Assembly: GCF_000214725.1 (NCBI RefSeq)
Contig: NC_015574.1
Coordinates: 219,478 to 243,477 of the forward strand
Reading direction: 5' to 3'
Source of the DNA: Methanobacterium paludis
GTDB lineage: Archaea; Methanobacteriota; Methanobacteria; Methanobacteriales; Methanobacteriaceae
DNA length: 24,000 nt
Shown one piece after another: positions 1 to 24,000 of the stretch. The notes under the pieces were generated by a model, which searched no databases, was not told where the DNA came from, and saw only the letters and a list, made by a program, of their open reading frames with translations. The first letter of the stretch is position 1. Every line of letters begins with the position of its first letter. The position numbers and the translations under genes were made by a program.

Positions 1-2
1 AA

Positions 3-1127
3 GTCGCTGATGAACTTCTTTTAGATGGAACAGAAGCTGTAGGTTTGGGCTGTATTGCTGGGGGCTGTAGATTCATGTCTTCATATCCTATGACTCCTTC
101 AACACCTCTTCAAACGTTTATAGCTCAAAATTCGAAAGATTTTGACATTATATTTGAACAGGCGGAAGATGAGATAGCTGCAATTAATATGGCCATAGCC
201 GGATTTTATGCAGGAGCCAGATCAATGGTTGCAACATCTGGAAGTGGTTTTGCACTTATGGAAGAGGGTGTAGGTCTTTCAGGTATCATAGAAACCCCTG
301 TTGTGATATACATAGGTCAAAGGCCGGGACCTGCCGTGGGACTTCCCACCAGGACTGCCCAGGAAGACCTGAACCTTGCATTTTACTCAGGGCCTGGAGA
401 GTTTCCAAGAGCCATATTTGCACCAGGTAACCTGGAAGATGCATTTGAACTGTCTCAAAAGGCGTTTAATCTTGCAGATCGTTGTCAGGTGCCGGTTTTC
501 ATACTTTCGGATCAGTACTTTGCAGATGTTTTTTACAACCAGTCTCCATTTGACCTTGAGGGTCTTGAAGTTGAAGATCATACCATAAAGACGGGTAAAG
601 ATTACAAACGATACAAAATAACCCAAAATGGAATATCTCCCCGTGGAATCCCTGGATTTGGTGATGGTTTGGTGATCGTTGATTCTGATGAACACGATGA
701 GGAGGGACATTTAACAGAGGACCTGGACATCAGGGAAAAAATGGTGGATAAACGCCTCAGAAAGTTAAATGAAGTTCAAAAGGATGTGATTCCACCTGAA
801 CTTGTCGGGAACCATGATTACAGTACGTTGGTTATAGGGTGGGGTTCAACCTATGGCCCAATAAAGGAAGCTCTGGATAATCTAAAAGCAGAGGACATGA
901 GCTTTTTATATTTCAAGCAACTCTATCCCCTACATCCATCTACAGAAAAATATCTTAAAAATGCTGAAAGAACAGTAATATTTGAGAACAATGCTCAATC
1001 ACAGTTTGCGGATTTAATAAAACTTAAAACTGGATTTAATATTGAAAGCAAGGTTTTAAAGTATAACGGAATGCCATTTTCCGTTGAGGAAGTGGAAGAA
1101 AATCTCAAAGAGCTTTTGGAGGGTTAA
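3..1127 (+). CDS. 2-oxoacid:ferredoxin oxidoreductase, alpha subunit (5' end cut by window edge)
   Basis: Frame 3 is open from base 3 ([34 protein letters not shown]...), upstream of the first ATG at 45. The GxEAxxxG...YPMTPST N-terminal pattern and ~375 aa length fit KorA/PorA-type alpha subunits. The TPP-binding beta subunit follows 1 nt later. The substrate cannot be assigned from sequence. Confidence 0.85.
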
Positions 1128-1128
1128 T

Positions 1129-1986
1129 ATGGATCCTAAAATGTTTGATGTTGAAGGTGCAGATGTTGCATGGTGTCCGGGTTGCGGAGACTTTTCAATC
1201 CTAAGAGCACTGAAGGAAGTTCTGGCTGAACTGGAAATAAGTCCGCAGGAGCTGGTCTTGGTATCTGGAATAGGGCAGGCGGGTAAATTGCCCCATTACC
1301 TTAAATCGAATGTTTTCAACGGACTTCATGGTCGGTCTTTACCTGCATCAACTACAATAAAAGCTGTAAATCCTGAGCTTACCGTAATAAATGTGAGTGG
1401 AGATGGATGCACCTATGGTGAAGGAGGTAATCACTTCATCCACAACATCCGTAGGAATCCCGATATCACCAACGTAGTACACAACAACATGGTTTATGGT
1501 CTGACAAAGGGACAGGCATCTCCAACAAGTCAAAAGGAGTTCAAAACACCTTTACAGGCTGAGGGGGTAATTTCAGAACCTTTCAATCCATTATCCATTG
1601 CAATAGCCCTTGATGCGTCTTTTGTGGCCAGGGCATTTAGTGGAGATATCTCTCAGACAAAAGAAATCCTGAAAAAAGCAATAAAACATAAAGGATATGC
1701 TCTGGTGGATATATTCCAGCCATGTGTCACATTCAACAAAGTGAACACATTTCAGTGGTTTAAAAACAACACGTATTATTTGGACGAGTCCCACGACCCA
1801 TATGACAGAAATCAGGCGTTTAAAAGGTCAGTAGAAACTGAAAAGTATCCTCTGGGCATATTTTATATCAATCCCAAAAGGACATTTGAAGAAAATTTAA
1901 CAGTTTACAGTAAGGATAAATCACCAATGTACAAAAGAGAGTTCCACATGCCTAGGTTAAGGGAACTTATGGACTCAAAAAAATGA
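1129..1986 (+). CDS. 2-oxoacid:ferredoxin oxidoreductase, beta (thiamine-PP binding) subunit
   Basis: WCPGCGD sits near the N-terminus and there is a GDG...N TPP motif ([14 protein letters not shown]). I prefer ATG 1129 to the track start 1084. GGAGGG at 1118-1123 lies 5 nt upstream of it, and it starts 1 nt after the alpha stop. A start at 1084 would overlap alpha by 44 nt and add a basic leader with no resemblance to the family. Confidence 0.85.
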
Positions 1987-2287
1987 TCCATATTTTGAGT
2001 AATTCACTGTAATGAGTATTGTAATGGTGTAAAATCTTAGAACACAAAACTGGGCTATTTAGGAGAATTTAATCTTCTGTAGATATCTGTGTATAAAGCA
2101 TATCTATAAATAAAATGTTTAAACGTTTATTTAGATCCTTAAAAATCCAGATTTTGACCCTTATCACATTGGGACAAGTGGTGGTTGAACTAGCTTTCTT
2201 TTATATTGACATTTGAACTAAATATTAAGTGTTGAATATTTTTATGTTGATTAAAAGTAGCTAAGATAAGTTGGGTAGGGAAACAAA

Positions 2288-3067
2288 ATGGACAAAATCA
2301 GGATCTTATCGTGGAACGTAAATGGAATAAGGGCCGTGCACAAAAAAGGATTTGGTGAATGGTTTAAGACAGAACAGCCGGATATTTTATGTGTTCAGGA
2401 GACAAAAGCCGTTCGAAAGCAGGTGCCCCGGGATATAAGGGAATTTGAAGGTTACCACACCTATCTATCCGAGGCTGATAGAAAGGGCTACAGTGGAGTG
2501 GCATTGTACACAAGAATAAAGCCGGAAAAGGTTGAATATGGATTTGGAATAGATAAATTCGACCTTGAAGGCAGAACATTGATTGCAGATTATGGAGATT
2601 TTGTTTTATTCAACATATACTTCCCAAACGGTAAAATGTCCCCTGAAAGGTTGCAGTACAAGATGGATTTCTACGATGCATTCATGGAATACGCAGACAA
2701 ACTCAAGGATGAAGGTAAGAACATAGTCGTATGTGGAGATGTGAATACAGCTCATAAAGAAATAGATCTGGCTCGTCCAAAGGAAAACGAGAAAATTTCA
2801 GGATTTTTACCCGAAGAAAGGGCATGGATCGATGAATTTTTAAATCATGGCTACGTGGACACATTCCGGGAGTTCAACCAGGAAGAAGGCCAGTACACAT
2901 GGTGGAGTTACCGTACCAGAGCCCGGGATCGAAACGTTGGGTGGAGACTTGATTATTTCTTTGTGAACGAGGAGTTTATGAATCATATCAAATCATCATT
3001 CATCCTGAAGGATGTCATGGGCTCAGATCACTGTCCTGTGGGTATTGAGGTTGTTTTAGGGGATTAA
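2288..3067 (+). CDS. xth: exodeoxyribonuclease III (AP endonuclease, EEP fold)
   Basis: Motifs [22 protein letters not shown] and GSDHCPV are present over 259 aa. GGTAGGG lies upstream of the ATG. Confidence 0.9.
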
Positions 3068-3115
3068 AAATTCTTATAAATTCTTTACTAAATTTGTAAA
3101 ATAAATTTTGTAAAA

Positions 3116-3742
3116 ATGTTTCAAATGAACTTAAACCTCTTAAAAAAGTACATGGCACATGTATTGGGACTAGTTTCCATTTTAATATTTTTAATTTTTA
3201 CATCGATAGCTGTAGCATGTTTTCCCGGGAATTTTACACCGGTTACCAACTGGCTCAGCGACCTTGGAAATCCAAATTTTAACCCTTCTGGGGCAATTTT
3301 CTTTAACACAGGCTGTATCTTGGCAGGTACAATATTCATTCCATTTTTTACAGGGCTTTACAGGTGGCACACCGATAAAAAATGGGATAACATTATTTTA
3401 GTTTCTGCACAGATTGTAGGGTTTATTTCAGCATTTGCAATGATCATGGTCGGAATTTTTCCTGAAACCGACCCTAAGATGCATTGGATCTGGTCATCAA
3501 TCCTTTTTATTACTATTTTAATATTTTTGATACTTATCAACATTTCTTTGTTTGATCATCCAAAGTTCATGAGGCCAATATTCTATTTCGGTCTGCTGGC
3601 AGTTTTGGTGGATCTCTTTTTCATAGTTATGTTCAGAATTTATACAGGTCTTCCTGCTCCTCTATTTGAATGGTTGGCAGCATTTTTTGCCATTTTTTGG
3701 ATCGCAGCGTTGACATACAACATGCTAAAATTAAAGGTTTGA
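3116..3742 (+). CDS. polytopic membrane protein, DUF998-like
   Basis: About six hydrophobic helices. The N-terminal pattern (FTPVTNWLSDLGNP...GAIFFNTGCILAG) resembles DUF998 as I remember the family. No clear SD, and ATGs at 3116 and 3125 are both possible starts. Confidence 0.6.
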   Translation: MFQMNLNLLKKYMAHVLGLVSILIFLIFTSIAVACFPGNFTPVTNWLSDLGNPNFNPSGAIFFNTGCILAGTIFIPFFTGLYRWHTDKKWDNIILVSAQIVGFISAFAMIMVGIFPETDPKMHWIWSSILFITILIFLILINISLFDHPKFMRPIFYFGLLAVLVDLFFIVMFRIYTGLPAPLFEWLAAFFAIFWIAALTYNMLKLKV

Positions 3743-4005
3743 ATTGAATTTTGAAGAGAACTTATTATTGATTAAAATTTGAAATTGGTTAACTGAAATA
3801 GTGATTTTCAACTTCCTGAAAACCATTCCAAAATAATACTTAAAAATTTATTTTACGAGAAATATAAATTTAAAAGGTTTTATGAGATGTTAACCAACCA
3901 GTTAATTAACATTCATGAATTTGATTTGATCTTTCTGATTTGATCAAACATTTAAAGACTTTATTAATACATGGAATTTTAAAAGAAATCTTATAGAGGG
4001 TTTTT

Positions 4006-5313
4006 ATGAGTTACAGAGGAGCTTCAAAACAATTTTTAGATTCACAAGACATATCAATTGGAGATAAAATCAGAATAACCAAAAAGGACGTATCCTATGA
4101 GGGGATGGTTCTTGAAAGGGCAGAAGATGCTGATGAAAAGCATATCGTCTTGAAACTTGCAAGTGGCTACAACGTAGGATTGGACATACTGGATGCAGAG
4201 GCGAAACTTCTGGAGAAGGGTGAGAAACCTAAAATAGAACTTCAACCACTTGAAATAGAAAAAGATGGTAAAAAACGGGATATATCCATAATATCAACCG
4301 GAGGGACGGTTGCATCTATTATAGACTATAAAACAGGGGCTGTGCACCCTGCATTTACAGCTGATGATCTTTTACGTGCCACACCAGAGCTTTTGGAACA
4401 TGCGAACATAAATGGGGAAGCTATTTTAAACATCCTGAGCGAGAACATGAAACCTGATTACTGGATTAAAGCAGCGCGTTCCATAGCAGATGAAATTAAT
4501 AACGGTGCTTATGGTGTTGTGGTGGCTCATGGTACAGACACCATGCATTACACCTCTGCGGCCTTGAGTTTCATCTTGGACACACCTGTTCCTGTGGTTT
4601 TGACAGGTGCCCAGAGGAGTTCAGACAGGCCATCATCTGATGCATTTTTAAACCTTATGGGGTCTGTTACAGCCGCTAAATCGGACATAGCTGAAGTTAT
4701 GGTGTGTATGCATGCCACGGAGGATGATTCTTACTGCTACCTTCACCGTGGTACCAAGGTCAGGAAGATGCACACGTCCCGAAGGGACACTTTCCGCAGT
4801 ATAAACACCCAGCCCATTGCAAAGGTTCGCAACGGCAATATAACAATTCTCGATGAAAATCAAGAATACAAAAAGCGTGAAAATGGAGAAGTGAAGCTTC
4901 AAGATAATTTAGAACCTAAAGTAGCATTTATAAAAAGTTATCCTGGAATTTCGGGGGAAATTATTGATTATCATATTGATAAAGGTTACAAAGGAATCGT
5001 TATAGAGGGAACAGGTCTGGGGCACTGTCCAGATTATTTGATACCTGCGGTTAATAGGGCAACAGACAGTGGAATTCCTGTGGTTATGGGTTCCCAGTGC
5101 TTGTACGGTAGGGTGAACATGAACGTTTATAGTACAGGTAGGGAACTTGTATCAGCTGGTGTTATATCTGCCCTGGACATGCTGCCTGAAACTGCATACG
5201 TCAAGCTTGTGTGGACTCTAGGACAGACTGACAACATGGAAGAAGTGAGAAAAATCATGCAGACCAACCTGAAAGGTGAGATTGGAGCTAAATCATCCCA
5301 AAAATTCTTTTGA
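4006..5313 (+). CDS. gatD: Glu-tRNA(Gln) amidotransferase subunit D
   Basis: Asparaginase-type motifs are present ([16 protein letters not shown]), plus the archaeal GatD N-terminal extension. 435 aa. gatE lies downstream. Confidence 0.93.
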
Positions 5314-5556
5314 TATGATATCAAGCATTCTAATTTAATTCCCTATGATGATTAAATATAGATTGAATATATGATTATTGATTTAAGTTATTTGAATCTC
5401 ATTGAATCGTAAAAAGTGAGTAGGGAATTAATAAAGGTTATGCACAGGGATTATACACAAATACATTAAATTCTTAATGATCAACGATTTAACAAGTTTA
5501 AAGATCATTTAAACCAAGTTGAACTATTACAAAATACATTAAATAGCGGTGATAGG

Positions 5557-7425
5557 ATGGATTATGATAAATTAGGTCTTAAAATGGGTCTTGAGGTACA
5601 TCAACAACTCAATACAGATGAAAAACTTTTCTGTCCATGTTCGTGTGAACTTACAGACAAAAAACCGGATTATAAAGTTTTAAGGAACCTTAGACCAACA
5701 CAGAGTGAGCTTGGAAAGGTAGATAGGGCTGCCTTTGAAGAGTCAAGAAGGAAATTACAGTTTATCTATGAAGCGTACAAAAATGAAACGTGTCTTGTTG
5801 AGGTTGATGAGGAACCTCCTCACCCTTTAAATAAGGAAGCCGTTAAAATATCTCTCATAGTTGCATCACTTCTCAACATGAACGTTGTTGATGAATTACA
5901 CACCATGAGAAAACAGGTCATAGATGGGAGTAACACAGGAGGTTTCCAAAGGACTGGTCTTGTTGCAACCAATGGTTACATGGACACAGAGTATGGAAGG
6001 GTTATAATAGAAAATCTGTGCCTGGAAGAGGATGCAGCAAGGCGTATAGGTCAAAAAAAGGGAAATGTAGTCTTCAGACTCGACAGACTCGGTATTCCTC
6101 TAGTTGAGATAACCACTGACCCATCTATGAAGCACCCTGATCAGGTTAAGGAAGTTGCATACCAGATAGGTCAAGTTCTCCGGAGTACAAAGGTTAAAAG
6201 GGGACTTGGAACAATAAGACAGGACCTTAACATATCCATACGTGAAGGAGCCCGTGTGGAACTAAAAGGAGTTCAAGATCTAGATTTAATGGCTCAAATG
6301 GTTGAAAACGAGGTAAAAAGGCAGATAAATCTCCTTGAAATAATGAAAGAACTTCAAAAAAGAGATGCCCATGTTGATGACACAATATACGATGTAAAGG
6401 ATTTGTTCAAGCAGACAGAGTCTAAAATAATAGCAAAAGCCCTAAAAGATGGCTCAGTTCTTGCAATAAAACTAAATGGATTTGCAGGTTTAATTGGGAA
6501 AGAAGTCCAGCCCAGCAGAAGGTTCGGAACTGAACTTGCAGGTTACGCCAAAAAAATGGGAGTTTCGGGTATATTCCACACAGATGAGCTTCCAGCCTAT
6601 GGTATAACCCAAAAAGAGGTTGATACAGTTTTAGAATTTGTTAAAGCAGGTGAAGAGGATGCATTTGTACTGGTTGCAGATGATGATGAAAAGGCAAGAA
6701 ATGCTCTGCTTGAGGTTTTAAGAAGGGCCAAAACAGCCATCATCGAGATCCCGGAAGAGACCAGAAAAGCCTTGGAAAATGCTAACAGCGAGTACCTCCG
6801 GCCACTGCCAACTGCAAGCCGTATGTACGTTGAAACGGACATACCAACTACGGTAATATCCCGAGATTACCTTGAGAACATAAAAAACAACTTACCAGAG
6901 CTTCCAGATGAAAAAAAGGCCAGAATAATCCAGCAATACAACTTGAGCGAGGATCTTGCACATCAACTTGTCAGAAGGAACAGGGCTGGTGACTTCGAGG
7001 AGATCATGGCATCTTCCAATCTGGACTCAACAACGGTAGCATCAACCTTTGCCTACACTATTAAAGAGCTTAAAAGGGACGGAAAGGACATTTTAAAACT
7101 GACGACTGACTGTTTAAAGGAAACCTTTGCCCTTGTTGAAAAGGGTAAGATCACAAAAGAAGCAGTTCAGGAGGTTCTTGTGGGTGTCTGTGACGGTGAA
7201 AAGTCTCCAGAACAAGCAGCAAAGGATTTGAACCTTACGATGTTGTCTGAAGAAGATGTTGAATCAGTAATCGATGATATAATTTCTTCAAACAGTAAAA
7301 TGGTTGAAGAAAGGGGAATGGGTGCAATGGGTGCTCTTATGGGTAAAGCCATGGCCAAACTCAAGGGAAAAGCTGACGGCAAACTTGTGAATAAACTTTT
7401 GAGGGATAAACTACAGAATAAATAA
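5557..7425 (+). CDS. gatE: Glu-tRNA(Gln) amidotransferase subunit E
   Basis: GatB/E-type N-terminus ([17 protein letters not shown]), 622 aa. GGTGAT SD lies 3 nt before the ATG. Confidence 0.93.
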
Positions 7426-7498
7426 AGATAAATAAAATTATAATTAAAAAATATCTAGAAAAAAAATTCCTTATTTATTCAACCTGTAAGGTGATTGT

Positions 7499-8413
7499 AT
7501 GGAACAATATGATATTGTAATAGCAGGTGCAGGACCTGCAGGGCTTACTGCGGGGATATATGCTGGAAGAGAAGGTTTAAAAGCAATTATTTTGGAAAAG
7601 GCTCTTAAAGGAGGCATGGGAAATGTTGCCCCTCTAGTTTTAAACTTCCCTGGATTTAAATCCATAACTGGCCTTGAACTTTTAAAGAGAATAGGAGACC
7701 ATGCATCGGGTTACATGGACATAAAAGAGTCTGAAGAAATCCAGAAAGTTGAAAAAATGGATGGAAAGATAATGGTAACCACGAATAAGAATGAATATGC
7801 TGCAAAATCTCTTATAATATCAACAGGAACCAAATACAGAGAGTTAGGAGTACCGGGTGAGCAGGAATTTATTGGAAAGGGCATATCCTACTGTTCAATA
7901 TGTGACGGCATGTTCTTCAGGGGTAAAGAGGTTCTCGTGGTTGGGGGAGGAAACTCCGCAGCTGAACACGCCCTCCACCTCAATGACATAGGATGTAAAG
8001 TTAAAATGGTACATAGAAGGGATGAACTGAGGGCTCAAAAATATCTTCAGGATAAAATCAAAAAAGAAGGCATTCCAATCGTCTGGAATTCTGTTGTAAA
8101 AGAAATAAAGGGTGATACGTTCCTTAAAAGTGTTGTGATCTACGATCGTGTTAGAGATGTTGAGGAAGAACTTGATATCGCGGGAATGTTCATAGCAGTC
8201 GGAGAAATACCTTCAAGCCAACTTGCAGGACCGATAGGGGTTGAAATTGACAGAGGTGGTTATATAATCACAGATAAGGACCAGAAAACCAATGTGCCTC
8301 ATGTATATGCTGCAGGTGATGTTACAGGTGGTTTGAAACAGATAATTGTGGCCTGCGCAGAGGGGGCAGTGGCTGCTGAATCTGCTTACAACGACATTAA
8401 AATGGAAGAGTAA
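7499..8413 (+). CDS. trxB: thioredoxin-disulfide reductase-like flavoprotein
   Basis: FAD motif IAGAGPAG, redox CxxC (CSICDG), NAD(P)H motif GGGNSAAE with HRRDELRA, and C-terminal AAGDVTG. 304 aa. GGTGAT SD. The physiological electron donor cannot be read from the sequence. Confidence 0.8.
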   Translation: MEQYDIVIAGAGPAGLTAGIYAGREGLKAIILEKALKGGMGNVAPLVLNFPGFKSITGLELLKRIGDHASGYMDIKESEEIQKVEKMDGKIMVTTNKNEYAAKSLIISTGTKYRELGVPGEQEFIGKGISYCSICDGMFFRGKEVLVVGGGNSAAEHALHLNDIGCKVKMVHRRDELRAQKYLQDKIKKEGIPIVWNSVVKEIKGDTFLKSVVIYDRVRDVEEELDIAGMFIAVGEIPSSQLAGPIGVEIDRGGYIITDKDQKTNVPHVYAAGDVTGGLKQIIVACAEGAVAAESAYNDIKMEE

Positions 8414-8581
8414 AAAAGAGTAAAAAAATATCTTTTAGAAATATTTTGAAAGTTTTTATCATCAAAATTTGAAGTTTTTATATTATCAAAAAAAGTATTC
8501 AAAAAAAATTTTCAAAAAAATAGAATTAAAAAGCAATAAATTAAATGAATAAAATTTAAATGTTATTTTAGAGGTTATTTT

Positions 8582-9421
8582 ATGGCTGTTGTGAGATTTG
8601 GCCCTGCAGGTAAACCCATTGATTACAAGGGCAAAACTAATGATGTATGCACTTATATAAATGCAGAAAGACTCGATGCCTATGAATATCAGGCAACTTA
8701 TGGCGTTAAAATATCAAAACAATCTGCAATAGAACTCAAAAAAAACTCGAAGGACAATGATGTCCTGGTTTCAATGCATGCGCCCTATTACATTAACCTG
8801 TCATCTAACAAGGCTGATGTAATTGAAAGATCGGTTAAACGGCTTGTTCAGGCCGCTAAAGCATCAGAATGGATGGGAGCATACCGCACAGTATTTCACC
8901 CGGGTTTTTACACCACTTACACTCCAGAAGAAGCAATGAAGTGCTGTAAAAAAGCAATTACTGAGATCCAGGATGAACTTGAGGCTCAGAGTGTTAATGA
9001 GTATACCTTCGCACCGGAAACAACTGGTAAAAAATCCCAGCTGGGTAACCTTGATGAGATAATAGAAATATGCGGTTCATTTGAACATTTTGCACCGACC
9101 GTGGACTTTGCCCATGTTCATGCCAGATCTGGAGGTTCTATCAAAGATAAAAATGCTTATAACAAAATATTCCAGAAGTTAGAGGATGAACTGGGACTAA
9201 AGTCATTACATTCCCATTTTACAAGGATAGAGTACACAGATGCCGGTGAAAGAAAACATCATACACTTGCTGAGGATAGTTACGGACCGCCTCTTGAACC
9301 TCTGCTTGAAGAAATTGTTGATTGCGGTTGGGATGTGACTGTAATCTGTGAAACCCCCTTTTTAGACCATGATGCCATTAAGATGAAGGTTTTGTACGAA
9401 GATATCCTGAAAATTAAATGA
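8582..9421 (+). CDS. endonuclease IV-like (AP endonuclease family 2) TIM-barrel protein
   Basis: Colinear with E. coli Nfo metal-ligand blocks by eye: MHAPYYINL ~ HDSYLINL, FHPG, PETTG ~ ENTAG, DFAHVHA ~ DTCHAFA, KHHTL ~ RHHSL, CETP ~ LETI. Confidence 0.7.
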
Positions 9422-9470
9422 ACTTTATGGAATTCTGAAATTAAAGAACTTTGATGGAGTTGGATGTAAT

Positions 9471-10598
9471 TTATTTTTTTCGATTCATGGAACCTTTTTT
9501 GAAGAGAGTTTTCCACTGTTTTTTTCGCTGGTCGTCCCGAATTTTTAAAATGTAATAAATGGAACCCTTTCTTTTTTTCTCCTTAATCACTGAGAGTTCT
9601 TCCAGTTTTTGGAGTTGATTAACTGATTCATGCTTTGTTGTTCCCAGTAATTTTTGGGTTTCTTCTAGGGTTATTTTCCCATATTCATGCAAGAAAGTTA
9701 TAATCCGTATTTGGTTCATTTTTATCTGCTTTTCTCTTATATGGTCCTTTTTAAGGGTTGGTTGGTTGTTTGAAGCTACTGGAACATTTATTAGTTTTGA
9801 GATCTCGTCTCTAACCTTTGATAGTGACACATTGATTCCATCTGTGAAATATTCCATCCATTTCGTCAGGCCGTTTGGATCTCCAAAACTCAAATTTAAA
9901 GCGTTTAAATAGGCTTTTTTGTCCGCTTCGTAGTACTGCTCCAATGGAAAATATTTTTCCGGATCAAAAAGTCTTAAATATAAAATTAACTCTGTTAAAG
10001 CTCTTGCAGTCCTGCTGTTACCTTCTTTGAATGGCTGGATCCTCACAAGTTCATAATGTGCAGTTCCTGCAACAGTTATTGGAGAGATTTCAGTGGAGTT
10101 ATTATTGATCCATTTAAGAAGTTCTTCCATTAATCTAGGGATATGTTCCGGGGATGGAGGTCTATATTCAATATGATCTTTTTTGAAATTTGCATCGTTC
10201 ACATGAACGTTACGATAATGTTTCTTATGAGGTATTCCATTCGGTGTCTTTTTAGTTATTTCACTGTTCATTTCCAAAAGCAGTTCTTCTGTGATTTTCC
10301 CATTTTCCTGATACCTCTCGATCCCCTTCAAAACGTTGAGGTAGTTAAGTACTTCCTGTTCTTCTTTGTTTTCTGTAACTTCTGGCCTGTCTAAAATCCT
10401 ATTTACTTCGGCAATTGTTAAAGTGTTCCCTTCAACTGCTGTAGAAGCATGAGATGATTTAATAAGGGCATTTCTCTTTAAAAAACTATTAATTTCAGGT
10501 TTAATTGCTGCATTAAGGATGATGCCTCGCACTAACTCAATTTCGGCTATATTATCAATGGTTTTATTAGTATACGTGAAGTTGGGTATGTACATCAA
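9471..10598 (-). CDS. Fic family protein with C-terminal winged-helix domain; catalytic motif degenerate
   Basis: N-terminal inhibitory-helix motif STAVEG ((S/T)xxxE(G/N)), a Fic core reading QPFKEGNSRTAR (canonical HPFx(D/E)GNGRxxR), and a wHTH-like C-terminus. It is the only - strand gene in the left block. Confidence 0.85.
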   Translation of the reverse strand: MMYIPNFTYTNKTIDNIAEIELVRGIILNAAIKPEINSFLKRNALIKSSHASTAVEGNTLTIAEVNRILDRPEVTENKEEQEVLNYLNVLKGIERYQENGKITEELLLEMNSEITKKTPNGIPHKKHYRNVHVNDANFKKDHIEYRPPSPEHIPRLMEELLKWINNNSTEISPITVAGTAHYELVRIQPFKEGNSRTARALTELILYLRLFDPEKYFPLEQYYEADKKAYLNALNLSFGDPNGLTKWMEYFTDGINVSLSKVRDEISKLINVPVASNNQPTLKKDHIREKQIKMNQIRIITFLHEYGKITLEETQKLLGTTKHESVNQLQKLEELSVIKEKKRKGSIYYILKIRDDQRKKQWKTLFKKGSMNRKK

Positions 10599-10990
10599 GT
10601 TACCTTATTATTCTGCATAATTTATATGATTTTGCGATTATTTGTTTGGGCTTTGATTATTGAAGTGATCAAAAAAGATATTTATCCTGTTTAATTTAAA
10701 TTTAAGTGGTTTAAACTCTTCAAATGTAAAAAGAATAAATATTTGGATGTTTTTTAATTTTTTTATTTATTTTCCCAGTTTTCCTTCTATGAATATGCAA
10801 TTAATTACTCCCTGATCTATCAAAGAAAAACTTTTATCCATCAGTGTATAAACTATAATTAAAATAAGATCATCATCACATAAAAGAAATAAAATCAATC
10901 AAATAAGATCAGATTGATTAAGTCAAATTGATTAATATTATTCGAAACATAAAATTTTCGATTTAACAACAAAGTTGGTAGGTATTCCTA

Positions 10991-12112
10991 GTGAAACTAA
11001 ACAATATAGTTCCTGATCAAGTTGTATCAGATAAAAAAATATTAAAAAATGTAACTGAACCGGATAAAGAATCTAAACTGGTTGTACTCCAGTCGGTAGG
11101 TTATCCTTTCTTATGCAATCTCGTTGAGAATCCTAAAATAGAAATATTCGACAAAGAACTTTTTGAGCTCTATGCAAAAGAACAATGGGAAGGATACACG
11201 GCAAAAGAAGGCTCTTTTCTTTTTGATCAGAAATTATTGCCTGATTATGCCTTTAAAATAATAAAAGCACATCCAGATAATTCTAAAATAACTGATAATA
11301 CTTCAATACTCCTCATGGAAGTTCAAGAATCCCGTGAGATTAAAAAAATAGAAAGCAACGTTCGAATGGAAGATGTCATAGGGCAGGAACGTGCAAAGAC
11401 CAAATGTAAGGTAATAATAAAATATTTACAGGATCCAGCTAGTTTTAGAGATTGGGCTCCAAAAAATGTTTTGTTCCATGGAACTCCCGGAACAGGAAAG
11501 ACAATGCTTGCAAAATCCCTCTCAAACGAACTTCAAGTGCCGTTGTTCCTTGTGAAGGCCACGAGTCTCATAGGAGAACATGTTGGTGATGGTTCGAGGC
11601 AGATACACGATCTTTTTGAGGAGGCATCAGCTTTATCTCCCGCAGTGATATTTATAGATGAGATAGATGCCATAGGCCTTGACAGGAAATACCAGTCACT
11701 TCGTGGGGATGTTTCAGAGGTTGTAAACGCTCTTTTAACTGAAATGGATGGTATAGATAGTAACAATGGTGTTGTGACCATAGGGGCTACCAACAACCCT
11801 CACCTTTTAGACTTTGCAATAAGGAGCCGGTTTGAAGAGGAAATAGAATTCGTACTGCCCGATGAAAATGAGAGACAAACCATTCTTGAGCTTTACATAA
11901 AATCTATGCCATTGGCTGTTAAAGCTGATGTTAAAAGACTCTCTAAATGTACTAAAAAAATGTCCGGAAGGGACATTAAGGATAAATTTCTGAAAGTTGC
12001 CCTCCATAAAGCAATTTCAGAGGATATGGATACCGTGACTATGGATCATATTAAATATGCCCTTAAACAGTATAAAAAAGAGAAAAATGAACCTAAAGGA
12101 ATGTTTGCATAA
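10991..12112 (+). CDS. AAA+ ATPase, single AAA domain with uncharacterised N-domain
   Basis: Walker A GTPGTGKT, Walker B VIFIDEID, second region of homology [20 protein letters not shown] start with GGTAGGT upstream. There is no in-frame ATG for about 100 codons downstream of the GTG. Confidence 0.8.
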
Positions 12113-12236
12113 ATTAGAACCTTTCTTTACTATTGTCTGCTATTTTTCCCCTTTTATATCCTTTTTTGACTCATAAACTCTTTTCCTATTTTTACTTCAC
12201 TTTTTTTGAGCCGTAGTGAGTTTTAGTGCTGTAGAT

Positions 12237-12320
12237 ATGGATATTGCACTGATTTTGATAGGTCTCGTGTTGGAAATGCGGGAGACTGGCTATCTTTTCA
12301 GGATAGTTGAGGAATCATAA
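12237..12320 (+). CDS. candidate 27-codon small ORF (MDIALILIGLVLEMRETGYLFRIVEES)
   Basis: It is below the ORF-track cutoff. It sits in a visibly GC-richer island between two oligo-T tracts and has a hydrophobic N-terminal half. No convincing SD and no homology evidence. Confidence 0.2.
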   Translation: MDIALILIGLVLEMRETGYLFRIVEES

Positions 12321-12425
12321 AGATCAACTAAAATGCTATTTGACAGATTGAAGTATATTCATTCATGGAATTAAAGAACTATTACAGAAATATTTACTAC
12401 AAATAAAAATATTCACAGTTAAATT

Positions 12426-12433
12426 AAAAAAAA
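12426..12433 (-). terminator. oligo-T (T8) tract directly after the hemA stop codon
   Basis: A8 on the + strand is T8 on the coding strand, abutting the TGA at 12434-12436. Oligo-T tracts are the usual archaeal termination signal. Confidence 0.4.
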
Positions 12434-13627
12434 TCAGTTGCGGTTAAAAATAGCTTCTGCAGCGTTTATAACTTCTTGTTCATCATTTTCAGCTGCATGT
12501 TTTAAATTCTTAATTATATCATAAAAAATGTGTTCAACCATGACCTTTGTAAGGTCTTCAACAACTTTTTCATTCCCCTTCATATCTCCAAGCTTTCTAA
12601 ATGCTTTTTGGGTATCTTTGACCCTTATATTCTCTGCACTGGTTCTAATATTTGATATGATTGGTTCAACTTCAAGCTGTTTCAGGGATCTTTTCAAAAG
12701 CTCAAATTCTGTTTCAATTATCTTCTCAGCGTCACAGGCTGCAGCTTCACGCATATTCTTGTTTTTATCTGATATGGTGCGCAGGTTATCCATATTGAAT
12801 AGTCTAACACCAAGCTCTGCAACTCGTTCATCTATATCACGTGGGTTTGCAATGTCAACCATCACGATCTTATTAAGATTCTCCTGTGGTATGGCTTCTT
12901 TTACTTTTTCGTAGGTTAATATGGGGTGAGGTGCTCCTGTAGCACTTATAACAACATCTGCATCTTTTATTGCTTCATCAAGCTTGTCAAAGCGTATGGC
13001 GAAACCTCCAAGTTCTTTTGCAAGGTTCACTGCCCTGTCATGGGTTCTGTTTGCAACGACTATTGCCTTAAGATTTTTCTCGACCAGAGCCTTTGCAACG
13101 AGTGTTCCCATTTTACCCGCACCTATAACAAGCACTTTTTTACATTTAAGGTTTCCATGCACTGATTCTGCAAGTTTAACTGCTGCAGAACCGATTGATA
13201 CTGACCCTTCGTTTATTTTGGTCTTCTTCCGTACGGCCTGACCAACGTGGACAGCTTTGGTGAATACGGTTCTTAAAACATTACCGCAACCACCTTCTTT
13301 AATGCTCTTTTTTTGAGCTTCTTTTATCTGGCCAAGTATCTGATCTTCACCGATTATCATGGACTCTAATCCAGATGCAAGTCTTAAAAGATGTTTCACT
13401 GCATCTTCATCCGTTTCAATCATGAAGTCCTCGCAATCTATGTCTGGGGTTTTGCATTCATCTAAAACTAGGTAAAATTCAGTCCGGTTGCAGGTTTTTA
13501 TCTGGAGATGCTCTTTAACAGAGTAATGTTTCTGCAGATCCTTGAAGATACCTTCAAGTTTCTGTGCTGATCTTTCCATTGTACTGATGCTTGCTGTTTT
13601 ATAATCGACTCTGATATTGAGGATCAC
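12434..13627 (-). CDS. hemA: glutamyl-tRNA reductase
   Basis: Catalytic-Cys motif KTCNRTEFY and NADPH Rossmann motif [13 protein letters not shown] start (13627-13625) with GGAGGG 6 nt upstream (13634-13639). Confidence 0.92.
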
Positions 13628-13759
13628 GTATTTCCCTCCAGATTTTTGGAAAGTTGATCGAAATAAATTGATTAATTTTAGATCACTTTAAATCAATATT
13701 GTATTAACTTATTTAATTAAATCTTTCTTTAAAATTTCTTTTAAACCTATTTATTACTT

Positions 13760-14389
13760 TTAAACCTCTTTATTTAGATTTAGTAATAACTCCTCAACAT
13801 ATACCTTTGCCTGGTTGAGGTTACCATCCTTTAGAAGTTTTTCAACTGTTTTATCATTTAAAATTTTATATAAATATGATCTGCGATCTTTTTGGTCCTT
13901 CACTTTATCCTTGAGAAGTTTTCTGGTGAAATCTTGAAGTTCCAACTGTAAAATATCCTCATTTTTTATTACTTTTTGTATCTTTTTTCTTAACTGTTTT
14001 GCCATGAGGGGGCTTTTGCCGCCTGTGAATACGCATATTTGCACATCTTCTATGAAAAAAGATGTGGGCACGATCAAGTTACCCTTTTGTGGGTAATCAG
14101 CCCGGTTAACTAACTTATAATCAGCCAGATGTGCGATTTCTTCGTTTAAATTATGGTCTCCTGTTGCAATAACCACAAGGTCTGACCATTCAACCCATTT
14201 AGATGCATTGTCAATTGATTTTAATGATGCTCCCAGATCGATGATTTCCTCTGAAGCAGTATTCCCCAGGATCACAACATGGGCCCCTGCTTTCAGGAAT
14301 CTTTTGGCTCGTCTTTCCCCTACTTCCCCTGCGCCTACTACTAAAACCTTTTTGTCACGCATTTCAAGGAAGAGGGGAGTCCAACCCAT
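13760..14389 (-). CDS. sirC: precorrin-2 dehydrogenase (siroheme synthase N-terminal domain type)
   Basis: N-terminal Rossmann motif [29 protein letters not shown], ~209 aa, typical of SirC/Met8/CysG-N. The start lies 1 nt after the upstream stop. Confidence 0.8.
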
Positions 14390-14390
14390 T

Positions 14391-14867
14391 TTATGGCTCC
14401 AAATTTTTCATTCTAAGTAATTTAACCGCAGTTTTCACATCGTTACCACAGTCACTAAGAACTTTGGAAGCCTCTTCTTCCGGAACGTTAAATGTTTCAG
14501 AGAGCGCCTTAACACTTTCTTCTGTTGTTGATTCATGTTTTCCAACAAGTTCCTCTGAAAGCTCTTTTTTAAGCTGCATGTATTCGTCACTGCTCATATT
14601 TATTCTGCGCAGCACCATATCCCGTAAAGGACATGGTTTTGATGGCTTGCAGCACCATACCAGCGATCCGAAACATGTTCCTTCACCCTGGCCTAGTCTG
14701 GTTTTTTCTCCAAATTTTTCTTTTATCTCTATGTAATCTTGAGGTGTGAGATTGGCATCCTCTAATGCATAGATAATTGGACAGGGCTTTACGGGCGGAC
14801 AGCAGAACGCTAAGGCTCTTTTATCCCCTCCCCTGCATACGTGTGATGGTGAATCGTCCCATACCAT
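14391..14867 (-). CDS. Cys-rich methanogen protein, probably methanogenesis marker protein 9 family
   Basis: 158 aa with two copies of CC-x4-KPCP 50 residues apart and a UBA-like C-terminus. The family name is from memory and needs an HMM check. The GGAGG SD is embedded in the last codons of atwA. Confidence 0.5.
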
Positions 14868-14868
14868 T

Positions 14869-16473
14869 TTATTCCTCCTTAAGCATTTTCTTTTTTTCTG
14901 TGGGTGTTAGGTCTTGGATTATTGTTTTTGGGTTTCCTTGTTTTAGGATTTTTCCTCCGCGCATTAGGGCAGCTTTGTCGCATACGTCGAGTACGAAGTC
15001 CATGTCGTGTGATATGATTAGGAATGTTTGGTTTAGTTCGTCTCGTGCTTTTATTATTGAGTCTGTGACTTGTACTCTTGTTATGGGGTCCATGGTTCCT
15101 GTGGGTTCGTCTAGGATTATTATTTTGGGTTCTTTGATGAGGACTTGTGCTAGTGCTACTCTGTGTCTTTCTCCGCTGCTGAGTTCGTCTGGGTATTTGT
15201 TTAGTATGGTTGTGGCGTATGTTTCGTCGAATCCTACGGCTTTGAGGACGTATATGGCTTTCATTTTTGCGAATTCTGCGGGTAGTTCGAGGCTTATGGC
15301 TTCTGTGAGGTTTCCGAGCACGTTTCTGTGCGGGTAGAGGCTGTATTCTTGGTGGAGTATTCCTAGGTAGGGTTTGACTCTTCCTCTTCCGTATGGGCCT
15401 TTTTGTGTCATGTCTATCCAGGTTTCTCCTAGTTTGACTTGGATGTTGCCTGTGCTGGGTTCTGTTAGGCCGTAGAGTATTCGTGATAGTGTTGTTTTTC
15501 CTGCGCCGCTGAGGCCTACGACTCCGAATATTTCGCTTTCATCTACTGTTAGGTTTATTCCGTCAACTGCTTTGACTACTCCTCTTTCTATGGAGTAGTA
15601 ATGTTTTTTCACGTTTTCCATTTTTATTATGGGTCCGCCTGTTTTGAAGACTTCTCCTTTTTCTGGTAGGGGTACTTGTTGTAGGAATTTTTTCACGATT
15701 TTGGTGGGGTTGCCTTGTTCGATTATTTCTCCTTTTTCGAGCCATATTACTTGGTCTGATAGTTTTTTCATGACTTCTGGCCAGTGGGAGGATATGATCA
15801 TTGTTTTGCCTTTGTTTTTCACTCCGTCGAGCAGTGCTTCATGTATTAGTTCTGCTGTTTTGGGGTCGAGTGTTCCTGTGGGTTCGTCTGCTAGGAATAT
15901 CATGGGTTTCTTTGGCCATTTGTCTGGCGAGCACGACTCTTGTTTTTCCCCTCCGCTGAGGTCTCTTGCTATGTGGGTTATTCTGTGGGTCATTTGAGCC
16001 ATTTCCAGAAGGTCTATGGCTATTGAGATGCTTTCTTCCTCATCATGGTCGTGAATTGCTTTTAGAACGTTGTCTATGACTGTATCGTCCTCGTAGAGGG
16101 CGAAGGTTCTTTGGAGCATTATTGAGATTCTTCTTTTGATGGCTGCAAACAGTATTCGGTCGCAGTTCCAGAAATCAACACTCATTGCCTGGAATTCACA
16201 TCCGCAGCTGCATTTTTGCCCGGCTTGTGATGGTGTTTCAACTCGGATACAATCAGGACAAAAGGCTATGTTGTAGATTATTTGACCTTGGTCTGGCTTG
16301 TAATCCTTCATTCCTCTGAGCATTTGTATAAGAACTGATTTACCCGCACCACTTCTTCCAAGAATACCTAAAACAGTACCCTCATCTATGGTCATACTAA
16401 CATTCTTTAAAACATCCACACCTTTAAAAGTCTTAGTAACGTTCCTAACCTCTATAAAAGACAATGCAACCAC
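14869..16473 (-). CDS. atwA: methyl-coenzyme M reductase system component A2 (tandem ABC ATPase)
   Basis: Two ABC cassettes: GRSGAGKS / LSGGEKQ / [12 protein letters not shown] / SSHW, and GLSGAGKTT / [13 protein letters not shown] / [12 protein letters not shown] / ISHD. A Cys4 insert (CPDC...CSCGC) sits in cassette 1. The track start is GTG at 16473. TTG at 16464 is a good alternative, with GGTGG 5 nt upstream, giving MSFIEV... See the findings for the out-of-frame patch and the codon mosaic. Confidence 0.85.
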
Positions 16474-16616
16474 CTTTTTTTTTGAGTTTGCAAAACATTA
16501 ATTAATTTGTTATTCAATTAAATTGAATTAATTATTAATATTTTTATTTTAACACATTTTTTATAATTAAATGATCGTTGATTTAAATGATATTGAGATC
16601 TTATGAAATTTGAGAA

Positions 16617-17333
16617 TTATACACGGGCAAGATCAAATGGAAGTTCCCCTCCTATGGCAGCCCGTGCAATTGATATTCCATCTGCACCAGCATCAACCAT
16701 TTTTCTGGCGGATTTCAAATCTCTTATTGAATTGTTCCCTATTAAAAATATATCTGTATTTTTTTTAATTGATCTTATTAAGTTGTAATCTGCACAAGTA
16801 TATCCTGGTTTCATGGCGTCAATATGTAGATAGTTTGCACCTGCATTGTTAACAGCCTCTGCAACTGCAAAATCGTCCACTCCCGGAACGTTAGCCCGTA
16901 CTTTTACAGAAACTTTACTCCCTGAGTTTTTTACAACTTCTTCTATGAAATCGCCCAATTTAGTAAGGTTTTGGAGAAGTGCTTGGCCGCATCCGGCATC
17001 TACAAGTTCTGATTGCCTACAATGGGTGTTTATTTCAACCACATCTACACCATCGAGTTTTGAAACGGTTATTATAGGTTCTGGAGAGGTTGCCCTGAGG
17101 TTAACTGAAACTTTTCCTTTCCACGGGTTTTGAGATCTGACTATGTTAACCTGACTTTTTATGTTGGACAAAACATTTTCTTCTGCAACCTCAAATTCAG
17201 GTCTTCCACGTGCAATTATTTTACAACCCGCTTCTATGGATGGTTTATCTATGTTGTACCCTCCAAGGGTAACCATATCAAATCCGAATGATGACATTTT
17301 CCTACAGAAGTTTCCGTTGGTTATGCCCGCCAT
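16617..17333 (-). CDS. Dus/NifR3-related FMN-type TIM-barrel protein, function unknown
   Basis: Colinear with dihydrouridine-synthase blocks by eye: MAGITNGNF ~ MAGVTDxxF, VEINTHCRQ...GCGQALLQN ~ IDINxGCP...GxGSALL, VSVKVR ~ VTVKIR, LIGNNSI...GADGISIARAAIG ~ VIANGDI...GxDGVMIGRGAL. The true start may lie upstream of 17333 (see finding). Confidence 0.6.
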   Translation of the reverse strand: MAGITNGNFCRKMSSFGFDMVTLGGYNIDKPSIEAGCKIIARGRPEFEVAEENVLSNIKSQVNIVRSQNPWKGKVSVNLRATSPEPIITVSKLDGVDVVEINTHCRQSELVDAGCGQALLQNLTKLGDFIEEVVKNSGSKVSVKVRANVPGVDDFAVAEAVNNAGANYLHIDAMKPGYTCADYNLIRSIKKNTDIFLIGNNSIRDLKSARKMVDAGADGISIARAAIGGELPFDLARV

Positions 17334-17598
17334 AGGCGCTAAAACTTCAATAAAACCACCTAATGAAAATAATAATTGGATTTATTAATCATTTATGAGA
17401 TTCCTAATTTTTTAGAAATTTTAATTTATCTTTAATCCATTAATTAATTTAAGAAATTCAAGTTTGATGTCAATTTTTAATAATTGAGTTTATTAATTTT
17501 ACATTTTTTTTAAACAACTAAAAATTATGGAAACTAGGAATCAGTTATAGATAATTATTAGATTTTCCTTTACTATTACTATCAAATTCTATTCACTT

Positions 17599-18360
17599 TC
17601 AATCTTTATTCTTCATCACGTGAACCAGATTGTAGGTGAATCCACCTCTTATCTCTTCGAGGGCAAGATCAGCAAGGTTTGCTGCTTTTTCAGCAGTTGG
17701 GGCCTTTCCAACACCTGCTTTGAGTGATATGTTTATTTCATCCTTAATTTCCTCAATTATTTTGAGGATTCCCTCAGGGTCCAAGCCATTACATGGTGAC
17801 ATGAAGTTGTCTCCGCCTATGAAGAATAAAAGAGATCCTTTTTTGATTAATTTTTTCATTAGAAAGTGTTGAACTCGGTTCACAATAAAATTAGTATCGT
17901 ATGCAGGAATTATATCTGTGAGAGTGTCCGTGATGCCGTTTATGTCTATATGGGCTATCTGTACGAAGCTGTCTTCCTTTTTTGTCATGCTGTCTATTGC
18001 AAGTATTTCTTTCCTTTCCTCTGATTGTGCTCCTCCATAGTTTTGAAGGGCATTTGTGGCAATTTTCTGTGCTTCGTATGGTGTTTCTGCAGCACCAACT
18101 CCCATACTTACTGTTATGGGGTATCTGTTTCCTATGGACTTTTGAATTCTGCGATGGTCATCCAGATCGACGCCGTTTGTGACTGCGAGCATATTGTCGA
18201 AGCGAGTGAAGAACACAAGGCCTCCTTTAGCTGCGAATTGTCTCTGAAGATCTGCGTAGAGCTCCGACTGTAAAATCTGAAGATCTGCTTCGGCCCTTGG
18301 TGTGGGGGTCACGGTCCATGGACCATAATTATCGATCTGAATTAATGTCATTTGAATCAT
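17599..18360 (-). CDS. arfA: GTP cyclohydrolase III (FAPy-forming, riboflavin/F420 pathway)
   Basis: The N-terminus [22 protein letters not shown]...LYADL...FTRFDN closely matches the Methanocaldococcus jannaschii ArfA sequence as I remember it. The start overlaps the cofD stop (ATGA at 18357-18360). Confidence 0.85.
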
Positions 18361-19262
18361 AAAATTTCACCCAAAATACTTCTGGCTAACATCATTTTAT
18401 CTCCGATGTTTTTCATGTTGGTGTTTGTTACAACAACATCCGATATTAGTTTTTCTATTTCTTTTTTGTAAACACGATCCTCAGTATCTACTATAAATTT
18501 GTCTAAGAATTCTTGATACATGGCCGCAACACCTCTACAAGATACCTCATGCCCTAAAGCTCTCATGAACTTTGCAGCTGGGCCGCTAACAGGAGTTCCA
18601 CCAATTATGGGCGAAACTGCAGTAACATAAGATTTTTTAAGGGCATCTGAAACGCCTTCCATGGATATTATGGGTCCTATTGATGTCACAGGGTTTGAAG
18701 GTCCAATGACCACCAAATCTGCTTCTTCAATGGATTCAATAACTCCATGTGCAGGTTTAACGCTGTTGTACTCAAGATCAAGAACCTCAGGTTCTCCACG
18801 TCTCTCAATGAGAAACTTGTGGAACTCCATATCCCCCTCATCTGTTTTTATCTTTAAGTGAGATTCTTCATCGCTCATGGGTATTACGTGGGATTCAACA
18901 CCCAGGGACTTCCTCTGGATGTTAACAACCTTCGAAAGAGGATACTGTTCCATGAGCATGGTTTTTTGTATCTTTGTGGCCCTGTCCCTATCTCCAATTT
19001 TAAGGGTTTCAGGGCAGTTAATCTCCTTTAAAGTTTCATGTGTTATAAAGGTATCATTGTCAATACCGTACCATGTTTTTTCGTTGATGATCTCTGCAAG
19101 GGTGTACATAACGGTGTCAACATCTGCTGCAACGTAAACACCAGAGAAATAGGAGTTTTCAAGGGTGTTAACAACGATGTTAATATCTTTAGGGTCAATT
19201 AACTTGACAATCCCTTGAATAAGTTTTGGTGTCCCTGTTCCGCCTGAAAGTATGGTTATCAT
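18357..19262 (-). CDS. cofD: 2-phospho-L-lactate transferase (F420 biosynthesis)
   Basis: N-terminal [14 protein letters not shown], 301 aa, adjacent to cofE and arfA. Confidence 0.9.
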
Positions 19263-19450
19263 ATTTGTTCTTGCCTGTGTTTGGTTAAATTCTATTTAAT
19301 ATTTAAAATATGTGGTTTTACGTGGGTATTCTAATTTTACGTTTTTATTATAACCTAAATTTATCTAATGTTTTCCTGTTTAAGAAATTTTTGAATATCA
19401 AACATTTCTTTTCAAACACTTCTATTTTTACAATTTTCATACATTTCTCA

Positions 19451-19468
19451 AACACAGTATCCTGTGTT
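19451..19468. repeat. 7-bp inverted repeat AACACAG-tatc-CTGTGTT in the cofE-cofD spacer
   Basis: Read directly from the sequence. It is embedded among three TCAAACAC copies (19412, 19448, 19472). Confidence 0.5.
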
Positions 19469-19503
19469 GTTTCAAACACAATAAAGTTTAGAAGTACACG
19501 ATC

Positions 19504-20265
19504 TCATCTAAAAACATCGTATTTTTTAGGTCTTAACAATGATTTAGCAGTTGAAGAATCAGTTTTTAATTTTTTAAAGTATTCTATGCCTCTAATTATA
19601 ACTACAGGTATTCCTTCATTGGCCTGTCCCATTATAATGGATGCTGCTGAAGCTAATTCATCTGCTACGGCTATACTGGTGGTTTCAAGCTCCCTTCCAT
19701 AAAGATCATTTTCTCCACGTCTGTCCCACAGTGCTTCCATACCGGATATTCCAATAGCAGTTCCTACTGCACCTTCTCTAAAAGCCCTTCCCTGTGTATC
19801 TGATATTATAATTGCAATCTCTGATCCTGCAGCATTTTCTAGTTTTATCCTTATATCTGAGGCACTTTTGTCCGGATCAACTGGCATTGGTGTTGCAAGT
19901 CCACCGTCCACATTAGACTCATCTATGCCCGCATTAGCACATACAAAACCGTGTTTTGTTTCAGATATTATAAAATCCGGCCCAACTTTTATTATTTCAT
20001 TTGATTCCTGGATTATGGCTTCAACAATCTCAGGTTTTTTTCCAGTTTTCTTGGAAAGTTCAAATGCCAGTTTACTTGGTGTTATACTGTTAAGATCGAT
20101 TATAGTTCCCTCTGATTTTGATACTGCAGTCTCTGCTATAACGAAGATATCTCCGTCAAGGATTTCTATACCCTCTAAATCCATGGAATCTAATATGATC
20201 CTTGCAATATCGTCATTTTCTTTTATTAATGGTATTTTTCTGAGCCCAATGAGTTTTACGTCCAT
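19504..20265 (-). CDS. cofE: coenzyme F420-0:L-glutamate ligase
   Basis: [10 protein letters not shown] motif, 253 aa. GGTG SD 5 nt upstream. Confidence 0.88.
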
Positions 20266-20475
20266 ATTAACACCAATTTAGTTGATTCCTTTTGTTTTTC
20301 TCTTATTTATTTCATTTAAATAAAGTATTAGGGTTTAAAAACATTTTTTTTAATTCATTTAAATATCTCTTTATTAGATTGAAGACCAATTAAATTTATT
20401 TTCGCATCTCAAGTGAATTTGGGATAAAAATTGGATAAAAAAAAGTTTAGATTGAATTTAATCTAGATTTTTAAT

Positions 20476-21087
20476 TTAAATTGAACTTATGTCCCATTTT
20501 TTTCCATTTGGACTACCAAAAGCGGCTGCTGATGTCACAGGATTGGTGAACTCTACAAATTTACCACCATCTATTATGAATTGTGCTGCACTGGCAGCAG
20601 TATCTGCCGTAAATTTCACATAAGCTGGTTTTGTTTGTTCGTAAGTTGATATGTAGGCTGCTTTTCCTTCTTCCACTTTTTCAACGATTAAACCTTTGTG
20701 AGTCACAATTCCAATGTATGTGCCTTCGCGGGGTGATACTACGCCAGCTATACGGGGGGTGTTGTAATCGTCCTTTTCGTAGTCCATTGAAAGTAAGGAT
20801 AATGCTATTGAATCTCGTACGTTCATGCCTAAATCTATTTTATCTGCTATAACATCGGTGTGAGCACCGTTTGATACCACGGCAACGTCGTCAACTATTC
20901 TTATGCAGTTGTACGTTATGTAGGGGTTTTCAAACACATCTTTCTCATTTCCTTCTGTGGGCACAATTGAAACCCTGTTTTCGAAGGATCTTGCTATCCT
21001 ATTTGGAAAAGAACGGCTTGAAACCCTGTACGAAACAAATTTCCCTTTTTCAGTATTTCCGACGGCTAATATTCTCCCTAGATACAT
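20476..21087 (-). CDS. purO: archaeal IMP cyclohydrolase
   Basis: [11 protein letters not shown]-terminus and ~200 aa length typical of PurO. GGTGAT SD upstream. Confidence 0.85.
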
Positions 21088-21167
21088 ATAATCACCTTTT
21101 TCATTTAATGATCTAATATTTACTTGGGGTTTGGTTTTATGTGATCTAAACGATCCATTTTGATTTA

Positions 21168-21199
21168 TTCAAGATCTAAAAAATTCAAGATCTAAAAAA
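21168..21199. repeat. exact tandem duplication of 16 nt (TTCAAGATCTAAAAAA x2)
   Basis: Copies at 21168-21183 and 21184-21199 are identical. On the - strand each copy supplies a T6-T7 run 30-60 nt after the exbD-like stop, so they are plausible terminator elements. Confidence 0.8.
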
Positions 21200-21232
21200 A
21201 TTTAAACTTTTTTTATTCATTTATTGATGGTT

Positions 21233-21631
21233 TCAAGAGCTTGGAGTTGTTACAGCCTCTTCAGGAGACATTCCAGTTGGTGTTGTAATGATGATTGCGC
21301 CCTCTTTTGATTTTATCACGATCTCCCCTTCGTCTATAACGTCTGTGTGTACTGCAATTGCCCCATTTTTAATATCCTGTGACATATCCACTCCATTTAC
21401 TGTAACATTTTTGAGACCAGCAACAGGAATAAGGTAGTATTCTGAGGTTCCGCTGGTTTGTGATACTTCAGGTTTGCCGGAGGTGGTGCTGGTTTGGGTG
21501 GCGGCCTGAAAACTGCTTGTCACCATTAAAAATATGAGGATTGTAAAAATAACATCTATGAGTGGAACTAAATTAACCTGAGCTTTGTTGCGTCTTAATC
21601 TGTTCTTGTATCTTTTTGTATCCAATGGCAT
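21233..21631 (-). CDS. ExbD/TolR-family protein
   Basis: Basic N-terminus, one TM helix with the family motif NLVPLIDVIFTILIFLM, a Ser/Thr-rich linker and a ~70 aa extracytoplasmic domain. GGAG lies 9 nt upstream. Confidence 0.7.
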   Translation of the reverse strand: MPLDTKRYKNRLRRNKAQVNLVPLIDVIFTILIFLMVTSSFQAATQTSTTSGKPEVSQTSGTSEYYLIPVAGLKNVTVNGVDMSQDIKNGAIAVHTDVIDEGEIVIKSKEGAIIITTPTGMSPEEAVTTPSS

Positions 21632-21650
21632 TTGGAATAACTCCTAGTAA

Positions 21651-21676
21651 ACATTACTGCTATACATTACTGCTAT
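21651..21676. repeat. exact tandem duplication of 13 nt (ACATTACTGCTAT x2)
   Basis: Copies at 21651-21663 and 21664-21676 are identical. They lie 20-45 nt upstream of the exbD-like start, in the 94-nt exbB-exbD spacer. Confidence 0.8.
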
Positions 21677-21725
21677 GATTATTGGAATATTAAGATTTAT
21701 TCAAGGTTTAAATCGCTAAAATAAA

Positions 21726-22565
21726 TTACTGTCTTAACTTACTCTCAACGATCTTTACTTGTGTGTTGCATTTTTCCATTATTATGTTTTTAATGCTCTT
21801 TTCAAGCATGTTTGGGTTTATGGAGATCCAGATATTCGCCTCGGAATCAAGAAGTTTCCTGACCTTAACCACTCCATCGGATTCTTTCAAAGCTTCAACA
21901 GATTTTTCTATATTTGAATCCACTTTTATCTTCATTTCGGCGATTCTCCAGTTGGTCATCTTCTTAGCTATGTCTATTGCATCTATTTCATTTTCTATCT
22001 TGCTATTTATGTATGAGTGGAATGGAAGTAAGGTTATTGCAACTGTTAAACCTGCTATAGTAGTGATGAGAGCTATATTAATTCCCAGGGCCATTGTTGT
22101 TGGGTTTGCGTCAACACCAAGTGATTTGAATGTGTACCACATACCAAGAACCGTTCCTATAAGTCCTAAAAGTGGTGCAATTTCAATTATGGTCCTGATA
22201 GTATCTAGACCCTTGGTCATGCGCCCCATCTCCACGATGAAAACCCTTTCCATGGCATCTTCCACTTCGGCTCTGTTTCGATATCCAATCTTAAGGGCTT
22301 CTGATATTATTTTGGATAATGGGTTTTGGTATTTTCCTATTGAGCGTAATGCTTCTAGGGAACCACCTTTTTCCATAGCTTTGTTTACGTCCCCCATTAT
22401 TTGGGGCAGTTCCACTTTGGATATTTTTCGCATGTGATGAATTTTCTCTAAGGAAGATGCGAGACCGTAAATGCCTATAACGGTTATTACATAGGTTATA
22501 ATTCCTCCGTTTTTGAACATCTCCATTATAGTTCCAAAAGCACTGTTAAAAAATTCTAATATCAT
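21726..22565 (-). CDS. MotA/TolQ/ExbB-family proton channel protein with ~75 aa C-terminal extension
   Basis: Three TM helices with the family signature IAPLLGLIGTVLGM and GINIALITTIAGLTVAI. GGAG SD. The start lies 13 nt after the rnhB stop. Confidence 0.75.
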   Translation of the reverse strand: MILEFFNSAFGTIMEMFKNGGIITYVITVIGIYGLASSLEKIHHMRKISKVELPQIMGDVNKAMEKGGSLEALRSIGKYQNPLSKIISEALKIGYRNRAEVEDAMERVFIVEMGRMTKGLDTIRTIIEIAPLLGLIGTVLGMWYTFKSLGVDANPTTMALGINIALITTIAGLTVAITLLPFHSYINSKIENEIDAIDIAKKMTNWRIAEMKIKVDSNIEKSVEALKESDGVVKVRKLLDSEANIWISINPNMLEKSIKNIIMEKCNTQVKIVESKLRQ

Positions 22566-22578
22566 GTTATCTCCAACT

Positions 22579-23187
22579 TTATCTTGTTTTTGCTACTGTT
22601 GCCCATGATTTCCTGACAAAATCGGGCAGATCCTCGTAAGAGGTTTTCTTTAGAAATGCAATGGTTTTAGGGTCGCTGGGATAGCCAGATCCAATTTCTT
22701 TAAATTCTTTCCTTATTTTTTGGACTTCACTGTCCCTTTCAACCTTTGCAACAATTGAAGCCGCTGAAACAATAACATACTTATCATCTGCTTTGTGTTC
22801 AGCCACTACCTCAAGATTTTCTTTGTATGTTTCAATTTCAGCCTTAAATCTCTTTGGTTTTACGTCTATACAATCTATTATGGAGATATCAGGTTCTGAG
22901 TCTCCTATGATCTTTTTCATTGCGATCTTCTCAATTTCGTTGAGGTTCACGTCCTTCGACCTCAGAAGGTCTATGTCCTGGGCTGTTATTTTCACAGGAT
23001 AACATTCTGCGATTTTTTTTATCTTTCTTGATAAAACTATCCTTCTTTTTGGAGATAACTTTTTTGAGTCCCTTAATTTCAATCTTTCAAGGTACTTGAC
23101 TCTGTTCTCTTCGATTGCAACTCCACATACCACTAAAGGACCAAGTACAGATCCTCTTCCTGCTTCATCTATACCTACTATTTTCAT
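22579..23187 (-). CDS. rnhB: ribonuclease HII
   Basis: N-terminal GIDEAGRGSVLGPLVV and downstream DSK and AASIVAK blocks. 202 aa. Confidence 0.92.
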   Translation of the reverse strand: MKIVGIDEAGRGSVLGPLVVCGVAIEENRVKYLERLKLRDSKKLSPKRRIVLSRKIKKIAECYPVKITAQDIDLLRSKDVNLNEIEKIAMKKIIGDSEPDISIIDCIDVKPKRFKAEIETYKENLEVVAEHKADDKYVIVSAASIVAKVERDSEVQKIRKEFKEIGSGYPSDPKTIAFLKKTSYEDLPDFVRKSWATVAKTR

Positions 23188-23521
23188 TTTTAAGCCTGTA
23201 AACCTTATTAAGCATTGCTTTTTTAATAATATGTTCTTATCTTAATTTTTTAATCAATGATCTGGAATTATTCAGAATTATATTTAAATTAATCTAAAAG
23301 TTTTTTTTTATTGGTCTAAAGATTATTGATCTAAAATTAGTTCAAAGTAATCCACCAAAAAATCAGGATTTAATTAGAAAAAAATATTTTTAAAAAAGTC
23401 AAATAACAAAGTCAAATAATTCTAAAAAAAGTTGGATTAAAAAAAGCGGGATCGTTCTAAAAAAATAATTTTTTAGAAAATAAATTTAAAAAATTAAAAA
23501 GTTTAGGAATTAGTTAAACAC

Positions 23522-24000
23522 TCATTTCATGGCTTTTAAACGTACCTCTGGCTCAAGTGCCCTTGGTTCTGCAGCTACTATTGCAGCACCTTTAGCAACA
23601 ACGGTCATAGGGTCGTCTGAAATTTCCACTGGGACTCCAACTTCTTCGTATATCCTTTCTTTTAATCCTTTAAGTTGGGATGTTCCTCCCACAACAACTG
23701 TTTTGTTGTAGACACCGGATATGAGCTCAGGTGACATTCTCTCAAGTACCAGTGCTAATGCTTCGATAAGCCTGACCACTATAGGTTCTGCAGCATCTGC
23801 AACCAGTTTGGAATCTATCTCTACTTTTTTAGGTTTGTTGGTTTCCATTGATTTTCCAATGGCTGCTGTTTTGGTTGGCTCTATGGTTGCTGATGAATGA
23901 ACCATTCCAACATTTATCTTGGCCTTTTCAGCTTCATGGATTCCTATTTCAACTTTGTAAAGTTCTTTGACTTTATCGACGATGTTTTTATCTATGTCAT
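23522..24000 (-). CDS. MreB-like actin-fold protein (C-terminal part; N-terminus beyond window end)
   Basis: The frame stays open upstream of the track ATG (23905) to base 24000 (...DKVKELYKVEIGIHEAEKAKINVGMVHS...). The C-terminus VVVGGTSQLKGLKERIYEEVGVPVEISDDPMTVVAKGAA is colinear with MreB (LTGGGALLxGLDxLLxEETGIPVxVAEDPLTCVARG). Confidence 0.7.
   Translation of the reverse strand, partial: DIDKNIVDKVKELYKVEIGIHEAEKAKINVGMVHSSATIEPTKTAAIGKSMETNKPKKVEIDSKLVADAAEPIVVRLIEALALVLERMSPELISGVYNKTVVVGGTSQLKGLKERIYEEVGVPVEISDDPMTVVAKGAAIVAAEPRALEPEVRLKAMK

Follow-up and report, generated by a model that had tools for sequence, protein, structure and literature searches.

The atwA gene of Methanobacterium paludis shows a gradient in wobble-position composition along its whole length, not a step in its 3′ part, and this anomaly is genuine, is inherited and belongs to a gene family with two copies. 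Together, the atwA gradient and similar gradients in insertion sequence (IS) elements of related archaea suggest that recombination between repeats is linked to a strand-directional bias not described before. An earlier note on the window (the whole stretch of 24,000 nucleotides analysed here) had reported an abrupt switch to A- and C-ending codons in the 3′ ~1.2 kb of the gene. The observation itself is confirmed and is stronger than first reported, and the interpretation offered for it is partly supported. Features are listed in Table 1 by their positions in the window.

Table 1. Features of the atwA copy A locus and its compositional zones
Feature	Positions	Strand	Description
atwA copy A (methyl-coenzyme M reductase component A2)	14869..16464	-	531 codons, TTG start
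Homology block with paralogous copy B (gene-conversion tract)	14880..16482	.	blastn of A against B loci
5′ zone, codons 1-45	16330..16464	-	wobble G/T-enriched; TTG start in place of ATG
Transition zone, codons 46-165	15970..16329	-	A/C-ending fraction rises from ~0.47 to 0.77
Plateau, codons 166-524	14893..15969	-	wobble nearly all A or C; G+T lowered at codon positions 1 and 2
Last 8 codons of atwA copy A	14869..14892	-	normal G/T-ending codons; SD of marker-9 gene; end of A/B homology
Compensated frameshift pair	15907..15941	-	−1 nt at 15939-15942, +1 A at 15907-15909
Antisense ORF, 186 aa	14777..15337	+	by-product of A-poor + strand composition
Antisense ORF, 122 aa	15629..15997	+	by-product, by the same reasoning

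Wobble composition along atwA copy A

Copy A is a full-length match to the TIGR03269 family (858.5 bits against a cut-off of 517.1, residues 4-530), and the ABC ATPase domain PF00005 is matched twice in AtwA homologues. The start had previously been placed at 16473, but all homologues begin with MSFIE, which corresponds to the TTG codon at 16464. The product of copy A matches AEG17249.1 from the complete genome of M. paludis SWAN1 at 100% identity, including an odd segment delimited by the compensated frameshift pair. According to protein and DNA alignments, 11 nearly invariant residues, forming the helix after the first LSGGEKQ signature, are replaced there by 11 others, and the conserved motifs of the first nucleotide-binding domain are not all intact. 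In copy B of M. paludis (AEG19428.1) the same segment is intact and there is no frameshift pair. Since the A/C wobble rule holds in the ancestral frame of the segment, the frameshifts must be younger than the bias.

Counted per 30 codons, A/C-ending codons number 6, 14, 22, 21, 23, 21, 26, 25, 28, 26, 29, 28, 28, 29, 30, 29 and 27, so that the rise begins at the start of the gene and not around 16150-15990 as had been thought. In codons 193-527, G or T occupies 11 of 323 avoidable wobble positions (expected fraction 0.43; binomial P ~ 6e-61). At the other end the bias is reversed, only 11 of codons 1-45 being A/C-ending against a local background of 0.57 (P ~ 9e-6). The first codons are thus themselves anomalous, in the opposite direction, although the earlier note took them as ordinary; its count of 27 T-ending and 14 G-ending codons among the 60 read downward from 16473 is reproduced. 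This G/T-rich 5′ zone is common to all six copies of the clade (5-7 A/C-ending codons among the first 30, compared with 16-17 in outgroups). Near the 3′ end, the 80 codons before the last seven had been said to contain no T-ending codon and no G-ending codon other than three ATG; the latter holds, and the former fails by one GCT (14973-14971). The bias does stop sharply, at ~14893, where it had been linked to the embedded SD, but A/B homology also ends within ~4 codons of this point.

The anomaly is local, spanning 1.6 kb. A3+C3 is 0.45-0.64 in the other 22 ORFs of the window and 0.52-0.65 in neighbouring genes, the adjacent marker-9 gene being normal in composition as was reported, and a keto skew of up to 0.42 per 300 nt occurs only inside the homology block. 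For a set of 2,046 ORFs drawn from 81 sources, A/C-ending codons in the best 100-codon window have a median of 57 and a 99th percentile of 78, and windows with 97-98 were found only in atwA of this clade. G3 drops to ~0.05 and A3 climbs to ~0.57, and GC3 moves only from ~0.35 to ~0.42. A recount of the + strand agrees on 47% T and 18% A for positions 15001-15060, and the two long antisense ORFs exist and had rightly been read as by-products. The third positions of the 186-aa ORF coincide with those of atwA (A3+C3 = 0.15), and with A or C at the sense wobble neither TAA nor TGA can occur in the antisense frame, so that its openness is an effect of composition. Its equal length in two clade loci (L081 and L082) follows from their 97-99% DNA identity. 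We therefore reject the antisense ORFs as real genes, their frame sharing its third positions with atwA.

The pressure acts at the nucleotide level and not at the codon level. Leucine in the biased part is encoded by 19 CTA, 15 CTC and one CTG, with no TTA, TTG or CTT, while the background prefers CTT and TTA. The G+T content of codon positions 1 and 2 is 0.436-0.438 in the biased part, compared with 0.476-0.498 in 16 outgroups, a drop (~0.49 to 0.436, ~5.5 points) confined to that part, and the start codon has changed from ATG to TTG inside the G/T-rich 5′ zone. Amino-acid composition has shifted; this was assessed from positions 1 and 2 because a strict parsimony count of amino-acid changes in the clade yielded 13 sites, which is too few.

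One could instead suppose that selection on mRNA or translation has shaped the gene into a slow, G/T-ending ramp followed by a fast, unstructured body, with conversion only keeping the copies alike. A/C-ending codons are read by Watson-Crick pairing with G34 and U34 tRNAs, T-ending codons, which in archaea are always wobble-read, are the most strongly avoided, and the bias is bounded by the ORF. A ramp-like 5′ zone is present, and predicted mRNA structure is weaker in the biased part (-34 to -54 kcal/mol per 300 nt, otherwise -52 to -76). Such selection should nevertheless not avoid Leu TTA, which is A-ending and ~4 times commoner than CTA in the background, nor move amino-acid composition towards A/C-rich codons and replace the start codon. 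Further, orthologues at 82-84% identity lack the bias, a general 5′ to 3′ wobble gradient was looked for in other genes and none was found, and the IS elements described below show the same polar pattern even in non-coding leaders, and a reversed one in high-GC hosts. A2 is a regulatory ATPase, and a wobble purity of 97-100% is above anything known to us from highly expressed genes. We regard selection of this kind as unlikely.

Two atwA loci evolving in concert

The second atwA copy that the earlier note suggested looking for exists. AEG17249.1 and AEG19428.1 are both encoded on the 2,546,541-bp M. paludis record, and A and B loci were also recovered for two further species of the clade, the B locus being syntenic in all three. 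In Methanobacterium, locus A has the order Dus-atwA-marker 9 and locus B the order SurE-DUF134-atwA, both contexts are found across the genus, and the two loci are anciently separated. The paralogues of other Methanobacterium are 58-92% identical at the nucleotide level and normal at wobble positions. Within a genome of the M. paludis clade, A and B are 96.7-100% identical, while orthologues of different clade species are 88-93% identical in the 5′ part and 96-97.5% in the 3′ part (plateau identity between species is 96-99%, compared with ~90% in the flanks). Copies within a genome thus resemble each other more than orthologues do, which indicates that they evolve in concert; each genome has at least two copies, and the duplication is older than speciation. 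Alignment of A and B loci with blastn covers 1603-1617 nt at 95-99.9% identity between unrelated flanks, beginning at an A-run and SD that precede the start by ~20 nt and ending ~10 nt short of the stop, with the lowest identity in the transition zone. These comparisons establish that the two ORFs have been homogenised and now evolve in concert through gene conversion, the converted block being little more than the ORF itself. The bias ends where homology ends at both loci, despite their different downstream sequences. Since ORF, homology block and biased region coincide, ORF-specific and homology-specific causes are inseparable from atwA alone.

The same gradient is present in the two sister species, that is, in six copies from three species and in isolate as well as metagenome assemblies. 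It is missing from the syntenic outgroups (L083 and L085, 82-84% amino-acid identity), the 40 other orthologues are mostly normal, and B-type loci of other Methanobacterium are unbiased. Within the clade, third-position transitions are ~6-fold rarer in the plateau than in the 5′ part, whereas A↔C transversions occur there at a normal rate (13-14 per 337 codons; the 5′ part has 3, and 9 transversions of all types, per 165 codons). The strand-polar pressure is therefore still acting within the block, and this combination of rare transitions with a normal A↔C rate argues against a recent transfer or sweep. Plateau differences between A and B of one genome comprise 8 of G/T versus A/C and 2 of A versus C, and those fixed between genomes 11 and 19, respectively. 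Third-position T of the outgroups corresponds to A (47) or C (55) in the clade, these sites being saturated, and recent A/B differences are mostly transitions. The bias is slightly but systematically stronger in copy B (sites with T in A and C in B, 14:1, in L081/L086).

These data bear on the suggestion that most of the gene, its 3′ 1.2 kb, was replaced by a foreign allele, or that the sequence is an assembly chimera. It drew on the abrupt compositional change within a single window, but the gradient is gradual and monotonic, the six copies, which are identical in this respect, were assembled independently, and the protein is that of the complete genome. Both parts of the gene have the same nearest relatives, diagnostic residues are of the A type of Methanobacterium along the whole gene, and the whole ORF is common to the paralogue. 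No donor with such usage was found among 43 orthologues from other genomes or 1,095 ORFs, and the bias has been actively maintained after speciation instead of decaying. An assembly chimera is refuted, and a foreign or chimeric origin altogether is in our opinion extremely improbable. A sequencing or basecalling artefact was likewise rejected, as the changes respect codon positions, the protein is conserved, and isolate, short-read and long-read assemblies agree.

It could also be that atwA mRNA has been copied repeatedly by an error-prone reverse transcriptase and that the cDNA has converted both copies. Mispairs of rG·dT and rU·dG would then give G→A and U→C changes on the sense strand, with a 3′ bias set by the start of synthesis. 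Both the direction of sense-strand change and the decay from 3′ to 5′ fit, and the homology block, which takes in no more than the ORF, begins close to the predicted start of transcription; yet the A and B ORFs are homologous as ancient paralogues, so that ORF-limited homology needs no RNA step. No reverse transcriptase Pfam match was found among the called genes of the six clade loci (~130 kb), the opposite bias of the first 45 codons would be left unexplained, and the symmetric gradient of an IS element (see below) does not fit. Such RNA-mediated homogenisation is very unlikely.

Polar gradients in IS elements and other genes

We scored 1,095 ORFs in an unbiased screen for 5′ to 3′ gradients (background standard deviation 1.3). 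The six atwA copies lead with z of 8.1-10.3, and gradients of comparable size were otherwise limited to the transposase of an IS5-family element (z 7.7), that of a second, unrelated IS (z 5.5) and two single genes (z 6.9 and 5.7); no strong negative gradient was found among these ORFs. In the IS5-family transposase, A/C-ending codons per 25 codons number 2, 7, 11, 9, 16, 10, 12, 15, 12, 18, 19 and 25. The non-coding leaders of the IS elements have the same polarity as their ORFs, and the IS5 gradient is symmetric about the centre of the element. This family is multi-copy and present in Methanobacteriales. Its low-GC relatives (57-93% amino-acid identity) have all kept the gradient, wobble G+T falling from 0.78 to 0.12, while in high-GC relatives it is reversed, which implies dependence on the host, and for this reversal our preferred explanation gives no account. 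IS5 of E. coli, IS5 of M. hollandica and ISAba23 were examined and have no gradient. In the literature searched, no earlier description of the atwA bias or of polar skew in IS elements was found.

Patches of bias are also seen in genes of L005, L032 and L024 that are not established as repeated, an observation which we count against the link to repeats. Recombination with the clade was rejected as the source of the L005 patch (codons 161-260), positions 1 and 2 being no closer to the clade than to other relatives; its third-position similarity of 0.65-0.69 is the level expected from a common restriction to A and C. Skew patches in L066 and L073 were discarded because the amino-acid composition of these Thr/Pro/Asn-rich proteins explains them.

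The possibility of transcription-associated mutagenesis acting locally at one locus, probably B, with gene conversion carrying the result to the other, must be considered. Sense transcription would expose the coding strand near the promoter and give the G/T-rich first 45 codons, and a strong antisense transcript or R-loop from the 3′ end would cause C→T and A→G changes on the + strand, leaving A and C on the coding strand with an effect that decays with distance. The polarity fits deamination of the non-template strand on both sides, the gradient peaks at the 3′ end and weakens in the 5′ direction, copy B is the more biased, and a long, promoter-like, AT-rich spacer lies downstream of atwA at locus B. 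G/T enrichment of the non-template strand of the sense unit is limited to the first 45 codons, the remainder having the opposite sign and calling for an antisense transcript, and the co-transcribed marker-9 gene is normal. However, the junction of atwA and marker 9 is conserved in unbiased outgroups, so that no clade-specific antisense promoter is visible at locus A, and a new promoter at that junction was rejected for the same reason. B-type loci elsewhere in Methanobacterium are unbiased, and the model accounts neither for the occurrence of the strongest other gradients in two unrelated IS families nor for the symmetry of IS5 about its centre. We know of no precedent for saturation to 97-100% by transcription-associated mutation, and consider this explanation rather unlikely. 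An iteron- or origin-like element downstream of copy B was rejected as well, because the tandem repeats there differ between species and are not conserved.

A proposed recombination-linked bias and its relation to known systems

We infer that the anomaly results from a recombination-linked, strand-polar substitution bias in repeated DNA, an explanation to which we give an even chance. Of the options in the earlier note, an unusual localised mutational regime fits best, except that it concerns the whole homology block, with a switch in polarity, and not the 3′ part alone. Read 5′ to 3′, each strand of the block passes from G/T-rich to A/C-rich, and the coding strand consequently begins G/T-ending and turns almost purely A/C-ending. 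The source of the pressure would be recombinational repair or gene conversion of repeated DNA, in which 5′ to 3′ repair synthesis and the ends of the homology block could set which strand is new or single-stranded at each position. One candidate cause is a blind spot of the mismatch endonuclease NucS/EndoMS, the sole mismatch system listed for the organism, which acts on G/T, G/G and T/T but not on A/C, A/A and C/C; on the incoming strand, changes to A or C may then go unrejected, whereas those to G or T would be removed. Another is deamination (C→U, A→hypoxanthine) of a single-stranded intermediate. Purifying selection would keep the protein, so that the bias may saturate synonymous sites and shift tolerant amino acids.

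EndoMS cleaves G/T, G/G and T/T, and C/C, A/C and A/A are affected little or not (PMC4838380, PMC6159521). In vivo, oligonucleotides forming C-C, A-A, C-A and A-C mispairs are incorporated, while G-G and G-T are rejected via NucS (PMC11551744). NucS also inhibits homeologous recombination, and M. paludis SWAN1 is listed as 'fullNucS YES; undefMutS-undefMutL likelyNOT' (PMC5290159, supplementary file 2). We therefore propose tentatively, as a possibility on the doubtful side, that repeated DNA in NucS-only archaea is under strand-asymmetric biased gene conversion via the NucS blind spot, which 5′ to 3′ repair synthesis within a bounded homology block would turn into a polar keto-to-amino gradient. 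Were this true, synonymous saturation, amino-acid shift and even start codon replacement would follow, and the effect should be visible in IS families and in any gene pair entering concerted evolution.

Several observations count against a recombination-linked bias in one form or another. Homogenised paralogues and bias are associated in a single lineage only, and all Methanobacteria in the table of PMC5290159 have NucS, yet most of their atwA genes are unbiased. The polarity switches at ~9% of the block and not in its middle, which calls for an extra assumption (for instance, that events are one-sided or mostly initiate near the 5′ end), and the stronger bias of copy B (14:1) is not predicted by a symmetric exchange model. 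The expected sign of the bias depends both on geometry (outward or inward repair synthesis) and on chemistry (NucS filter or deamination), and the data agree with more than one of these combinations.

If the link to recombination is real, composition would be subject to a new evolutionary force that is directional, strand-specific and limited to the extent of repeat homology, and whose strength suffices to overrule the codon usage of the genome and to change proteins. From its footprint one could read the course of archaeal recombinational repair (which strand is copied, from what origin, and what the mismatch system sees), valuable in organisms that are hard to study genetically, and the polar gradient of IS elements could mark the repair type of the host. 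Genes of this kind look 'foreign' to detectors of horizontal transfer based on codon usage or skew, produce long spurious antisense ORFs and distort dS-based dating. As to the function of atwA, two copies of the MCR-activating ATPase are retained and co-evolve in the M. paludis clade, and in the type strain the first nucleotide-binding domain is damaged in the copy at the ancestral locus.

Concerted evolution of dispersed paralogues by gene conversion is well known, for example in bacterial tufA/tufB and in rRNA operons, and as in atwA it involves two distant, ancient loci, greater likeness within a genome than between orthologues, and homology limited to the gene. What sets atwA apart is a block with 97-100% A/C at wobble positions on one strand and a polarity switch; to our knowledge, no extreme strand-asymmetric composition has been reported for the known cases. 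In GC-biased gene conversion (gBGC), too, a transmission or repair bias in heteroduplex drives the composition of neutral sites and spills into amino-acid usage. However, gBGC is strand-symmetric and enriches G and C, and no such strand-symmetric enrichment is seen in atwA, where G is depleted and A enriched on the coding strand and the sign flips along the block. In vertebrate mitochondria, whose deamination gradient on the H strand is attributed to single-stranded time, the sense wobble is likewise A/C-rich and G/T-poor and amino-acid composition follows, but that effect covers a whole replicon and is tied to the mode of replication, in contrast to a 1.6-kb chromosomal block and IS elements with a polarity switch. 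Replication and transcription skews similarly enrich one strand in G+T and its complement in A+C, although they are usually of a few per cent, span replichores or transcription units and reach neighbouring genes; no replichore-wide skew is involved here, the neighbours of atwA being normal.

A translational ramp with codon optimisation would, as in atwA, place wobble-read codons first and Watson-Crick-read codons after, but the bias is not restricted to synonymous, tRNA-matched changes: it also affects the first position of Leu codons, amino-acid usage, the start codon and the non-coding DNA of IS elements, and orthologues lack it. The different relatives for biased and unbiased parts that mark xenologous replacement were not found, nor, among the called genes of the six clade loci, the nearby reverse transcriptase of a diversity-generating retroelement. 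In the literature searched, we found no compositional drive in repeats attributed to NucS. NucS is known as a corrector of replication errors and an anti-recombination factor, whereas its part in atwA is one that we infer; its substrate spectrum splits the bases exactly along the keto/amino line seen in atwA.

Wobble composition of atwA

The true start of the atwA gene of the window is the TTG at 16464, because MSFIE is the N-terminus in all homologues. In successive blocks of 30 codons the number of A- or C-ending codons is 6, 14, 22, 21, 23, 21, 26, 25, 28, 26, 29, 28, 28, 29, 30, 29 and 27, so that the bias is a gradient along the entire gene and not the switch at 16150 proposed in the earlier note, whose codon counts were reproduced on recount except for one slip (a GCT at 14973-14971 falls among 80 codons said to contain none ending in T). 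The first 45 codons carry the opposite bias, with 11/45 ending in A or C (P ~ 9e-6), and at codons 193-527 G or T occupies 11 of 323 avoidable wobble positions (P ~ 6e-61); A3+C3 in the remaining 22 ORFs of the window is 0.45-0.64. The anomaly is genuine and extreme, and apparently has not been described before.

The target of the pressure is the nucleotide and not the codon. Leucine in the biased part is encoded by CTA (19), CTC (15) and CTG (1), with TTA, TTG and CTT at zero, against a background preference for CTT (177) and TTA (129) over CTA (34). At codon positions 1+2, G+T is 0.436-0.438 in atwA of M. paludis and its close relatives (the in-group) versus 0.476-0.498 in 16 outgroups, a drop confined to the biased part, and the replacements seen in the alignment include D to N, E to K, V to I, R to K and G to S. 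Even the start codon, which lies in the G/T-rich 5′ zone, has changed, from the ATG found in outgroups to TTG. Selection for an A/C-rich atwA mRNA we regard as quite unlikely; the mRNA is predicted to be more weakly structured, which follows from its composition whatever the model.

The AtwA of the window matches AEG17249.1 of M. paludis SWAN1 at 100% identity, an odd stretch of 11 residues included, and the same gradient occurs in the corresponding loci L081 and L082 of relatives from a metagenome, whose flanks are 85-92% identical to the window at the nucleotide level and which are therefore separate species; the assembly chimera entertained in the earlier note is thereby excluded. A basecalling artefact is excluded too, with the changes following codon positions and G and T remaining at positions 1 and 2. 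Wobble usage is essentially normal in the next outgroup (L083 and L085, 82-84% amino acid identity, identical synteny) and in about 40 more orthologues. Among three in-group species, third-position transitions are ~6-fold rarer in the plateau (codons 166-524) than in the 5′ part, whereas the rate of A<->C transversions is normal; identity across species is 96-99% in the plateau and ~90% in the flanks. These comparisons show that the bias is old and that it is still being maintained. A recent transfer or sweep can be rejected because A<->C differences persist, which either would have erased, and passive decay of an imported segment because G/T endings have not been regained. Foreign or chimeric origin, also raised in the earlier note, is essentially excluded.

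Coordinates of atwA and of the other features described
Feature	Source	Positions	Strand	Remarks
atwA	window	14869-16464	minus	TIGR03269, 858.5 bits (cut-off 517.1)
atwA start codon	window	16462-16464		TTG, 1 nt farther from the SD; same in L081, L082, L086-L088
Frameshift pair in atwA copy A	window	15907-15941	minus	compensated -1/+1
Start of methanogenesis marker 9 gene	window	14808-14867	minus	first ~60 nt, nearly invariant in nucleotides
Broken marker 9 gene	L081	8960-9437		two ORFs (82 and 75 aa)
Small ORF immediately after atwA copy B	L086	11601-11693		conserved, 25-30 aa; same place in L087, L088
Tandem repeat after small ORF	L086	11701-11767		TTTAAAATAGG x6
Tandem repeat after small ORF	L088	~11660-11700		AATAACTACTG x3
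IS5-family transposase	L088	15002-15967		screen rank 7, z 7.7
Unrelated IS, terminal inverted repeats	L082	14036-15920		screen rank 10, z 5.5
Repeat in IS leader	L082	15746-15853		~110-135 nt
Solo intergenic copy of leader repeat	L082	5126-5260
Solo intergenic copy of leader repeat	L088	4387-4494
A/C-rich genes	L032	1236-1886, 4661-6259, 13973-15944		A3+C3 0.65-0.81 vs 0.53 background
Strand-dependent wobble skew	L024	8246-8974, 13126-15523
atwA patch (codons 161-260)	L005	10481-10780		T-ending codons nearly absent

Two homogenised atwA loci

The second atwA copy that the earlier note had suggested looking for exists: AEG19428.1 is 98% identical, has a normal 11-residue segment and differs at the C-terminus. 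B copies, with the same gradient as copy A (Dus-atwA-marker 9, the window locus), were recovered from three in-group species (L086, L087 and L088), always between DUF134 and an HTH_5 gene. Homology between A and B extends from ~20 nt before the start (an A-run and the SD) to ~10 nt short of the stop, beyond which the flanks are unrelated. Within one in-group genome the two are 96.7-100% identical (a single differing site in 1,603 between L082 and L088), and orthologues across species are 88-93% identical over the 5′ 510 nt. Gene context shows both locus types to be ancient, the A type being found in L001-L006, L015, L057, L083 and L085 and the B type in L007-L014 and L050; Methanobrevibacter has one locus with neighbours of both types. 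Since within-genome A/B identity exceeds that of orthologues and both loci are ancient, two old paralogues of the M. paludis clade have been homogenised to the A type and then kept alike by gene conversion. The earlier note was on the right track in suggesting a paralogous allele and gene conversion, but no 3′ segment has been replaced: the anomaly is a polar compositional drive over the whole converted block.

In other Methanobacterium genomes A and B are 58-92% identical and of normal wobble composition; the full bias occurs in the M. paludis clade alone, which is also the one with homogenised copies, an association based on one lineage. At either locus the bias gives out where A/B homology does, although the sequences beyond are unlike: locus A continues into the SD and marker 9, locus B into a small ORF rich in G/T. 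An unlikely source of such a pattern would be R-loops or convergent transcription acting on one locus, with export by conversion, and a highly improbable one homogenisation of the copies by reverse transcriptase. A weak point is that ORF, homology block and bias all coincide at atwA. Within one genome, A/B differences in the plateau comprise eight of the G/T-versus-A/C kind and two of A versus C, compared with 11 and 19 among differences fixed between genomes, a modest signal in favour of the recombinational origin proposed below, under which A/C alleles but not G/T alleles would spread between copies. Copy B is somewhat more biased than copy A (14:1), another weak point.

Several further features of these loci were observed. 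The frameshift pair in copy A of M. paludis alters, at 11 residues, a nearly invariant helix that follows the first ABC signature motif; the equivalent region of copy B is intact, and the shifts are either real, in a partly disabled copy A tolerated through B, or errors of the reference genome. The AtwA homologue P0001 (753 aa, ENA contig of 124,507 bp) has its N-terminal ~220 residues duplicated, giving an extra first nucleotide-binding-domain segment, either through a genuine duplication within the gene or through misassembly. The small ORF after copy B encodes a hydrophobic, single-helix-like peptide conserved despite nucleotide changes in three species, and the tandem repeats that follow differ between L086 and L088. 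The near invariance at the start of the marker 9 gene extends to genomes ~70% identical elsewhere and suggests, at the sequence level, a constraint additional to the protein; the split of this gene in L081 probably reflects a long-read assembly error that introduced a frameshift or a stop.

Gradients in insertion sequences and other genes

We screened every ORF of 200 aa or longer in 89 sources, 1,095 in all, for a 5′ to 3′ trend in A/C-ending codons. The six in-group atwA copies ranked 1-6 (z 8.1-10.3), followed by the IS5-family transposase of L088, an ATP-grasp gene of L032 (rank 8, z 6.9), an AAA gene of L024 (rank 9, z 5.7) and an unrelated IS; the rest had z <= 3.9 (background sd 1.3), and no strong negative gradient was found among the ORFs screened. 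Per 25 codons, the IS5 transposase has 2, 7, 11, 9, 16, 10, 12, 15, 12, 18, 19 and 25 A/C-ending codons. Its element is multi-copy (57 members in the 90% cluster), with relatives named from Methanobacteriales. In both IS elements the transposase-sense strand of the non-coding leader is rich in G/T, so the polarity extends to non-coding DNA. All 21 low-GC IS5 relatives from metagenomes (57-93% amino acid identity) have the gradient (z 3.3-9.6); between the first and the last fifth, G+T declines from 0.78 to 0.12 at wobble positions and from 0.51 to 0.37 at positions 1+2. Controls were flat (E. coli IS5, z 0.6; a 60%-identical Methanomethylovorans IS5, z 1.5; ISAba23, z -2.1), and seven high-GC relatives (metagenome contigs L100-L105 and L118, GC 0.50-0.57) are reversed (z -0.8 to -4.6), with A/C-rich 5′ and G/T-rich 3′ wobble positions; the polarity is therefore host-dependent and not intrinsic to the transposase family. 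The repeat in the L082 IS leader, which has intergenic solo copies of 93.5% and 77% identity, could be a MITE-like derivative.

What the atwA pair and the IS elements share is their repeated nature, and atwA is probably one case of a phenomenon that affects repeat DNA more widely and depends on the host. A weak point is that patches also occur outside proven repeats. The atwA of L005 (Methanobacterium bog_22 MAG) is normal and A-type outside its 100-codon patch, which lies in the region where the bias reaches its full extent in M. paludis; no evidence was found for import of this patch from the in-group. In L032 (Methanosphaera sp. rholeuAM74) pyrF, atwA and an ATP-grasp/hydantoinase pair are affected, one gene rising from 2/25 A/C-ending codons at its start to 23/25. 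In L024 (M. acididurans) T3 is 0.69 and C3 is 0 in the Dus-like gene that precedes atwA, a G/T-rich + strand is common to hemA and the convergent AAA gene (in its 3′ part), and the locus as a whole has a wobble skew that depends on strand.

A possible origin of the polarity

Recombinational repair may copy DNA 5′ to 3′ from the paralogue or another element copy. In a bounded homology block, position relative to the block ends would decide which strand is newly made, annealed or single-stranded, giving each strand unlike 5′ and 3′ parts, as in the observed pattern; the polarity switch lies at ~9% of the block, not mid-block, which is a weak point. The sign of the bias would fit more than one candidate combination of geometry and chemistry. 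In one, a single-stranded intermediate would be deaminated (C to U, A to hypoxanthine) and the change fixed at complement synthesis. In another, the keto/amino asymmetry would stem from a blind spot of NucS/EndoMS: on the incoming strand, G/T to A/C would create an invisible mismatch and A/C to G/T a visible one. EndoMS cleaves G/T, G/G and T/T, with A/C, A/A and C/C little or not affected (PMC4838380, PMC6159521). For M. paludis SWAN1 a full NucS is listed, with MutS/MutL likely absent, and NucS suppresses homeologous recombination (PMC5290159). In M. smegmatis, incoming oligonucleotides forming C-C, A-A, C-A or A-C mispairs are incorporated, whereas NucS mediates the rejection of those forming G-G or G-T (PMC11551744).
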